Shown here piece after piece: positions 1 through 64,000 of a stretch of DNA of 64,000 nucleotides. Source of the DNA: an uncultured delta proteobacterium (GTDB taxonomy: Bacteria; Desulfobacterota; Syntrophobacteria; Syntrophobacterales; Syntrophobacteraceae). The stretch is taken from assembly GCA_963808625.1 (NCBI GenBank), contig CAWEHK010000036.1, forward strand, positions 1-64,000, given 5' to 3'. The notes beneath the pieces are model-generated. The model ran no database searches. It was not told the origin of the DNA and was given only the letters and a program-made list of their open reading frames with translations. Position 1 is the first letter of the stretch; each line of letters begins with the position of its first letter. The position numbers and the translations under genes are program-made.

Positions 1-126
1 GAGGACGGCGACGTGCAGAAGATTTCCGACATCGTCGGTCGTGGCCTCATCGAGAAAGACGGCCGCGACTGGGCACTCAAGACCAGGAACTGTCAGGCTG
101 TGGATCTCCCTGCTTCTGGCCTCTAG
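1..126 (+). CDS. C-terminal fragment of an unidentified protein (runs off window start)
   Basis: Open frame 1 from base 1 (EDGDVQKISDIVGRGLIEKDG...) to TAG at 124-126. Confidence 0.4.
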   Translation, partial: EDGDVQKISDIVGRGLIEKDGRDWALKTRNCQAVDLPASGL

Positions 127-195
127 CCGGCGCAGCTTCCACGCCTGCGTAACCTCCGCCGAATGTAAAACAAATGTAAAACAAAGGAGAAGGAC

Positions 196-714
196 ATGAA
201 GAGATGGACCGTGTTAGCCGTAGTGTTGTGTCTTTTGCTGACCGCTTACGCTTTTGCTCAGGAGGACATAACCAAGCAGAAGGCGTGTAAGTACTGTGGT
301 ATGGACCGAGAAAAATTTGCCCACAGCAGAATGCTCATTGAATATGAGGATGGAACAGCGGTCGGAACCTGCAGCATCCATTGTGCAGCCATAGATCTGG
401 CCACCAATATCGATAAGACACCCAAAGTGATCTGGGTGGGAGATTACCAGACCAAGGAACTCATCGACGTCGAGAAGGCGGTTTGGGTGATCGGTGGAAA
501 CAAAATGGGGGTCATGACGAAGAACGCCAAATGGGCCTTCGGCAAGAGTGAGGAGGCTAAGGCATTCGTGGCGGCGAATGGCGGCAATATCGGCACCTTT
601 GACCAGGCTATGAAGGCAGCCTACGAAGACATGTATACCGACACCAAAATGATCCGGGAGAAGAGAAAAGCCATGAAACAAGCGAGCATGGGGCAGAAAG
701 AACATAAGCAATAA
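196..714 (+). CDS. NosL-family metal (Cu)-binding exported protein
   Basis: Signal peptide, CKYCGM motif, CSIHC, MGVMT...WAF NosL-like motifs; RBS AAGGA. Confidence 0.8.
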   Translation: MKRWTVLAVVLCLLLTAYAFAQEDITKQKACKYCGMDREKFAHSRMLIEYEDGTAVGTCSIHCAAIDLATNIDKTPKVIWVGDYQTKELIDVEKAVWVIGGNKMGVMTKNAKWAFGKSEEAKAFVAANGGNIGTFDQAMKAAYEDMYTDTKMIREKRKAMKQASMGQKEHKQ

Positions 715-774
715 TGACATGCATTATTTCGATTGCTTCATTCCGTGCAGCTCCACCATGCACCGGGAGGAATT

Positions 775-1250
775 ATGAAGCGTAGAGTATTGGGTCTTTT
801 GGTGGTCTTGTTTCTGGCAGCAGGGCTTGGCTGGGCCGCCGGAACAGGTCCTGTCAAGCCGAGGGAGAGGGACAAATGCCCGGTCTGTGGCATGTTTGTG
901 GCCCCGTATCCGGATTTTGTGGCGGAGATTCTCTTCAAAGATGGCTCCATGTTGTCTTTGATGGGATGAAGGATATGATGAAATACTATTTGAACATGAA
1001 GAAATACGAAAAAGGCAGGGACCCGTCCGACATCGAAGCGATTCACGTAACCGATTACTATAGCTTGAGTTTTGTTGACGGACAGGCAGCCTTCTATGTT
1101 TTGGGAAGCGACGTCTATGGACCGATGGGCAAGGAGTTCATTCCTTTCGGTAAGGAAGCTGAAGCCCGGCAGTTCATGAACGACCATCAAGGGAAGGCCA
1201 TCCTGAAGTTTATCGAAATCACAAGAGAAATGATCGAAAAGATGGACTGA
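775..1250 (+). CDS. NosL-family protein (one frameshift near 945)
   Basis: Signal peptide + CPVCGM in ORF 733-969 continues as FDGMKDM...GSDVYGPMGKEFIPF in ORF 876-1250. Confidence 0.8.
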
Positions 1251-1255
1251 TTCCC

Positions 1256-1549
1256 ATGAGAAGGTCCAATGCGTTTCTCTTATACCTTGCTTTGTGTGGG
1301 CTCATTCTTTGCGCTCTCTCTGGGCACGCCCTGTACCAGAAGAACGCCGATCTGAAGCTTCTCGAGGCAAAGAGCAGGCTCGTGAGGACGCTTGAGTTGA
1401 CCGATCTGTGCCTCTTCACCGAGGCTAGCTACACCAGGCACTTATCTCAGGCCGACTTGCATACGCCATTCCAGGATTCCCCCATGCACTGGATCATTTT
1501 CCTTCGGGATGATCGTCCAGCCGCCGGCAAGCATCAGGAGGACCCATGG
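1256..1549 (+). CDS. Small membrane-anchored hypothetical protein of the NosL/ABC cluster (3' end approximate, probable frameshift)
   Basis: N-terminal TM, LTDLCLFTEASYTRHLSQAD segment; operon position. Confidence 0.55.
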
Positions 1550-2682
1550 CAGGGTGGATTGAACGGCAAAAGAACATCCTGGATTTCACCCTGTCCTCTC
1601 TCTTCCGGAGGAAGGGGAAGAATGCAGCGCTGGCGCTTGTCTATATTCTCATCGTATTTCTGCTGGCTTCGGTAATGTTTTTCACACACGCCATCAAACA
1701 GGAGGCGGCCCTCATCATGGAGAACGCGCCCGAGATGGTGGTGCAGAGGTCGGTTGCCGGCAGGCATGATCCGATCCCGATAAGCTATATGGACAAGATC
1801 AAGGACATAACCGGTGTCAGTTCCGTCAAGAAGCGGCTCTGGGGCTACTATTTCGACTCGCCTTCAGGGGCCAATTATACCCTGATGGCCCCGGAGGATG
1901 TTCACCTCGAACCCGAAAGCATCATCATCGGGGAAGGAATCTCCAGAATCCGGCAGGTCTTCAAAGGCGGCACCATGAGATTCAAAACCTATGACGGGAA
2001 GCTGGTTGAATTTCGCGTAAAGACCATCATGCCCTCAGAATCCGGGCTGGTTTCTTCGGATCTCGTCCTGATCTCCGAAGATGGTTTTCGAAGGCTTTTT
2101 GGAGGCTCGGCTGATTACGCCACCGACTTGACGCTCCAGGTCAAAAATCCACGGGAACTGTCGGTTATCGCCACGAAAATCGTGGCAGCCTTTCCCGATA
2201 CGCGACCGATTCTGCGTGATGAACTGCTGCGGACCTACGACTCTGTCTTCAACTGGCGCGGCGGGTTGATGATCTTCGTGCTTTCCGGGGCCCTGCTCGC
2301 CTTTCTCATCCTGGCCTGGGAAAAGGCTTCGGGGATGAGTTTCGAGGAACGCAAAGAGATCGGCATCCTGAAAGGGATCGGATGGGAGACTTCGGAAGTG
2401 GTGCTGATGAAGTTCTGGGAAGGCGTAGTCGTTTCCCTCTCGTCTTTCCTGGCCGGCATCATTCTGGCCTACCTTCATGTGTTCTTCACCTCGGCAGCCT
2501 TGTTCGAGCCCGTTCTCAAAGGCTGGGCGGTGTTGTATCCAAGATTTGCACTGACCCCCTTTATCGACGCTTCCCAGGTCGCCACGCTGCTCTTCCTGAC
2601 AGTGGTGCCCTATACCCTGGCGACGATTATCCCTTCTTGGAGGGCGGCAACGGTCGACCCGGATTCCGTCATGAGGATGTAA
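1546..2682 (+). CDS. ABC transporter permease, FtsX/LolE-like
   Basis: N-terminal TM, periplasmic loop, ERKEIGILKGIGW motif, C-terminal TMs. Confidence 0.85.
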   Translation: MAGWIERQKNILDFTLSSLFRRKGKNAALALVYILIVFLLASVMFFTHAIKQEAALIMENAPEMVVQRSVAGRHDPIPISYMDKIKDITGVSSVKKRLWGYYFDSPSGANYTLMAPEDVHLEPESIIIGEGISRIRQVFKGGTMRFKTYDGKLVEFRVKTIMPSESGLVSSDLVLISEDGFRRLFGGSADYATDLTLQVKNPRELSVIATKIVAAFPDTRPILRDELLRTYDSVFNWRGGLMIFVLSGALLAFLILAWEKASGMSFEERKEIGILKGIGWETSEVVLMKFWEGVVVSLSSFLAGIILAYLHVFFTSAALFEPVLKGWAVLYPRFALTPFIDASQVATLLFLTVVPYTLATIIPSWRAATVDPDSVMRM

Positions 2683-3426
2683 ATGATTCAATTGCTGCAG
2701 GTGAAAAAAGTCTATAATCAAGGGAAGCCCAACGAGTTTACCGCGATTGACAGCATCAGCCTTCAGCTTGAAGACCACGAAGTCACCGTTTTCAAGGGTC
2801 CGAGCGGTTCCGGAAAAACGACCCTGCTGAGCCTCCTGGGCTGCATGACCCGACCTACCTCCGGACGGATCCATCTCATGGGAAAGGAGATCACCAGCCT
2901 GCCGGAAAGATTTCTTACGGAGATTCGGCGAAAAACGTTTGGCTTTGTTTTCCAGCAATTTCACCTCGTGAAAGGGATCAGCGTCCTCGAAAATGTGATG
3001 CTCCCCGCCTACCCCTGTGGGGAGAAGTTGGCAGTACTGAAAGAGAGAGCCATGCAGTTGCTCGATCTCTTCAAGATCTCTCAAAAGGCCCATACCAGGG
3101 TCGAATGGCTCTCCGGCGGGGAAGCTCAGCGGGTGGCCATCGCGAGGGCCTTGATCAACGGTCCGTCCGTCATCATCGCCGACGAACCTACCGCTCACCT
3201 CGATTCGGCTCATTCTCTCGAGTTGGTGGAGATTCTGAGGGGGCTCAAGGATGACCGAAAGACCATCCTCATCGCCAGCCACGACCCGCTCGTCTATGAA
3301 TCCGCGATCGTCGATCGGGTCGTGCAGGTGCGGGATGGCAAAGTAGCCGCAGCAGATGACGGGACGCAACCTCAGGAACCGTCTCTGCGCCTGGTTGCAT
3401 TGCCCAGACTGCTGAAGGGGATGTGA
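2683..3426 (+). CDS. ABC transporter ATP-binding protein (LolD/MacB-like)
   Basis: GPSGSGKT Walker A, LSGGEAQRV signature, IIADEPT Walker B. Confidence 0.9.
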   Translation: MIQLLQVKKVYNQGKPNEFTAIDSISLQLEDHEVTVFKGPSGSGKTTLLSLLGCMTRPTSGRIHLMGKEITSLPERFLTEIRRKTFGFVFQQFHLVKGISVLENVMLPAYPCGEKLAVLKERAMQLLDLFKISQKAHTRVEWLSGGEAQRVAIARALINGPSVIIADEPTAHLDSAHSLELVEILRGLKDDRKTILIASHDPLVYESAIVDRVVQVRDGKVAAADDGTQPQEPSLRLVALPRLLKGM

Positions 3427-3439
3427 GGAGAGATGACCG

Positions 3440-4438
3440 ATGCCCTTCCATCCTTCCATCATCGCCCTCTGTATGGCATCCGCCCTCATTGGCCTCATGG
3501 TTTCCTATTCTGCCTGCTATGGCATCAAGATCTTGAGATGGTGGGATATAAAAAGCGGAAGTGAGCTGCAGCTGGTTCTTGAAAGAAAGACGTACCTCAT
3601 ATCCACTATCCTTACCTATGCCTTTGGCTTCTACCTTATCTCCCTCTTTCTCTATGTGGTTACCGTTGACCGCCTTCATGTCCTTTTCACTGGGGCCATG
3701 TGTGCCGCAGGTGTCCTGAAAGTCAATAGTTACGGGTATCCTACTCTTATCCTCAAGATCGCTATTTTCTTGTTTGCAGGTCTATGGCTCATCGTAAACT
3801 TTGCCGACAATCAGGCTTATGATTATCCGCTGATCAAGAAGAAGTATCTGCTATTGACTATTCTGACTCCTCTAATCATAATGGAGACAATCCTCCAAGC
3901 CGTTTATTTTTTTCAGTTGCGTCCCAATATTATCACTTCCTGCTGCGGGAGGCTTTTCAGTGCGGGCGGAAATAATCTGGCTTCGGAGATCGCCGCCCTG
4001 CCTGCTATTCCCATGCAGCTTGCGTTTTATTCGAGCATGATTCTGACAAGCTATCTGGGACTTGCCTTTTATCGGAGAGGAGAGAAGGGATACCTTTTCT
4101 CAACGATGATCGGCATCGCTTTTCTTGTGTCCCTGGCCTCTATCATTTCGTTCATATCAGTCTATTATTATGAGTTGCCGACCCATCACTGCCCGTTCTG
4201 CATCTTGCAAAAGGAATACGGGTATGCCGGCTATTTCTTGTACCTCTCTTTGCTGGGAGGAGCGATTGCGGGAATGGGGGTTGGGTTATTGATGCCCTTC
4301 AAAAGGATCGAAAGCCTCTTAGAAATCATCCCCTCTCTTCAAAAGAAGCTTGTGGTCGTTGCCATGGTCTTGTTCCTGATTTTCACGACCCTCGTAACCT
4401 ACCGCATAATCATCTCAAACTTGAACCTTATCTTTTGA
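3440..4438 (+). CDS. Polytopic membrane protein with conserved Cys/His motifs
   Basis: Multiple TMs; GAMCAAG, ITSCCG, PTHHCPFC motifs. Confidence 0.7.
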   Translation: MPFHPSIIALCMASALIGLMVSYSACYGIKILRWWDIKSGSELQLVLERKTYLISTILTYAFGFYLISLFLYVVTVDRLHVLFTGAMCAAGVLKVNSYGYPTLILKIAIFLFAGLWLIVNFADNQAYDYPLIKKKYLLLTILTPLIIMETILQAVYFFQLRPNIITSCCGRLFSAGGNNLASEIAALPAIPMQLAFYSSMILTSYLGLAFYRRGEKGYLFSTMIGIAFLVSLASIISFISVYYYELPTHHCPFCILQKEYGYAGYFLYLSLLGGAIAGMGVGLLMPFKRIESLLEIIPSLQKKLVVVAMVLFLIFTTLVTYRIIISNLNLIF

Positions 4439-5099
4439 CGATCCGACCGGCTAAAAGAGGGTTCTTCCCATGGAGGCTCGTGACAGCGAACTCAACTCGC
4501 TGTGCTGTTCCCGCACTCGCAGTACACAACTCAGTTGGTGCTCTCGCTGCGGCGCAATCGATTGGTTACGGCACCGAGAATTTCCAAACTCCCATGAATT
4601 GTCGAATATTCCGTGTTTTTGCCTTGACGTTAATTTCGATCGGTTTCGCCGGGATCAAGGGAGGCATAGAAGCACGGTGAAAATCTCGTCAAATTATACG
4701 GTTGAACCGCAGGAAACGGCGGTCGTGCAGCGGTTGGAAGGTTCATCACACTGCTGATGCCGGGTTGCATTTCAAAATTCCCTTTGGCATTGAAACGGTC
4801 CGGAAGGTGGTTAGGCCGGGTGCTTCAGCGGGAATATGGATATCGCGCGGTCAGCCGGGGTCGGCTCACGGTTTGTGGAAAAAGGTTATGAAGAGGAATC
4901 CATGATGTCAGCGGCGATCTGAATGTTGTGGATATTCAATGGACGGTTCAATCTCAAGGTGGGGGACCAGGTCTATGTCTGCGGTTCGGGAAGGAGCTGA
5001 AAAAGGTCGAATAGGGACCTGGGGATCGAAGCCTGCCCGTGGCGACCTCACCCGATTCGCAGGAATCGCCGAGATGTCTGCCGGTAGGCAGTGCCGTGG

Positions 5100-6280
5100 C
5101 GTTCTCCGCCCTGGAGCCTTCATCGCTAATCCTCCAGGAAACAGCCATACCTCGCGGGTGAGCGGAACCGTGTGTTCGGCGAGGGATACCAGTATCGATT
5201 CCTGTGCGTTGAGTTGAGGGAAAGCTCTGGCAAACTTGACCAGAGACGAAGCCAGGGGTGCGGAAGGTGTCTTGTTGAATTTGATCTGGACCGGAACAAC
5301 CCTTCGGAAGGACCGTTCGACGAGGAGGTCCACTTCCAGCCCGGCAGCGGTGCGCAGATAGAAAAGCGGTGGCCGTTCTCCACGGTGGAGGTAGATTTTT
5401 AAGGTTTCCTGGATGCAGAAGTTTTCGAATAGAGGCCCGCCAGGGTCGCTTTTAGCAGCGTCTCCTGAGTGCGGATTCCGGTCAGGTGCGCGACCAGACC
5501 GATGTCGAGAAAATAGAGTTTGGGTGCCTTGACGATCCGCTTCCCAGGTTGGCGTAGTAGGGCGGAAGCAGATAGACGATGCGACTGGCTTCGAGGATCG
5601 ACAGCCAGCTCTTGATGGTTGGCACCGAAACACCCAGATGCCTGGAATACTCGGAAAGATTCAGTTGCTGCGCGCAATGGGCGGCGAGGAGCTGAAGAAA
5701 ACGCTGGAAGTCGCGCAGATTGCCGATGTTGTAGATGGTGCGGATATCCCGTTCGAGGTAGGTCTGCAGATAGGAGGCGCACCAGGCGTGAATGTCCGCC
5801 GTCGTATACAAAGCGGGCTCCGGATAAGATCCGGTGAGGGCCGCATGGGTAAAAGCCGAGAGGGTATCAGGAAGATCGAGGGCTCGCCGCTTTTCGGCAG
5901 ACCGAAGGGAAGCAGCTCCAACAGGGCAATTCTTCCTGCCAGCGTTTCCCCGAGATTCCTGATCATGGCGAACTGCTGGGAACCGGTGAAGACGAATAGG
6001 CCACGCCGGTCACGGTTGCCGTCAACGATCATCTTGACGTACGAGAGCAGACTCGGTGCATACTGGATTTCATCGATGATCGCCCGCTCACCAGAGAATC
6101 GAGAAAGAAGCGGGGATCGCTCAAAGCCTGCTCGCGCAGGAGCGGGTCGTCGAGCGAGACGTAGCGGTAGTCCGGCAGGAGGTGTTTGAGAAGCGTAGAT
6201 TTCCCGTCCGGCGCGGCCACTCAGCACAAGGCAGGGGAACGTCTCCAGCAAAACGCTTCCTCCATGGAGTGCACCACCTT
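5100..6280 (-). pseudogene. AAA_14/DUF4143 ATP-binding protein, multiply frameshifted (ends approximate)
   Basis: Fragments GKSTLL, IIDEIQYAP, FTGSQQF, YLQTYLERDIR, KAPKLYFLDIGL, LFENF, EVDLL across frames. Confidence 0.75.
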
Positions 6281-6681
6281 GAAACTGCCGCCGCTCTGGT
6301 GGGCTTTAGCCGTCGGCGGAGGGAAGGCTCACTCACGGGAGAAGGTTGTCGCATGAAAGCAACTTGTTATTACATCCAATGCTGGCAAAGGTCAATGCAG
6401 ATTTAAAGTGACACATTAAATATTCATATACAGAGTAGATGGTTGGGGGGCATGGTCGGGTGTGTCTTTCTGAAAAGGGTGCGTGACGGAAAATCGGACG
6501 GGCGAAGAACGAGAGAATCAATAGGGGAAATGAAATCTTGGCCCGTTTTGAACTCCGTGCAGCAAGCGGGCATTGAGGGAACAGCTCCCTAGACCCCGAA
6601 ACGTGGGACGGCGGAAGCTTCAGCGCTTCCAGCGGTTTCACGGGACCCTCGAAGGCGGTAGCAGCGCAGGCAATGATCGGC

Positions 6682-7755
6682 TTATTTCCTTGCCATCCAG
6701 AGATAGCAGGCCAGGGCGGCAAAGATGACGTCCCCGATCCATACTCCCAGGAAGGGCGGAAGGATGCCGGCCGTGGCCAGGGCCGATCCGAGATGAAGCG
6801 CCGTAAAATACAGAGAAGCCACCACCAGAGCAACGCCAACTCCCAAGGCAATGCCGCCGTGCAGCCCCTGGCTCAGCGCGATGGTCACGCCCAGCAGGGC
6901 CAGAATAAAGGTGGTCAAGGGCAGGGCGAGGCGCATCTGCAGTTCCACCTCGTACGGTTTGGCGTTGTATCCCTCTGTTCGGATCTTGCTCGTATAGTGG
7001 TAGAGGGCAAGCCAACCCAATTCTTCGGGAATGGTTTCAAGGCGCGAAAAGTCTCCGGGGGTCTCGGCGAGGTTGAGCTCCCTCTCGGAGAACCGCTCCT
7101 CTTCAATCTCCGACCCGCCAAACTTCAGGCTCAGGCCCTCTTCAGCGATCCAGCGATTGTCCTTCCAGCGAATACGCTTCGCGTCCAGGCGCTCGGACAG
7201 TTTAAACTGCGGGTCCAGGTAGAAGAGCGATGCCCTTTCCAGAGTTTCTTCACCTTTGTTGTAGAGACGGATCTGATAGATCACATCCTGTCCGCGGTAC
7301 CAGAAATCTTCATGGCTTAACGACAGGGAAGCGGTTTGGTTGAGGACCTGCCGTTGCCAGATCTGTTCCGCTTTCTGGTTCATGGCGCGCGCCAGGTTCT
7401 CATCGATAAGGAAATGAACGAAAGAGAGCGCCAGGGCCGTGAAAAGAATCGGTCTGACATAGGAAAGGGGTTTGATCCCGGCGGTTTCAAGGGCAATCAA
7501 TTCCCGATTGCGCTTGAGAATCCCCAGAGCAAGCAGGGACCCGAGAAGCGAAGCCATCGGAATTCCCTGAGTCAGGATGTAAGGCATTTTCAGGATGAAA
7601 TAGAAGAACATATCTTGCGCCGGAACATGCTTTTCCAGCAGATTGTCCACTTTTTCAAAAAAATCGATGATCAGGTATAGCCCGACAATGGCGAAAAGCG
7701 CTAACCCGAAAACCGGGAAAAAATGACGCAGGACATAGCGGGGGATGATCTTCAT
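6682..7755 (-). CDS. lptG: LPS export ABC transporter permease LptG
   Basis: LptF/G architecture (RNRELIALETAGI), second gene of tandem pair. Confidence 0.85.
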   Translation of the reverse strand: MKIIPRYVLRHFFPVFGLALFAIVGLYLIIDFFEKVDNLLEKHVPAQDMFFYFILKMPYILTQGIPMASLLGSLLALGILKRNRELIALETAGIKPLSYVRPILFTALALSFVHFLIDENLARAMNQKAEQIWQRQVLNQTASLSLSHEDFWYRGQDVIYQIRLYNKGEETLERASLFYLDPQFKLSERLDAKRIRWKDNRWIAEEGLSLKFGGSEIEEERFSERELNLAETPGDFSRLETIPEELGWLALYHYTSKIRTEGYNAKPYEVELQMRLALPLTTFILALLGVTIALSQGLHGGIALGVGVALVVASLYFTALHLGSALATAGILPPFLGVWIGDVIFAALACYLWMARK

Positions 7756-7756
7756 G

Positions 7757-8947
7757 TCAGGATTTACCCCGTCCATGTGAGAGGGTAGCGCCAGCCGAAT
7801 GCTGCCGGATGTGCCGCCGGCTGCGCCAGATTGCCCCGACTCCCGTGGGGATCTCCCGTTGTATCTTAAGCCAAAGGTAGCCGGCTACCATCGCCGTCAA
7901 CAGGTTGGGGAGCCAAACCGCAAGAAAAGGTGAAATGAGCCCGTTCTCGCCCAGTCCTTTCCCGGCGGAGAGCGCGACATAGTAGGCGAGGAAAACCCCG
8001 AGTCCGACACTGATACCAGCCATTCTCCCACTCTGGCGAAACAGGGCCCCCAGCGGTGCACCCACCAGGCCGAGCAGCAGGCAGCTCAAAGGCAGGGCCA
8101 GGCGGCGATGCAGCTCAAGCGAAAAACTTAGATCGTAGTTTGGCCCTCCCTCTCGGATTAGCGTCACCAGTTCACGGAGACTCATTTCCTTCCTTCCCTT
8201 CCGAAACTCCGACGATTCCCCGAAAAGTTCATCCATGGAAAGGGCCAGGTCGTAGTTCTTGAAGGCTATGGCCTGGGCACTCTTAAGGTCGTCCGCAACC
8301 CGTGTGATCATGCCGTTGAAGATTTTGAAGATAAGTTGGCTGCCGTCGCTGGGAAAGGCAATTTGGGCATGATCCGCAACGATGACCGCGCGGAGGTCAG
8401 GCTGCCGGTTGTCCTGCACAAAGACCCCCTCGATCTTGAGATTCGCCGGGTCCACCGACCCGAAAAAGAAGACTACCTTTGGGATGTTGTCAATAAAGGA
8501 GCCCTCTTTCAGGAGCACGGGGAGGATGCTGCGCCCGAGAGATTTGAGCTTCATCTCGAAGGCCCGATTGGCTGACGGCATCAGGTACAGGGCATTGAAA
8601 TAAGAAAACAGGGTGGTGAGGACAAGCAAGGAAAGAATCGCCGGAAGAAACTGGTGAAAGCCGACACCGGCGGCACGCAGAGCAACCAGTTCATTGTCGC
8701 TGTTAAGCCGCACGAAAGCCAGCAGGACACCTACCAGCGTCGCCATGGGGAGGGCATAGAGAACCAGATTGGGCATGGCAAAAGCCATGATTTCCAGGAG
8801 GTCGCCGGCGGTGACCGAAGAGGTAAAAAGGTAGCGGGTAAGCTGCAACAGCCGTCCCGTGATAAGGACCAGGCTCAGCCCGAAGAAGCACACACTCAAC
8901 GGGACAACTTGCTCTGCGATCAGGTACTTGTAAAGGGTCTTTTTCAT
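7757..8947 (-). CDS. lptF: LPS export ABC transporter permease LptF
   Basis: RLNSDNELVALRAAG, ELHRRLALP motifs. Confidence 0.85.
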   Translation of the reverse strand: MKKTLYKYLIAEQVVPLSVCFFGLSLVLITGRLLQLTRYLFTSSVTAGDLLEIMAFAMPNLVLYALPMATLVGVLLAFVRLNSDNELVALRAAGVGFHQFLPAILSLLVLTTLFSYFNALYLMPSANRAFEMKLKSLGRSILPVLLKEGSFIDNIPKVVFFFGSVDPANLKIEGVFVQDNRQPDLRAVIVADHAQIAFPSDGSQLIFKIFNGMITRVADDLKSAQAIAFKNYDLALSMDELFGESSEFRKGRKEMSLRELVTLIREGGPNYDLSFSLELHRRLALPLSCLLLGLVGAPLGALFRQSGRMAGISVGLGVFLAYYVALSAGKGLGENGLISPFLAVWLPNLLTAMVAGYLWLKIQREIPTGVGAIWRSRRHIRQHSAGATLSHGRGKS

Positions 8948-9065
8948 CGGTCACAATCTATCGGAAAGAAACGGCCGAGGTCAACGTGAAAAGGGGTGTA
9001 GTCAGAAGTGGGAGTTCGCCGTTGCCTCATGTGACCATTACCTGATTGCGAATGAGCCTGCATGG

Positions 9066-9143
9066 TTTCGGTGGGCGCAAAAAGACGCGCCCACCCTACG
9101 CCACGGCCCAATTGTAGGGTGGGCACAGCTTTACCGTGCCCAC
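9066..9143. repeat. Pair of GTAG-type REP-like palindromes
   Basis: GGTGGGCGC..GCGCCCACCCTAC followed by GTAGGGTGGGCAC..GTGCCCACC. Confidence 0.7.
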
Positions 9144-9320
9144 CAGGACAGAAGACCCTGCCTTTCAGTAATTTCCAGCTCCCACTTCTGTTCACACCCC
9201 GTGAAAAGGGCGGCAAGGACAGCTCGGTGCTCAGACTCGCCCTCCCCACCGGAAATATGCGGAAATATGTACCTTGACAGAAGATTTTTGCGCGTGGTAT
9301 CGGGAGCGCTGCTGAAATAG

Positions 9321-9365
9321 TGGCCAGTGGTCAGTGATGAGTGATGAGTAATGAGTGATGAGCGA
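9321..9365. repeat. 7-mer tandem tract (GTGATGA-like)
   Basis: gtggccagtggtcagtgatgagtgatgagtaatgagtgatgag. Confidence 0.8.
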
Positions 9366-9504
9366 CCGGTGATTAGTTCTCTGAGATCCCGCTGGAAGCT
9401 CGGCCATGGGGGGTTAGATAAAACGGAGTTTACCTTTCGCCTGGAGAGGGTAGAATCGAAAACACCACGGTGGTGGAATAGCGACGTGCTGATATAGGTG
9501 AGAT

Positions 9505-10221
9505 ATGATGGGAAAGTCAAAGCGGTTCGTTGACTGGGAGGGGACTTCGGCTGGTCCGTCTGAAGAACGTGAGGCCGGGGAGAACGACCTCGACGAGGAA
9601 ATCATCGATCTTGAGGAGGTTATCGAACCTCACGGGGGTAGCCCTGACCAGGATGACGAACTGGTCTTCGACGTGGAAATCCTGGATGAAGGAACAGGTC
9701 TCGGCTTTGAAGACCTCGCCGGCAAAATTGAGTCCGAAGAGGACTTCCTCCTTGAAGGTGACCTCCTGAAGGATTTACCCTTTTTTGAAAACCGCGAGAG
9801 CGCACCCGAACCCCCTCAAGCCCGCGAGGTCGCATTCGAATCCCCTCCAGCACCCGAGGTCGCGCGAGAAGGGATCGAAAAGCCTGCTCTAGGGCTTTTG
9901 TTGGAAAGGCTCGAAGCCCCCCCCGAGCAGGTCGAGGACGGAGGGGAGGCAGATGAGTCTGAGAGGATCGTGCCTGATCTGTTGGTTTTGCCTATTGTGC
10001 CTGAGGCGCCGGTGATGCCATCCGCGCCCGAGGTATCGGTTTTGCCGGTCGCACCACCCGCCGAAGCAAGCGTTTCCCTGGATGAATTCGTTGCTCAGAT
10101 TGAGAGCCGGTTAGTTGAAACCATTCGGGAAATGGTTGCAGCCAGGTTGCCCGAGATTGTGCGTACGGTATTAAAAGAAGAGATTGAACGACTGAAAGAC
10201 GGCCACGAACCGGAAGCGTAG
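9505..10221 (+). CDS. Acidic, proline-rich disordered protein with C-terminal amphipathic helix (PopZ/DUF2497- or RomR-C-like)
   Basis: Very E/D/P-rich; C-terminus LPEIVRTVLKEEIERLK; immediately upstream of valS. Confidence 0.6.
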   Translation: MMGKSKRFVDWEGTSAGPSEEREAGENDLDEEIIDLEEVIEPHGGSPDQDDELVFDVEILDEGTGLGFEDLAGKIESEEDFLLEGDLLKDLPFFENRESAPEPPQAREVAFESPPAPEVAREGIEKPALGLLLERLEAPPEQVEDGGEADESERIVPDLLVLPIVPEAPVMPSAPEVSVLPVAPPAEASVSLDEFVAQIESRLVETIREMVAARLPEIVRTVLKEEIERLKDGHEPEA

Positions 10222-10256
10222 TTGACCATTTGGAATGGACCACGGGGAGCACTTCC

Positions 10257-12935
10257 ATGAGTGAAGGCAATTTGCCCAAAGCATATGCATTTCATGAAGT
10301 AGAACCGCACTGGTACGCCTACTGGGAGCAAGGGGGATTTTTCCACGCGGGAATCGATGGGACAAAGCCACCCTACAGCATTGTCATCCCGCCCCCCAAC
10401 GTGACCGGGCAGTTGCACATGGGGCATGCTCTGAACAACACCCTGCAGGATATTCTTTGCCGCTACAAGCGCTTGACGGGATTTGAGGTGCTCTGGGTAC
10501 CCGGCACCGATCACGCCGGAATTGCAACCCAGAATGTGGTGGAACGGCACCTCGCAACGGAACGCCTTACCCGCCATCAGTTGGGGCGCGAGGCTTTCCT
10601 TGAGAGCGTCTGGCAATGGAAGGGAAAGTACGGGGGCATTATCATCAATCAGTTGAAACGCCTCGGGGCTTCCTGCGATTGGGAACGGGAACGCTTTACC
10701 ATGGATGAGGGCCTGTCGCGAGCGGTCCGGCAGGTTTTTGTCAGCCTCTATGAGGACGGCCTCATCTACCGTGGCAAGCGGATGATCAACTGGTGTCCGC
10801 GCTGCATGACGGCATTGGCCAATATCGAAGTCGAGGGCGAGGAGCGCGACGGGCATCTCTATCATGTGCGCTACCCTCTGGTTGGCGGCAAGGGGGCGTT
10901 GGTGGTCGCCACCACACGCCCGGAAACCATGCTCGGTGATACCGCCGTGGCCGTCCACCCGAAGGACCCGCGGTATAAGTCCGCCATCGGTCAACAGGTG
11001 GTCCTGCCGCTGGTGGAAAGACGCCTCCCGGTGATTGCCGACACCTATGTCGACCGGGAGTTCGGGACGGGGGCCCTCAAAATCACGCCGGCACATGATT
11101 TCAATGACTTCGAGGTGGCCCGGAAGCACCATCTCGAGCTGGTACAGGTGATTGACGAAGACGGCACCATGAGTGCCGACGCCGGACCATACGCCGGGAT
11201 GGACCGGTACGCGTGCCGCAAGCGAATCGTAAAAGACCTGGAGAAGGGCGGGTTCCTGCTCAGAATCGAGCCTTACAAACATCGCATCGGCCACTGTTAT
11301 CGCTGCCAGAGCGTGGTGGAACCCATGCTCTCCCTGCAATGGTTTGTGGCGACCGCGCCCCTGGCCGAGAAGTCGATGGCTGCCGTGCGTGAAGGCAAGA
11401 CCCAAATCATCCCGGCCAAATGGGAAAAAGACTACTTCAATTGGATGGAAAATCTGGAGGATTGGTGCATCAGCAGGCAGATCTGGTGGGGGCACCGAAT
11501 TCCTGCCTGGTACTGCCGGGAGTGCGGGGAAGTGATCGTGTCGTTGGATGAACCCACAAGATGCCCGAGCTGCAAAAAGGGTGGATTGGAACAGGACCCC
11601 GATGTCCTCGACACCTGGTTCAGCTCAGCGCTGTGGCCGTTCTCGACGATGGGATGGCCCACGGAAACCCGGGAGCTGAAGACCTTCTATCCGACGTCGG
11701 TGTTGGTGACGGCCTTCGATATCCTCTTTTTCTGGGTGGCGCGCATGATGATGATGGGCCTCCATGTTATGAGCGAGGTGCCGTTCCGCGAGGTCTACGT
11801 TCATGCTCTGGTGCGGGACACGCAGGGCCAGAAAATGAGCAAGTCCAAAGGCAATGTGATCGACCCCCTGATCATGATGGATGAATATGGTACCGATGCG
11901 CTGCGCTTCACGCTCACCGCTCTGGCCGTGCAGGGGAGGGACGTCAAACTCTCCGAGGAACGCATCGAAGGCTACAAGCATTTTGTCAACAAGATTTGGA
12001 ATGCTTCCCGACTGGTCTTGATGAACCTCGATGGCTTGAGGGACCTGCCGGAGCTCCCTGCGAACCCCCAGAAACTCATGCACCGATGGATTCTGAGCAG
12101 GCTTCAGCGGGTCACCAATGAGGCCCGGGAGGCAATCGAGGGTTATCATTTCAACCATTACGCCCATGTGCTGTACCAGTTCGTATGGCATGAGTACTGT
12201 GACTGGTACCTGGAGATGATCAAGCCCGATTTCTACGGCCAGGATGCGACCACCAAAATTACCGCCCAAACGATCGCGACCAGAGTGCTCGAGGCGATCC
12301 TGATTCTTCTTCATCCCGTTATGCCGTTTGTGACGGAGGAGATCCGGCAAAAGCTGCCCTCCGCCGAGGGCAGCATCATGCGGGCGTCCTTCCCGGTCTG
12401 TGATGAACAACGGGTCGATGCGGAAGCGGAAGAACAGATGGCGCTCATCATGGAAGTCGTAAATGGGATCAGAAACATTCGCGGGGAAATGAATGTACCA
12501 CCGGCAACCCGGGTGGAGGTCATCTGCCTGGTGGAGGGTGCTGCCGAAAAGTGGCTGTTGCAGGAGCATGCCGGCACGATCAGCGATCTCAGCCGCCTGG
12601 CCGATCTGCGCATTGCCTCAGCGGGCGAGCTCGATAAACCGAGGATTGCCGCCAGTGCGGTAATGCATAATGTCGAGGTTTTTGTGTTGCTCGAGGATGT
12701 GTTGGATTTTGACAGCGAGTCCAGGCGTCTTGAAAAAGAGCTCGCAAAAATGGAGAAAGAGTTCGGTTTCACTCAGAAGAAGCTGTCGAATGAGGATTTC
12801 CTGAAGAAGGCCCCTGCCGACGTCATCGAAGGTGAGCGCGAGAAGGGGAGGCGGTTGGGAGAAAAGCTCGAAAAGCTCCGGCATCAGTATGAGAAGATTA
12901 AAATCCTGGGAAAGAGTGCCACGGTGAGGAAATAG
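10257..12935 (+). CDS. valS: Valine--tRNA ligase
   Basis: PPPNVTGQLHMGHAL (HIGH), KMSKS, DTWFSSALWPF, C-terminal coiled coil. Confidence 0.98.
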   Translation: MSEGNLPKAYAFHEVEPHWYAYWEQGGFFHAGIDGTKPPYSIVIPPPNVTGQLHMGHALNNTLQDILCRYKRLTGFEVLWVPGTDHAGIATQNVVERHLATERLTRHQLGREAFLESVWQWKGKYGGIIINQLKRLGASCDWERERFTMDEGLSRAVRQVFVSLYEDGLIYRGKRMINWCPRCMTALANIEVEGEERDGHLYHVRYPLVGGKGALVVATTRPETMLGDTAVAVHPKDPRYKSAIGQQVVLPLVERRLPVIADTYVDREFGTGALKITPAHDFNDFEVARKHHLELVQVIDEDGTMSADAGPYAGMDRYACRKRIVKDLEKGGFLLRIEPYKHRIGHCYRCQSVVEPMLSLQWFVATAPLAEKSMAAVREGKTQIIPAKWEKDYFNWMENLEDWCISRQIWWGHRIPAWYCRECGEVIVSLDEPTRCPSCKKGGLEQDPDVLDTWFSSALWPFSTMGWPTETRELKTFYPTSVLVTAFDILFFWVARMMMMGLHVMSEVPFREVYVHALVRDTQGQKMSKSKGNVIDPLIMMDEYGTDALRFTLTALAVQGRDVKLSEERIEGYKHFVNKIWNASRLVLMNLDGLRDLPELPANPQKLMHRWILSRLQRVTNEAREAIEGYHFNHYAHVLYQFVWHEYCDWYLEMIKPDFYGQDATTKITAQTIATRVLEAILILLHPVMPFVTEEIRQKLPSAEGSIMRASFPVCDEQRVDAEAEEQMALIMEVVNGIRNIRGEMNVPPATRVEVICLVEGAAEKWLLQEHAGTISDLSRLADLRIASAGELDKPRIAASAVMHNVEVFVLLEDVLDFDSESRRLEKELAKMEKEFGFTQKKLSNEDFLKKAPADVIEGEREKGRRLGEKLEKLRHQYEKIKILGKSATVRK

Positions 12936-12937
12936 CC

Positions 12938-13768
12938 ATGGACCGAACGGACTTTTTGCTCTGGCTGGCTATCCAGGAAGACCTGGGCCATGGTGATGTG
13001 ACCACCGAAGCGGTCGTCGACAGGGGGCTGGTGGGACGGGCTTTCGTCTTCGGACGGGAGGCGTTCGTGCTCTCGGGATCAAAACCGTTCCGTAAGGTCT
13101 TCAACCTGGTCGATCCCGGCGTTGCGATCACGAGCCTGTTCGAAGATGGGGAAAGAATCGAGGCCAATGCTCATGCCTTCAGGCTTGAAGGCCGCCTTCA
13201 GTCGCTCCTGACCGGTGAGCGCACCGCGCTTAATTTACTTCAGCGCCTCTCCGGCATCGCCACCATGGCGCGGCAGATGGCGGACGCCATCGCGGGCACC
13301 TCATGCCGACTCCTGGACACGCGCAAGACCACGCCGCTCTGGCGGGCCCTCGAGAAAGAGGCGGTGCGCCATGGGGGTGGGGCTAATCATCGCTTCGGCC
13401 TGTATGACGGAGTGCTCATCAAAGACAATCACATCGCTGCCGTCGGGGGGGTCCGCGAGGCGGTTGAGCGAGCCCGGCAGAGGGCCCCGCACGGCCTGAA
13501 GGTCGAGGTGGAAGTCGAGACGCTGCAAGACCTCGAGGCGGCCATCGAGGCCGGCGCCGACGTGGTTCTTCTGGACAACTTCTCAGCGCAGGACCTGCAA
13601 ACAGCCGTTGCGCTGACTGCCGGCCGTTGCCTGCTCGAAGCCTCCGGAGGCGTTACCCTGGACCGCGTCCGGGCCATTTCCGAGACCGGCGTGGATTTCG
13701 TGAGCTGTGGCGCCCTCACCCACTCGGCAAGGGCGATTGATATCAGTATGGAATTTCTCCCCGAGTGA
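12938..13768 (+). CDS. nadC: Nicotinate-nucleotide diphosphorylase (carboxylating)
   Basis: DTRKTTP, NHRFGLYD, LIKDNH, EASGG motifs. Confidence 0.95.
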   Translation: MDRTDFLLWLAIQEDLGHGDVTTEAVVDRGLVGRAFVFGREAFVLSGSKPFRKVFNLVDPGVAITSLFEDGERIEANAHAFRLEGRLQSLLTGERTALNLLQRLSGIATMARQMADAIAGTSCRLLDTRKTTPLWRALEKEAVRHGGGANHRFGLYDGVLIKDNHIAAVGGVREAVERARQRAPHGLKVEVEVETLQDLEAAIEAGADVVLLDNFSAQDLQTAVALTAGRCLLEASGGVTLDRVRAISETGVDFVSCGALTHSARAIDISMEFLPE

Positions 13769-13781
13769 GCGTCACCGCTGC

Positions 13782-14831
13782 CTAATCAACCCGTTTGAAC
13801 GTTACTTCCTGCTGCGGCAAGGGGATTTCCAGTTTCCCCTCGCGAGCAGCCTGCTGCATGCTCCGAATGATTTCGTCTCGAACCAGCCCCCGGTCGCGAG
13901 GATCTTTAATCCAGACCAGCATCTCCACCTCGATCGCCCAATCGCCAAAAGCGCGAAACCGCACCCGCGGTTCGGGGTCTCGAAGAATATGAGGGTTGTC
14001 CCTCACCGAATCGAGGAGGACCCTCTCAACCTCGGACAAATCGCTGCTGTAGGCTACCCCCAGACGGCACCGGACCCGATACTGGGGGAGAAAACCGGAC
14101 TCGTTGTTGATCTTCGCAGTAGCCATCAGGGAATTGGGAATGGATACGAAAACATCGTCACGGGTCCGAATGCGGGTGCTCCGAATGCCGATGCTTACCA
14201 CCTCCCCGCGTTCTCCGGTGTTGAGGACAACGTAGTCGCCAATGTGGTAAGGACGGTCCAGAAAGATGGCAATCCCGCCGAAGAAGTCGGAAAGGACATC
14301 CCTTGCGGCGAGCGCGGTGATAGCGGTCACCAGGCCTGCCGAAGCCAGCAGCGGACTGAGATCGATGGACCAGATCTGGAGCAGAAAAAAGCCCCCTCCG
14401 ATGATGAGCATTACGGTGATCAGGTTGTTGAGCAGGGCCAGGCTGTGGACGACGTTGGGTTCTTCCATGTGATGACCGGACATGCGCACAAAATACGAGC
14501 GGGAGATAGCGACCAGAAACCAGGTCCAGGCAATTACCGGCAGTGATTGGAGAAGCGCCAGCAATTCATCCCACCAGAAATGGGATTTCCATCCTGCCAG
14601 TTCAATGGCGTCGTCGGCAAAAATGGCCATCACGGTCAACATCAGCGGCAACAGGACGCGCTGAAACGCTAAAGACTCTGCGACAGCGGGAGGGACGCAG
14701 ACGGCGCGTCTACTCATTCTGGTCAAAACCTGATGAATTACATAGCCCAGAGCAGCTCCAAAAAGCAGAATGAGCACTCCATGGGCCATGGGGTTTAGGA
14801 TAAACCATTCTGACAGCATCTTTTTCCTCAC
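13782..14831 (-). CDS. Small-conductance mechanosensitive channel (MscS family)
   Basis: LLASAGL...FFGGIAIFLDRPYHIGD, GIRSTRIRT motifs. Confidence 0.9.
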   Translation of the reverse strand: MRKKMLSEWFILNPMAHGVLILLFGAALGYVIHQVLTRMSRRAVCVPPAVAESLAFQRVLLPLMLTVMAIFADDAIELAGWKSHFWWDELLALLQSLPVIAWTWFLVAISRSYFVRMSGHHMEEPNVVHSLALLNNLITVMLIIGGGFFLLQIWSIDLSPLLASAGLVTAITALAARDVLSDFFGGIAIFLDRPYHIGDYVVLNTGERGEVVSIGIRSTRIRTRDDVFVSIPNSLMATAKINNESGFLPQYRVRCRLGVAYSSDLSEVERVLLDSVRDNPHILRDPEPRVRFRAFGDWAIEVEMLVWIKDPRDRGLVRDEIIRSMQQAAREGKLEIPLPQQEVTFKRVD

Positions 14832-15081
14832 AGGAAGAGAACAGCAGCTTCAGGCTCCCCAACGTTTCTTGATTATGATAAACGACAGGATTCTGCAAGG
14901 TCCGAATTTTATGAGGATTAAGAAGTTGTCCAAAAAGAGGGCGCCTTGTTTGATCACCAAGGGCACGAAGGAGAGGTGTGGGTTGAGCGCACAGGGTATT
15001 GGGGGCCCCGGGCGGAGCGGCAGGACCGGCGCCGCGAGGTCGTCGGAGAGTATTTCGAGGCTGAAGGTTAACCGCTCTACG

Positions 15082-16002
15082 ATGAGGCGATTGGTTGCCG
15101 CCCTTTTGCTTCTGGCGTTGATGGCCGGTAGTGCCGGTGCTGAGGAATGGGCTTTTGCGGTGATCGGGGACAATCGTTCGGCCTTCGCTTCCTACCGGAA
15201 TGTGCTGAATGAAATCCGAACGCAGACGGCCAGCCCTGGAAAGGCTTTCCCTTTTCCAGCCCTGGTGGTGGCATGCGGGGACCTGGACCCTGTTGAAACG
15301 AATTACACGATCTTCAAAGAAGTCTTCCGAGACAGAATGCCGTCCTATTTCCCGGTAAGGGGCAATCACGACAGTCCGGCTGATGTGCGGTTCGTCATCC
15401 GGGAAGTCCTGATCCCTTATGGCAAGGGCATTACCCGGCTAGACGATGCAAGTATCAACTATTTCGCGGATTGGAAGAACACGCGGCTGATTGTCCTGGA
15501 TCAGTATTCCCCTTTTGGTAGATCGTTCGAGAGCACCTTGGTTTTGGCCTGGCTTGAAAGTGTGCTGAAAGCGCCCGACCACATTCGCCATATTTTTGTG
15601 GCCTTTCATGATCCCTACCTGGCTGAGCATCCTGAAAATGATCCGTTCTGGAGCTTACTCGTTAAGGAAAAGAGGGTGAGAGCCGTCTTTGCAGCGCACA
15701 CCCACACGTACCAAAAGCGAAGGTTTCCGGATGCGGTAACCGGCATCTATTATGTGAACGCGGGGAATGCCGGACAGAGCACCCACAGTGACAACCAACA
15801 GACCATCGTCGAAATCCTGATAAGCGGCGAGCAAGTGACCTTCAGGGTGATTCAAGCCCGGGAAGGCTCAACCAAGTTCAGCATACGGGAAGAATGGAAG
15901 ATCAAGGGGCAGGATGGTGACCGCTCGCAAAACGAGCTGCAATCTCCTCCAGTTTCTGTGAAAGCCGGTGGATATTTTGCCGGGCATTACGCTGTTCATT
16001 GA
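15082..16002 (+). CDS. Exported calcineurin-like metallophosphoesterase
   Basis: Signal peptide, GDNR, GDL, GNHD, HTH metallophosphoesterase motifs. Confidence 0.85.
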   Translation: MRRLVAALLLLALMAGSAGAEEWAFAVIGDNRSAFASYRNVLNEIRTQTASPGKAFPFPALVVACGDLDPVETNYTIFKEVFRDRMPSYFPVRGNHDSPADVRFVIREVLIPYGKGITRLDDASINYFADWKNTRLIVLDQYSPFGRSFESTLVLAWLESVLKAPDHIRHIFVAFHDPYLAEHPENDPFWSLLVKEKRVRAVFAAHTHTYQKRRFPDAVTGIYYVNAGNAGQSTHSDNQQTIVEILISGEQVTFRVIQAREGSTKFSIREEWKIKGQDGDRSQNELQSPPVSVKAGGYFAGHYAVH

Positions 16003-17048
16003 CGAATTCACGGCCTTCCCGCCCGAGCTTTCGTCGCGCCTCGGGGCTTTTCAACAGAGCACTGATCGCTTCCGCCATGGCCTCCCCGTCATCCCGCGAG
16101 ACAAGGGTGCCGGTTTGACCTGTGACCACGACCTGGGCAACCCCTGGAGAGTCCAGGGCCACTACCGGCAACTCACAAGCCTGGGCTTCGAGGTAAACCA
16201 TGCCGAGAGATTCCCCAATTCCGGGGAAGGCGAAAAGGTCCGCTGCTGAATAGAATTGAGCCATCTCCTGGCGTGCGACCCTGCCGGTGAAGACAACCCG
16301 CCCGGGCAAGAGCTCTTCCGCCAGGGCCTCGAGATGCATCCCCATGGGGCCATCTCCGACTACCAGGAGGATGAATTCGTGGTGGTTGGCCCTGAGCAGG
16401 GCAAGAGCCTTGAACAGGTAAACCAGGCTTTCGCATTTCACTCCCGGTCGGAATCGTGCGGCAGTCATGATGACGGGTGCGCCAGCGGCGATCCCGTAGT
16501 GCCTGCGGACGGTCTCGCCCGCTGCTTCGTCACGCTGGAAATCCTCAGGAACGATGCCCGAAGGCAGATAGGTAATCCGTTCCGGACGGAGGAGCCGTCG
16601 CAAGCCATCGAGGTCATTAAGGTTATTGGTGAAGACGTGGGTTGCACTCGTGAGTGCCAGGCGGTTCAGATAGAAGCCGACGCGCGTTGTGGACGTTTTG
16701 CGGCGCCTGGTGCTGTACATGGGCTGAAAAATGACATAGGGGATGTTCTGCAAGCTGCTGATCAGCGGACCCAAAACGTCGGGTGACTTGTAGTAGCTGT
16801 GATAGGTAAGCCAGAGATCGGGTTTGAATTCCCGGGTTTCCCTGTAAGCCTCGATCAAAGTTTTGTACAATTGCCCGAAACCAACCCTCATTTGATTTCC
16901 AAAACCAGCGGGTTCGAAATGGGACAATCTCCCGGCACTCATGCCCCATAACGTTTAGAGCATGATGCAAATCACGGGCAATAGTGAGGTCCCCGGACGG
17001 GTGCTCATGGGAAAGCGGTTTGTTCGGACAGTAGAAAGCGATCTTCAA
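15902..17048 (-). CDS. Glycosyltransferase family 4 (frameshift near 16870)
   Basis: MKIAFYCPNKP...PSGD N-terminus; ESLGMVYLEAQA GT-B motif. Confidence 0.85.
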
Positions 17049-17222
17049 GTTAAGGCCACGAAATCGGCACTAAGTTTTCTTCATCCAATACGTCACACGA
17101 AGAACACGAAGCACAGACGACTACAGGATTCCGACAATCGTCATATCTGTTTTAGCCTTCTTGCAAAAGGAGGTTTTCTCGTGCCTCTCGTCCGCGGTGA
17201 AAGAAGACAAACTTCCATATGC

Positions 17223-18473
17223 TCAAAATCCTCGCAGAGCGTCTTTGAATAGCCAATGGAGCCGCTTCACACAGTTGCGGTTGTCAAAGTCCTGTTCGAC
17301 TTTGGCCCTGGCCTGCACGACGTGGCCCGCATAACGTTCCGGATGCAGCAGGATATCCCTGATCGCCCCTGCCATTCCCTTGGGATCATCGGGTTGAACC
17401 AGGACTCCCGTGGCGCCGTCTTCAACCAGCTCGGGAAGGGCCGATACCCTTGTCGCCACCACCGGGACGCCCGTAGCCATGGCTTCGATGAGGACATTGG
17501 GGATGCCGTCACGGTCGCCGTTGGACGCCACCTTCGAGGCCAGGGCGAAACAGTGGGCCCGGCGATAGTAGTTGATGACTTCATGGTGGGGAAGCGTCCC
17601 AAGGAAATTCACCCGGTGCTCGAGGTCAAGATCGCGCACCATTCCGGCGACCTGTGGCTGCATTTCCCCACTCCCAACGTGGTTGAACCGAAAGTCAACA
17701 CCGGCCCGATCCAGTAGCTTCAGGGATTGCAATAGCGTATCATAACCCTTCTTGGGGACAAGACGGCCAATGGAAAGGACCTGATAGGGCGGCCCCGGCG
17801 TGCGGGCGGGATCGAAGGTGAAGAAGCTCAGGTCGATGCCGTGATAAATGACATGGAGAGGGGTGTCGCACGCGGCGGATTTTGCCAGGTCCCGGAGATA
17901 GTGCGCATTATAACCGGTGCAGGTGACCACAAAGCGGGCCTTCCTGATCTTTCGAACCAGTTGTTCGGGTTCTGAGATATAGACGTCTTTCGCGTGGGCC
18001 GTGAAACTGAACGGCAGGCCGGTCAGCTCCGAGGCGAAGAGCGCAACCGAGGTCGGTGTATGACAAAAATGGGCGTGTAAGTGGGTCACCGCGCTGTGCA
18101 TGAGGCAGGTAGCGGCAAGGTGACCCGCCTGGAGAAAGTGCCGCAGGGTTGCAAGCTTCTTGCGCTCCCAGGCGCGCTGCACGGCCCCTGCCAGGCATCG
18201 CTTATAGTGCGGCCCGAGAAGCTTCCCGAGCGCTCGGTTGCTCTTCACAAGCGTTTGCCAGTGGGGCAGCACATACTCGGGGAGGTAGGTAGCAGGCGCC
18301 CTGATTTGCCTCACGTGTTCGTGGGAGAAAATTTCTCGCGGTTGTCTCAGGGAATAGATTTCAATCGGGATGCCAAGGGATTCGAGGAGCAGGATCTCGG
18401 TGCTGATGAAACTCTCGGAGATGCGGGGATAGCCCTTGAGGATCATCCCCAGTCGGTGGTTCCCGCCGGTCAC
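17223..18473 (-). CDS. Glycosyltransferase family 4
   Basis: LKGYPRISESFI, HAHFCHTP, GRLVPKKG, DGIPNVLIEAMA. Confidence 0.9.
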   Translation of the reverse strand: MTGGNHRLGMILKGYPRISESFISTEILLLESLGIPIEIYSLRQPREIFSHEHVRQIRAPATYLPEYVLPHWQTLVKSNRALGKLLGPHYKRCLAGAVQRAWERKKLATLRHFLQAGHLAATCLMHSAVTHLHAHFCHTPTSVALFASELTGLPFSFTAHAKDVYISEPEQLVRKIRKARFVVTCTGYNAHYLRDLAKSAACDTPLHVIYHGIDLSFFTFDPARTPGPPYQVLSIGRLVPKKGYDTLLQSLKLLDRAGVDFRFNHVGSGEMQPQVAGMVRDLDLEHRVNFLGTLPHHEVINYYRRAHCFALASKVASNGDRDGIPNVLIEAMATGVPVVATRVSALPELVEDGATGVLVQPDDPKGMAGAIRDILLHPERYAGHVVQARAKVEQDFDNRNCVKRLHWLFKDALRGF

Positions 18474-19680
18474 CTCGGAGTCCCTCTCATGTGCTGCTGA
18501 ATACGCTTGCGCATGAACTCGAGGGCGGTAAAAGGAAAAGAGGTCATTTTCTGGCCGGTAGGACGAGCCATTTTGCAGGAGATTCAGAACGCGGGCGCGC
18601 AGGGTCTCCGGTGTTAGCTCCGAGGGCCGAAGGTAATCGCAAAAGCCTTGCGAACACAGCACCTGAGCGCGGATCAACTGTTCTTCCCGGGGTACGGTCC
18701 TTGGCACAATCAAGGAGGGTTTCTTTTGGCTGGCAATTTCACAAAGCGTGTTGTAGCCACCCATACTTACCACCACCTGGGCGGCGCCGATCAGAGCTTC
18801 CATATAGCGGTGGAATTTAAGCGTAATAAAGCCGAGCGACTCGGATTCCTTGATCACATCCTGGCAGCAATCGGATGGCATGAAAGGACCGGTTACCACG
18901 GCGACGCGGACACCCTCCGGGGTGCCCCCCGCGCCTGCGGTCGAATGCCGAAAGGAATAAATTTACCATGGGGTGGCCGTCGCCGCCTCCGCCCGTGGTG
19001 ACGAGGATGAGTTTCTCGTCGTCTTTTATCCCCAGATCTCTGCGCGCTGCGGCGACGTCCTCGGGAGAGGGGACCTTTCTCGGGATATAGCCCGTGAAAT
19101 GCATCTTGGACGCGATATGGGGAGGAATTTCATATTCCTTAATGGGGTCATAGAAGTTGCGGCAGCCATAGACCCAGATCTCGTCGTACAATTCGTCCAT
19201 GGCATCGTAGATGCCTTTTCCGCGCCAGTCTTCGATGGTCGAAGCGGCCCCGTCCATAATGTCACGGAGGCCGAGGATCGAAGTGCACGCGACACATTCG
19301 CTTTTCAGCCAATGCAGCGTATCAACGAACTCTCGTCGGAGCCCGAGAGGCGCCTTATCCACAATAAAGAAGTCGGGCTGAAAGGCCATGGCTGTCGCCA
19401 GAATGATTTTTTTCCTGATCTCCAGGACTTCGGTGGCATCGAGCTTCATGGAAAGAGGAAGATACTGTTCATTGGTAACTTTGATCATCCCGGGGATGCG
19501 CACAAAATCGATTCTCATGGGGCTCTTGAAGCGCCCCGCAAGGAGCGAGCCGGTGATGATGAGAATATTGGCGGGGCTCTTTCTGAGGCTCAAAGCCATG
19601 GCCAGGCACCGCCGAATGTGCCCCAGACCATAGGTGTCGTGGGAATACATTAAGATTTTATATGGGGCCAAAACACTCAC
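18470..19680 (-). CDS. Glycosyltransferase with GT28-like C-terminal domain (frameshifted)
   Basis: YSHDTYGLGHIRR, TTGGGGDG, SMGGYNT, VPRTVPREEQLIRA across two frames. Confidence 0.8.
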
Positions 19681-19847
19681 ATCCGCTTCTTTCGGATCAT
19701 AACCAACCTGGATTTATAGTCCGTCGTCCGTTTGGCCCAGATCGACCGAGCTTACCACTTCAAATAATCAGTTGTTCATAATAGAATCAATGCTGAAGCA
19801 AGGCAACAAAGAATTCCTCAAAACCACGACCGTTATGGAGGGTTTAC

Positions 19848-20234
19848 ATGGATCATCACGTTATTCAAACGGACCGCGCTCCCGCTGCCATTGGGCCTTA
19901 TTCCCAGGCAATCAGAGTGGACACCTGGCTCTTCGTGAGCGGGCAAATCGGCTTTCTGCCTGCAACCGGCCAACTGGCGGGGGATAACCTGGTCGATCAG
20001 GCCGCGCAGGCGCTTCAGAATATGCGCGAAATCCTGGAGGCGGCTGAATTCGGCCTCAACGATGTGGTCTCGGTGGATGTCTTCCTGGTCGATATCGCTC
20101 AGTTTGGCTCCTTTAACAGCATCTACGAGAACTTCTTCGCCGCCCACAAACCCGCTCGCGCCGTCGTGGAAGTGAAAGGTTTGCCGCGGGGAGCGCTGGT
20201 GGAAATTAAATGCATCGCCTGCAAGAATGACTGA
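19848..20234 (+). CDS. ridA: RidA/YjgF family enamine deaminase
   Basis: APAAIGPYSQA, SGQI, PARAVVEV..LPRGALVEI. Confidence 0.9.
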   Translation: MDHHVIQTDRAPAAIGPYSQAIRVDTWLFVSGQIGFLPATGQLAGDNLVDQAAQALQNMREILEAAEFGLNDVVSVDVFLVDIAQFGSFNSIYENFFAAHKPARAVVEVKGLPRGALVEIKCIACKND

Positions 20235-20260
20235 AGCAGCATTTGGCTCTTAGCTCTTAG

Positions 20261-20396
20261 TACTACAACGAGGTTTCCACAGGGGGCCTCAATTTGTGGG
20301 GCAGGCTTTCCAGCCTGCCTTTTGGCCAGATCGGCATGGCAGGCTGGAAAGCCTGCCCCACACGGTTTGGACCTTCATCAAAGTACCGTTGTAGTA
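20261..20396. mobile_element. MITE type 1 (136 bp) carrying a REP-like hairpin
   Basis: TIR TACTACAACG/CGTTGTAGTA, TTAG on both flanks; internal GGGGCAGGCTTTCCAGCCTGCC..GGCAGGCTGGAAAGCCTGCCCC. Confidence 0.75.
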
Positions 20397-20455
20397 TTAG
20401 CTCTTGGCTGTTGGCTCTTGGCTGTTAGCTGTTAGCTCTTAGCTCCTGGCTTTTA

Positions 20456-20681
20456 GTACCGCACAGCAGAATATAGTGTCCATCACCTACGCGGTGGCCC
20501 CATGGACTACCGGGGCGTGTACTTTTAGTACCGCACAGCAGAATATAGTGTCCATCACCCCCGGTCGTCATTCCCGCATGCTTTTAGCGGGAATCCAGAG
20601 AATTTGCCCACCCTGGATTCCCGCCAGAAACACGCGGGAATGACGTCTCGAAGTCTGACACTTATTTATGCGGAGGTGTAC
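20456..20681. mobile_element. MITE type 2: short copy 20456-20522 plus full copy 20528-20681
   Basis: Imperfect 25-bp TIRs starting GTAC; internal ATTCCC..GGGAAT palindromes; inverted sister copy at 40403-40532. Confidence 0.7.
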
Positions 20682-20776
20682 TTAGGTCTTAGCTCTTGGC
20701 GGTTGGTGTTTGGCGTTTGGGATAGCCGTCACGAGCTCGTGTCCATCCTGAAACCCCTTGCTCGAATTTGACGAAT

Positions 20777-20853
20777 GTAGGGCGGACTTCATGCCCGCCC
20801 GAAATTGGCAATGATTTCGGCGCATTTCGGGAGGGGATAAACCCCTCCCCTAC
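20777..20853. repeat. GTAG-type REP doublet
   Basis: GTAGGGCGGAC..GCCCGCCC ... GGGAGGGGATAAACCCCTCCCCTAC; sister copy at 33505-34105. Confidence 0.7.
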
Positions 20854-20879
20854 GCTTTCTGATGGATGACGGAGCTTCT

Positions 20880-20947
20880 AAATCCGGAATCCGCAATCCC
20901 ACATCCGCAATCCGAAATCCGACATCCGAAATCCGACATCCGAAATC
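20880..20947. repeat. 7-mer tandem tract (ATCCGAA/ATCCGAC)
   Basis: About nine period-7 units. Confidence 0.85.
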
Positions 20948-21105
20948 ATTTGTTCTTGATCCAACTGGAGCCATTTGTTACTTTTGCACTCGTCCTGTCA
21001 TGAGGTCGTTTTCTGACATCAATAGTCCCAGCGTAACAGATTCGTGAAGATGTTTTGTCGAGACATGGATTGGCGTGGTGTCGAACAGTCAGAAAGGAGA
21101 GGTCA

Positions 21106-21871
21106 ATGGTGAAGAAGGCTTTGTGGCTCGTGTTGTTGGTGGGTGCGTTACTGTTGGTCGGGAACGTTGCTTCCAGTATCGCGGAGGAAAAAGTCATCAT
21201 TAATGGCATCGATGCGAATTTTCCTCCTTTTGCCTTTGTCGATAAAACCGGAAAGCCGGACGGTTTCGATGTCGCCGTGGTTGACTGGATTGCCAAGGAC
21301 AAGGGGTTCAAGGTTGAGCATCAGCCGATGGATTGGGATGGCATCATTCCCAGCCTCAATGCCAAAAAGATCGACATGATCGCCTCCGGCATGAGCATCA
21401 GCGACGCCCGCAAGGAACAGGTCAATTTTTCCGATTCCTTATTGGAAGATCGTCCAGGTGCTGGTGGCAAAAGCCGAGCCCGCCGTGACTCCGGAAGCGG
21501 CCATGAAGGATGGCAACAAAATCGGGGTGCAGCGGGGGACTACGGAAGCCAAATGGATTGAAGAGAACCTGATCAAGAAGCAGGGCAAGAAATTTGAGCT
21601 GGTCTACTATGATTCGGCGCCCCTTGCGGTTGAAGACGTGGTGAACGGCCGCATCGTGGCAGCCGCCATGGATGATGCTCCGGCCAAGGATGCCGTCAAC
21701 AAGAAGAAAGCCGTGAAGATCATCGGCGGATTCGGCATGCCGGATGAGACGTTCGGTTACGCGTTCCGCAAAGAGGATACCGAGCTCCTCAACAACTTCA
21801 ATGAAGGCCTGAAGAAGATCATGGCGTCTCCCGCGTGGGAGGAATTGAAGAAGAAATATGAATGTAGATAG
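21106..21871 (+). CDS. Polar amino-acid ABC transporter substrate-binding protein (frameshift near 21440)
   Basis: FPPFAF..GFDV, WDGIIPSL..KIDMIASGMSI, GVQRGTT. Confidence 0.85.
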
Positions 21872-22010
21872 CCGGCAATTCTGGTTTCGTTCATGCGCTG
21901 ACTCGGGCCTGGAAGGCATCGCGGAGAATGGTCCTGTGCCTTCCAGTTTCTTTCTTTGTGAGCCGACTGGCTGCTTGAATGCACGTTAGTGCAACTAGCA
22001 TCTGGAAGTG

Positions 22011-22684
22011 ATGCCAGAAGGTCTGACCGCCGTCATCAATGCCTTCCCCTATATGCTGGGAGGCTCCTGGTAACGATCATGGTCGTGCTCGGGGCGATGG
22101 GCCTCGGCCTCGTCCTGGGGGTGCCTCTGGCGGTTGGCCAGGTCTACGGCAACCCCATCTTCCGGCGCTTGATCGGGATCTATGTGTGGTTCTTTCGGGG
22201 CGTTCCCCTTCTGGTGCTGCTGTTCCTTTTCTATTTCGGCCTGTTCTCACATGCTGGACATCAATCTTTCTGCCTTTGCTGCGGCCGTGATCGTCCTGGG
22301 GCTCATCAGCGCCGCCTACCAGTCCCAGATCTTTCGGGGGGCGATCCTTTCCCTGCCGGAAGGGCAGTTGAGGCGGCCAGAGCGCTCGGCATGAGTGACG
22401 CGAACGCGATCTTTTTATTATCCTGCCGCAAGCGTTGCGCCTTTCCATCCCAGGCTGGTCCAACGAGTATTCCATCATCTTGAAGGATTCGGCCGTGACC
22501 TATGCCCTCGGCGTGGCGGAAGTCATGGCTCGAACGCATTTCGTGGCGTCGCGAACCTATCAGCATCTGCCGCTTTACATACGGCAGGGCTGATCTACTT
22601 GGTCCTGACCTACCTGGGCACCAGGCCCTGCGTGTGCTGGAGGAGAAGGTGAGAATCCCGGGTACCTCACCATTAAGGTCATGA
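22011..22684 (+). CDS. Polar amino-acid ABC transporter permease (several frameshifts)
   Basis: YVWFFRGVPLLVLLF, SAAYQSQIFRGAI, EAARALGM fragments. Confidence 0.8.
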
Positions 22685-23448
22685 CAAGAAGAAACCAGTC
22701 ACCAGAACCCATATTGAGAATTGAAAACATCAGAAGAGATTCGGGCCAAGAGAAGTCGTCAAAGGGGTTTCGCTGTCCATAACAAGGGGGAGATCAAGGT
22801 CCTGATCGGCCCTTCGGGGGCGGGAAAGAGCACCCTGCTGCAGTGCATCAATTTCCTGGTTACCCTGAGGAGGGCGGGATCTGGCTGGAAGGCGGAAGGA
22901 AATCCACCATCGCAAAGAAAGAGCTCTACGAGTACCGCCAGCAGGTGGGGATGATCTTTCAGGACTTCAATCTCTTCGATCACCTGACGGCTCTGGAGAA
23001 TATCACCATCGCCCTGGTGCGGGTCAAAGGGATGAGCAAGAAGGAGGCCCGGGAGAGGGCCGTGGCGGAACTGGAGCGGGTGGGCTCAGGGAGCACATCC
23101 ATCAATATCCGGCCCAGCTTTCGGGCGGGCAGAAACAGAGAGTCTCCATTGCCCGGGCCCTGGCCATGGACCCCAAGGTCATGCTCCTCGATGAGCCCAC
23201 CTCTGCCCTGGATCCGGAATTGATCGGCGAGGTGCTTGCGGTCATTCGGGACTCGTTGCCAACGGCATGACCATGATCATGGCCACGCACCAGATCGGAT
23301 TTTCCAGTGCCCTGGCGGACGAGATCGTTTTCATGGAGGATGGCCTGATCATGGAACAGGGCACCCCTGCAAAGATCCTGTCGCGATGCCGAGTGTGCGC
23401 GCACCAGGGAATTTTGCTCCAAGATTACCGAGCTCTATGGGGATGATA
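22681..23448 (+). CDS. Polar amino-acid ABC transporter ATP-binding protein (several frameshifts; end approximate)
   Basis: [35 protein letters not shown] fragments. Confidence 0.8.
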
Positions 23449-23485
23449 GTTGATAGTTGATGGTTGATAGTTGATGGTTGATGGG
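23440..23485. repeat. 7-mer tandem tract (GTTGATA/GTTGATG)
   Basis: gatagttgatagttgatggttgatagttgatggttgatgg. Confidence 0.85.
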
Positions 23486-23538
23486 GGATGAGCGATGGCA
23501 TGCTGTGGGGATGACAATTGCCGGGGATGTCAGGATAG

Positions 23539-24208
23539 ATGGAACAACTGATTTTTATCCAGCAGGACGTCCTGCCCGCTTTCCTCAAAGGGCTTCAAGT
23601 CAGCATGCTGCTGATCGTGCCGTCGGCCTTTGCGGCTTGTGCTCGGGGTTTTGGCCGGAGCGCTGCGGGTCTACGGCAGCCGCCTTGGTTGCTGGCCGAC
23701 CGATGCCTATGTCGTGCTGTTTCGCGGGATTCCCGCTGGTGGTCCAGCTCTTTATCTGGTATTTCGGGCTGCCCCACATCGGAATTTATCTGACTCCCTT
23801 TGCGGCTTCTGTCCTGGGCTTTTCCCTTTGCAGCGCGGCCTATCATTCGGAATATGTGCGCGGCGCTTTCCTTTCCATCAAGAAAGGGCAGAGGCTGGCG
23901 GCTCAGGCCCTGGGGTTTACGAAACTGGAAATGTGATCCGTCATCTTGCCCCAGGCCTTCGCCGCGCCCTCCCCGGGTGCGGCAACGAAATCATCTATCT
24001 CATCAAGTATTCGTCTCTCGCGTACATGATCACCTGCATCGAACTGACGGGCGAAGCGAAGATGCTGGCCTCTCAGACCTTCAAATACACGGAGGTCTTT
24101 CTCACCGTGGGCGTTTTCTACCTGGTCCTGGTCTCGATTGCCAGCTGGCTTCTGCGATTGCTGGAGGAGCGCCTGACCCTTCCCGGTTTTGAACATCACA
24201 GGATGTGA
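23539..24208 (+). CDS. Polar amino-acid ABC transporter permease (frameshifts)
   Basis: FRGIP, SAAYHSEYVRGA, GNEIIYLIKYSSLA fragments. Confidence 0.8.
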
Positions 24209-24211
24209 TCC

Positions 24212-25646
24212 TTGAATCCTTCCCCCGACCACCTATGCACCCATCACTCCGGAAATTGTTGCGCGTCATTCGCGAAGCTCATCGGCGAAGCAGGCGGTCG
24301 TGACCGATCCCGACAAGCTGGAACCATTTGGCAAGGATGCACGGAGCTCTTTCATCTTCCCGACGTTCTCGTGGAGGCCGTTTCGGCGGAACAAGTTCAG
24401 CAGCTCCTGCGCCTGGCCAATGCCCATCGTTTTCCGGTGACTCCCCGTGGGCTTGGAACGGGGTTGACGGGGGGCGCCGTTCCCGCTCTCGGTGGGGTGC
24501 GTCCTCTCCCTTGCCAAGATGAATCGAATCCTCGCCATCGATCCTGAAAACCTGATCGCCGTCGTGGAGCCGGGCGTGGTCACCGGAGATCTGAGGAAAG
24601 CGGCCCAGAGCAAAGGTCTCTTTTATCCTCCCGATCCGGCGAGCATCGATACCTGTTCCATCGGGGGCAACGCCGCAACCAACGCCGGGGGGGCTTCTTG
24701 CCTCAAGTACGGAACCACGCGGAACTACATCCTGGGGCTGGAGGTGGTGCTGCCCTCGGGCGAGCAAATCAGGGCGGGAGTGCAGACGCGCAAGGGCGTG
24801 GTGGGCTACGATCTGACCCAATTGCTGGTCGGCTCCGAAGGGACCCTCGGGATTATCACGAAGCTCATTGTGAAGCTCATTCCCTTGCCTCCTGCGGTCA
24901 CGACGCTGGTGGCCCTATTTCCCGATCTGCCGTCGGCGATGAGGGCGGTGTCGGCCCTTTTGACTCGGGCCATCTCCCCTCGGCCATGGAATTCATGGAC
25001 CACCAGTGCCTGGAACTGGTAGGGGATCTCCTGCCCTTCGAAGGCGTTCAGGAAAGCAAGGCGTTCCTGCTGGTTGAAACCGACGGGGCTCCGGGAGTGA
25101 TTGGCAGGAAATCGAACAGATGGGGGAAATCTGCCTGGAGCACGAAGCGGTGAACGTGTTCCTTGCTCCGGACTCCCACAGGCGGGCTCAGATGTGGGAG
25201 GTTCGCCGGCAGGTTCCCTCCGTATCGAAGAGCAGTCGCCCGTCTACATCCCTGAAGACGTCGTGGTTCCCATCGGCCGCATCGCCGAGTTCGTCGGCAA
25301 TCTCCCCGAACTGGCCGAAGCCTTTGGCATGAAGATCTATTCCTTCGGGCATGCAGGAGATGGGAACATCCATCTGAACATCACCGCCGGGAGCCGCGAT
25401 GACCTTCCTCGCATCGAAGAGGGCATAGAGGCCGTCCTGAAACTGGTTCTTGCCATGGGCGGCACGATCTCCGGGGAGCACGGCATCGGTTTTGCGAAGA
25501 AACACCTGCTGCCGCTCGAACTCTCCCCCGAGAGCATCCGCCTGCAGCAGGAAATCAAGCGTGTCTTCGACCCCAATTTGATCTTAAATCCCGGCAAGAT
25601 TTTTGAGTGGCAGTGGAATGGAGTGAACAGTGAAAGTGAAAAGTAA
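24212..25646 (+). CDS. FAD-linked oxidase, GlcD/D-lactate dehydrogenase family (frameshifts)
   Basis: PRGLGTGLTGGA, YPPDPAS..SIGGNAATNAGG, GSEGTLG, GHAGDGNIH, SGEHGIG, LNPGKIF. Confidence 0.85.
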
Positions 25647-25786
25647 AGAATGGCTAAAGGCTGGTGATTAGTGGCTAGTCGAGCGTTGGTGATTGGGAGC
25701 TTGATTTCCTGAACGCTAGCATTCGCTGTGCCTTGCTCTTCTGCTACTGATCACTTTTCACTGATTCACTCTCCATCAGGAGCATC

Positions 25787-27005
25787 CATGACTTCTCAAC
25801 GTTCCGCCCTGGTGGCGTCCGGCAAGGTTTATCGAAACCCGTGGCATCAGCCGCCGAGTGGCGCAGATTACCATTTCCGCCATCAAGGAGATGCCGCTCA
25901 TTGCCAGCAAGGTGGGAGGGTGCGTGTCGCTGGGCCAGGGCATTCCTTCGTTTCCCACCCCTCCGCATATTGTTGATGCCGTGTGCCGGATGATGCGAGA
26001 CGACCCGGACGCGGAAAGTACACCCTGGGTCCCGGCATGCCCGCGCTGCGTCAGGCGATGGCGCGTCATCTGAGCGGGCAAATTGGGCGGCCGGTCGATC
26101 CGGACAGCGAAATCTGCGTCACCGTGGGCGCCATGGAAGCCCTGTCCGGCAGCGATCCTCACGGTGGTGGACCGCGGCGACGAAGTGATCCTGCCGTCCC
26201 CCAATTACGCTTCCCACATCGAACAGGTGCTCTTGGCCGAAGGGGTGCCGGTTTTTGTACCGCTGCATAAGCGACTGGCAGCTGGATGTGGACGGCATTC
26301 GCCGGGCCATCACTCCAGAACGAGGCGATCATTCTGTGCAACCCCCACAACCCCACCGGGGCCAATTTCTCCGAAGCGGATTTACGCGGTGGCGGAATTG
26401 GCCATCGCCACGATCTGTTGGTCATCTGCGACGAAACCTATGATTTCCTGGTCTATGACGGGCGGTCGCATTTCAGCCTCATGAGCCTTCCCGGAACTGC
26501 GAGAGAGGATCATCGCCACCTTCAGCTTTTCCAAGAAATATGCCATGACCGGCTGGCGGGTGGGATATGTCTATGCGGCCGAAGGGATTCTCGATCAGAT
26601 CATGAAGATCCACGATGCGGTGGCCATCTGCGCTCCGACCCTTTCGCAGTATGCGGCCCTGGCCGCCCTGCAGGGTCCTCAGGATTGCGTGGCGGAAATC
26701 CGGACAGCCCTGCAGCAGCGCCGCGACCTGACCTGCGGCCGCCTGGATGTTCGACGGTTCTTCGATTACGTCAAGCCGCACGGCGCGTATTACCTCATGG
26801 CCCGCTACAAGATCCGGACGTGGATTCCATGAACTTCGCCCTGCGCCTGCTTCACGAGGCCCGCGTCATCACCATCCCCGGCGCCGCTTTCGGCCCGACC
26901 GGGGAAAACCACATTCGCATGTCGTTCGGCGGTACCGAATCGGAGATCAACGAAGCTTTCGACCGCATCGAACAGTGGTTGCACACCCATCGAGGCACCG
27001 CATAA
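25787..27005 (+). CDS. PLP-dependent aminotransferase class I/II (frameshifts; start approximate)
   Basis: LGQGIP, NPHNPTG, DETYD, SFSKKYAMTGWRVG, PGAAFG fragments. Confidence 0.85.
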
Positions 27006-27053
27006 CCATTGACGTTGCGGCTTAATCCTATCGCGACCCTTGCGAATTCTCGC

Positions 27054-27085
27054 TTGACATGTCGTACGTTGTCGCGTACTAGAAT
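27054..27085 (+). promoter_or_regulatory. Putative promoter/operator of the YefM-YoeB module
   Basis: TTGACA at 27054; GTACG-N6-CGTAC palindrome in the spacer. Confidence 0.5.
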
Positions 27086-27113
27086 GATATCACGCTCAAG
27101 ACGGAGGAATGAC

Positions 27114-27356
27114 ATGGCTACCCTTACCGCCAGTGAGGCTCGAACGAAGCTATATCGTCTCATCGACGAGGCCGCCGCCTCGCATGAGCCGGTGCTTATT
27201 ACCGGCAAGCGCACCAATGCTGTCCTGGTCTCGGAGGAGGACTGGCGAGCTATCCAGGAGACGGTGTATCTGCTCTCGATTCCTGGTATGCGGGAGTCGA
27301 TCAGAGAAGGGCTGAATACCCCGATCGCGGAATGTGCGAAGGACCTCGATTGGTGA
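27114..27356 (+). CDS. yefM: Phd/YefM family antitoxin
   Basis: ASEARTKLYRLID..HEPVLITGKRTNAVLVSEEDW..IQETVYL. Confidence 0.9.
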   Translation: MATLTASEARTKLYRLIDEAAASHEPVLITGKRTNAVLVSEEDWRAIQETVYLLSIPGMRESIREGLNTPIAECAKDLDW

Positions 27357-27616
27357 ACTGGCAATTTGTTTTCACCAAGCAAGCTCAGAACGATGCGAAG
27401 AAACTATCTGCTGCCGGCTTGCGGTCCAAGGCGGAAAAGCTATTGGATATCATTCAAGAAAATCCTTATCAAAACCCTCCACCCTATGAAAAATTGATCG
27501 GTGATCTGGCTGGAGCTATCTCGCGGAGAATCAACATTCAGCATCGGTTGGTCTATCAGGTCCATGAACAGGAGAAGGTGATCAAAATCATCAGAATGTG
27601 GACCCACTACGAATGA
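27353..27616 (+). CDS. yoeB: Txe/YoeB family toxin
   Basis: PPYEKLIGDLAGAISRRINIQHRLVY..MWTHYE; overlaps antitoxin stop. Confidence 0.92.
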   Translation: MNWQFVFTKQAQNDAKKLSAAGLRSKAEKLLDIIQENPYQNPPPYEKLIGDLAGAISRRINIQHRLVYQVHEQEKVIKIIRMWTHYE

Positions 27617-27732
27617 TAGAACTGCTCCGATGAAACTCGTTGCTGGGTGTTGATTTTGTCATGTGGGAAGGAATCATCATCTTTCTATCGCTTTGAAAAG
27701 GGTCTTCAGCAACCAGGGAAGGCCGCCGTTGG

Positions 27733-28080
27733 CTATGGAGTTGGTTGCAGGGCATCGGTCACGGCCTTGGGATTGCGGGCAATCACGGTGAGATAGGCGC
27801 GCGCCGCCGCATCCGGCTCTTTGCGGTTCTGTTCCCAATCCCGCAGCGTACCGAGCGGAATGTGAAAACGGGTCGCAAATTCTTCTTGGCTGAAACCAAG
27901 TGCACGGCGAATGACTTTCACCTGTGGTGTGCGTTTCATGTGCCCTTCGTTGTCAGGCATGATAGGTTGTGCGTTGGGATCGCTCAAAGCAGCAGCATGG
28001 CGTTGCGCTTCGGTCATCGCGTCGAAGCGCTTCCAGTCGTGCTTAGTAGAAATTTTCTTCGTGGTATCTGCGTTTTTCAT
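27733..28080 (-). CDS. XRE helix-turn-helix antitoxin
   Basis: IRRALGFSQEEFA..GTLRDWEQNRKEPD; follows BrnT-like gene. Confidence 0.85.
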   Translation of the reverse strand: MKNADTTKKISTKHDWKRFDAMTEAQRHAAALSDPNAQPIMPDNEGHMKRTPQVKVIRRALGFSQEEFATRFHIPLGTLRDWEQNRKEPDAAARAYLTVIARNPKAVTDALQPTP

Positions 28081-28329
28081 AGGGCTCCGCTCCTCGGGCC
28101 GAAATAATGCGGATCGTGTCCCCTCTCATAGTATAGGCGACATACAACAGGCGGTCTTCCACCATACCGATGACGGCATACCGGTCTTCGCCGTAGGCAT
28201 GCGCTCATCGAGCCAATCGATGGCAAAAGCGTCTTTGAACACGTCCCTCGCCGCTTCAAATCTGACGCCATGAGCGGCATAATTCTCGGCAGCCTTGATT
28301 TCGTCCCATTCAAAAGCATCATCGTTCAA
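28043..28329 (-). CDS. BrnT/DUF497 family toxin (frameshift near 28200)
   Basis: FEWDEIKAAENYAAHGVRFEAA then GEDRYAVIG..IRIISARGA in a second frame. Confidence 0.85.
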
Positions 28330-28762
28330 AGACTATACTGCTTAGCCGTAGTATTGTCAATCGTCAAGCCTAAATTCAACAGCATTGGCTCCCGGACGCC
28401 CGTATCTCCGGCGCCGTTTCGAAGCTGGCGGCCATTCGGGCTGTCATGATATCCCCCGAAGTGCATCAAACCGCAAAATCGTCCCTACGAGGAGGGATGA
28501 TATTGCAGAAAATCGTCCTCATGAAGAGTGACAATCCCAAATGATGTTTTATCAATGGCAGCGAGTGGACCTGTGCGATAAATACGGAACGGTGATTTTG
28601 GCCTTATGCAGGCTTGCTTGGGATAAAAATCCTTTGATTTTTCAGACCATTGGTTGTAAACATACCCGAAGTGCCTTCTCCTCCCTTACAAACGACACAA
28701 AAGGTCAAGGCCTATGGAAGAACTCAGAACCATCCCTGCCAAACACTTCACGGGAGGTTTCC

Positions 28763-29479
28763 GTGCGTATCTCCATGAGGCAAGAAGCCCTCGAACTGAC
28801 ATTCAGGATGCTTTTGAGTTGTCAGTGTCCTCTCACCGATGAACAGGAGCGGGCGCTTTTCGACCGCCTTGCTGCACTGAAACCTGGCGACACCATCGAT
28901 TGCAGTGAGCTGCTTTCAATTTTCAAACCCAACGAGAATACCCCCATCCAACGCCTGGTGCATTTCAGCGTGTGGATGGCGCCGGCAGGCTCCAAGGAAA
29001 TGGTCATTGAGCGCGAGCATGTCTTGCGTCATTTCGCCTCAAGTTATCACTGGGATCATGTCGTTGCTCCAAATCTGCCTGCGGCATACAAGAAAGTGGT
29101 GTCGATCCCGACATGGTTCATCAGCCACATGTTGCTGCCAGTAGCTCTTGAGAGAACGGGCAATGGCGAACTGAACGGCATATATCGCTTCGGGGATGGT
29201 GAAATCAGGTTGAAAAACCTTTTCATCGCTCCGGAGCTTGCCGACCTCAATGCAGGGATCTGGGGCGTACACTTCGCCTCGGTGATTACCCCGCTTTCAT
29301 CTGATGAAGCGGCACTGGTGCAAATGCTCGGGGATACCAATCCTTTGCTCGCAGAATTCAGGCGGGAGATTTCCACGATCGATTACTTGAACTTCGAGCG
29401 GTACGGGGATTACAGAGCCATTTGCATTGAGCGCCATGCCGCATACTGGCGCGGAACTTCCGGATTCTCTACTGGTTGA
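28763..29479 (+). CDS. Hypothetical protein
   Basis: Long open frame, GGGAGG RBS before GTG 28763; no family recognised. Confidence 0.65.
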   Translation: MRISMRQEALELTFRMLLSCQCPLTDEQERALFDRLAALKPGDTIDCSELLSIFKPNENTPIQRLVHFSVWMAPAGSKEMVIEREHVLRHFASSYHWDHVVAPNLPAAYKKVVSIPTWFISHMLLPVALERTGNGELNGIYRFGDGEIRLKNLFIAPELADLNAGIWGVHFASVITPLSSDEAALVQMLGDTNPLLAEFRREISTIDYLNFERYGDYRAICIERHAAYWRGTSGFSTG

Positions 29480-29686
29480 TGCCTGGTTGTAGATGTCAGA
29501 ATTGGACACTTCAAACCGGCCAGAGTTCAGTAAAAATAGTGCGGAACTCCTCTTCCATGAGCAAACTTACTGAAAATGCAGGTCAGGAACGAGCCAAGCA
29601 GCCCTGACTTGCGTGACCATATGATCGATGAAAATGTCTGGCTAAAGCAAACCGTGATAAGAGCACCAGATGACGGGGAGGAGAGA

Positions 29687-29902
29687 ATGAAACCACCTCG
29701 ATTATGCGCACTCTTTTTGCTGACCCTCCTGGCTGTTTTGACCACCCGCATCCGTCCATCATCCGCAGATACAGGTCCAAACGATATTACTACTCTGATC
29801 GAAGACCCCTTCGATCACTCCGCACTTGGCAATAGAACACCTGTGATCCTAGTACCGGGGATTCACTGCAACCAGATGAAGGTAGTGATTTCAGTGAGTT
29901 GA
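29687..29902 (+). pseudogene. N-terminal fragment of a secreted alpha/beta-hydrolase-like protein
   Basis: RBS, signal peptide, TPVILVPGIH, then early stop. Confidence 0.4.
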
Positions 29903-30183
29903 AGACGGTGGAAAATCTCTGCCCGTAATTCCGAAAAGGGAAAGAGAAATGCCTTGCTGTTCTCCACCTGGGCAGAAACAATCCAACCAGTAGACATGAG
30001 TCGCGACGATGCCCTCTATGTCCCTAACATGTATATTCCTGATAAGCACCGCAGAACAACGTGAGGAACAGGGCGCATGAGTCACCTTATCGTTCTCTTA
30101 CAGCATCGCAGCGTTTGACCTGGTTTCGGCCACAGGACCTTTAGCGGTGAATTGTAGAACACAGTATTCGATAGTCAAGACTA

Positions 30184-32069
30184 ATGGAGCTCGTCATGAA
30201 CCAAAATGCGCAGGCAAGGCTTGAGTGGTTATTTTATCTTATCATGACCGGGATTCTGTTGACCGGCTGCACGACAGTTCAAGTATTACCAGCCCGTCAT
30301 ATTGAACGTCATCATATTGAAGGGATCCCTTTCTCCCTTAACCCTCCTCCATCCGATGGGCCTTGGCTAGAATTGGCGAAAAACAATAAAGAAATCCTCG
30401 AAAGTGAGAGACATACTGAAGAAAGAGAATACTATCCATCACACGGCAAGGGGCCTTCAGATGACCTGCGCCCCCAAACCGGGCTGGCACTTTCCGGTGG
30501 TGGAATGCGGTCCGCTGCGTTTGCCATCGGCGTGATGTCCGGCCTGGCGAAGAAACATCCCAGCACTTTTAAGAGCATTGACATCATGTCATCAGTATCC
30601 GGAGGCAGTTATGCGTTGTCCTGGTATTACATGCAACAGATTACATGGATCTGCATGAGTGTCTGAAAAAGCAGTGCGGGGCTGATCAAAAATGCGAACC
30701 TGGCGCGCTGTGTGAAGCTTGTCCCTCGAAGTTGCTCGACCCGAAGGGTCTGTTTCAAAGACGCCTGGCAGAACACGGGGGATTGACGGGTAGTATGCGC
30801 GGTGGCATATGGAGTGGTTTCGATTTGTTGGGAAGCCCCCTGAACTTTATCTTCAATGGGCTGTTCGGCACGCACACCAACACGACGCCGTCACGCAGAT
30901 GGTACCAGCAGCGGATCGAGCAAACGTTCCACCGTATTCCTGATGGTGCATGCGGTGACACCACCAATGGATGTCGACCTGATTGTATTTCAGACTGGCC
31001 CACCGTAGGTATCAGGGACGATAACGCCACGTTTCCTCACCTTGCATCCTTCATCTTGAAACGAGAACTGCCATTTCCTATCATCAACGCGACGGTGCAG
31101 ATCGATGACGACAAGTGGCATCATGGTGCAAAGATGTCCAACTCCGTTTTCGAGTTCACGCCGCTTCGGCTGGGTTCATCGGGCTTTGGCTTTAGCGAGT
31201 GGAAGAAATTCGAGGAAAAGACCCAGACCAGTGCGATGAATGTTGCCCAAGCAGTAGCGATCTCCAGCGCTGCCGTAGACGGTGCCGTCGTCCCAGGAGC
31301 TCCCCAAAAGGTTCTGTGGTCAATGCTCAACTGGGACCATGGGTTTTACCTGCCGAACTATAACGAGGAACCAGACATTAGAGAAAAGAATGAGAGGAAC
31401 AACTTAATACCGTTTCCTTTCTATTTCTGGAGTGGTCACTATGTCAAGGACAAGGACGGTTCCAAATTGTACTTGTCCGACGGCGGTCATATGGAAAATC
31501 TTGGTCTTTTTTCTTTAGTCCGTAGGCTCCCGAAGCATATTATCATTGTGGATGCCGAACAGGACTGCAACAAAGATACAAACGGATACGTATTCGATGC
31601 ATATGAGAAGGTAAGAGCGGCATTGAAGGCAGAGATGGGGGTGAAGTTTGCTGTTGATGAAATAGATAAAGGAAAGTTAAAAGAGGATGGACCATATAAG
31701 ACGTCCAAGAGCTGTCTCACTGGTAGAATCGGTTATTTTCCTTATATGTCCACAAAACCAGATAATGCTTCTATTGAGGTTAATTATATCAAATTATCGA
31801 TCGATGAGGAACATTTGTCCCAGTATCCGGAATCCGTCCGCTCCTATTTTGATAAGAGCAAGCATAATATTTTTCATAGGAGTGGAGTGAAGGATTATTA
31901 TTGCACGAGCCCCAGAATCAGTGCATTCTCAAAATGCACCTTCCCCCAAGAAACAACGACTGATCAATCTTATGAGGAAGAACAATTCAATGCCTATCGC
32001 GACTTGGGGCAATGGATTGTGGAACATCAGTGTGATTTCCAATCGCGCAGCGAGGAAGAGCAGAGCTAG
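30184..32069 (+). CDS. Patatin/cPLA2-like phospholipase, lipoprotein (frameshift near 30640)
   Basis: LLTGC lipobox, GLALSGGGMRSA, SSVSGGS, YLSDGGHMENLG, FPQETTTDQ. Confidence 0.8.
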
Positions 32070-32129
32070 CTTCGTTCATTGGGTGCCTTGTGCGGAGGCA
32101 CTCTCGCAATCTTTCAGTAACCACGACGC

Positions 32130-33463
32130 TTCGAGCGTGGCGTCCGGTAGCTTGGGCGACGGATCATTCCCGTGGACGGTCCCCAAGAACCTGGTATCAT
32201 ACGGCAGCGACTACCGGATCAGAGTGACGAGCAATGAGAATCCCTCTTACACCGACATCAGCGACAAGGCGTTTACCATCAGCGGGCCGACGCTGGACGT
32301 CACCGCTCCGGACGGTGGGGAGACCTGGGCAAGGGGGACCCAGCAGACCATCACCTGGACCTACACTGAAAATCCTAGAGGAAACGTCAAGATCCAGCTA
32401 TTGAAGGCCGGTGTGTGGCGAGAACCATCACCACAGGCGCTCCAATCGGCACGGGAGGACAGGGTTCTTATCTTTGGACCATCCCGAGCGATCTCGGCGT
32501 CCGATCGGACTACCAGATCAAGATTACCCATAACTCCATTAAGGGTTGCGCCGCCACAAGCGCCGGTAATTTCAGCATCACCAAGGCAGCGCTTATGGCT
32601 TCGGCCGGACCCGATCAGAAGGTGGAAGAGGCAGCGAAGGTAAGGCTCAGCGGCGCCAATTCGACGGGATTTGCAAAGGGGACGGCCACTTTCCTCTGGC
32701 AGCAGTTGGATGGGCCGCAAACCAGACTCTCCAACCCGGCAGCGGTTGCGCCGGTGTTCACAGCGCCCGAGGCCGGTGTGGATGGCGCGTCCTTGACGTT
32801 CCAGTTGACCGTAACCGGGGAAGATGGGGTGCAAGCGGACGATTCCTGTATCGTCAACGTAACGCCGGCGAATATGCCGCCAACCGCTGAGGCGGGTCCC
32901 ACCCAAACGGTGGCCGGCGAGGAATTGGTGATGCTCGATGGGTCGGGTTCCTTCGACCCTGACGATGGTCTCGCCATGTACTCCTGGAAGCAGATTGGCG
33001 GGCCGCCGGTGACCCTCTCCGATCCGGGCGCCATCCGGCCCGCCTTCACCGCTCCCGAGGTTGGGGTGGACGGAGAATCACTCACCTTCCAACTCACCGT
33101 CACGGATCAAGGGGGACTGCGCGCCAGGGATGCCTGTATCGTCAACGTGACGTGGGTGAACCATCCGCCCAAGGCCGACGCGGGACCGGATATGGTGATC
33201 CAGCCGGGAGCTGTAGTGGTGTTGGATGGCTCACAATCCTCGACGCCGATGGGAATATCGTTTCGTACCGCTGGTCGCAGTTGGCCGGGCAACCAGTGAA
33301 CCTCTCCGACCCGACTGCCGCTCAAACGAGCTTCATGGCGCCTTCATCCAGCGGTGAGGCTGAGGAACTGGTATTCCAGTTGCTGGTGACCGACTCGGGA
33401 GGCTTGCAGGATAAACAGAAAGTTGTGGTCACCATCACCGGGGGCTCCACGGACGGAGCTTGA
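32130..33463 (+). pseudogene. C-terminal part of a surface protein with Ig-like (Kre9/GPI-anchored-like) and three PKD/K319L-like repeats; 5' end missing
   Basis: VTAPDGGETWARGTQQTITW; repeated A.AGPDQ.V..LDGS.S..Y.W.Q..GP.V.LS..FTAP..LTFQLTVTD. Confidence 0.7.
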
Positions 33464-33504
33464 ATAGGGTTTATCCGGAAAGCCACTGTTCGAATGAGAC
33501 GAGC

Positions 33505-34105
33505 GTAGGGGCGGGCTTTATGTCCGCCCGCAATGGGCAGGCCGATTAGCGCTATTGTTCAGCTAGGCGAAGCCAAGGCTGGTTTTTCCGAAGCAAAACC
33601 CCTCAACCTTTCATTCCCGCAGGGTTTTTGAGGGGAATCCAGCTTTCAAAGGCTCAAAACCTGGATTCCCGACAAAAGCTTTCGGGAATGACGGTTGATT
33701 ACATCCATGGCTGAAGCTCGACACCAATCGGGATGGGCAATGACTTCGGCGCATTTCGGGAGGGGATAAACGCCATATGCATCAAGCTTAGGTTTACCCG
33801 AGGTGTAGTCATGCCTGCGACTGGTTGCCAGTCGGATGATGAATGCCCTGAAAGGGCTTTATAAATTAGCCCAGGGTCAGCAACAGCGTCACCCTGGGAT
33901 GGGAAGTCCAATCCCCTTTTCCCTTACCCTGAAAGGGTTAGATAAATCGTCGTGTCGGTATGTTTTATGTAACCCCTTCAGGGTAGATATTCGTGTTGTA
34001 CTTGGCTCCCCAGGGTGGCGCTATCGCTTACCCTGGGCTAATTTATGGAGCCCCTTCAGGGCAGAAAAGTTAGCTTGATGCATAGGGGATAAACCCCTCC
34101 CCTAC
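33505..34105. repeat. GTAG REP doublet expanded by nested palindromic elements
   Basis: Ends match 20777-20853; inside are ATTCCC..GGGAAT palindromes (33611-33693) and MITE type 3. Confidence 0.7.
33772..34088. mobile_element. MITE type 3 carrying a long CCCTGAAAGGG/CCCTTCAGGG hairpin
   Basis: TIR core TATGCATCAAGCT/AGCTTGATGCATA; ATAAAC duplicated on both flanks; hairpin 33845-34062. Confidence 0.7.
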
Positions 34106-34189
34106 GGTCTGAATTCAGATCTGTGGAGTTCCCAGATGGAATTTGGATAGTGCCCGAACGATTCAGAGCGATCAATGGGGTTTTCATTC

Positions 34190-34298
34190 CGGCATCCGAT
34201 ACCCGATACCCGACATCCGATATCCGAAATCCGACATCCAACATCCGATATCCGATACCCGAAATCAACTTGATTAATATCGAATATCGAATATCGAA
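34190..34298. repeat. 7-mer tandem tract (ATCCGAT/ATATCGA)
   Basis: More than ten period-7 units. Confidence 0.85.
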
Positions 34299-34527
34299 CA
34301 AGGAACCGCAGTCATTCATGTCCCTTCGGGACACCCGAAGACGCATGAAAAGCTGTACGGTGGCGACCAGACCGACTCGGTTTTCCAAAACCGAGTCGGT
34401 CTTTGAAGGTACGGCCTGCCCACCATGGCTTTTCGGAGCAGAATGTCGAGGAAGGGGTCGGGATCTTGAGACTCCTATGCGACTTGCGGTACATTTATAT
34501 CGCTCCACTGATTGCCCTATATTTTCA

Positions 34528-37013
34528 TCACTGGCCTGCGGGACCATCTGCTTCGAGACGGAACGACACCGAGACAGAGCGCTCTCGATCGCCGGTGGAT
34601 GCCGGGAAGCGCCATGTCTGAATGAGAGTTCTGAGGCACAATTCCAGTCCGTTCAGGGTGAGCTGGCGGGAGCTGATTTTGACCTCTTTGACGTTGCCAG
34701 CGGCATCAACGACCCATTCGGCAACGAGCTCTCCCGTATTTTCTGTTGCGAGGAAGGCAAGGCAGCGGTCCCTCAGTGTTTTGAGGTGCTGCTGCACGAC
34801 TTCCCGTACTGACTGCTCGGTCAATCCTCCGGTGACGGTGATCTTCCCAAGGGTCAGTCTGTGGTTGGAGTCGCCTTCCTCAGGGCTTTCCTTCAACTTT
34901 TCGCCTTGGGTCACCTCCGTTTTCCCGTCAGTTTTGTCTAGGGCGGATTGTTCTTTGGATTCCCTGCTTTTCATCGATTCCGCAACGGGCGGAGCCGGGG
35001 CAGAGAGCATTCTTGGGACGGCCATGCGCAGCATTCCCGACGGCATAATCGGAAACCCCTTCGGGCAAGGGGAGGGGTTGCATGACCGTCGACACTTCGC
35101 CGTCGGTTCGGCGGACCTCGGTGTCGACGGCGACAAAAGAGGTGTAAGCCGTGAGCAGGTTGTATTGCAAGGCCAGCTCCGTAATCTCGGAAATGCGGTG
35201 GTCATCGCTCTGCAGGCGGTTATCGTCACCGAGTTGGGCGATGCGGGTCCGCGCCCAGAGGTAGCGGAGGGCCGCATTGTCGACAATCGGCTCGGCGTCT
35301 GCCACATCAATCGTTGCGGCATAGCTGCGATCCCCGGCAATGCCCTGGAGCGTGATCTTTCCGGTTGGCTTGCCGCGCCACTTGCCGAAAACGGTCACCG
35401 GGCGTTCGGCAAAAACATCCGGTACTCCCGCCGGTTCAACGTCGTAGACCTCGAAGGCGCCGAAATCGATTGTGATCCGAGTCAGGAGAGGGGATTGGAT
35501 GTACTCCCGGAACCGCTCCGCCATGACCTGAGCCTGGTCGGGTTTGGTAATGACGAATGGTTCGCCGGAACCCGCCCGGGCCATGCCTTCGATGAGGAAG
35601 CGGTTGACGCTTGAGCCGATCCCGAAGGCGAAGAAATTGGCCTTCCCGAGCTCTTTGCGAATGAGGGCAAAGGCTTCCGGTTCGACCGTCACGTAACCAT
35701 CCGTGGCGATCACTACCGTACGCGCCGCCCTTTCCGTGCGCGGCAAAGCCAGGGCCCGCTTGAGCGCCGGCAGGAGTTCCGTTCCTCCGCCGCCTTGCTG
35801 ACGGTCGATGACTTCCATGGCATGGCGGAGGTTTTCAGGGGTTGCCGGGAGCGACTGCGGGGCCAGCAGGGCTGAACCGCCTGAAAACAGCAGCACGTTG
35901 AAGGTGTCGCTCGGCCGCAGATTCGTGAGCAGTTCACGCATCAACCGTTTGCTTATGTCGAGCGGGAAGCCATGCATGGAACCGGAGACATCCACAATGA
36001 AAAGGTATTCCCGCGGCGGGATTTGACTCTGGCTGATACGCTTGGGAGGCTGCACGGAAAGCAGAAAGAAGTTTTCCTCCCGGCCCTGGTAGAGCAGCAA
36101 CCCGGACTCGATCACCTGGCCGGAGAGCCGGTATCTGAGGATAAAGTCACGATTGCCTCCTGATTTTTCGGCTGGCTCGAGCGTTGCCGTTGCCCGCGAA
36201 CGATCCTCGTAGCGAATAGCCACTTTATGGGAAGGGCAGGTCATCTCCTGAATCGGTACGCCCGGGGTCAGGCGAATAGTAATATCGAAAGCATAGGGGG
36301 GTGGTTCACCCTGGTGCAGATAGGGATTTCTTGACCATTTTTCCGCAGGCGGTGCAGTGTTCATCGGCTGGTTGGAATAGCGGGGACCCACCACCGTCGG
36401 ATACACGAATTCATATACCCCAGCGGTCGGCGTAATCAATTCCGTGTATTGCAGTTCGGTCTTGATTGTATCGCCGGGGAGGATGTTGGCCACATTCATC
36501 TGGAAGACGTTCGGCCGCTGCTGTTCGAGCAGCGAGGCGCTTCGTCCCTCCTGTTTCGCCTGATCGTAGGCAGCACGCGCCTCTTCCCGCTTCTTAATGA
36601 CGGCGGTGATCGTCCTTTCACCGATGGTCATTTTCATTCCGTATACGGCGGCTTTTGTGGATGCGGGGAAAATATAGATCGCTTCCAGAGGGGTTCGCCC
36701 TTCATTCCGGTAAACCTGAGTAACCTTGACATCGGCAATGACCCCGGCAATGTTCGCCGTCACGGATGTGGTTTTGAGCGGGAGCTGATCGACGGACAGG
36801 TCGTCACTCTTGACGAAGAAATAGGGCGACAGCGTCTTGTCGCCGTCTTCCGATACCTGGGCGCCATTGCCGGCTCCCGGGGAAACAGGGGGCAGGGTTT
36901 GGCCGTAAGCGGTGCCGCCCGCTGCCCTGAAAAGGATGGTCCAGACAGTGACGGCCAGCACGATGACGGTGAGCCGTCCTGACAGGTTTGCTGACGATTC
37001 TCTGGATTTCCAT
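34528..37013 (-). CDS. Exported VIT + vWA domain protein with C-terminal AgmX/PglI (TonB-C-like) domain (frameshifts)
   Basis: PLEAIYIFPAS VIT motif, VDVSGSM MIDAS, GGGGTEL, TDG, LLTAYTSFVAVD; C-term CLRTLIQTWRFP. Confidence 0.85.
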
Positions 37014-37105
37014 GAGGTGCCTCCTTTGGGTTGAAGTGTCAAATTGCTTCCACTCCATTGGACAAAGAGGCAGAAGAAAAGTTCCCGGAATTTGAAAAAA
37101 GGGGA

Positions 37106-38122
37106 TTATTGGAGCTGGATAAGTTTGATCTGAATTTCGAATTCTTCGTGGTCTACTGCCGCTGCTGCCATCCTTTGCGCAGCTTCTTCACCAGATTCTT
37201 TGATGTGGCCCACCTGACGCAGCCTCTCCAGAAAGGGAGAATAACTGCGAGCGGGGATGCGGACAATGATCGTTGAGGGTTCCTTCGTTTCCGTTCGAGA
37301 TGAGGCAGCGATGACCGTTCCTCCCAGGGCTTTCGCCGCTGCTTGGATCAGTTCGCCGGCCTGGCGCGAATCCGAGGGGGGCAACGCCTCCTCCTTGCGG
37401 GGGGCATTGGTCGGTGCCTGAGAAATACCCTCCATGGGGGGCCGAGTTGCCCGGTGATGGGTGCTTGCGCCTTTCGCCGAACCGGTTCGGGCTTCCCTTC
37501 CCGCAAGGGCGCAACGGAAAGGGGCTGGCGTTCGGTCGCAGGTTCCGGTTTTTGGATCGGGTTCACAACCAGTGCGAGTTCGATCCGTTTCGGCGCCGAT
37601 GCTGGAGGGCTGGCCGCCGCTTTATCCTGGTTTGCCTCTTTTTCAGCGGCGGGCAGGATCGCTTGCCCGGTGCCGTTGGAGACGGCTGGAACGCTTTTGG
37701 CTTCCTTCTGGTGGGGCGCCTGGTAGGCAAAAACGAGCAGGAGGGTGGCCAGAGCGACTCCCGCCAGCTCCATGGGAAGCTTGACTCTCAGCGGGTAGAA
37801 CAGCCATTTCGCGAGTCTTCTCCATCCGGAAGGCTGCTCGATGCGTTCGTGAACGGGTTGGCTCTTGGCTCTTAGCTCTTGGCTTTTGGTCTTCAGTACG
37901 GAAGCCTGTTCGATGCGTTCGTGAACAGCGGCCAGGAAATCCGGGTGGCGCGTTGACCTTTTCGATACCGGCCATGGTTCTGAGGTAAGCCTGGAGGGAA
38001 TGCAGTTCCGCAGCGCAGCCCTCACATGACGCCAGGTGTTCTTCCACCAGCTTCTTCGTCGATGGAACCAGAAGATCGTCCACGTATTCGGACAGCAAAG
38101 GGGACACTTCAGAGCATTTCAC
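37106..38122 (-). CDS. Anti-sigma factor with zf-HC2 zinc finger and TM helix (frameshifts)
   Basis: MKCSEV..LSEYVD..EHLASCEGC; TM; directly follows ECF sigma. Confidence 0.8.
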
Positions 38123-38728
38123 TCAAATCAATCCTTTCAGCTTCCGGCGGAGTTGCTCTCTTGCCCGGGCCAGCTTGGATTTCACCGTGCCCGGATTATA
38201 ACCCGTTATGCGCACGATTTCCTCGTAGGAAAGGCCTTCGATGTCCCGCAGAACGGTCACGATTTTGGCCTCGTGCGGCAATTCGTCAATGGCTTGCTGA
38301 AGCAGGCGATCCTGCTCCTTTTTCGTGAGCTGGGCGAGAGCATCCGGCGCCGGGTCCTCGATCTCGATGCCGCCTGAACCTTCCGTGTCCTCAGGGGATG
38401 AGTCAAGGCGCAGCATTTTTTGCCGGTATCTATGTTCCAGAGATTTGAGCCTATTTCTGCAAATGTTCACGGCGATCGCCAGAAGCCAGGTGGAAAGGCT
38501 CGCTTCAAAGCGGAAATCCTTCAACGCCCGGTAAGCCTGCACAAAGGTTTCCTGAGCGCAGTCACGGGCCTCTTCATATTCCCCCACCATCCGATAACAC
38601 AGGTTGAACACCTTGTTCTGGTAACGGCGCACCAGTTTATCGAAGGCGCTCCGGTCATTGTTCAAAAAGGCCCGGACCCAGGAAAACTCTTCCTCCCTTG
38701 GCGATGTGATCTCGTGCTCTTCGTTCAT
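38123..38728 (-). CDS. ECF sigma-70 family factor
   Basis: AQETFVQAY, LSTWLLAIAVN, EGLSYEEI..GTVKSKLARAR. Confidence 0.93.
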   Translation of the reverse strand: MNEEHEITSPREEEFSWVRAFLNNDRSAFDKLVRRYQNKVFNLCYRMVGEYEEARDCAQETFVQAYRALKDFRFEASLSTWLLAIAVNICRNRLKSLEHRYRQKMLRLDSSPEDTEGSGGIEIEDPAPDALAQLTKKEQDRLLQQAIDELPHEAKIVTVLRDIEGLSYEEIVRITGYNPGTVKSKLARAREQLRRKLKGLI

Positions 38729-38761
38729 ATAGACAACTTCGGAACGGATTGGTTCCAGTCA

Positions 38762-38826
38762 AGCAGTGGTCAGTGAACAGTGGCCAGTAATCAGTAATCA
38801 GTGGTCAGTGAAAAGTGATCAGTGGC
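38762..38826. repeat. 7-mer tract (GTGGTCA/GTAATCA); inverted partner at 39290-39365
   Basis: cagtggtcagtgaacagtggccagtaatcagtaatcagtggtcagtg vs cactgatcactgttactgaccactgccactgaccact. Confidence 0.75.
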
Positions 38827-38879
38827 TATTCAACAGTGTTTATACCCGTTAAGGATTGAGAGTTGTGTCTTTTATCTTT

Positions 38880-38966
38880 CTGGATGCCCGCCAGAAGCAC
38901 GCGGGCATGACAATAGGGTGGCTGCTGCCGGACCGTCAACCCGCAGGCTGTTGGCGGGAATCCAGA
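38880..38966. repeat. ATTCCC/GGGAAT-family palindromic element
   Basis: TCTGGATGCCCGCC..GCGGGCATGAC ... GGCGGGAATCCAGA. Confidence 0.6.
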
Positions 38967-39374
38967 AACTGAGGCAAAACAGGATTTGGCCCTTAACGAG
39001 TATAGTATGCAGCAGCGGGGGCGCTCTTTCATGCTTTCAGGGTGCCTCCAGCGGGAAAGCCGCTTAAGGTTGACAGAAATTCTTTCTGGAGGCTATGGTT
39101 TTTCTCCTGCCTTGGTCCTTTTGACGACTTGTCGGCAAGGACTGGCAGGGTATAGTAGCTTGCTTCGAAAATTTGGCAGGAGTCGCTTTTGATGCTTTGA
39201 AGCGCCTCCGAAATTCATTCTGGAGGCAGCGGCGCAAACCGGTAAAATGATGGATGGAAGCTTGTGGCAAACCATTGTCCGGCCAATGATGACCAATCAC
39301 GGCCGACTGGCTACCAGCCACTAATCACTGATCACTGTTACTGACCACTGCCACTGACCACTACCAAGGTGCCC

Positions 39375-40263
39375 ATGAAACGTCGATGGATTCGTATTGA
39401 AGTGCCATGCAGCCCCGCCCTTGCTGATGACATGGCGGCAGAAATAGCGGAAGCGTTTGAAGTCGGGATCGAAATCCTCGATACGGGGGTTTGCTTCTAT
39501 TTGGAGGAAGAACATTTTCTTGCAGACGGGCAGGATAACCTGGTGCGGGTGCTCAGGAATTTTGGGGAAACGCAGCGCCTTGAAGGGCTGCCGGCATACT
39601 CGTTTTCCTCGATTCCCGACGAGGATTGGATGGAGCAATGGAAAGTCAATTTCAAGCCCCTGCGCGTAGGGAAGCATCTGGTCGTTGCGCCGACCTGGGA
39701 GGAGGTCGCGCGAATCCTGAGGATCGGATCATCCGGATTGACCCGGGAATGGCTTTTGGAACGGGCCATCATGAAACGACCAGGTTGTGCCTGGAGTGGC
39801 TTGAAGAGTGGGCTGGTCGTCAGCAGGAACGGTCGTCAGCATCATTGCTCGATGTCGGGACCGGTTCCGGAATCCTGGCCATTGCCGGCGCGTTGTTGGG
39901 ATTCGGACGAATCGTGGCGGTGGACAACGATCCGGAAGCGGTTGCGGTAGCCCGAGATAATCTCATCCTGAATGAGTGTGGCGGACAGGATTGTCCTGCA
40001 AGCGGGAACGGTTGCCGATATGCGCAACGGGTTTGATGTTGTGCTTGCCAACATCCAGGCTTTGCCGCTAATAGACATGGCAGCATTATTAGTGGAGCGA
40101 ATGAATCCTTCTGCCGCGCTGGTGCTGAGCGGAATATTGCTGGAGCAAAAAGACGCCGTTCAATCTTCCTTTGAACGACAGGGCCTGAGACTCTGCCGGG
40201 TCGAAATTCGCCGGCGAATGGTGTCTGCTGGAATTCGAGCAGTCGCAAGAGGGCCGGGAATGA
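39375..40263 (+). CDS. prmA: 50S ribosomal protein L11 methyltransferase (frameshifts)
   Basis: [45 protein letters not shown]. Confidence 0.9.
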
Positions 40264-40300
40264 TGCCGGTATCAGTTCTCAGAAAAATAGCTGGAAAATG

Positions 40301-40360
40301 CGTGGGGCAGGCTTTCCAGCCTGCCTGAGCGTTCCGGCAGGCTGGAAAGCCTGCCCCACA
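40301..40360. repeat. REP-like hairpin (same core as MITE type 1)
   Basis: GTGGGGCAGGCTTTCCAGCCTGCC..GGCAGGCTGGAAAGCCTGCCCCAC. Confidence 0.8.
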
Positions 40361-40402
40361 TGAGGAGTTTGTGTCCTTTATTTAGAGGAGTTTTGTGTCC
40401 TT

Positions 40403-40532
40403 GTACACCTCCGCATAAATAAGTGTCCGAAGTCGAGGCGAGTTTCTGGCGGGAATGCAGGTGAATCTGGATTCCCGAAGAGCATGCGGGAATGACGTTG
40501 GGTAATGGACACTCTATTATGTCGAGCTGTAC
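40403..40532. mobile_element. MITE type 2, inverted copy
   Basis: Starts with the exact reverse complement (GTACACCTCCGCATAAATAAGTGTC) of the right end of 20528-20681. Confidence 0.7.
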
Positions 40533-40577
40533 TTAGTTTAGACGAAAATAGAGAGCGGGGAGCAAGGAGCAGGAACG

Positions 40578-41808
40578 ATGCAGCACGAGATAACAGGGAC
40601 CTGGATTGCCATTGGAAGAACGCGGGACGCTGGAGGTGCCATCCCATCCAAACATCGGATTCATCGAGGGGGACGGTGTGGGGCCGGACATCTGGGCAGC
40701 CGCACGAGGCGTCCTGGATGCGGCGGTGGCAAAGGCATACCCAGGCAAAAGAAAGATTTGCTGGGTGGAGCTCATGGCGGGTGAAAAAGCTTACCGCACC
40801 ACCGGAGAGTACCTTCCCGAGCGCACCCTGGAGATGCTTCGTCAATGTGTTGTGGCGATTAAGGGGCCCCTGACCACCCCCGTGGGCGGAGGGATCCGCA
40901 GCGTCAATGTCACCCTGCGGCAGGTGCTCGACCTTTATGCCTGCATTCGTCCGGTTCGCTACTATCCGGGCATCCCCGCGCCGGTGAAGCACCCGGAAAG
41001 AGTCAACGTGGTCATTTTCCGCGAGAACACCGAGGACCTCTATACCGGCATCGAATGGCCGGCAGGATCGCCGGAAGCAAAGAAGCTGCTGATGATTTTG
41101 CGGGACCAGTTTGGCATAACCCTTCCCGAAGAATCCGGGATCGGGGTCAAAGCCATGAGCCGTGCGGGCACCGAACGCCTGGTACGGCGCGCCATCCAGT
41201 ACGCTCTGGCAAAGGGATTGGCGTCCGTCACCCTGGTCCACAAGGGCAATATCATGAAATTCACCGAAGGAGCGTTCCGGGAATGGGGTTATGGGCTGGC
41301 ACGGGCGGAATTCCCGGAACAAACCCTGACCGAAGTCGAGCTTTTCGAGAAATTTCATGGCGCCGCCCCGACCGGGCGGGTGGTGATCAAAGACCGGATT
41401 GCCGACAGCATGTTCCAGCAAGCCCTGCTGCGTCCGGAAGAGTATCACGTTCTGGCCACGCCGAATTTGAATGGAGATTATTTGTCCGATGCGCTGGCAG
41501 CTCAAGTAGGAGGGATCGGCATGAGCCCGGGGGCCAATATCGGCGATACCTGCGCCGTCTTCGAGGCCACCCATGGTTCGGCGCCAAAGTATGCCGGGAT
41601 GGACAAGGTAAATCCCGGTTCCTTGATCCTCTCCGGGGTGATGATGCTCGAACATCTGGGCTGGACGGAAGCAGCCGAACGGATTCGCGGCGGCCTCGAG
41701 CGGACGATTGCGGAGAGGATTGTGACCTACGATCTGGCGCGCCAGATGGACGGAGCAAAGGAAGTCCGGTGCTCGGAGTTTGCTCGCGCGATTGTTGAGC
41801 TTATGTAG
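40578..41808 (+). CDS. icd: NADP-dependent isocitrate dehydrogenase (probable frameshift near start)
   Basis: [53 protein letters not shown]. Confidence 0.95.
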
Positions 41809-41838
41809 GGCGGCGGCCAGGAATAAGAAGCCTTTTTG

Positions 41839-41896
41839 CCACGAAGAACACGAAGAACACGAAGTGATTTCTTCGTGCTCTTCGTGTTCTTCGTGG
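41839..41896. repeat. Inverted pair of 9-mer tracts (CACGAAGAA)
   Basis: cacgaagaacacgaagaacacgaag ... cttcgtgctcttcgtgttcttcgtgg; similar at about 17095-17195 and 62639-62705. Confidence 0.8.
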
Positions 41897-42014
41897 TTCG
41901 AATAGGGGCTGAAATGAGTGCAAGTTGTTTTTGGACAGTTGCTATGCACTTGATATATAGAGGCAAGCTGCGATGCGCCATTGCTGCAGATAACGACGTA
42001 CATCAACGAACGCG

Positions 42015-42042
42015 TTGACTCACACATAAAAAGGTGTATAAA
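42015..42042 (+). promoter_or_regulatory. Putative sigma70 promoter of the RHH-MazF module
   Basis: TTGACT-N16-TATAAA with ACAC..GTGT dyad in the spacer. Confidence 0.5.
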
Positions 42043-42078
42043 AATGCGTAAGTCATTGCGAACTTAAAAGGGGTAGAA

Positions 42079-42321
42079 ATGGACAAAGTGAGGCTCAACC
42101 TTGTCCTGCCACGGAGCCTTGTTCAAGAGATGGAGGCCATGGCTGGTTCCAGGAGGCGAAGCCAGTTCATTGTCGAGGCCATTAGAGACCGGATCGCTGC
42201 GTTGCAGAAGGAGAAACTTCAAAAACGCATGGCGGAGGGCTACCGAGCGACCTGGGAAGAGGACCGAAAACTGGCCGAGGAATTTACTGCTGTGGACGTG
42301 GAGAATTGGGATGAGTATTAG
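42079..42321 (+). CDS. Ribbon-helix-helix (CopG-like) antitoxin
   Basis: VRLNLVLP..RRSQFIVEAI..MAEGY; overlaps toxin start. Confidence 0.8.
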   Translation: MDKVRLNLVLPRSLVQEMEAMAGSRRRSQFIVEAIRDRIAALQKEKLQKRMAEGYRATWEEDRKLAEEFTAVDVENWDEY

Positions 42322-42655
42322 ACGCGGGGAGGTTTATCTCGCTTCCCTTGATCCTGCGGTTGGCAGCGAAATATCTAAAACCAGGCCTGTTATTATTGTG
42401 TCAAACGACATCAACAATGAATATGCAGCAACGGTGACGGTCCTGCCCATCACCTCTAGCAGGCTCGACAAGGTTTATCCCTATGAAGTCCTTCTGCCAA
42501 AAGGCATGGCCAATCTCCCCAAGGCATCCAAAGCCAAGGCCAATCAAATCAGGACCCTTGATCGAAGCAGAATGGTCAAACTTATTGGAAAAATAGAAGT
42601 AGACGTGATTGCTGAGGTCGAGAAGGCCATCAGACTCCATCTGGATCTTATGTGA
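42311..42655 (+). CDS. mazF: PemK/MazF family toxin
   Basis: RRGEVYLASLDPAVGSEISKTRPVIIVSND..QIRTLDRSR. Confidence 0.9.
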   Translation: MSIRRGEVYLASLDPAVGSEISKTRPVIIVSNDINNEYAATVTVLPITSSRLDKVYPYEVLLPKGMANLPKASKAKANQIRTLDRSRMVKLIGKIEVDVIAEVEKAIRLHLDLM

Positions 42656-42733
42656 GGTTCAGACCTCCGCTAAGCGTGATCGCTCCGACGGACGTGGAAA
42701 ACGCCAAGCGATCGTCGTTGCTTGTAAGTCCTT

Positions 42734-43531
42734 GTGGAACCTGCCCAGTGGACTCATGTGCTAAAAGAACGTTTAAGCAAAATTAGAGCTTCTCTTTTGG
42801 ATCTGTTCCTGCCGAGGCGATGTGCCGGATGCCAGAAAACCTGGCTCCACAGTCACCAGGGCTTCTGGTGCGATGGCTGCCGGGAGGCACTGCCCTGGAT
42901 TGAATCTCCGCTCTGCCCAAGGTGCGGGCGCCCCTTCCCCAAAAGCGCGTCATCTCCCGATCATTTGTGCGGCGATTGTCTGCAGTCCGTCTTCTTGTTT
43001 GACCGGGCGCGTTCTGCGACGCAGCATGCGGGGGTGGTTCGCAAGCGGGTCCATCAGTTGAAATTTGGGGGCCAGCTCCATTGGGCGCGGCCTCTTGCCG
43101 AATTGCTGGTACCGCTGTTCCGCCGTGAAACTCTGCCTGCCGTGGACATGGTCTTACCGGTCCCCCTCCATGTGAAACGTCTGCGACAAAGAGGCTTCAA
43201 CCAGGCTGGGTTGCTCGCGAAAGCTCTTGGCCGTCAGCTTGGCCTTCCTGTCCAGTTCGAGGTCCTCGTCCGAAAGTGCTGGACGGAACCGCAGACGCGT
43301 TTGAACCGGGAACAACGCCTGCAGAATGTCAAGGATGCCTTCCAGGTGCCGGTTCCCGGCAAGGTCAAAGGACGTCGCGTGCTCCTCATTGATGATGTCT
43401 TCACCACCGGGACGACCCTCAATGAATGCACCAAGACCCTGCGCGCAGCCGGCGTCCTGGAGGTTCACGCCTTCACCGTGTCCCGGGCACTACCGGACGG
43501 GAAGAGGGAAGATGAAGCGAGGATCGCGTGA
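42734..43531 (+). CDS. comF: ComF family protein (double zinc ribbon + PRTase)
   Basis: CxxC pairs, RGFNQA, LLIDDVFTTGTT. Confidence 0.9.
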   Translation: MEPAQWTHVLKERLSKIRASLLDLFLPRRCAGCQKTWLHSHQGFWCDGCREALPWIESPLCPRCGRPFPKSASSPDHLCGDCLQSVFLFDRARSATQHAGVVRKRVHQLKFGGQLHWARPLAELLVPLFRRETLPAVDMVLPVPLHVKRLRQRGFNQAGLLAKALGRQLGLPVQFEVLVRKCWTEPQTRLNREQRLQNVKDAFQVPVPGKVKGRRVLLIDDVFTTGTTLNECTKTLRAAGVLEVHAFTVSRALPDGKREDEARIA

Positions 43532-43536
43532 AGCGA

Positions 43537-44360
43537 TCACTTCATAGCGAGCTTCGAAGCGCGGTCAAGAATACCGGACTGCTTCAGCCAGGGGAGGCTC
43601 GAGGCGACGAGGAAGGGGCCATTGACCAAATTGGGTTTGTTGTAGATGAAAGGCTCGCCGTCTGGGGCCACCATGACCCCTCCGGCGGCGATCACAATCG
43701 CCTGACCCGCCGCCGTATCCCATTCCCAGGTGGGACCCAACCGAGGATACAGATCCGCTTCGCCGGCGGCGACGGCACAGAATTTTAAGGAGCTGCCCCG
43801 GGAAACGGATTCATGGGCTGGAAGGACCTCCAGAAGCGCCTCCAGGTCGGGGGACGGATGGGACCGGCTTTTCAGTACTCGTAATGCACCTGCCGGCTGA
43901 ACCGTTTTGACCTGGAGCCTGCGTCTCCCGGTTTCCGTGATTTCCCAACAACCGTGGCAAGTGTCGGCAAGATAGAGCCGCTCGCGGACGGGAAGATAAA
44001 TGACGCCCATCGTCGGCGTGCTTCCTTCGATTAAGGCTATGTTGACGGTGAATTCGCCATTCCTTTTGACAAACTCCTTGGTACCGTCCAGGGGATCCAC
44101 CAGCCAGAATCGATCCCAGGATTTCCGGGCGGCATAGGCAACTTCCTTACCCTCCTCGGAAAGCACCGGGATTTCCGGATACTCCGACTGCAATCCCGCG
44201 ACAATGACCTGGTGGGACCGCCGGTCTGCCAGGGTAAGAGGGGAAAAATCTTCCTTCCGCTCCACCTCGAAATCCGTCTCGTAAACCTCCAATATAGCCT
44301 TCCCGGCCTTTCTGGCCAGATCACCCAAAACCTCAAATCGATCACTTCCTTTGCCATCAT
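43537..44360 (-). CDS. cysQ: 3'(2'),5'-bisphosphate nucleotidase (frameshift near start)
   Basis: SPLTLAD, LSEE, LVDPLDGTKEF, GSSLKFC, WEWDTAAG. Confidence 0.92.
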
Positions 44361-44370
44361 CAAGAACTCC

Positions 44371-44464
44371 CCCTCAACCATCCCCCATCAACCCTCAACC
44401 CTCAACTATCAACCCTCAACCATCCCCCATCAACCCTCAACCATCAACCATCAACCATCAACCC
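44371..44464. repeat. 7-mer tandem tract (ACCATCA/ACCCTCA)
   Basis: About thirteen period-7 units. Confidence 0.85.
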
Positions 44465-44465
44465 C

Positions 44466-45407
44466 CTAACGCACAGCCTTAATAAAACCGCTCCGAATCA
44501 ACTCGAAATGGCGGCGATGATTGCGGATTTTCCACCAGACTTCACCACGCCTCTCTATCGTCCATGCAAGACCTGGTTCGCCGGCCTCGCCTTCCAGAAT
44601 AGCCTGCACCTTGTCGAGCCCGAACCCGGCGTAGGCCCCGTAATCCTTTCCCCCCAACCAGTCTTCCTCTTCGGCACAGGCCGTTGACCAGGAAAAGGGG
44701 TCGGAAAAAAGGAGTTGGGTACCGGTGGTTAGCGCTGCCCGGCTGATTTCTTTCAGATGTAATAGCGGTTTTAACAGTTTGTCCACGAGATTGAGCGACG
44801 CCACACAGGAAAAGCGATGGCTTCGGAAAGGAAGGGCCTGGGCATCAGCGACGACAAAGTCGACCTTACTCCGATCCCAGGTTTTGGGAAGCTCGATTGA
44901 GCGGCTCTCGAAAAGGCGGCCTTCCTGCTTCAGGTCAAAATCCAAACGGCCTTCGAAAAGCAGCTTCCGGGCCAGGGCAATAAACCGCCGCGAGGAATCA
45001 AGCCCAATGGCAAAATCGCATTTTCGACTCAGCTCGAAGGCAAAGCGACCCACGGCACAACCGGTATCCAGGGCAAAACCCGCTCCTGCGTCGATCTGTG
45101 CGGCCCACTCGGGGTAGGCTCCGGTGACTTCCGGATCATCAAAAAGATCGGCGTAGTGGCTCCAGAGATACGATGAAATCACCTCGGGCCCTTCATATTT
45201 TGACTTCGTTTCCGGTGTCGGTTGTTGCGGCTGCGCATGAAGGTCGGCGATTCCTCCGGCGATCGCATAGTGTTTGCGGCATTGCGGGCATTTCAAGATC
45301 CCCCTGAGGATATCAATCCCTTCGCTTTCATGCGCATCCAAAACCAGTCCCATTTCCTCCGGGAGACACGAGGGACAGATGAGGAGATCGACAATATGAC
45401 GGTTCAT
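44466..45407 (-). CDS. SAM-dependent methyltransferase with N-terminal Trm112-like zinc domain
   Basis: LICPSC..CPQC, LDTGCAVGR, DAQALPF. Confidence 0.8.
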   Translation of the reverse strand: MNRHIVDLLICPSCLPEEMGLVLDAHESEGIDILRGILKCPQCRKHYAIAGGIADLHAQPQQPTPETKSKYEGPEVISSYLWSHYADLFDDPEVTGAYPEWAAQIDAGAGFALDTGCAVGRFAFELSRKCDFAIGLDSSRRFIALARKLLFEGRLDFDLKQEGRLFESRSIELPKTWDRSKVDFVVADAQALPFRSHRFSCVASLNLVDKLLKPLLHLKEISRAALTTGTQLLFSDPFSWSTACAEEEDWLGGKDYGAYAGFGLDKVQAILEGEAGEPGLAWTIERRGEVWWKIRNHRRHFELIRSGFIKAVR

Positions 45408-45414
45408 CAGAAGG

Positions 45415-46605
45415 TCATTCCTCCGCGCCCGAATTGTCTGCGGAAGCACGGATCCCCAACGGTTCGATCAGGCGAGACATGATCTCTGCTTTCGCCCATG
45501 CGACGGGATGATCGCGCCCGGCTTCGTGGATCGCCGCCAATTGCACGGCAGAAGCCCGCGCCTTGGCATGCCCATGTGACCGGGCCGCCTCGATGACCGA
45601 CCAGTCGCCGCTCGGTCTGAACGCGCGAAAGGCCTCGGCCATTTCCGGGAACACCGCCTGGGTGAAGGGCCTCATGAAAGAAACATAAAATCCCAGAGAG
45701 GATCGGATACGATGGCAAATGATGTGTCCCAGCAAACCCTCGGAATGCGTGTCCGCAAGGAGATCTTTGGTGACCCTCGCAAAGATTTCTATCGGACTAT
45801 TGCAGTAGGTTGAAACGATCTCATGCCACACTTGCCCGTCAAAGGCGTCCTCATGGACCTCCCCGACCTCGTGGTAAATCCACGTCTCGATCTCCTGCCC
45901 GGCCACGCGATGCAGTTCGGGTCCCAGCTCCGCCGGGCAGCGGCGCATGGCTTGAGCGTCAAGGCCATACTGATCCAGGGCATAGCTGAGGGCGTCCCTC
46001 GCTGAGGGGCGCATCTCCTGGACCTGGTCCCACAGGAAGAAAAGCATCGCCGACTGCCGCGCAAAAATCTGATTGCCTTGGCGCATGGCGGGCGTCATGT
46101 AAATATCTCTTGCCAGTTCGCGATCTACGATATCGACCAGCAGCGCTCCCCGGGTTCGCGATGCGGAAACTTCCCCGAGGAAGAATGACGGCTTCATCCC
46201 CAAGACGTAACCCGCGCCATAAACCAGCCCCAATGGTCTCAGCCTGCGGTTGATGGCGGCCATGTCGAAGGGTCCAAAACGCTCGCTGCCCAATGCGAGC
46301 GGCTCAAGGTCGTTGGCGCGGATTGCCTCCCAGCGTTGCTCGCGGTCGTCCACCCACTCCAGGAGGTCCCCCGGTTCCGGTTCTTGCCAGGGATGGAGAC
46401 CCTGTTCCCACTTAAAGAGGTCTCGCATGCGAAGCAGCAGGCCGCACAGGGAGTACAAACCGGCATAGTTGGCGTCAGAGACGTCGCAATTTGCCTGAAC
46501 CTGTTCCCGCAGTCGGAGAATGTCGATACCCACAGAGTGCTCCTTGGCAGAGACTTCCTGTGTAAAGGCTCGCACAGTCAAATGGCCCTCATCCGGACGC
46601 GTCAT
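45415..46605 (-). CDS. Conserved protein resembling the Sfum_1244 family
   Basis: VQANCDVSDA..SLCGLLLRMRDLFKWE, YGAGY..KPSFFLG, HEVGE, DLLAD (recognised from memory). Confidence 0.65.
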   Translation of the reverse strand: MTRPDEGHLTVRAFTQEVSAKEHSVGIDILRLREQVQANCDVSDANYAGLYSLCGLLLRMRDLFKWEQGLHPWQEPEPGDLLEWVDDREQRWEAIRANDLEPLALGSERFGPFDMAAINRRLRPLGLVYGAGYVLGMKPSFFLGEVSASRTRGALLVDIVDRELARDIYMTPAMRQGNQIFARQSAMLFFLWDQVQEMRPSARDALSYALDQYGLDAQAMRRCPAELGPELHRVAGQEIETWIYHEVGEVHEDAFDGQVWHEIVSTYCNSPIEIFARVTKDLLADTHSEGLLGHIICHRIRSSLGFYVSFMRPFTQAVFPEMAEAFRAFRPSGDWSVIEAARSHGHAKARASAVQLAAIHEAGRDHPVAWAKAEIMSRLIEPLGIRASADNSGAEE

Positions 46606-46664
46606 TCCGGTGAAGACCGGAATCCAGATAAATTACCTGGAAACCGGCTTACGCCGGTATGACG
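46599..46664. repeat. ATTCC/GGAAT-family palindromic element
   Basis: CGTCATTCCGG..CCGGAATCCAG ... CTGGAAACCGGC..GCCGGTATGACG. Confidence 0.65.
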
Positions 46665-46780
46665 CTCTGACCTCGGACAGTCATTTGTGCCGGGCTGTGC
46701 TAAGACGTCCAGACTGGAGATCGATGCAGAAGGATTATATCATTCTTGAAGAATGTGTTGCTGAGGATTCGTTTAGTTCG

Positions 46781-46811
46781 TTGACAATCAGAGGAAAATA
46801 TCGTTTATATA
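46781..46811 (+). promoter_or_regulatory. Putative sigma70 promoter for yajC-secDF
   Basis: TTGACA at 46781, AT-rich -10-like TTTATA/TTATAT 17-18 bp downstream. Confidence 0.4.
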
Positions 46812-46923
46812 CCCTTCAATTTGATTGGGGCGACCGCTTCCGCAGTGATCGCGCCGCGGTGGTTCGACTCAGAAGCTGATCTCGGATTGCCTGGCTTCAA
46901 TATCGCATTGGATGGAGGACATT

Positions 46924-47259
46924 ATGGATTGGGTGGGAATTGCTTATGCTATGGGGACTGCAGGCGAGGGCGGCGGCTCGGCCGGCAATCAGTTTGCTGC
47001 CTTTGTGCCGCTGATATTGATGGTGGGCATCTTCTACTTTCTCTTGATCCGGCCCCAACAGAAGAAACAGAAGGAACATCGAACGATGCTTTCCAACCTG
47101 CAGAGAGGGGATGTGGTGATCACGCAGGGGGGATTGCACGGGAAGATTACGGGTATCACCGAATCCGTGGTGACCCTGGAGATTGCCGAGAAGGTTCGGG
47201 TGAAGATAGGGCGCGGCTATATCGCCGCTTTGGTTTCAAAGGGTGAGGTCACGGAATAA
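46924..47259 (+). CDS. yajC: Preprotein translocase subunit YajC
   Basis: FYFLLIRPQQKKQKEH..GDVVITQGGLHGKI. Confidence 0.95.
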   Translation: MDWVGIAYAMGTAGEGGGSAGNQFAAFVPLILMVGIFYFLLIRPQQKKQKEHRTMLSNLQRGDVVITQGGLHGKITGITESVVTLEIAEKVRVKIGRGYIAALVSKGEVTE

Positions 47260-47395
47260 TCGCCTTGATCCCTCACCGGTCTGGATGGGATTTCCATCGT
47301 GCCGGACCTGGCGTTCTTGCGATACGAAGGATTTCTCTTTGTCCGAATGATCTGCCTCTCGGACAAGGATCTCCGAAACCTTAGGAGGATTTAAC

Positions 47396-48994
47396 TTGAA
47401 AGATTTGAAATGGCGCGGAATTTTGGTGGTGGTGATCTTCCTTGTGGGAATGGTCTACCTGACGCCTACGCTGAGTCCGTCTTTGCCTCCCTGGTGGCAA
47501 AACTTTTTGCCGAAGGAAAAAATCCACCTTGGTCTCGATCTTCAGGGAGGCATGCACCTCGTCCTCGAAGTGGAGGTGGACAAAGCCGTGGAAAACACCG
47601 CTGAGCGTCTTGCCGACGACCTCAAGGAAACCCTGCGCGCGGAACGGGTGCCATTTCTCAAGGTCGAGAAAGCCAAAGGATGGAACATTGACGTTCAGCT
47701 TGCCGGTCCTGAGGCTCAGGCCGAGCTGGCGAAAGTCGTTGAGAAAAATTTTCCGGTCCTGAAAATTGCCGGCGCCGAAACCATTCCAGATGGTGTTGCC
47801 GTGATGCTCACTTTTCAGGATGCGGAAGTTCAGCGTCTTCGCACATTGGCGGAAAACCAGGCCCTTGAAACCATTCGCAACCGCATCGATCAATTTGGTG
47901 TCAGCGAACCCGACATCCGCCAGGAGAGTGGCAATCGCATTCTGATTCAGCTCCCGGGTATTCAGGACCCGCAGCGGGCCATTGCCTTGATCGGCAAGAC
48001 GGCGCTCCTCGAGTTCAAGTTGGTGGCTGAAGATGTTAGCCCCCAGACTGCGAAAGAAGGGAAACTGCCTCCCGGCGTAAAGCTCTATCCGATGCACCAG
48101 GCCACTTCGGGGAAAACGCGGACGGGAGACAACCAGATCGCCCTCCAGGATCGGACCCTGCTTACCGGGGCGACCATCACCAATGCTGAGGTTCGCCTCG
48201 ATACGCAGTACAATACGCCCTATGTGGCAATGGATTTTGACGCGCAGGGAGCCAAGGTCTTTGAGCGGATAACCGGTGAAAACGTCAAAAAGCGTCTGGC
48301 CATTGTCTTGGATGGCGTCGTCTTTTCCGCCCCCGTCATTCAGGACAAGATTGGCGGTGGTAAAGCTACGATCACCGGCAACTTCACCGATCAGGAAGCC
48401 AAGGACCTGGCCGTCGTCCTGCGCGCCGGAGCCCTGCCGGCCCCGGTGAAGATCCTGGAACAACGGACCGTGGGGCCATCGCTCGGTAGGGAGTCCATTC
48501 AAAAGGGCATGCTCGCTTCCTTGGTGGGGGGCATTGCAATAATCATTTTCATGATTGTTTACTACCGATTTTCCGGGTTGATTGCCGACGTTGCCCTGAT
48601 TTTGAACATCATCCTGCTCCTGGCGGGGCTAGCCGCCTTCGGAGCAACCCTCACCCTGCCCGGCATCGCCGGTATCGCCCTGACCACCGCCATTGCAGTA
48701 GACGCGAATGTGCTTATCTATGAACGAATACGGGAAGAGCTGCGCCTCGGGAAGACCCCGAGGGCGGCGGTCGAGGCCGGCTACAGCAGGGCCACCATTA
48801 CGATTTTGGACTCAAACACGACAAGCCTGATCGCGGCGGCCGTGCTCTTTCAGTTCGGAACGGGACCGGTGAAGGGCTTTGCGGTCACCCTCGTGATCGG
48901 ACTCATTGCCAATCTATTCACAGCCATTGTGGTAACACGGGTGATCTTTGACTATCTCCTGGTACAGCGGCGCGTTCGCGAGTTGAGTATTTGA
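47396..48994 (+). CDS. secD: Protein translocase subunit SecD
   Basis: LGLDLQGG, RNRIDQFGVSEP, LRAGALPAP, VDANVLIYERIREE. Confidence 0.96.
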   Translation: MKDLKWRGILVVVIFLVGMVYLTPTLSPSLPPWWQNFLPKEKIHLGLDLQGGMHLVLEVEVDKAVENTAERLADDLKETLRAERVPFLKVEKAKGWNIDVQLAGPEAQAELAKVVEKNFPVLKIAGAETIPDGVAVMLTFQDAEVQRLRTLAENQALETIRNRIDQFGVSEPDIRQESGNRILIQLPGIQDPQRAIALIGKTALLEFKLVAEDVSPQTAKEGKLPPGVKLYPMHQATSGKTRTGDNQIALQDRTLLTGATITNAEVRLDTQYNTPYVAMDFDAQGAKVFERITGENVKKRLAIVLDGVVFSAPVIQDKIGGGKATITGNFTDQEAKDLAVVLRAGALPAPVKILEQRTVGPSLGRESIQKGMLASLVGGIAIIIFMIVYYRFSGLIADVALILNIILLLAGLAAFGATLTLPGIAGIALTTAIAVDANVLIYERIREELRLGKTPRAAVEAGYSRATITILDSNTTSLIAAAVLFQFGTGPVKGFAVTLVIGLIANLFTAIVVTRVIFDYLLVQRRVRELSI

Positions 48995-49080
48995 TCAGGA
49001 TAGAGTGCTAGTGACTGGTAGCTTGTGGGTTGTGTAGTGATTGGTGGGTGGTTGGTAGCGGTAAGGGTGCGAGATAGAAA

Positions 49081-49140
49081 CGAGCCAAGAGCCAACAGCA
49101 AAGAGCCAAGAGCCAAGACAAGAGCCAACACCCAAAAGCT
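49081..49140. repeat. 7-mer tract (AGCCAAG)
   Basis: gagccaagagccaacagcaaagagccaagagccaag; same family as the tracts at 20401-20450 and 37855-37898 (opposite strand). Confidence 0.8.
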
Positions 49141-49170
49141 AACTTAACGGAAGCGTGAAGGATAATCGGT

Positions 49171-50235
49171 ATGGAATTGATCAGGCCTGATGTCAATATC
49201 AACTTTGTTGGGTTTCGTTATAAGGCCTTCCTTATTTCCGGCATCATCATTCTCCTTGGGGTGGTTGCGATGATCTTGAGGGGTGGGCTGAACATGGGGG
49301 TCGATTTTGCCGGCGGAACGTTGATCCAAATTAAGTTCAACAAACCCACCACTCCTGATGATATCAGGGCTGCACTGCAGGATATTGTCAGCCAGAGCAC
49401 GATCCAGCAGGTGGGTTCTGCTGATGCGAACGAGTACCTGATCCGCACCGAATTGATAACCACTGAGATGGAAAGCCTTTTGGGACGGGTCCAGGAGCAG
49501 GTGGCGAAGGTTTATGGGGAAGGTCAGGCTACGGTGCGGCGCGTGGAAATGGTCGGCCCCAAGGTCGGTGCCGATCTCCGCCAAAAAGCACTGAAAGCGA
49601 TTTACTACGCCTTGCTCTTCATTGCCATCTATATTTCCGGGCGTTTCGAATTCAAGTGGGCGATGGGCGGAATAATGGGCGGACTCATGCTGGTGGGGGT
49701 CTATCTGCTCGAAGCGATGGGTGTGAATGTCGTTTATCTGATTTATGCCGCCTTGATCACGATGCTTCTGCTCTGCTGGTTCATGAAACTGCCCTATGCC
49801 CTCGGGGCGGTGCTTTCCCTGATGCACGATATCCTGATTACCCTGGGCTTCTTTGCTCTGACGAACAAAGAATTCACCCTGGAAGTCTTTGCTGCCTGTT
49901 TGACCCTTGCGGGTTTCTCCCTGAACGACACGATCGTGGTCTTCGACCGCATCCGGGAGAATCGGAACAAAGACCGCAAACAGCCCTTTCCTGAGATGAT
50001 CAACGGTGCCATCAATCAAACCCTCGGCCGTACCATCCTGACCAACGGCTCCGTCCTGTTTGTGTTGGCTTGCCTCTTCTTCTTTGGCGGAACGGTCATC
50101 CACGATTTCAGTTTTGCCCTGTTGATCGGAATGGTTGCCGGAACGTATTCATCCATCTTTGTGGCCAGTCCGATCCTCATTATCTATGAGGACTTGACCA
50201 AAAAGAAGCGCGTGCTGAAAAGGGCAACCGCGTAG
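49171..50235 (+). CDS. secF: Protein translocase subunit SecF
   Basis: GVDFAGG, VGPKVG, GFSLNDTIVVFDRIRE, GTYSSIFVA. Confidence 0.96.
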   Translation: MELIRPDVNINFVGFRYKAFLISGIIILLGVVAMILRGGLNMGVDFAGGTLIQIKFNKPTTPDDIRAALQDIVSQSTIQQVGSADANEYLIRTELITTEMESLLGRVQEQVAKVYGEGQATVRRVEMVGPKVGADLRQKALKAIYYALLFIAIYISGRFEFKWAMGGIMGGLMLVGVYLLEAMGVNVVYLIYAALITMLLLCWFMKLPYALGAVLSLMHDILITLGFFALTNKEFTLEVFAACLTLAGFSLNDTIVVFDRIRENRNKDRKQPFPEMINGAINQTLGRTILTNGSVLFVLACLFFFGGTVIHDFSFALLIGMVAGTYSSIFVASPILIIYEDLTKKKRVLKRATA

Positions 50236-50272
50236 TTAACCAGAGGTGAAGTTCAAAACCCTCGTCCCTGAG

Positions 50273-50370
50273 GGCATGATGGTGTTGCCTCAAGAGTCCA
50301 TTCTTGCGGGTAACAGACCGCCGGTCTTGGGTTCTTCTCCTTCGATCCTGGAGACACCGTCACCGCCGCC
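50273..50370 (+). ncRNA. Candidate structured RNA downstream of secF (family unknown)
   Basis: GGCATGATGGTGT pairs with ACACCGTCACCGCC, closing an irregular rod of about 97 nt. Confidence 0.3.
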
Positions 50371-50385
50371 TTTCTTGCACCGTTT

Positions 50386-50468
50386 CAATGCTGCCACGGT
50401 GCTTTGATGAGGGTCCAAGCCATGTGGGGCAGGCTTTCCAGCCTGCCTTTCGGCCGGTTCGGCATGGC
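50386..50468. mobile_element. Partial, diverged inverted copy of MITE type 1
   Basis: caatgctgccacggtgctttgatgagggtccaagccatgtggggcagg resembles the reverse complement of 20340-20396. Confidence 0.65.
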
Positions 50469-50882
50469 GTGGAGTCTCACCGGCGCCGACAGTTGCCGAA
50501 CGATGGCAAGCTCATCAGAGCGTTGCGGCATTCGTTGCACTTGAAGCGAGGGGAATCTTGTGCCGCCCCAGTGCCTTGGGTGATACGGCTCTCCCATTCT
50601 CCTCTTATGCCATTGTGAATCACACCCTGCGACATCTCAGCATATCCATTCCATTCCCGTACTGCTACTCCCCATGAGTAGAGGGCATGATGTTGGCAAG
50701 TTATGCTTTGGGTGCTGTTGTCCACTCATGATTTGTCTTGTCGCTCTGACGGGACATCGCACAACTCTTTCCGACGATCATAAGAAATGTGTCGGATGAG
50801 ATATCTTCTGATTGACGCCAATCTGGCACAATCGTATTCTGCTATCGGTTCCGGATTAAGGTTGGAAGATTATTATGCCGAT

Positions 50883-50983
50883 CCGCAAAAGACACCGCGA
50901 TAAGCCGCGAGGCAGAGTGCAACCAGCTAAAAACAAAGGGCTTAGCGCGCTATTGGCTACCGGTTCGATGGTATGTTATGCGG
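50883..50983 (+). other. Degenerate integron attC-like site 1
   Basis: CCGCA..ATAAGCCG ... CGGTTCGAT..GTTATGCGG dyad; R' GTTATGC at 50975. Confidence 0.45.
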
Positions 50984-51035
50984 GCAGAAATGCGAAAATT
51001 CGCATCTTATGAGGATCAGCCTAATCTCTCTTTAT

Positions 51036-51100
51036 ACTTAACGAGCGGCCAGAAAGGGGCCCCGCAAAAATTGCGGCACCCTTCAGCCGTATCGTGAGAG
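51036..51100 (+). other. Degenerate integron attC-like site 2
   Basis: R'' ACTTAAC, dyad CGGC.AGAAAGGG..CCGC/GCGG..CCCTTCAGCCG, mutated R' GTGAGAG. Confidence 0.5.
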
Positions 51101-51119
51101 CTTCCCAAAGGCTAGCTCC

Positions 51120-51611
51120 ATGGCTTTGCAGCATCCCGTTCCCAATGACCACCTCCAGCACATTGGCGATATCACGGTTTCCTTTGCAGCACTTGAAAGC
51201 GTGCTGCAAGGATTTGCCCAGTCTTTGCTTGGTGCTAGTGGGCGTTTAGGGCAGATCGTCACAGCCGAACTTTCGTTTAAGAGGCTTCGGGCGTTAACTG
51301 CGAGCTTGTACCTTGAACGACAGGGTGAAGACGAGGACTACGATGCGTTTCGCGAACTCCTCAGGAGGGCAGCCGACGTCGAACAGGTGAGAAATCAGAT
51401 TACGCATTCTACCTGGGCCGTCGGAGACGATTCGACAAGCATTACTCGCATCAAGACCACTGCGAAGGAGAGACACGGAATCCGCTTTCAGTTTGAAAAC
51501 GTTACGAGTGATCAACTCGCGGAGTTTGCGCTTAGCATCAGGGTCCTTGCTGAAGATATTTTGCGGTTCTTGATTTCGCTCCTTGGACCTGGAAAGGCAA
51601 GTAATGGTTAG
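51120..51611 (+). CDS. Gene-cassette hypothetical protein (HEPN-like RxxxxH motif)
   Basis: 163-aa ORF bounded by attC-like sites; RNQITH motif. Confidence 0.7.
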   Translation: MALQHPVPNDHLQHIGDITVSFAALESVLQGFAQSLLGASGRLGQIVTAELSFKRLRALTASLYLERQGEDEDYDAFRELLRRAADVEQVRNQITHSTWAVGDDSTSITRIKTTAKERHGIRFQFENVTSDQLAEFALSIRVLAEDILRFLISLLGPGKASNG

Positions 51612-51622
51612 CGTATTGGAAG

Positions 51623-51686
51623 CCCTAACCCTTCCAACGAACGGTCAGCCCACGACAAACAGTGGTATGCCGCTCATGTTACACAT
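51623..51686 (+). other. attC site 3, R' core split by the IIC intron (remainder TAGGC at 52047-52051)
   Basis: CCCTAACCCTTCCAACGAACGG..CCGCTCATGTTACACAT|TAGGC matches the common CTAACCCTTCCATCGA..TCATGTCAAACGTTAGGC attC type. Confidence 0.75.
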
Positions 51687-52046
51687 GTGTGCCGGGCATG
51701 GCACAGAACTAGCGAGGTGGAAGTCCTCGTGCCAGGTTTACGCTGAGCCGAAGGCTAGGAGAAGGGCAAGGGCGTCATCGAGAACTGGAGTCTGAAGGAA
51801 GTCCAATCCAACAGCACGCGGCGACTAACAGAACCCGAATATGAGGTGTGGTACGTTCGGGACCGCCGGGCACGTGACTGCGAAGTCCTGCCTTGGCGAT
51901 TGCCCTGCCCGGCAAGTGTTTTGTGTCTATAGGTCTACCGCAACTGTTTGAGAAACCGACTTCATCTGCTGAACCCCCTTGGTACGTGATCTGTATGCCG
52001 GGTGGTGTGGGAGGAGGGAAGACGTGAGGCGGCTCCCTATCCCGAT
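51687..52046 (+). mobile_element. Internally deleted group IIC intron (360 nt)
   Basis: 5' GTGTGCCGGGCATGG; IIC DI motifs (GCAAGGGCGTC..GTCTGAAGGAAG); IEP tail LAIALPGKCFVSIGLPQL; DV/DVI ending CCTATCCCGAT. Confidence 0.85.
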
Positions 52047-52083
52047 TAGGCTGGAACCAATCGACAAAGAAGGAGGAAGCATC

Positions 52084-53007
52084 ATGAACCAATCAGCGCC
52101 CACACGCGACCATGAGTGGATGGATTACTATAAGCATTTTCGCTATCTCTCATCGGAGGCTGTTCGGGATGGTTGTTATCCAAGAATCATGGAACATGAG
52201 GAACCAGCGAAGAAGTCGATCGTGCTGGTGCACGGTCTTACCGATTCGCCATATTTCATGACTGCAATCGGGGACTATTTTTTTGAAACCCTAGGATATG
52301 ATGTCTATTTGCCTTTACTCCAATGTCATGGGCTAAAGGAACCGAGGGGCATGGAAGGGGTAAGTCTGGATGAGTGGAAGGCCAACGTGAGCTTTGCGGT
52401 AGAGACAGCCAAGTCAAAAGGCAAGCAGGTCGCTATTGGTGGATTGTCCACCGGTGGAACACTGAGCTTCTTCACTGCAGTGAAGAGCCCAGACATCACT
52501 GGCACCCTGTATCTATTCTCCGCGGCACTCGATCTCGCAGGTGGCATTGGTGGCATTGTGGGTGACCTGGAGGAACGCTTACTGCGCACCTTTCTGGTCG
52601 ATATCTTGGACTTATTGGGCAACGACAAGCCCCTAATCGGCAACAATCCCTACCGCTACGTCCGCATGGACATGGACGGTGCGCGGGAATTGTCCAAGCT
52701 GATCCAAGAAACTGACGCTCTCATCAAAGGGTTCAATGCGAAAGAACCCCTTTCAATACGTATCTTTGCTGCGCATTCCGAGAGTGATTCGACTGCAAAC
52801 ATTGCGGGCATCGAAGAACTAGAGAAGGTATCGGCCCCCGGCCGGTTCACGTTTTTTCGTATCCCCCAAAAGGCAACGGTGTCTCACGCAAGCGTGGTTC
52901 TTAGGGGTCATATCTATGCTACCGATGCTTCCGATGTTGATTTCCCTCTGGAATACGCCAACCCACTGTTTCTAAATATGATGAAGGCTATTGCTGCCAT
53001 TGAGTAG
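52084..53007 (+). CDS. Alpha/beta hydrolase (carboxylesterase-like), cassette-borne
   Basis: LVHGLTDSP, GGLSTGG nucleophile elbow, D and H catalytic candidates; RBS AAGGAGG. Confidence 0.85.
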   Translation: MNQSAPTRDHEWMDYYKHFRYLSSEAVRDGCYPRIMEHEEPAKKSIVLVHGLTDSPYFMTAIGDYFFETLGYDVYLPLLQCHGLKEPRGMEGVSLDEWKANVSFAVETAKSKGKQVAIGGLSTGGTLSFFTAVKSPDITGTLYLFSAALDLAGGIGGIVGDLEERLLRTFLVDILDLLGNDKPLIGNNPYRYVRMDMDGARELSKLIQETDALIKGFNAKEPLSIRIFAAHSESDSTANIAGIEELEKVSAPGRFTFFRIPQKATVSHASVVLRGHIYATDASDVDFPLEYANPLFLNMMKAIAAIE

Positions 53008-53068
53008 GTTCGCATGACAGTAATTTGTCAACCCACGGGTCACCGCAGAAAAGGGACCGCAGAGCATG

Positions 53069-53263
53069 CTAAGTAGAGCGCCACAAAAAAGAATGTCCAT
53101 TATGCCGCCTCCTTGAGGGGGTCGGGTAAGCCATGATTTTGGCTACGGACTTGCTGGTCCATTTGAGCGGATACGCGTTTTGGTTCCACGGCTCGATATA
53201 CTCGTAGAGCTTGGTACGCAAATGATCAATTGCTATGATGCTATAGGCGCTGACATTCAACAT
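53069..53263 (-). mobile_element. IS630-family transposase C-terminal remnant with element end
   Basis: LRTKLYEYIEPWNQNAYPLKWTSKSVAKIM resembles IS630 C-termini; ends ...CTCTACTTAG. Confidence 0.6.
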
Positions 53264-53331
53264 TTGAAGATTATATGGAAAACGTTAAGGAATTTAAGGT
53301 ATTGGCAAGCTATGGTGAAAATGCTACTCCT

Positions 53332-53418
53332 ATGCATCTGTTTGAGGTAGGTTAAGATTTGAGAACGGTCCACGCACTGCTAGGCGATAGCGACGTCAAG
53401 ATAACGATGATTCATTAG
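53332..53418 (+). pseudogene. Integron-integrase/tyrosine recombinase C-terminal relic
   Basis: Translates HLFEVG*DLRTVHALLGDSDVKITMIH vs IntI-type HLLExGYDIRTVQELLGHSDVxTTMIY. Confidence 0.7.
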
Positions 53419-53430
53419 AAAAGAAAAATC

Positions 53431-54147
53431 ATGAAAAAAGCAATCATCATTGGCGCCAGTTCCGGGATAGGACGCGAATTGGCCAGAATTTTATCAAGGA
53501 ATCAGTACGTTGTTGGAGTCATGGCACGGCGAGTTCAGCTATTGGATGAAATGTGTGATGAAGTAGAAGGATCATTATTTGTTCAAGAAATCGATGTAGC
53601 GAACGTTGAATCGGCAATGGACACTCTGGCAAAATTCATAAAAGAAATGGGTGGTGTAGATCTTATCGTGATCAGTGCCGGCACAGGGGACATCAATAAT
53701 AACCTCAGTTGGGACTTGGAAAACAAGGCCATCAAGACCAATGTTAGTGGGTTTGCCGCTCTTGTTAATGTTGCCATGCACCATTTCACGGAAAAGGGTT
53801 CCGGGCACCTTGTAGGTATCTCGTCAATCGCAGCGTTGCGTGGCGGCAGAGAATCTCCCGCCTATAACGCATCAAAGGCTTTTGAATCCAATTATCTGGA
53901 AGGGCTTCGCCAGAAGGTTAGGAAATCTGGATTGCCAATCACAATCACTGACATAAAACCAGGGTTTGTTAATACGGCAATGGCCAAAGGAGATGGCATC
54001 TTCTGGGCTGCCGAGCCTGGAAAAGCCGCAAGGCAGATATACCATGTCATCAAACGAAGAAAGTCCAGTGCCTATATTACACGGCGATGGGTACTGATAG
54101 CGTGGCTAATAAAGTTGCTGCCTGGATTCATTTATGAAAGGCTATAA
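53431..54147 (+). CDS. SDR family oxidoreductase, cassette-borne
   Basis: IIGASSGIG, YNASK, PGFVNT; AT-rich; followed by attC. Confidence 0.92.
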   Translation: MKKAIIIGASSGIGRELARILSRNQYVVGVMARRVQLLDEMCDEVEGSLFVQEIDVANVESAMDTLAKFIKEMGGVDLIVISAGTGDINNNLSWDLENKAIKTNVSGFAALVNVAMHHFTEKGSGHLVGISSIAALRGGRESPAYNASKAFESNYLEGLRQKVRKSGLPITITDIKPGFVNTAMAKGDGIFWAAEPGKAARQIYHVIKRRKSSAYITRRWVLIAWLIKLLPGFIYERL

Positions 54148-54150
54148 TTC

Positions 54151-54213
54151 TTATAACCATGGCATGCAGTCGATCGCTGAAAAAGCCGGCTCCCGCTGAT
54201 GCCTTCGTTGGGT
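54151..54213 (+). other. attC site 4
   Basis: R'' TTATAAC, GGCATGCAG.CG/CGCTGATGCC dyad with extrahelical G, R' GTTGGGT. Confidence 0.8.
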
Positions 54214-56476
54214 TGCGACACGATGTCGCATAGTTGAGTGTACTCAGGTACTTACCTGGAGTACCCGGCATGTTCCTGCCGGACCCTACGCAGGCGTGCT
54301 ACCGTCGCGCTGATGACGGGGTGCGAAGCCCTGCGGACAATGTACCGAAACGGGTTCGAATGGTGACAGGAGAACCCCTCCGGGAATCCTCCCCGGTTAA
54401 GGGCTAGGGTCGGATGATACGGTGAAATTAATTGAATGTCTGCAAGCGTCGTCAAAGAGCGACAGACCTACGAGGATTAACAAGAAGCATTACCAGGTCG
54501 AAGGCCGCTTCCCAGTGTTTGCGGCAAGGGTCAGGATGCAGGTCTCCTAACTGCCTGTACGGAACCAAAGCACCCTCGGCGTAGAGGACGCACCTAAGTC
54601 ATCCATTGGATCAACTGTGAGGAACGTGGTAACCCCGCCCTTCGCCTGGAGCAAGTCCAGGCAAGCGAACCGCAAGGCACGCCGATGGAGAGGCGGGAGG
54701 GAGAGGTTGGAAGAAGCGAATGCTTTCGGGAAAGCCGGAAGATAGGGCCTGAAACATGGCTCAACGCCAAAACCGGTGAGCTTCAGCCCCGGTGAATGAG
54801 CGTGCAGACGTCCAACTGGTGTCTCGTTGCGAGAGAACTGGTAGAACCTTTGAAGATGAGAAAGCAAATGACGGCCGACAAGGCTGGTGCACTCAGAGAT
54901 GACGCTGACAAGTGGAATTCCATTGACTGGAAGAAAGCCCAGCGGGAAGTCAGAAGGCTGCAAGTGCGTATCGCAAAGGCTGTGAAGGAAAACAGATGGA
55001 ACAAGGTCAAGTCACTGCAATATCTGTTAACCCATTCGTTCTACGCCAAGCTACTGGCTGTGAAACGAGTGACCTCCAACAAGGGGCGTAAAACCCCCGG
55101 CGTTGACGGCGTCCTGTGGCGAGGCGTCCGAGCCAAATGGCGGGCTGCTTGCAGCCTGCGCAGACGTGGCTATCATCCTCAGCCCTTGAGGAGGATCTAT
55201 ATCGAAAAGAAGAATGGCAAATTAAGGCCCCTATCGATTCCCGCCATGTATGACAGAGCCCAACAGGCGCTTTATAAGCTGGGACTGGCGCCCGTAGCCG
55301 AAACGACAGCCGACAAGAATTCCTACGGTTTTCGTGAAGGCAGATCGTGTGCTGATGCCGTAGCCTGTGCCTTCAATGCTCTCTCGAAGCCCAATTCGGC
55401 TCCATGGATACTCGAAGGGGACATAAAGGGCTGTTTCGACAACATCTCGTTCCAATGGATGTTGGAGAACATCCCCATGGATAAAGTCGTTCTTCAAAAG
55501 TGGTTAAGGGCAGGGTATGTGGAAAACGGCATCCACTACCCTACACGCAAGGGAGTTCCTCAAGGTGGGATCATTAGCCCCACCATCTCGAATATGGTGC
55601 TTGACGGATTGGAGGAAGCCGTCCGCTGTGCAGTCCCCCGCAGGTGCCGTATCAACTTCGACCGCTACGCTGATGACTTCATCTGCACAGGTAAATCAAA
55701 AGGTATCCTGGAAGATGCCATCCAGCCAGTGGTTGAAGGCTTCCTTGCCGAGCGTGGTCTTGAGCTCTCACCCGAGAAAACCCTGATCACGCACATAAAA
55801 GACGGATTCACGTTCCTCGGGCAAACCTTTCGAAAGCATGGCCGGGTGCTGCACATCACGCCATCCACTGAGGGAGTTCTCGCCCTCATGCAGAAAGTGG
55901 GAACCATAATCCGCGAACACGTCAGCGCGCCGATGCCGGTCTTGATCAAGAAGCTTAATGCAATACTTCGGGGTTGGGCCAATTACCACCGCCACGTGGT
56001 GGCGTCGGAAGCCTTCAGTCGTATCGACACCTATGTCTTTGAACAACTCTGGCGCATGGTGCGCCGACGGCACTCCGCCAAATCCGCGCAATGGCTGATC
56101 AAGAACTACTGGTCAGCTGCGGGACGCAATGTATTTGCCGTTCTGGCCAAGACCGCTAAGACCGCGAAGAAACTCTACAAGGTCATGCGAGTAAGCGCCA
56201 TGGGGATTCGGAGATATGTGAAGATCAAAGCGGATGCTAATCCTTACCTGCCTGAGTACGCCGGCTATTATTGGCGACGTCGGAACAGGAAGGATAGCAA
56301 ACTGCTGCCGGCCATGTCGGCCCGGGAATTTCGGGCCATGGCCTCGGCTTAGGAGGCAACACAGCCGGGCAGCCCAACAGGGGCTGCCTCTTGAGATGCT
56401 TGAGCGGTGTGACGCGAAAGTGTCATGCACCGTTCTTAGGGGGGAATGGGGCCGAGAGGCCCCTGACCTACCCGGT
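54213..56476 (+). mobile_element. Full-length group II intron, IIB/chloroplast-like class (about 2264 nt)
   Basis: 5' TTGCGACACG; GGAACGTGGTAA DI/DII junction; DV GAGCGGTGTGACGCGAAAGTGTCATGCACCGTTC; DVI ending CTACCCGGT. Confidence 0.9.
54856..56352 (+). CDS. ltrA: Group II intron reverse transcriptase/maturase without HNH domain (open frame starts at 54796)
   Basis: RVT_N (VRRLQVRIAKA), TPGVDG, RPLSIP, YGFR.GRS, GDIKGCFD, PQGG, YADD, RGWANY; stops soon after KIKADANPY. Confidence 0.95.
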   Translation: MRKQMTADKAGALRDDADKWNSIDWKKAQREVRRLQVRIAKAVKENRWNKVKSLQYLLTHSFYAKLLAVKRVTSNKGRKTPGVDGVLWRGVRAKWRAACSLRRRGYHPQPLRRIYIEKKNGKLRPLSIPAMYDRAQQALYKLGLAPVAETTADKNSYGFREGRSCADAVACAFNALSKPNSAPWILEGDIKGCFDNISFQWMLENIPMDKVVLQKWLRAGYVENGIHYPTRKGVPQGGIISPTISNMVLDGLEEAVRCAVPRRCRINFDRYADDFICTGKSKGILEDAIQPVVEGFLAERGLELSPEKTLITHIKDGFTFLGQTFRKHGRVLHITPSTEGVLALMQKVGTIIREHVSAPMPVLIKKLNAILRGWANYHRHVVASEAFSRIDTYVFEQLWRMVRRRHSAKSAQWLIKNYWSAAGRNVFAVLAKTAKTAKKLYKVMRVSAMGIRRYVKIKADANPYLPEYAGYYWRRRNRKDSKLLPAMSAREFRAMASA

Positions 56477-56548
56477 TTGCAGCGGTCGGAAGGAGACGAG
56501 GTGCAAAGGTTCCGGATATTCGTTCCCCGAACATAAGGAGAAGAGGAA

Positions 56549-58060
56549 ATGATGGCGTTTAGCAAACTACGGATGTGGATGGCTGTGACAGCCCTTGTCA
56601 CGAGCGTTGTCACGACGGCTTCGGCCCAGACCTTCAGCATGACGACGCCGATCGCGCCGGGCGTGGCCACGCCCAACCGGCTCGATACCTCGATTGGCAC
56701 GCTGAACCTGTCCGACGGCTTCCCGGCGCCGGACACCATCGAGAAGATCTACGACAACCTGGACCGCTCGCGTGCGCTGCAGGCCTATCTGCTGGCCATC
56801 CCGATCGTCAACCAGGCAGGCATGCGCGATTCGCTTCGCAAGTTCGGGCCCGACAACCAGACCAACGTGATCTGGGAGAACCTGGTCGATTCGAAGACCG
56901 TGGAGCTGACGGCCAACGACAACACGATCTACAGCTTCATCTGGATCGATACGAAGAAGGGGCCGTTGGTCGTCGATGTCCCCCCCATGGTCCTGGGAGC
57001 CATCGATGACTTCTGGTATCGCTGGGTGGCCGACATCGGCATCACGGGTGCCGACAGGGGCAAGGGCGGCAAGTACCTGATTCTTCCGCCGGGGTACCAG
57101 GGCGCGATCCCGGAAGGCTATTTCGTCGTACGACCGAAGACCTACGGCAACTGGATGCCCTTCCGGTCCTTCCTCGTTGACGGTTCAACCAAGCCAGGGG
57201 TGGAGTCGGTCAAGAAGCACCTGAAGATCTACCAACTGGCCGATGCGGCCAACCCGCCGCCGATCAAGTTTGCCAATGCCTCGGGCGTACCAGCGAACTT
57301 CGTCGCCCCGGGTGACTATTCGTTCTGGACCTTGCTGAACCAGGTGATTCAGGAAGAACCGCCGGAAGGCTCCGACCCCACCACGCTTGGGCTGTTCGCT
57401 TCGATCGGCATCGTCAAGGGCAAGCCCTTCAATCCCGACGAGCGCATGAAGAAGATCCTGACCGACGCCGCCAACATCGGTGCGGTGACGGCGCGAACGC
57501 TCGCCTTCAAGATTCGCGAGCCGGAAGCCTTCTTCTACCCGAACAGCTCATGGCGCCTGCCGTTCTTCGGTGGCTACAAGTTCGAAGTCGCCCCCGGCGT
57601 TGCAAACCTGGATGGAGCTGCCTTCTTCTACTATTTCGCCACCGGCGTGACGCCGGCGATGGAAGAGAAAATGGTCGGCCAGGGCTCACAGTACCCGTGG
57701 GCCTCCCTGGACTCGAAGGGCAACCCCTTCGACGGCGGCAAGACGTACAAGCTGCGCCTGCCGCCGAACATCCCGGTGAAGGACTTCTGGTCGGTGATCG
57801 TCTACGACAACCAGACGCGCTCGATGCTGCAGACCGACCAGCAGGCGCCCAGCGTGAGCAGCCAGGACAAGGGCTTCAAAACCAATGCCGACGGCTCGGT
57901 GGACGTCTGGTTCGGCCCCAAGGCCCCGCCCGGCATGGAGAAGAACTGGGTGCAGACGATTCCGGGCAAGGGCTGGTTCATGATCCTGCGCCTCTACGGT
58001 CCGTTGGAGCCTTGGTTCAACAAGACCTGGCGGCCCGGAGAGATCGAACTCCAGCCGTGA
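56549..58060 (+). CDS. DUF1254/DUF1214 exported protein, cassette-borne
   Basis: Signal peptide, LTANDNTIYS, GADRGKGGKYLILPP, FWSVIVYD, LRLYGP..WRPGEIE. Confidence 0.9.
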   Translation: MMAFSKLRMWMAVTALVTSVVTTASAQTFSMTTPIAPGVATPNRLDTSIGTLNLSDGFPAPDTIEKIYDNLDRSRALQAYLLAIPIVNQAGMRDSLRKFGPDNQTNVIWENLVDSKTVELTANDNTIYSFIWIDTKKGPLVVDVPPMVLGAIDDFWYRWVADIGITGADRGKGGKYLILPPGYQGAIPEGYFVVRPKTYGNWMPFRSFLVDGSTKPGVESVKKHLKIYQLADAANPPPIKFANASGVPANFVAPGDYSFWTLLNQVIQEEPPEGSDPTTLGLFASIGIVKGKPFNPDERMKKILTDAANIGAVTARTLAFKIREPEAFFYPNSSWRLPFFGGYKFEVAPGVANLDGAAFFYYFATGVTPAMEEKMVGQGSQYPWASLDSKGNPFDGGKTYKLRLPPNIPVKDFWSVIVYDNQTRSMLQTDQQAPSVSSQDKGFKTNADGSVDVWFGPKAPPGMEKNWVQTIPGKGWFMILRLYGPLEPWFNKTWRPGEIELQP

Positions 58061-58101
58061 TTTGTCGGTACTGCTCGTTTGGTCGCACCGCCGAGTGAGC
58101 G

Positions 58102-58162
58102 GCCCAACAACCGGTTTCAGCGGACGGCGCTGACTCGCCGCCGCTGAAACGGGGCGTTATTC
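58102..58162 (+). other. attC site 5 (best conserved)
   Basis: R'' GCCCAAC, TTTCAGCGGACGGCG/CGCCGCCGCTGAAA dyad, R' GTT at 58156; 61 bp. Confidence 0.9.
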
Positions 58163-58537
58163 ACTTAGCATTCCGGAGCCGCTTTTCGTTGTCCTTCATA
58201 AGGTCCATAAGAGTGCTGGGGATTCCTTTCTGCATCTCTCCTATATGGTTACCTGGCAATCCTGATCGTTTCCTCAACAGTTGCTTATCATTTGTACACC
58301 AACCAAAGCCAGGCTTGGAAAATCTGCGTGAGGTGACAGCCTTCTCCTGCAAAAACTCATCCGATTTCGGCGATTGGATTTTTCCTTCCCCAAGGCAGAG
58401 ATCTTTACAGCACCGCCAAGCATGTCTTCTCCCCGGTAATCGATGAATTTCCTGATTTCCATGGAATATCCTATCGGTGGTGGGCACATGCAAGTCACTC
58501 CCTAACCTTTGTTGCTATCAACCATGAAGGTCTAGGG

Positions 58538-58936
58538 TCATATCCAGTCGATTTCGACCTTGTGCTCGATCTTTTTGAACTCTGGATCGCCAGTGACGAT
58601 CACGGCGTTGTATTTGAGTGCGGTTGCCATCGCAAAGCAATCGGCGTAGGAAACGGCATCGTCAGCTTTTATTTGGGAGGCCGATTCAATGATTTCCCAA
58701 GAGGCCGGAACGCGTTCGATGGCCAACGTCGTGAACTGTTCCAGGAAGCGCCTGGCCGATTCAACGCCCAGTCTTCTGATGGTGATGTAATACAGCTCCC
58801 CCAAATTGATCTCGTTGATGAAGGTACGAATTCTTCCGTCTTCCGACGCCTTGAGAAGCTCTTCGACCTTGTCGGCCCCCGCTTCGTCCTGGGCAAACCT
58901 CAGGATCGCGTGGGAATCAAATACGACGCTTTTCAT
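58538..58936 (-). CDS. vapC: VapC/PIN domain toxin
   Basis: VVFDSHAIL, INLGELYY, SYADCF, IVTGDPEF. Confidence 0.9.
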   Translation of the reverse strand: MKSVVFDSHAILRFAQDEAGADKVEELLKASEDGRIRTFINEINLGELYYITIRRLGVESARRFLEQFTTLAIERVPASWEIIESASQIKADDAVSYADCFAMATALKYNAVIVTGDPEFKKIEHKVEIDWI

Positions 58937-59165
58937 CGATGGCGTCATCCTTCTTTCTCTCCTCCAGGAGTTCTGCGGCAAGCGACGTGTCAGCCCGGAG
59001 CATCCCTCGCAACGCCTTGACCGGTTCCTCAGGGATCGGCACGATTTCCGCGTGCTGGTCTACGACCCTCAACAAAACTTTTCGCCCCGGGTTAATTCCC
59101 AGCTTGTCGCGGATCTCTTTAGGGATCACAATCTGTCCCTTGGACGATATTTTTACCACCGGCAT
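58917..59165 (-). CDS. AbrB/MazE/SpoVT family antitoxin
   Basis: KISSKGQIVIPKEIRDKLGINPG; overlaps toxin start. Confidence 0.9.
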   Translation of the reverse strand: MPVVKISSKGQIVIPKEIRDKLGINPGRKVLLRVVDQHAEIVPIPEEPVKALRGMLRADTSLAAELLEERKKDDAIDEKRRI

Positions 59166-59370
59166 AGTGTTTTACCTCGCTGCTAAAGTTTTACATTTCA
59201 CTGACGAGTATAACTTAATCCATCAGCGTTCGTAAATGCTTTTCGCTGCTGTCCAACTGCGGCAAGAACCAAGGAGAGAATCGAGAATCAACGAGTAAGA
59301 CAACCGCATTGCTCGTCACGCGGAGGGATAAACCGGGCTATCGCCTTTTCGTGCAGGATTGGAAGGCGGT

Positions 59371-60311
59371 CTACTGGTTGATCCAAACGGTCATATTCTT
59401 GAGGTCGGCGAGGATTTTTTTGGTGACCGAACCCTTGAAAAATCCCCTGATGCCCGAGGGAGGGGAATGGCCGAGGACAGCGATGCCGATGCCGGTCTCC
59501 CGGCAGTATGAAAGAATTTCCGAGGCAACCTTCCCCTGACTGGGAAGAAGGGTGATCTGGATGTTTTCGTCGGCCATTCCTTCCCGCTGCAGAAGGGCAT
59601 GCGCTTCGGTAAGGTAACGGCTTTATCTGCTCTGCCTTCGGGAGACATCAGCCACTTCTCCACCTCCGCCGTGATGAGCGACAACCGGGAGGTGGCGGGA
59701 CTTGAGATGGTCCGCGAGGCATGGAGCAGGGTGACCCGGACGTTCGTCCCGGCAAGCATGAAGCCAGCATGGTCCGCTGCTCGCAGCGAAGCCGCCTCGG
59801 CGGCGATGCAGATGGCCGCATGGGAGACATCGGTGGTTCCCTCCGTCACCCAGACGGGGTTTACCTGACAATGCTGGAGCAGGTCATGGGTGGGATCGCT
59901 GGCGATCAGACTTTCCAGGCTGACGGTGAAACGCTTCTGCACCAGAACGGCATCCACCTTTTTGCGGTCGGCGAGAAGGCACGCGTCCTTTGCCTTTGCT
60001 GCCTGGCGCTCCAGAAATTGCTCTTCAATCGCGCCTTCGGAAAAGCCTGCCCTGACAAGCACTCTCTTGGCCCGATCCAGGGCGAGACGATATTGCTCTT
60101 CCCGTGATTTGAGCAGCTCCTGTTTCTTCTTGAGCTGTTCAGGCGAGGTGAGTTTCTCCTGGTAAAGCGGCGGCAATGGTGGAACAAGGCAGCTGAGGAT
60201 GATGCTGATCTTGCTTCGATCCGGATAGAGCTTTCCCAGAAAGCTCGCACGCTGCAGCGGTTCTTCGGCGCCGTCAAGGGGCAGCAACAGGCATTTGGAC
60301 AAGGGGGTCAT
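59371..60311 (-). CDS. Tandem universal stress protein (frameshift near 59620)
   Basis: LLLPLDGA N-terminus, NPVWV, GIRGFFKGSVTKKIL..MTVWI. Confidence 0.75.
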
Positions 60312-60502
60312 GGTAATGGTATTCCTCTCCGATAAACTTCTGTGTTGAGTTTCCGGTGGGCTGGGAAGCCCAGCTCTCGTTGGTTGTCACTTTTTGGCGG
60401 ACTGGAAAGTCCGCCTTCCGTCAGGCGTCCGTATTCGGCGGGCTGGAACGCCTGTGCCGCTTTGATTCGAAGTCGCTGTGATATTCTTCCCTTCAGATCA
60501 AC

Positions 60503-61282
60503 TCATGGCCTTTCGATATTTCGTGTTGTTTTCCGACTTCGAGAATGACGCCGTCCCACTCGGGACCATTCAGACAATTCTCGAGAATGCTTGAGCACCA
60601 GTTGCGGCTGGTTGTTGACCTCGCTCAGATGGGCAAAGAGCACGATTTGCAGCGCATCATGGTGGATGCTTTGCAGCAGTTCGAAGGATTCCGCATTGGA
60701 AAGGTGGCCGTGGCGACTGCGGATGCGTTGTTTCAAGGGCAGCGGGTAGGGGCCGTTGAAGAGAAGATCGGGGTCATGGTTGGCTTCCAGAATCAAACCA
60801 TGACACCCTTGAAGCCGCGTCCTCACCAACTGGGTGGCAACCCCGAGGTCCGTGCAGACCCCGAGCCGGTGCCCATCGTCCTCGAGGACGAACCCGGCAG
60901 GGTCCTGGGCATCGTGGGAAATGGCAAAAGGCTTGATCCTCAAGTCGCCGATCACGAACGGATTACCGGGTTGGAACAACTTGACGTCGGACAACTGTCC
61001 AATCTCCGGGGGCAGCCGGTCGAGCGTTCCCTGGCTGAGATAGACGGGGAGGTCAAAGCGCCGGCTCAGGGTCCCCAGTCCGCGCACATGATCGGTGTGC
61101 TCATGACTGATGACGACGGCATCGAGGTGGTTGGCCCTGACGCCGGCTTGCTGCAGGCGGAGAACCAGCTCCTTGGCGCTGAGGCCGGAATCCAGGAGGA
61201 CCCGCGTCTTTTGACTGCAGACCAGGATGGCGTTTCCCTTGGACCCGCTGGCGAGGGTTTGAAAGAAGAGGGGCATGAGCAT
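60503..61282 (-). CDS. MBL-fold metallo-hydrolase (YycJ/PhnP-like)
   Basis: LASGSKGN, SHEHTDH, EANHD, GHLSN, AHLSEVNN. Confidence 0.9.
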   Translation of the reverse strand: MLMPLFFQTLASGSKGNAILVCSQKTRVLLDSGLSAKELVLRLQQAGVRANHLDAVVISHEHTDHVRGLGTLSRRFDLPVYLSQGTLDRLPPEIGQLSDVKLFQPGNPFVIGDLRIKPFAISHDAQDPAGFVLEDDGHRLGVCTDLGVATQLVRTRLQGCHGLILEANHDPDLLFNGPYPLPLKQRIRSRHGHLSNAESFELLQSIHHDALQIVLFAHLSEVNNQPQLVLKHSRELSEWSRVGRRHSRSRKTTRNIERP

Positions 61283-62545
61283 TTATCCATCAAGAAGGGC
61301 GTCTGCCAACTTACCTGGGTCTTCTTCCACGGGGCCGAAAAGCATCAGGCCCACCTGCGACGCCTGGTAGACTTCCTCGAACCATTTCCGGACAGCACCT
61401 GAAGTGACCGCATCGATCCGCTGTTCGACTTCTTCGAAAGGGACGTAGCGGCCGAAGAGGAATTCGTTCTTGGCAAGCCGGTTCATTCTTGAATCGGTGC
61501 TTTCCGCATTCAGGTACATGCTGCCCTTGAGGTACTCCTTGGCGGCAGTGAGCTCGGCTTCGGGGATCGGCTCTTTCAACAGCAGGGAAAGCTGATCGTG
61601 GATGATGGCGAGCGTCTCCTGCACGTGCTCTGCCGCGATGCCCGCGTAGATGCCAAACATTCCGGTATCCTCGTGGCTGTTGACAAACGAGTAAACGGAA
61701 TAGGCCAGGCCTCGCTTCTCCCGAATTTCCTGGAACAACCGACTGCTCATGCTGCTGCCGAGAACGACGTTGAGCAGGTGGCAGAGAAAGCGGTTTTCAT
61801 CGGACTGGGAGGGGCCGTGCATTCCCATGCACAAATGGACCTGCTCAAGGTCCTTGGGGACCAATTGAATGCGGTGGTGATCGGCTGGCGCTTGACGCTT
61901 GAGCGGTTTTTCCGGGTGGTTCAGCGTTGCCATGGTTGGCGCCACCAGGTCCAGAAACCGCTGGTGTTCAAGGTTGCCGGCCGCAGCGATGACAATCCGC
62001 TCGGGCTGAAACATCCTGGAAACGTAACGGAGGATGCGCTCGCGATCGACGCCTTCCACGGCCTCCACCGTCCCATAAATGGGAAGCCCTAAGGGGTTGT
62101 CCGGCCAGAACATTTCCTGGAACAGGATATGAATGTACTCGTCCGGGGTGTCCTCAATCATCCGGATTTCCTGCACGATAACCTGCTGTTCCCGGGTAAT
62201 TTCGTCGGGAGCAAAGACCGAGTTGAGAAAAAGGTCGGTCAGAACATCCACCACCAGAGGGAGGTGGGGGTGCAGGACCTTGGCGTGGAAGCAGGCTTGT
62301 TCCTTCGAGGTGAAGGCATTGACAAAGCCCCCCACGGCGTCGAGCTCTCGGGCTATGTCTCGGGCGCTCCGCTTCGACGTACCCTTGAAGAGCATATGCT
62401 CGATGAAATGGGTAATGCCCCGTTCGTCACTCAATTCATCGCGCGACCCCACGTTCACCCAGATGCCCGTGGAGACGGAGTGAAAGTAGGGAATCCTTTC
62501 GGTTATAACGCGAATGCCATTGGGGAGGACCGTTTTCTGGTACAA
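61283..62545 (-). CDS. M16 family zinc peptidase
   Basis: GITHFIEHMLFKGT (HxxEH), NAFTSKE, SSRLFQEIREKRGLAY; downstream of pnp. Confidence 0.92.
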   Translation of the reverse strand: MYQKTVLPNGIRVITERIPYFHSVSTGIWVNVGSRDELSDERGITHFIEHMLFKGTSKRSARDIARELDAVGGFVNAFTSKEQACFHAKVLHPHLPLVVDVLTDLFLNSVFAPDEITREQQVIVQEIRMIEDTPDEYIHILFQEMFWPDNPLGLPIYGTVEAVEGVDRERILRYVSRMFQPERIVIAAAGNLEHQRFLDLVAPTMATLNHPEKPLKRQAPADHHRIQLVPKDLEQVHLCMGMHGPSQSDENRFLCHLLNVVLGSSMSSRLFQEIREKRGLAYSVYSFVNSHEDTGMFGIYAGIAAEHVQETLAIIHDQLSLLLKEPIPEAELTAAKEYLKGSMYLNAESTDSRMNRLAKNEFLFGRYVPFEEVEQRIDAVTSGAVRKWFEEVYQASQVGLMLFGPVEEDPGKLADALLDG

Positions 62546-62744
62546 CCTCTTTCCTCTCTCTCTGGTTGGATAAGAATCTTCCGCAGAATCGGGGAGGCCG
62601 CAGCGCGGCCCTTGGGCACAACTCAAAAAAAGCTCAGCCACGAAGGACACGAAGAGCACGAAGGAGTTTTCATAAACGTTGTCAAAGTCCTTCGTGCCTT
62701 CCGTGTTTCGGCTTCTTTGGCCTCACCATGGACAAGAATAGAGA

Positions 62745-62803
62745 GGTCCCCTTACTCCTTCCTCCCTACTCCTTACTCCTACTCCCTACTTCCTACTCCC
62801 TAC
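62745..62803. repeat. 7-mer tract (CTACTCC)
   Basis: cttactccttcctccctactccttactcctactccctacttcctactccctact. Confidence 0.75.
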
Positions 62804-64000
62804 TGTCTTCCGGCTTTTCCATGGCGGCCTTGCGACTCAGCCGGATGCGCCCGTCCTTGTCGATTTCGATGACTTTGACGAGCACCTCATCGCCTTCATT
62901 GACGATGTCGGTGACTTTGCGCACCCGCTTGTGATCCAGTTGCGAAATATGAATCAGGCCGTCGATATTCGGCAGGATTTCCGCGAAGGCCCCGAAATCC
63001 GTGACGCGCACCACGCGGGCCATGTAAAGCTGGCCCACTTCGGGCTCTTGCGTCAGGCTTTTGATCTTGTTGATGGCCTTGTCACAAGCCTCCTGATCCG
63101 GGCTCATGACCACCACGCGACCCGTATCGTCGATATCGATCTTGGCGCCGGTTTCGGCTACGATGGCGCGAATCACCTTGCCCCCGGGTCCGATCACATC
63201 GCGGATTTTGTCCGGGTTGATCTGCAGGCTGATCACGCGCGGCGCGTAGGGTGAGAGCTCGGGTCGGGGTGACGCAAGAGCTTCCTGCATTTTCTCGAGA
63301 ATAAAGATACGGCCCTTTCGAGCCTGTTCGAGGGCCCGGCGCATGATTTCGCGGTCGATTCCGGAAATCTTGATATCCATTTGCAGGGCGGTAATCCCCT
63401 TGCCGCTGCCGGTAACCTTGAAATCCATATCGCCAAAGTGGTCTTCATCACCCAGGATGTCGGTAAGAACGACCACCTCGCTGCCTTCCTTGATCAAACC
63501 CATGGCCACGCCGGCCACGGTGTCGGTCAGGGGAACGCCCGCATCCATGAGCGCCAGGGTGGCCCCGCAGACGGTGGCCATGGAGCTGGAGCCATTGGAT
63601 TCCAGGACTTCCGAGACCACGCGAATCGTATAGGGGAACTCGCCGTCTTTGGGCAGGACGGTCTTCACCGAGCGTTCAGCCAGGGCCCCATGGCCGATGT
63701 CCCGACGCCCCGGCCCGCGCAGCGGTCGCACCTCGCCGACGGAGTAGGGAGGAAAATTGTAATGGAGCATGAAGGACTTGAAGGTTTCGCCTGCCAGCGC
63801 TTCGATCTTCTGTTCATCGGACGAAGACCCGAGGGTGACCACCGCGAGCACCTGCGTCTCGCCGCGACGGAACATCGCCGAACCGTGGGTCCTGGGGAGA
63901 ATGCCCACTTCAATGGTGATGGGGCGGATCTCATCGAAACGACGGCCATCGATGCGTCGACCTTCCTCGACCATCATGCGCCGCACGATCTCTTTTTCGA
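62793..64000 (-). CDS. pnp: Polyribonucleotide nucleotidyltransferase, C-terminal part
   Basis: [23 protein letters not shown] (VIGPGGK) and S1 domains. Confidence 0.97.

Follow-up and report, generated by a model that had tools for sequence, protein, structure and literature searches.

Introduction

How did a 360-nt element with the ends of a group II intron come to split an attC site in an integron cassette array, and which strand of that site did its parent enter? The question arises from a 64,000-nt stretch of DNA (the window), in which all coordinates given here are positions unless a contig or locus label is stated. The group IIC particle recognizes a DNA stem-loop by shape, followed by a short spacer, and then IBS1 and IBS3 by pairing (PMC10190682). 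In the canonical IIC-attC introns, namely S.ma.I2, Kl.pn.I3, and their kin, the hairpin is that of an attC (PMC3001079, PMC7923331). Here, we argue with high confidence that the window copy is a dead, internally deleted member of a distinct IIC clade, one that retrotransposes into the top strands of attC sites.

Anatomy of the Element

The 360-nt element is a group IIC intron that has lost its interior and sits within the R' core of an attC on the + strand. It is present as a single copy in the source genome. The features of the locus are the following.

50858-50990, + strand: attI-like site heading the array, core GTTATGC at 50975-50981; 82-83% to two same-genus loci
51120-51611, + strand: ORF of the first cassette, 163 aa, without an assigned family; its stop codon is 11 nt ahead of R''
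51623-51686, + strand: 5' part of the attC, with R'' at 51623-51629, L'' at 51635-51642, L' at 51672-51678, and a 6-nt spacer
51687-52046, + strand: group IIC intron remnant, exactly 360 nt, GTGTG...CCCGAT, flanked by ACAT and TAGGC
51687-51889, + strand: intron 5' end and 5' part of domain I (nt 1 to ~203)
51872-51875, + strand: EBS1 (ACGT), from a covariation scan
51884-51889, + strand: junction of the deletion; 6-mer AGTCCT, compatible with the domain I side as well as the coding side
51884-51955, + strand: last codons of the intron-encoded protein (SPALAIALPGK...; blastp-short, best E 5e-9)
51971-52046, + strand: DV and DVI, from an HMM and relatives; ends in CCCGAT
52047-52051, + strand: rest of R' (TAGGC), whose first base T is IBS3
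52084-53007, + strand: next cassette ORF, alpha/beta hydrolase (Pfam Hydrolase_4, E 3.7e-7)
54213-56476, + strand: other group II intron (Rfam), TTGCG...GT ends, 518-aa protein, after GTTGGG of the next attC

The element has the GUGYG 5' end of group IIC and, after DV/DVI, the AY 3' end. Its first 216 nt match full-length group IIC introns of related genomes at 83-88% (BLAST, best E 2.9e-72). Its last 76 nt match relatives at 83-87% by BLAST, a comparison free of the circularity in the HMM score of DV/DVI (73 bits), for which the window copy itself was among the 21 seeds. Between these parts, 24 residual codons correspond to the C-terminus of IIC intron proteins, and the full-length relatives pass TIGR04416 and group with IIC proteins. 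A short EBS1-IBS1 pairing downstream of a DNA hairpin is likewise recognizable, with three of the four pairs left and the hairpin decayed. At curated or gathering thresholds, Rfam leaves the element undetected and finds the window's other intron as its sole intron match. At relaxed thresholds, it returns one IIC-type domain I match (RF02001, 23.8 bits vs a cut-off of 32), and neither setting gives a DV/DVI match for the element. Folding of the 360-nt RNA yields no signal relative to shuffles (z +1.48).

The anatomy was read against a 1984-nt full-length relative (genome G045, locus L053). Relative to it, the window copy retains nt 1 to ~203, then the last 24 codons of the intron-encoded protein, then DV/DVI. 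Approximately 1.6 kb are gone: the 3' part of domain I with EBS3, DII, DIII, and nearly all of DIV. An earlier note, made from the letters of the window, had described a IIC 5' end and domain I, terminal protein codons, and DV/DVI, with DII-DIV lost. We find each of these parts and that loss, except that domain I is incomplete, ending at nt ~203, so that the deletion extends to EBS3. The 6-mer AGTCCT stands at the coding position in relatives L062 and L050 and is absent there in the G045 copies, a distribution that suggests that the deletion arose at this 6-nt microhomology.

Relatives of the Element

The BLAST comparison that the earlier note had proposed does identify full-length relatives. 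Among 72,556 plasmid records, 23 match the 360-nt element, and in nine the match, at 76-80%, spans nt 1-203 or nt 1-216. Three of the nine were fetched, and all three hold full-length relatives within class 1 integrons, oriented like the annotated cassettes. These relatives are inserted at GT|TAG of aacA4, aadA1, and aadA2 attC sites. BLAST matches also occur in 21 of 122 same-class genomes, the source genome included, and in none of seven same-genus genomes. Genome G045 carries five copies at five different sites, and four of their proteins are 99.8-100% identical, which would point, indirectly, to recent mobility of the clade.

A scan of GTDB contigs used the intron's own 5' end as its pattern, was thus blind to the target, and returned at least 120 loci. 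The sample also took 79 metagenome loci (the best 79 of 597 protein matches) and 20 further plasmid regions. An HMM run over the collected loci gave 252 domain I matches, 236 of them with a 5' end and 217 distinct. EBS1 was callable in 134 elements, of which 64 have ACGT (the ACGT type) and 70 are other IIC introns; 83 truncated or low-scoring elements were excluded. ACGT-type copies are present in at least 11 phyla, a phylum being on record for 38 of 67 copies. In 301 same-phylum genomes, a pattern count gave 10 positives, vs 0 for a reversed-pattern control.

Short derivatives without the protein, both ends kept, recur in the clade. These are L061:3585-3736, L063:3559-4012, L126, L105, and L062:3414-4306, with sizes of 152, 454, 701, 728, and 893 nt. 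The 454-nt derivative keeps domain I through EBS3 as well as the CGC triad, and its 5' end is altered.

Target Rule and Choice of Strand

The target rule emerges from covariation between intron and exon. Specifically, in 73 non-ACGT elements, exon positions -1 to -4 covary best with intron nt 186-189. In the non-ACGT group, 182 of 210 EBS1-IBS1 pairs are Watson-Crick, vs a mean of 92 and a maximum of 113 in shuffles. The same columns fall at 51872-51875 in the window copy, exactly where the earlier note had put EBS1. Covariation similarly places EBS3 at nt 231 of the full-length relative, a base that is complementary to the one opening the 3' exon in 15 of 18 non-T cases and in 62 of 64 T cases, and that lies within the window copy's deletion.

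The exons conform to this pairing. Among the matches listed, the exon ends in CGT in 60 of 64 ACGT-type elements vs 6 of 70 other IIC elements; the first base of the 3' exon is T in 31 of 32 ACGT-type cases, and TRR follows the cut in 24 of 32. Top-strand attC geometry fits better at 55 of 61 ACGT-type sites among the matches listed (worse at 4, tied at 2). The other IIC elements, with 28 top, 20 bottom, and 10 ties among the matches listed, display no strand bias. These comparisons use an attC score that is a crude heuristic: on seven bottom-strand controls, it called four bottom, one tie, and two top. Kin elements are non-independent, and p-values derived from such counts overstate. An ORF-orientation test separates the two groups poorly (same-strand ORF in 24 of 38 vs 21 of 32).

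The pattern could in principle reflect something else, namely, that a terminator-type IIC intron hit an attC hairpin by chance and that the clade prefers only a hairpin followed by CGT. IIC particles do recognize a hairpin by its shape, together with four bases (PMC10190682), related genomes and contigs rich in arrays may be over-represented in the sample, and 23 of the 61 ACGT-type sites score below 9.5, some without an evident attC, among the matches listed. However, 38 of the 61 sites score at least 9.5 with a 5-7 nt spacer, and T-rich exon ends, present in 35 of 58 other IIC introns, occur in 3 of 61 ACGT-type cases, both among the matches listed. The scan by the intron's own 5' end argues in the same direction: among the matches listed, NCGT closes the exon at 86 of the 118 loci that have 4 nt of exon or more, and 81 of 111 finish in CGT, with the top strand favored in 73 of these 81. 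We consider the chance hit improbable. Insertion of relatives after ordinary terminators, which the earlier note had named as a result that would refute its reading, is not what the T-rich counts show.

The preferred reading, insertion into attC top strands, yields a compact rule. As comparison across elements shows, the clade's ACGU pairs with NCGT, and the cut, 7-9 nt beyond the L box, falls in front of a T. In the 38 well-scored targets, the bottom strand has CGT 3 times and TTGT 14 times at the mirror position. From these counts, we infer that strand choice would need no more than EBS1. In line with this, three attC sites (L177, L066, and L062) hold a top-strand intron at one end and, at the opposite end, an intron of canonical type that points away. 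The divergent pairs lie at L177:150-340, L066:2950-3200, and L062:3250-3460, with the top-strand type at R' and the GTACG type at R'' on the bottom strand; at L062, the second intron is some way upstream, and its junction is putative.

Eight further IIC introns (L195, L251, L264, L268, L275, L286, L287, and L290) have EBS1 CACT or GACT. They insert after a common hairpin ending in TTAGTG or TTAGTC, possibly another specialized target, and three of them adjoin tyrosine-recombinase genes.

Phylogeny

The window copy has no protein and is consequently placed by domain I rather than in the protein tree. Its domain I part is 88.7% identical over 203 nt to the closest full-length relatives, and every one of its 26 best non-self domain I matches has EBS1 ACGT. 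The tree comprises 96 proteins, taken from open frames of at least 330 aa and including one outgroup, and was built as quick trees without bootstrap. In it, a single branch (SH-aLRT 99, two models) separates all 26 ACGT-type proteins from the rest, and the grouping persists when the outgroup is removed. Four canonical IIC-attC proteins (EBS1 ACAA, exon TTGT; L200-L203) form another group; L200, L201, and L203 are opposite to annotated cassette genes, and L202 is without such annotation. The best tree places the ACGT group among terminator-type introns. Forcing both attC groups together costs only 2.97 log-likelihood units, and the joint clade is not rejected (p-AU 0.462, with four canonical proteins only).

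Two introns, L050:7001-8840 in a Proteus penneri plasmid integron and L101, encode near-identical proteins (branch lengths 0.005 and 0). L101 is the intron of an anaerobic-digester Gammaproteobacteria MAG, and its site differs from that of L050 and has no evident attC.

A larger scenario can be sketched, though tentatively and at somewhat less than an even bet. The top-strand clade would be old, present in at least 11 phyla, and far more than a clinical curiosity, and its descent from terminator-type IIC introns would be separate from that of the canonical IIC-attC introns. The two lineages would share one palindrome by virtue of two EBS1 bases, each on its own strand and at times both on a single attC. 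Counting the IIB-type introns discussed below, attC would have been colonized three times.

State of the Window Copy

The window copy is a remnant by descent, not a working intron. Its DV triad reads CCC at 51975-51977, as the earlier note had seen, where 32 of 34 complete ACGT-type copies (the window copy among the 34) have CGC. With that triad altered and the DI-DVI core incomplete, two hallmarks of a functional ribozyme are missing. The local IBS1, ACAT, mismatches EBS1 at one position, the sole such case among 64, and the G-to-A change is assumed to have come after insertion. Four reverse transcriptases are found in the 85%-complete assembly, and none resembles a IIC helper: in tblastn, two match a clade protein at 26-28% and two not at all. 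A scan for promoters and terminators is at chance level (1 promoter vs 1.0 expected, 3 terminators vs 1.6 expected). No RNA run is listed among the sequencing runs that hold this DNA. Contigs of four sequencing runs hold only pieces of the region, with no joint across the element, and are uninformative on splicing or an empty site. A search of 41 related genomes for an empty allele of the cassette or attC brought up the attI-like region alone, in two genomes besides the source. No RNA step, be it use of transcription or splicing, is plausible for the window copy.

A functional mini-intron without an ORF, spliced or mobilized in trans by a helper protein, would also have two precise ends and a retained DVI, and short derivatives do recur in the clade. 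However, the deletion has removed EBS3, DII, DIII, and the strand that closes domain I, and the triad is mutated. The short derivatives inspected vary in size and content, the genome holds one copy, and no IIC helper was found in the 85%-complete assembly. We regard a living mini-intron as very improbable. The verdict of the earlier note, that the element is "probably dead", is borne out and was, if anything, understated.

The attC Site and the Cassette Array

The local attC displays the R''-L''-L'-R' geometry and an extrahelical base that marks the strand, an extra C at position 4 of L'' (the 5' arm). The heuristic geometry score is 9.5 for the top strand and 7 for the bottom strand. The empty local site, aligned with the aacA4 attC in its annotated orientation, scores 51, whereas its reverse complement scores 28 and none of 1000 shuffles exceeds 30. 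This difference between the same-strand and reversed alignments places the insertion in the top strand, inside R', with the split at ACAT|TAGGC that the earlier note had recognized (IBS1 ACAT at 51683-51686). Its label for the site, attC 3, is not confirmed: one attI-like site and two attC sites were found in the stretch.

Although a near-palindromic attC offers GT|TRR at both ends and the local site is decayed, a standard IIC-attC insertion, in which the attC truly lies on the minus strand and the intron occupies its bottom strand at R'', has almost no probability left, being refuted by the oriented aacA4 alignment and the co-oriented plasmid relatives, with the extra C in the 5' arm, cassette ORFs on the + strand, EBS1 ACGT rather than ACAA, and the separate grouping of canonical copies all pointing the same way. 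The sense-strand, R'-specific variant that the earlier note had proposed has company: relatives that share this EBS1 enter attC top strands at NCGT|TRR and are co-oriented with cassettes in the three integrons fetched.

The local attC is decayed. Its R' is split, its first two bases are AT instead of GT, and it therefore reads AT|T where a recombinogenic attC would have an intact GTT in R' and a stable bottom-strand hairpin. DNA folding of the attC 5' part is no better than shuffles on either strand (z -0.69 and -0.93). The hydrolase ORF on the 3' side of the intron has its own ribosome-binding site.

The array appears to begin at 50858-50990, which comparison suggests is an attI. Of its relatives (L292, L294), one, in a same-genus genome, begins just after an integrase-like C-terminal piece on the same strand; upstream of the other same-genus locus lies an integrase-like reading frame. 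The placement of a same-genus attI-like locus directly after same-strand integrase remnants suggests integrons in which the integrase is co-oriented with the cassettes. No integrase gene adjoins the array within the window, and the two matches above the integron-integrase cut-off are both on other contigs of the assembly. At 53245-53415 (+), ahead of an SDR gene and the next attC, the array includes a degenerate C-terminal integron-integrase fragment (a weak match to TIGR02249, E 2e-4). Between secF and the attI-like site, at ~50400-50470, lies a short inverted-repeat element with many copies on many contigs of the source genome (G000).

The Second Intron of the Array

The intron at 54213-56476 is inserted in the top strand of a different attC, 4 nt further along R' than the IIC site. 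At the protein level, identity is 28%, in line with the earlier description of the two introns as unrelated. Its ends resemble those of UHB.I2, by which we infer class IIB/CL1 (PMC7923331). The earlier suggestion that two intron classes converge on one part of attC holds for a common target region; the p-AU of 0.462 given above leaves room for a joint clade of top- and bottom-strand IIC-attC introns.

The genome holds five further loci related to this intron. GTTRRC precedes three of them, an attC-like hairpin whose core is degenerate precedes a fourth, and the fifth yielded no 5' end. They lie at C44:27115-27954, C53:54795-55626, C41:4689-5547, C24:2866-3105, and C49:13664-14469. Three of them are ~840 nt long and lack most of the protein gene; these relatives may be mobilized in trans by the window's intact 518-aa protein. 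Finally, C38:82648-82719 is an isolated, unrelated IIC DV/DVI remnant after a metabolic gene, and no matching 5' part was found in the genome.

Proposed Mechanism

The notion is that, for the intact parent, the folded top strand of an attC would present the hairpin that the RNA-protein particle grips. By the target rule that the comparison shows, EBS1 ACGU pairs with NCGT where R' begins, EBS3 (A) pairs with the T that follows, and insertion falls at GT|TRR, a single base beyond the integrase crossover point. The near-palindromic attC offers two mirror-image sites, the top one mostly CGT|T and the bottom one often TTGT|T, and the last two bases of EBS1, as ACGU or ACAA, could suffice to pick the strand. 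A top-strand copy would be transcribed with the cassettes, would need no promoter of its own, and could be spliced from the array mRNA. At the level of DNA, insertion turns GTT of R' into GTG and would probably block recombination at that attC.

Following insertion, the window copy lost ~1.6 kb, probably at the 6-nt microhomology, and decayed, with G-to-C in the triad and G-to-A in IBS1. It can no longer fold a catalytic core and now serves only as a 360-nt plug fixing the first two cassettes together.

Comparison with Known Systems

Both habits seen in this array are already published. A top-strand attC IIC intron was reported in 2012 from an Enterobacter cloacae integron (J Bacteriol 194:150, as cited in PMC7923331). 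The window copy resembles that type: it is IIC, lies within R' in the attC top strand, and is co-oriented with the cassettes. The 2012 study, by Rodriguez-Martinez, Nordmann, and Poirel, reportedly described an aadA1-qacE junction, a link to blaVEB-1, a mobility assay, and a separate branch. From that aadA1/blaVEB-1 context, the 2012 intron is probably our locus L051. L051 is the intron of Shewanella algae pKC-Na-R1 (KC-Na-R1), noted as co-oriented in PMC9229058. L051 has the same EBS1 as the window copy, inserts at GT|TAG of the aadA1 attC, is 77% identical to the window copy over domain I, and has its protein in the same clade. Unlike the E. cloacae and S. algae elements, the window copy is chromosomal, measures 360 nt, and lacks a protein, EBS3, and an intact triad.

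UHB.I2, a IIB1/CL1 intron directly after an attC (PMC7923331), shares with the window's 54213-56476 intron the TTGCG...GT ends, the orientation of the cassettes, and the position directly after R'. That type is unrelated to the 360-nt element and inserts 4 nt further downstream in R'.

The canonical IIC-attC introns share with the top-strand clade the IIC class, the attC hairpin, the cut at GT|T, and a 4-nt EBS1 at the same place in domain I. Unlike the clade, they occupy the bottom strand at R'' (TTGT|T), have EBS1 ACAA, run against the cassettes, begin with GTACG, and form a separate group. The window copy does not have their bottom-strand R'' position opposite to the cassettes; its IBS1/EBS1 are ACAT/ACGT vs TTGT/ACAA in L200-L203. 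Terminator-targeting IIC introns share the clade's architecture, and the clade falls among them in the best tree. Unlike the clade, their EBS1 varies (AAAG, AAAT, CAAT, CACT, and others) and T-rich ends are common, as in the 35 of 58 cases among the matches listed.

In the literature searched, which comprised mainly open papers, we found no survey of the clade's breadth or of the EBS1 rule; the 2012 paper may state EBS1. What is added here is the spread over at least 11 phyla, EBS1 and EBS3 by covariation, a simple explanation of how the strand is chosen (CGT on the top, TTGT on the bottom), and three attC sites occupied on both strands. The window copy itself is debris and at most locks two cassettes together. 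The clade, on the other hand, offers a testable rule, in that a hairpin-reading retroelement picks the strand of a palindromic target via a natural pair of EBS1 sequences. Sense-oriented introns able to ride array transcription are common in environmental integrons; PMC7923331 and PMC9229058 treat them as single cases. Finally, the clade touches on the proposal that IIC introns help to form cassettes (as summarized in PMC3053210): the top-strand lineage leaves the attC attached to its gene, whereas the canonical lineage separates the two.

Follow-up and report, generated by a model that had tools for sequence, protein, structure and literature searches.

The 64,000-nt stretch of DNA analysed here (the window) contains a complete CL1/IIB1 group II intron without an endonuclease, inserted in the R' core of an integron attC site in the orientation of the cassettes. 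Homolog sequences indicate that attC-core targeting is a trait of a widespread family and not a peculiarity of this one copy. The best explanation of the whole is probably that the element is a mobile CL1/IIB1 retroelement of a lineage specialised on integron core sites; attC targeting has so far been described mainly for another intron class.

Anatomy and surroundings of the intron

The intron starts with TTGCG directly after GTTGGG of the attC R' core, as the earlier note had proposed, and its boundaries are consistent across homologs. The features of the intron and the cassette array are listed below; a slash within a motif marks an insertion point.

51687..52046, + strand: second element, an ORF-less class C intron remnant, inserted in sense after the second R' core base (AT/TAGGC); weak match to Rfam RF02001
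53332..53415, + strand: broken C-terminal fragment of an integron-type integrase (TIGR02249 match with an internal stop)
53431..54147, + strand: short-chain dehydrogenase gene of the upstream cassette (Pfam adh_short, 1.9e-32)
54151..54213, + strand: target attC, with R'' TTATAAC (54151-57), L'' (54163-70), L' (54195-54201) and GTTGGG (54207-12), the first six R' bases and IBS1
54213..56476, + strand: group IIB1/CL1 intron, 2264 nt, TTGCG...CCGGT; Rfam RF02012 and RF00029
54272..54276, + strand: alpha, GTTCC, in the loop of Ib; partner alpha' GGAAC at 54561-54565
54385..54391, + strand: beta'; partner beta at 54472-54478 (96% paired, 53 two-sided changes)
54452..54464, + strand: EBS2 loop region, at the position of the IIB1 EBS2 loop described in PMC8643678
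54546..54551, + strand: EBS1, CCUAAC (complement of GTTAGG), in the Id3 loop (54544-52)
54584..54584, + strand: EBS3 (G); partner is the first 3' exon base, the Y of GTTRRRY
54868..56352, + strand: intron-encoded RT/maturase, 494 aa from the likely start (inferred from an upstream purine run), YADD intact, no endonuclease domain
56402..56476, + strand: domains V and VI, AGC triad at 56403-05, bulged A at 56470
56549..58060, + strand: DUF1254/DUF1214 gene of the downstream cassette (Pfam), beginning 72 nt past the intron; its RBS lies within the 3' exon
58102..58162, + strand: attC of the intron-bearing cassette, R'' GCCCAAC; bottom-strand hairpin z -4.48

Rfam matches cover D1 (54264-54404, 80 bits) and DV/DVI (56400-56476, 62 bits). 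Covariation supports the domain I features of CL1/IIB1 introns, namely alpha, beta, a 6-nt EBS1 and EBS3. Across 96 introns the alpha/alpha' helix was paired in 98% of cells, with 22 two-sided changes. The earlier note had taken AGGGTC for alpha', but the helix of GACCCT with AGGGTC was paired in 66% of cells with 5 two-sided changes; AGGGT instead pairs with ACCCT at 54572-76 (80%, 88 two-sided changes). When domain Id was folded from a single sequence, the structure supported by covariation was not recovered (z 0.48).

The only Pfam domains in the RT/maturase are RVT_N, RVT_1 and GIIM. Its best solved relative is 6me0_C, the protein of a CL1/IIB1 intron (PMC8643678), with 525 bits versus 133 for LtrA (IIA) and 116 for GsI-IIC (IIC). 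The features of IIC-attC introns are missing: the triad is AGC, not CGC, EBS1 has 6 nt, not 3-4 nt, and insertion is into the top strand at GTTGGG/T in cassette orientation, not into the bottom strand at TTGT/T opposite to the cassettes.

The target attC scored 6.5 of 7 in an attC grammar, a score attained by 0.1-0.2% of controls. The fold of its bottom strand has the canonical R and L boxes but is weak (z -0.26, no better than shuffles). Only three clear attC sites are found in the window array (51622-51686, 54151-54213 and 58102-58162); the R'' of the last matches GTTGGG, as had been noted earlier. The array is CALIN-like, since no intact intI is present on the window's contig; two matches above the cut-off lie elsewhere in the genome. 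Promoter and terminator scans gave results at chance level. No spliced exon junction was seen in four RNA assemblies, in which close relatives are present with intron-only coverage, all as contigs.

Pairing with the attC core

The Id3 stem-loop (54538-58) presents CCTAAC, which pairs with GTTGGG with one U-G included. That this is EBS1, complementary to the attC core, had been suggested from the window alone and is confirmed by covariation in homolog sequences, a one-base register shift included. The 54 distinct EBS1/IBS1 combinations pair at an average of 5.04 of 6 positions, versus 3.10 when shuffled. Sliding EBS1 by one base lowers pairing from 5.25 to 2.4-2.6, and among homologs the EBS1 register moves by one base with the insertion point. 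EBS3 forms a Watson-Crick pair in 37 of 61 cases, versus 22.0 in shuffles. Judged from these pairings, EBS1 and EBS3 are shown to read the top-strand R' core jointly, as GTTRRR/Y in the window's branch and as CGTTRR/R in older branches. Each copy thus lands 3' of the integrase crossover and before the RBS of the next cassette, so that neither a gene nor the GTT triplet is interrupted. IBS1 survives the insertion, and additional introns stack at the site as a result.

EBS2 is less regular. A helix of at least 4 bp between the EBS2 loop region and the flank at -8 to -16 is found in 9 of 10 retargeted introns (see below) and in 43 of 86 attC-clade introns. At the window's own target the EBS2 score is 3.0, with no good partner and no EBS2-IBS2 pairing at -13 to -9. 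Pairing in the attC clade is above permutation (3.87 vs 3.43), so EBS2 has not simply been lost. The EBS2 candidate put forward earlier, GAAGGC with GCCTTC, is a coincidence: it has 6 of 6 pairs in the window only, one of 95 introns.

The unusual 5' T had been thought to restore the Y of GTTRRRY. This idea is rejected: introns closely related to it begin with G at this very site, and T covaries with the penultimate base: a first T goes with a penultimate G and a first G with a penultimate A in 70 of 70 complete introns, found with search patterns that admitted only G/T first and A/G penultimate, and in 68 of 69 in another count. This agrees with the contact described between the first and penultimate intron bases (PMC4238363).

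Target sites across the lineage

GTT stands at -6 or -5 in 96 of 124 distinct homolog 5' flanks and in 0 of 29 other CL1 introns. The strict attC grammar – home-made, and widened to take in attC sites under about 55 bp – was passed by 58 of the 124 flanks, versus 0.7% of 3000 control GTTRRR sites. Strict attC sites free of an intron, as would serve to train a covariance model, numbered only 4. An L'-box motif is present in 74 of 114 attC-clade flanks (3.9% of controls), while 30 of the 114 pass neither the grammar (at least 5.5) nor the L'-box test. In a grammar-free inverted-repeat test, 42 of 93 clade flanks pass, versus 0 of 8 and 1 of 29 in other groups; the window's site fails. ORF-less copies of 830 nt also occur in the lineage.

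In one array of genome G061, 8 of 9 canonical attC sites hold a CL1 intron at GTTnnn/, one site holding three head to tail. The window's own genome has five further copies, which start after GTTAGC, ATTATG, GTTGGC, GTTAGG and GTTGGC. Mismatched cores (GTTCGG, GGTAGG, ATTATG) are occupied when they lie inside an attC. These observations bear on survivorship, i.e. insertion at any GTTRRR with persistence only of copies at cassette starts, where they are harmless and transcribed. The roughly one-quarter of flanks without an attC score and the sparing of coding sequence by insertion at cassette starts would fit it, but the saturated array and the use of mismatched cores make it a very improbable account.

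More than 100 unrelated target loci have only the attC core in common. This, the G061 occupancy and the homolog flank scores refute an ordinary homing CL1 intron that adjoins an attC by chance, an idea that is hardly credible even though one subclade does behave like ordinary homing introns. The subclade is nested within the core clade (SH-aLRT 100, in trees built from fetched relatives only), with 77-82% protein identity, and has variable EBS1 and unrelated targets; it has reverted to ordinary targets. The earlier note had named such homologs as evidence against its reading, and this subclade supplies that evidence in part. Homolog flanks, EBS1 covariation, arrays and tree together support the note's proposal of an endonuclease-free CL1/IIB lineage, independent of the IIC-attC introns, that inserts in sense at cassette starts.

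In a wider clade, made up of relatives whose identity is 47-56%, GTT precedes the intron by 3-6 bases. FastTree supports it (0.949) but an IQ-TREE quick search did not resolve it, so a single origin is not claimed. An unrelated class C family also uses the top-strand attC core, at GT/T, which lies four bases further 5' than the site taken by the window intron. Relatives of the window's second element that have class C-type proteins insert at GT/T.

The 107 intron records have 91 different downstream flanks, which indicates independent insertions. A downstream attC could be located at 9 loci only; there the rejoined core agrees with the R'' of the next cassette in 3.33 of the 4 variable positions (2.23 after permutation). 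In integrase-assisted targeting or spread, IntI would expose the core, or excised and re-integrated cassettes would multiply a small number of insertions. Against this, nearly every copy has its own downstream flank, and an intI match lies near only 6 of 121 loci within the DNA examined around each. We regard it as improbable. In its favour are intact intI genes in carrier genomes, a copy (L023) at an attI-like site, without an attC hairpin, ca. 85 nt behind an intact intI, and two loci (L029 and L033) at different attC sites with a common downstream cassette, though both of these contigs are short and could be chimeras of the assembly.

Targeting by sequence only is rather unlikely. Here EBS1, EBS3, a loose EBS2 tuned to a GAGCTT-type L'/spacer and protein contacts with the L' box would suffice, and no hairpin would be read. 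The frequency of the L'-box motif, EBS2 pairing of 5-6 bp with attC spacers in several branches (L017, L249, L282, L214), and the occupation of weak hairpins and of the attI-like site agree with this. However, near-identical introns sit at sites that offer EBS1 no more than 3-4 pairs and EBS2 no partner, attC features being present at several of these, and the window's own genome holds 11,684 GTTRRR sites.

As to the replication strand, the G061 copies switch strand with their arrays and lie on both leading and lagging strands by GC skew; the skew of the window's own genome is weak. A ribozyme search of 72,556 plasmids gave no match, and scans of viral sequences yielded a single core-clade locus but no locus with the class C motif.

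Known introns and a proposed mechanism

The closest published case is UHB.I2 (Sonbol and Siam 2021, PMC7923331). As described there, it resembles the window intron in being a CL1/IIB1 intron without endonuclease, with UUGCG..GU ends, in cassette orientation directly at an attC. The earlier premise that described attC introns are class IIC is therefore incomplete. In the same paper, the predicted attC overlaps the first 2 intron bases (table), i.e. insertion after core base 5; the flanking exons are called poorly conserved, the EBS3 bulge is missing, and the authors speculate on a role for a top-strand hairpin. UHB.I2 is a single case there, whereas the present lineage shows over 100 sites together with an EBS1/EBS3 code directed at the core, shifts of register and a reversion. 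Compared by eye, the UHB.I2 protein looks only about half identical to that of the window intron. A literature search found no account of this lineage or its anti-core EBS code, and one such intron, UHB.I2, in print.

Group IIC-attC introns of the S.ma.I2 type (PMC7923331, PMC4424553 and PMC8876359) are likewise endonuclease-free and colonise attC sites in arrays and CALINs. They have class C RNA and protein and insert at the R'' end of the bottom strand (consensus TTGT/T), opposite to the cassettes, which splits a gene from its attC; the window intron is IIB1 and lies in sense at the R' end of the top strand, where gene and attC stay joined. The homing introns T.e.I4h and EcI5 (CL1/IIB1, PMC8643678) share with it the protein class, RVT_N, AGC triad, alpha, beta, EBS1, EBS2 loop and EBS3. 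Introns of that type home to a specific site via EBS2/EBS2a, most with an endonuclease, while the target of the window lineage is repeated and loosely conserved and IBS2 is often missing. Same-orientation insertion into the attC top strand is also known for class C introns in E. cloacae (PMC7923331) and S. algae KC-Na-R1 (PMC9229058), reported as isolated oddities; the window's second element is probably of this kind.

In the mechanism favoured here, transcription of the array would yield the intron precursor, the RT/maturase would assist splicing, and the RNP would reverse-splice into transiently single-stranded top-strand DNA. Priming from the replication fork is proposed because the RNP has no endonuclease. 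The attC itself, through a top-strand hairpin or the L' box just 5' of the insertion site, may supply extra specificity: EBS1 tolerates mismatches and EBS2 is often without a partner, so that pairing looks too loose. By analogy with class C introns behind stem-loops, the case for such a contribution is about evenly balanced. The intron would belong to the downstream cassette and could move with it.

A broader version, to which we give slightly less than even confidence, is that a IIB1 RNP converged on structure targeting of the class C style, with the attC top-strand hairpin read instead of a strict EBS2 and with EBS1 and EBS3 serving only to set the register on the GTT core. CL1 introns with protein identities as low as about 50% may then share the trait, with insertion 3 to 6 bases into the core, and it may be reversible and paralleled by the separate class C lineage at GT/T; cassette starts would be a niche colonised several times, by introns that ride integrase-moved cassettes.

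According to a review passage (PMC4424553), homing is the specificity of every bacterial lineage except class C. The present IIB1 lineage breaks this rule, being fixed on an integron site that is repeated and loosely conserved. A single published oddity and its authors' speculation become a testable mechanism, for which the register-shifted branches and the nested retargeted subclade are natural controls. Introns can saturate environmental cassette arrays, 8 of 9 sites being taken in one of them, and consequences are to be expected for the size, expression and annotation of cassettes. As an RNA-guided system that goes into cassette starts, the lineage is also a natural tool.

The window intron, its attC site and its homologs

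Two group II introns of the window are relevant to attC targeting:

54213-56476, + strand: complete group II intron, with Rfam D1 and DV/DVI matches
51687-52046, + strand: remnant of a class C intron, lacking an ORF, its domain V degenerate; related loci L441-L471

Every motif that the earlier note had picked out in the region of the complete intron was found at its coordinates. This intron begins directly 3' of GTTGGG in an attC whose boxes are canonically spaced (score 6.5/7 in a home-made grammar). A DUF1254/DUF1214 gene starts 72 nt past its end, and the R'' of that gene's attC is GCCCAAC. The RT/maturase is intact – RVT_N, RVT_1 and GIIM domains are present – and a Pfam domain search found no endonuclease family in it. 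Its nearest relative by far is the 6me0 maturase (525 bits, vs 133 for LtrA and 116 for GsI-IIC), from an intron classed in PMC8643678 as CL1/IIB1. The array on the window contig has no intact integrase; elsewhere in the window's own genome (G000) there are two integrase matches over the cut-off. A broken integrase C-terminal fragment lies within the array at 53332-53415 (+), just 5' of the dehydrogenase cassette. Adjoining the last attC are two small overlapping ORFs (58538-59165, –), from their translations alone a putative pair of AbrB-type antitoxin and PIN-type toxin.

Homologous loci were collected by protein (79 and 80), by alignment (79 and 79) and from related genomes; 117 more came from a 5'-end pattern and were kept only where intron homology was present. 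Dropping duplicate flanks and loci with less than 100 nt upstream gave 124 distinct 5' flanks. GTT stands at -6 or -5 in 96 of these, and 58 have a grammar score of at least 6, vs 0.7% of 3000 control GTTRRR sites of G000. Within the attC clade the counts are 95/114 and 58/114; in a retargeted set of ten relatives, seven assigned by tree position and three by flank or ribozyme alone, they are 1/10 and 0/10. When the test was relaxed to a grammar score of 5.5 or the presence of an L'-box motif, 84/114 attC-clade flanks passed it, vs 5.6% of controls. GTT at -6/-5 is absent from all 29 CL1 introns of a more distant set, which includes a few near-identical pairs. The sampled introns are kin, so flank counts are not independent events; the targets are independent, since 91 different downstream flanks occur among 107 intron records. 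The attC-programmed intron of the earlier note is real, and stronger as a lineage than that note could show, though it has a precedent and three details were wrong.

The RNA targeting code

Pairing was assessed across 96 aligned domain I sequences. For the 54 distinct combinations, EBS1 (54546-54551) pairs with flank positions -6 to -1 at 5.04 of 6 bases, against 3.10 (at most 3.74) after shuffling, which upholds CCUAAC as EBS1, an assignment for which the earlier note had proposed a covariation check. Sliding EBS1 by one base lowers the pairing to 2.4-2.6. In older branches EBS1 is of the YUAACG type and the insertion point, CGTTRR|, lies one base further 5'. The third position in the 54582-54585 loop is EBS3, which forms a Watson-Crick pair with the first 3' exon base in 37/61 cases (22.0 shuffled). 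The window's branch has G there, which reads Y; the 5-base branches have C, which reads G. Taken together, EBS1 and EBS3 are therefore complementary to the core.

The proposed alpha' (AGGGTC) is instead one strand of an Id stem, the real alpha' lying 3' of EBS1, and the proposed EBS2 (GAAGGC) pairs 6/6 in the window only, one of 95 introns. The true EBS2 is the loop at 54452-54464. Its helix reaches at least 4 in 9 of 10 retargeted introns (4.7 vs 3.37 permuted, but 3.93 in a distal control) and in 43 of 86 attC-clade introns (3.87 vs 3.43 permuted); no such helix forms with the flank at the window's own site. The T that starts the intron, once taken to restore the Y of the core, covaries with a penultimate G, as in the first/penultimate base contact known in group II introns (PMC4238363), and so reflects splicing compensation, not attC repair. 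Across the whole core clade the two bases have switched jointly (G..A or T..G) more than once along the tree, which makes them a clean case of natural covariation for this splice-boundary contact.

Copies, cassettes and a second intron family

G000 holds five further copies, starting after GTTAGC, ATTATG, GTTGGC, GTTAGG and GTTGGC; three of these copies are 830 nt long and lack an ORF. Two of the five sites have a grammar score of 7, two are weak and one does not score. ORF-less derivatives of ~800-900 nt (G000 C44:27122-27953, C53:54794-55625 and C41:4717-5546; L105, L118, L126, L138, L532, L533) retain both ends and EBS1, and are probably mobilised in trans. On contig C44, near 27000-27121, a complete attC is followed directly by a second attC without R'', whose core the intron copy occupies. 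In genome G061, an array 3' of an intact intI has 12 grammar matches, three judged false by eye; eight of the remaining nine attC sites are occupied by a CL1 intron at GTTnnn|, of two types, and one site carries three introns head to tail. Such stacks at one core occur at G061:C1:3329531-3334800 (L522), L222 and L279, and include two CL1 types ~55% identical to each other.

The rejoined core matches R'' of the downstream attC at 3.33 of 4 variable positions (2.23 permuted; nine loci with a downstream attC); a stricter first pass gave 2.17 vs 1.61 at six loci. Same-strand ORFs start within 100 nt downstream in 35/46 loci, a count without a control. Direct evidence that introns may travel with cassettes is thin: one possibly chimeric pair and a single copy (L023/L533) in an attI-like site, ~85 nt behind an intact intI that shares the orientation of the cassettes. 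The attI-like case is equally open to a reading as hairpin-independent insertion. The exon junction was not found in RNA assemblies, though close relatives of the intron are present there.

Class C introns follow stem-loops. The window's class C remnant is inserted in sense orientation behind the second base of an attC core, and its family inserts at GT|T, in the same core and strand as the IIB1 intron, which shows that introns of this habit can use the top-strand site. Twenty of 22 family flanks end in GT, with T after the intron, and 14/22 pass the relaxed attC test; judged by these flanks, the family is a second attC lineage on the top strand. Several related genomes contain full-length relatives, G023 at least eight copies.

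Precedent, mechanism and retargeting

The attC-core IIB1 lineage is not without precedent. PMC7923331 describes one CL1/IIB1 intron, UHB.I2, at an attC in cassette orientation, notes poor conservation of its exons and offers speculation about a role for the hairpin; Figures 4, 5 and S7 of that paper may mark the anti-core pairing. By eye, UHB.I2 has an anti-core EBS1 in the 5-base register, and so probably belongs to the wider group of core-targeting introns. For Shewanella integrons, PMC9229058 reports one CL1 and one class E intron, as well as a class C intron in the same orientation. A search of the open literature found no account of IIB1 introns that are programmed, as a lineage, to the attC core.

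The sequence comparisons establish programming by EBS1 and EBS3, orientation, register, and independent multiple insertion. From group II intron biology, the intron would splice from a precursor and reverse splice into single-stranded DNA, with priming from the replication fork. Pairing is loose – 14/96 sites have 3-4 EBS1 pairs only, and G000 has 11,684 GTTRRR sites – which suggests a further attC determinant beyond EBS pairing, perhaps the hairpin or the L' box.

More distant relatives (47-56% identity) insert 3 to 6 bases into a GTT core with EBS1 shifted to match, and 11/17 have an inverted repeat 5' of the intron. CL1 introns also occur in Bacteroidales records (L315-L317, L322, L043, L054). 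Those at L315-L317 and L322 follow long inverted repeats, are inserted at [AC]CGTT[GA]| and have a matching EBS1; their genome, G063, has no intI match at 1e-40, and the sites may mark atypical attC-like repeats.

The core clade is well supported (FastTree 1.0; SH-aLRT 100, from a quick IQ-TREE search that used 72 of 178 rows). Introns whose targets are unrelated and whose EBS1 varies, which the earlier note held would count against its reading, form a single subclade nested within it (0.977; 98). The simplest reading of the tree is that attC targeting was ancestral, with one reversion. In the reverted subclade (L226, L228, L229, L231, L232, L235, L237, L239, L241, L258), EBS1, EBS2 and EBS3 are all altered to match ordinary targets, and it is a natural control for studies of the mechanism.
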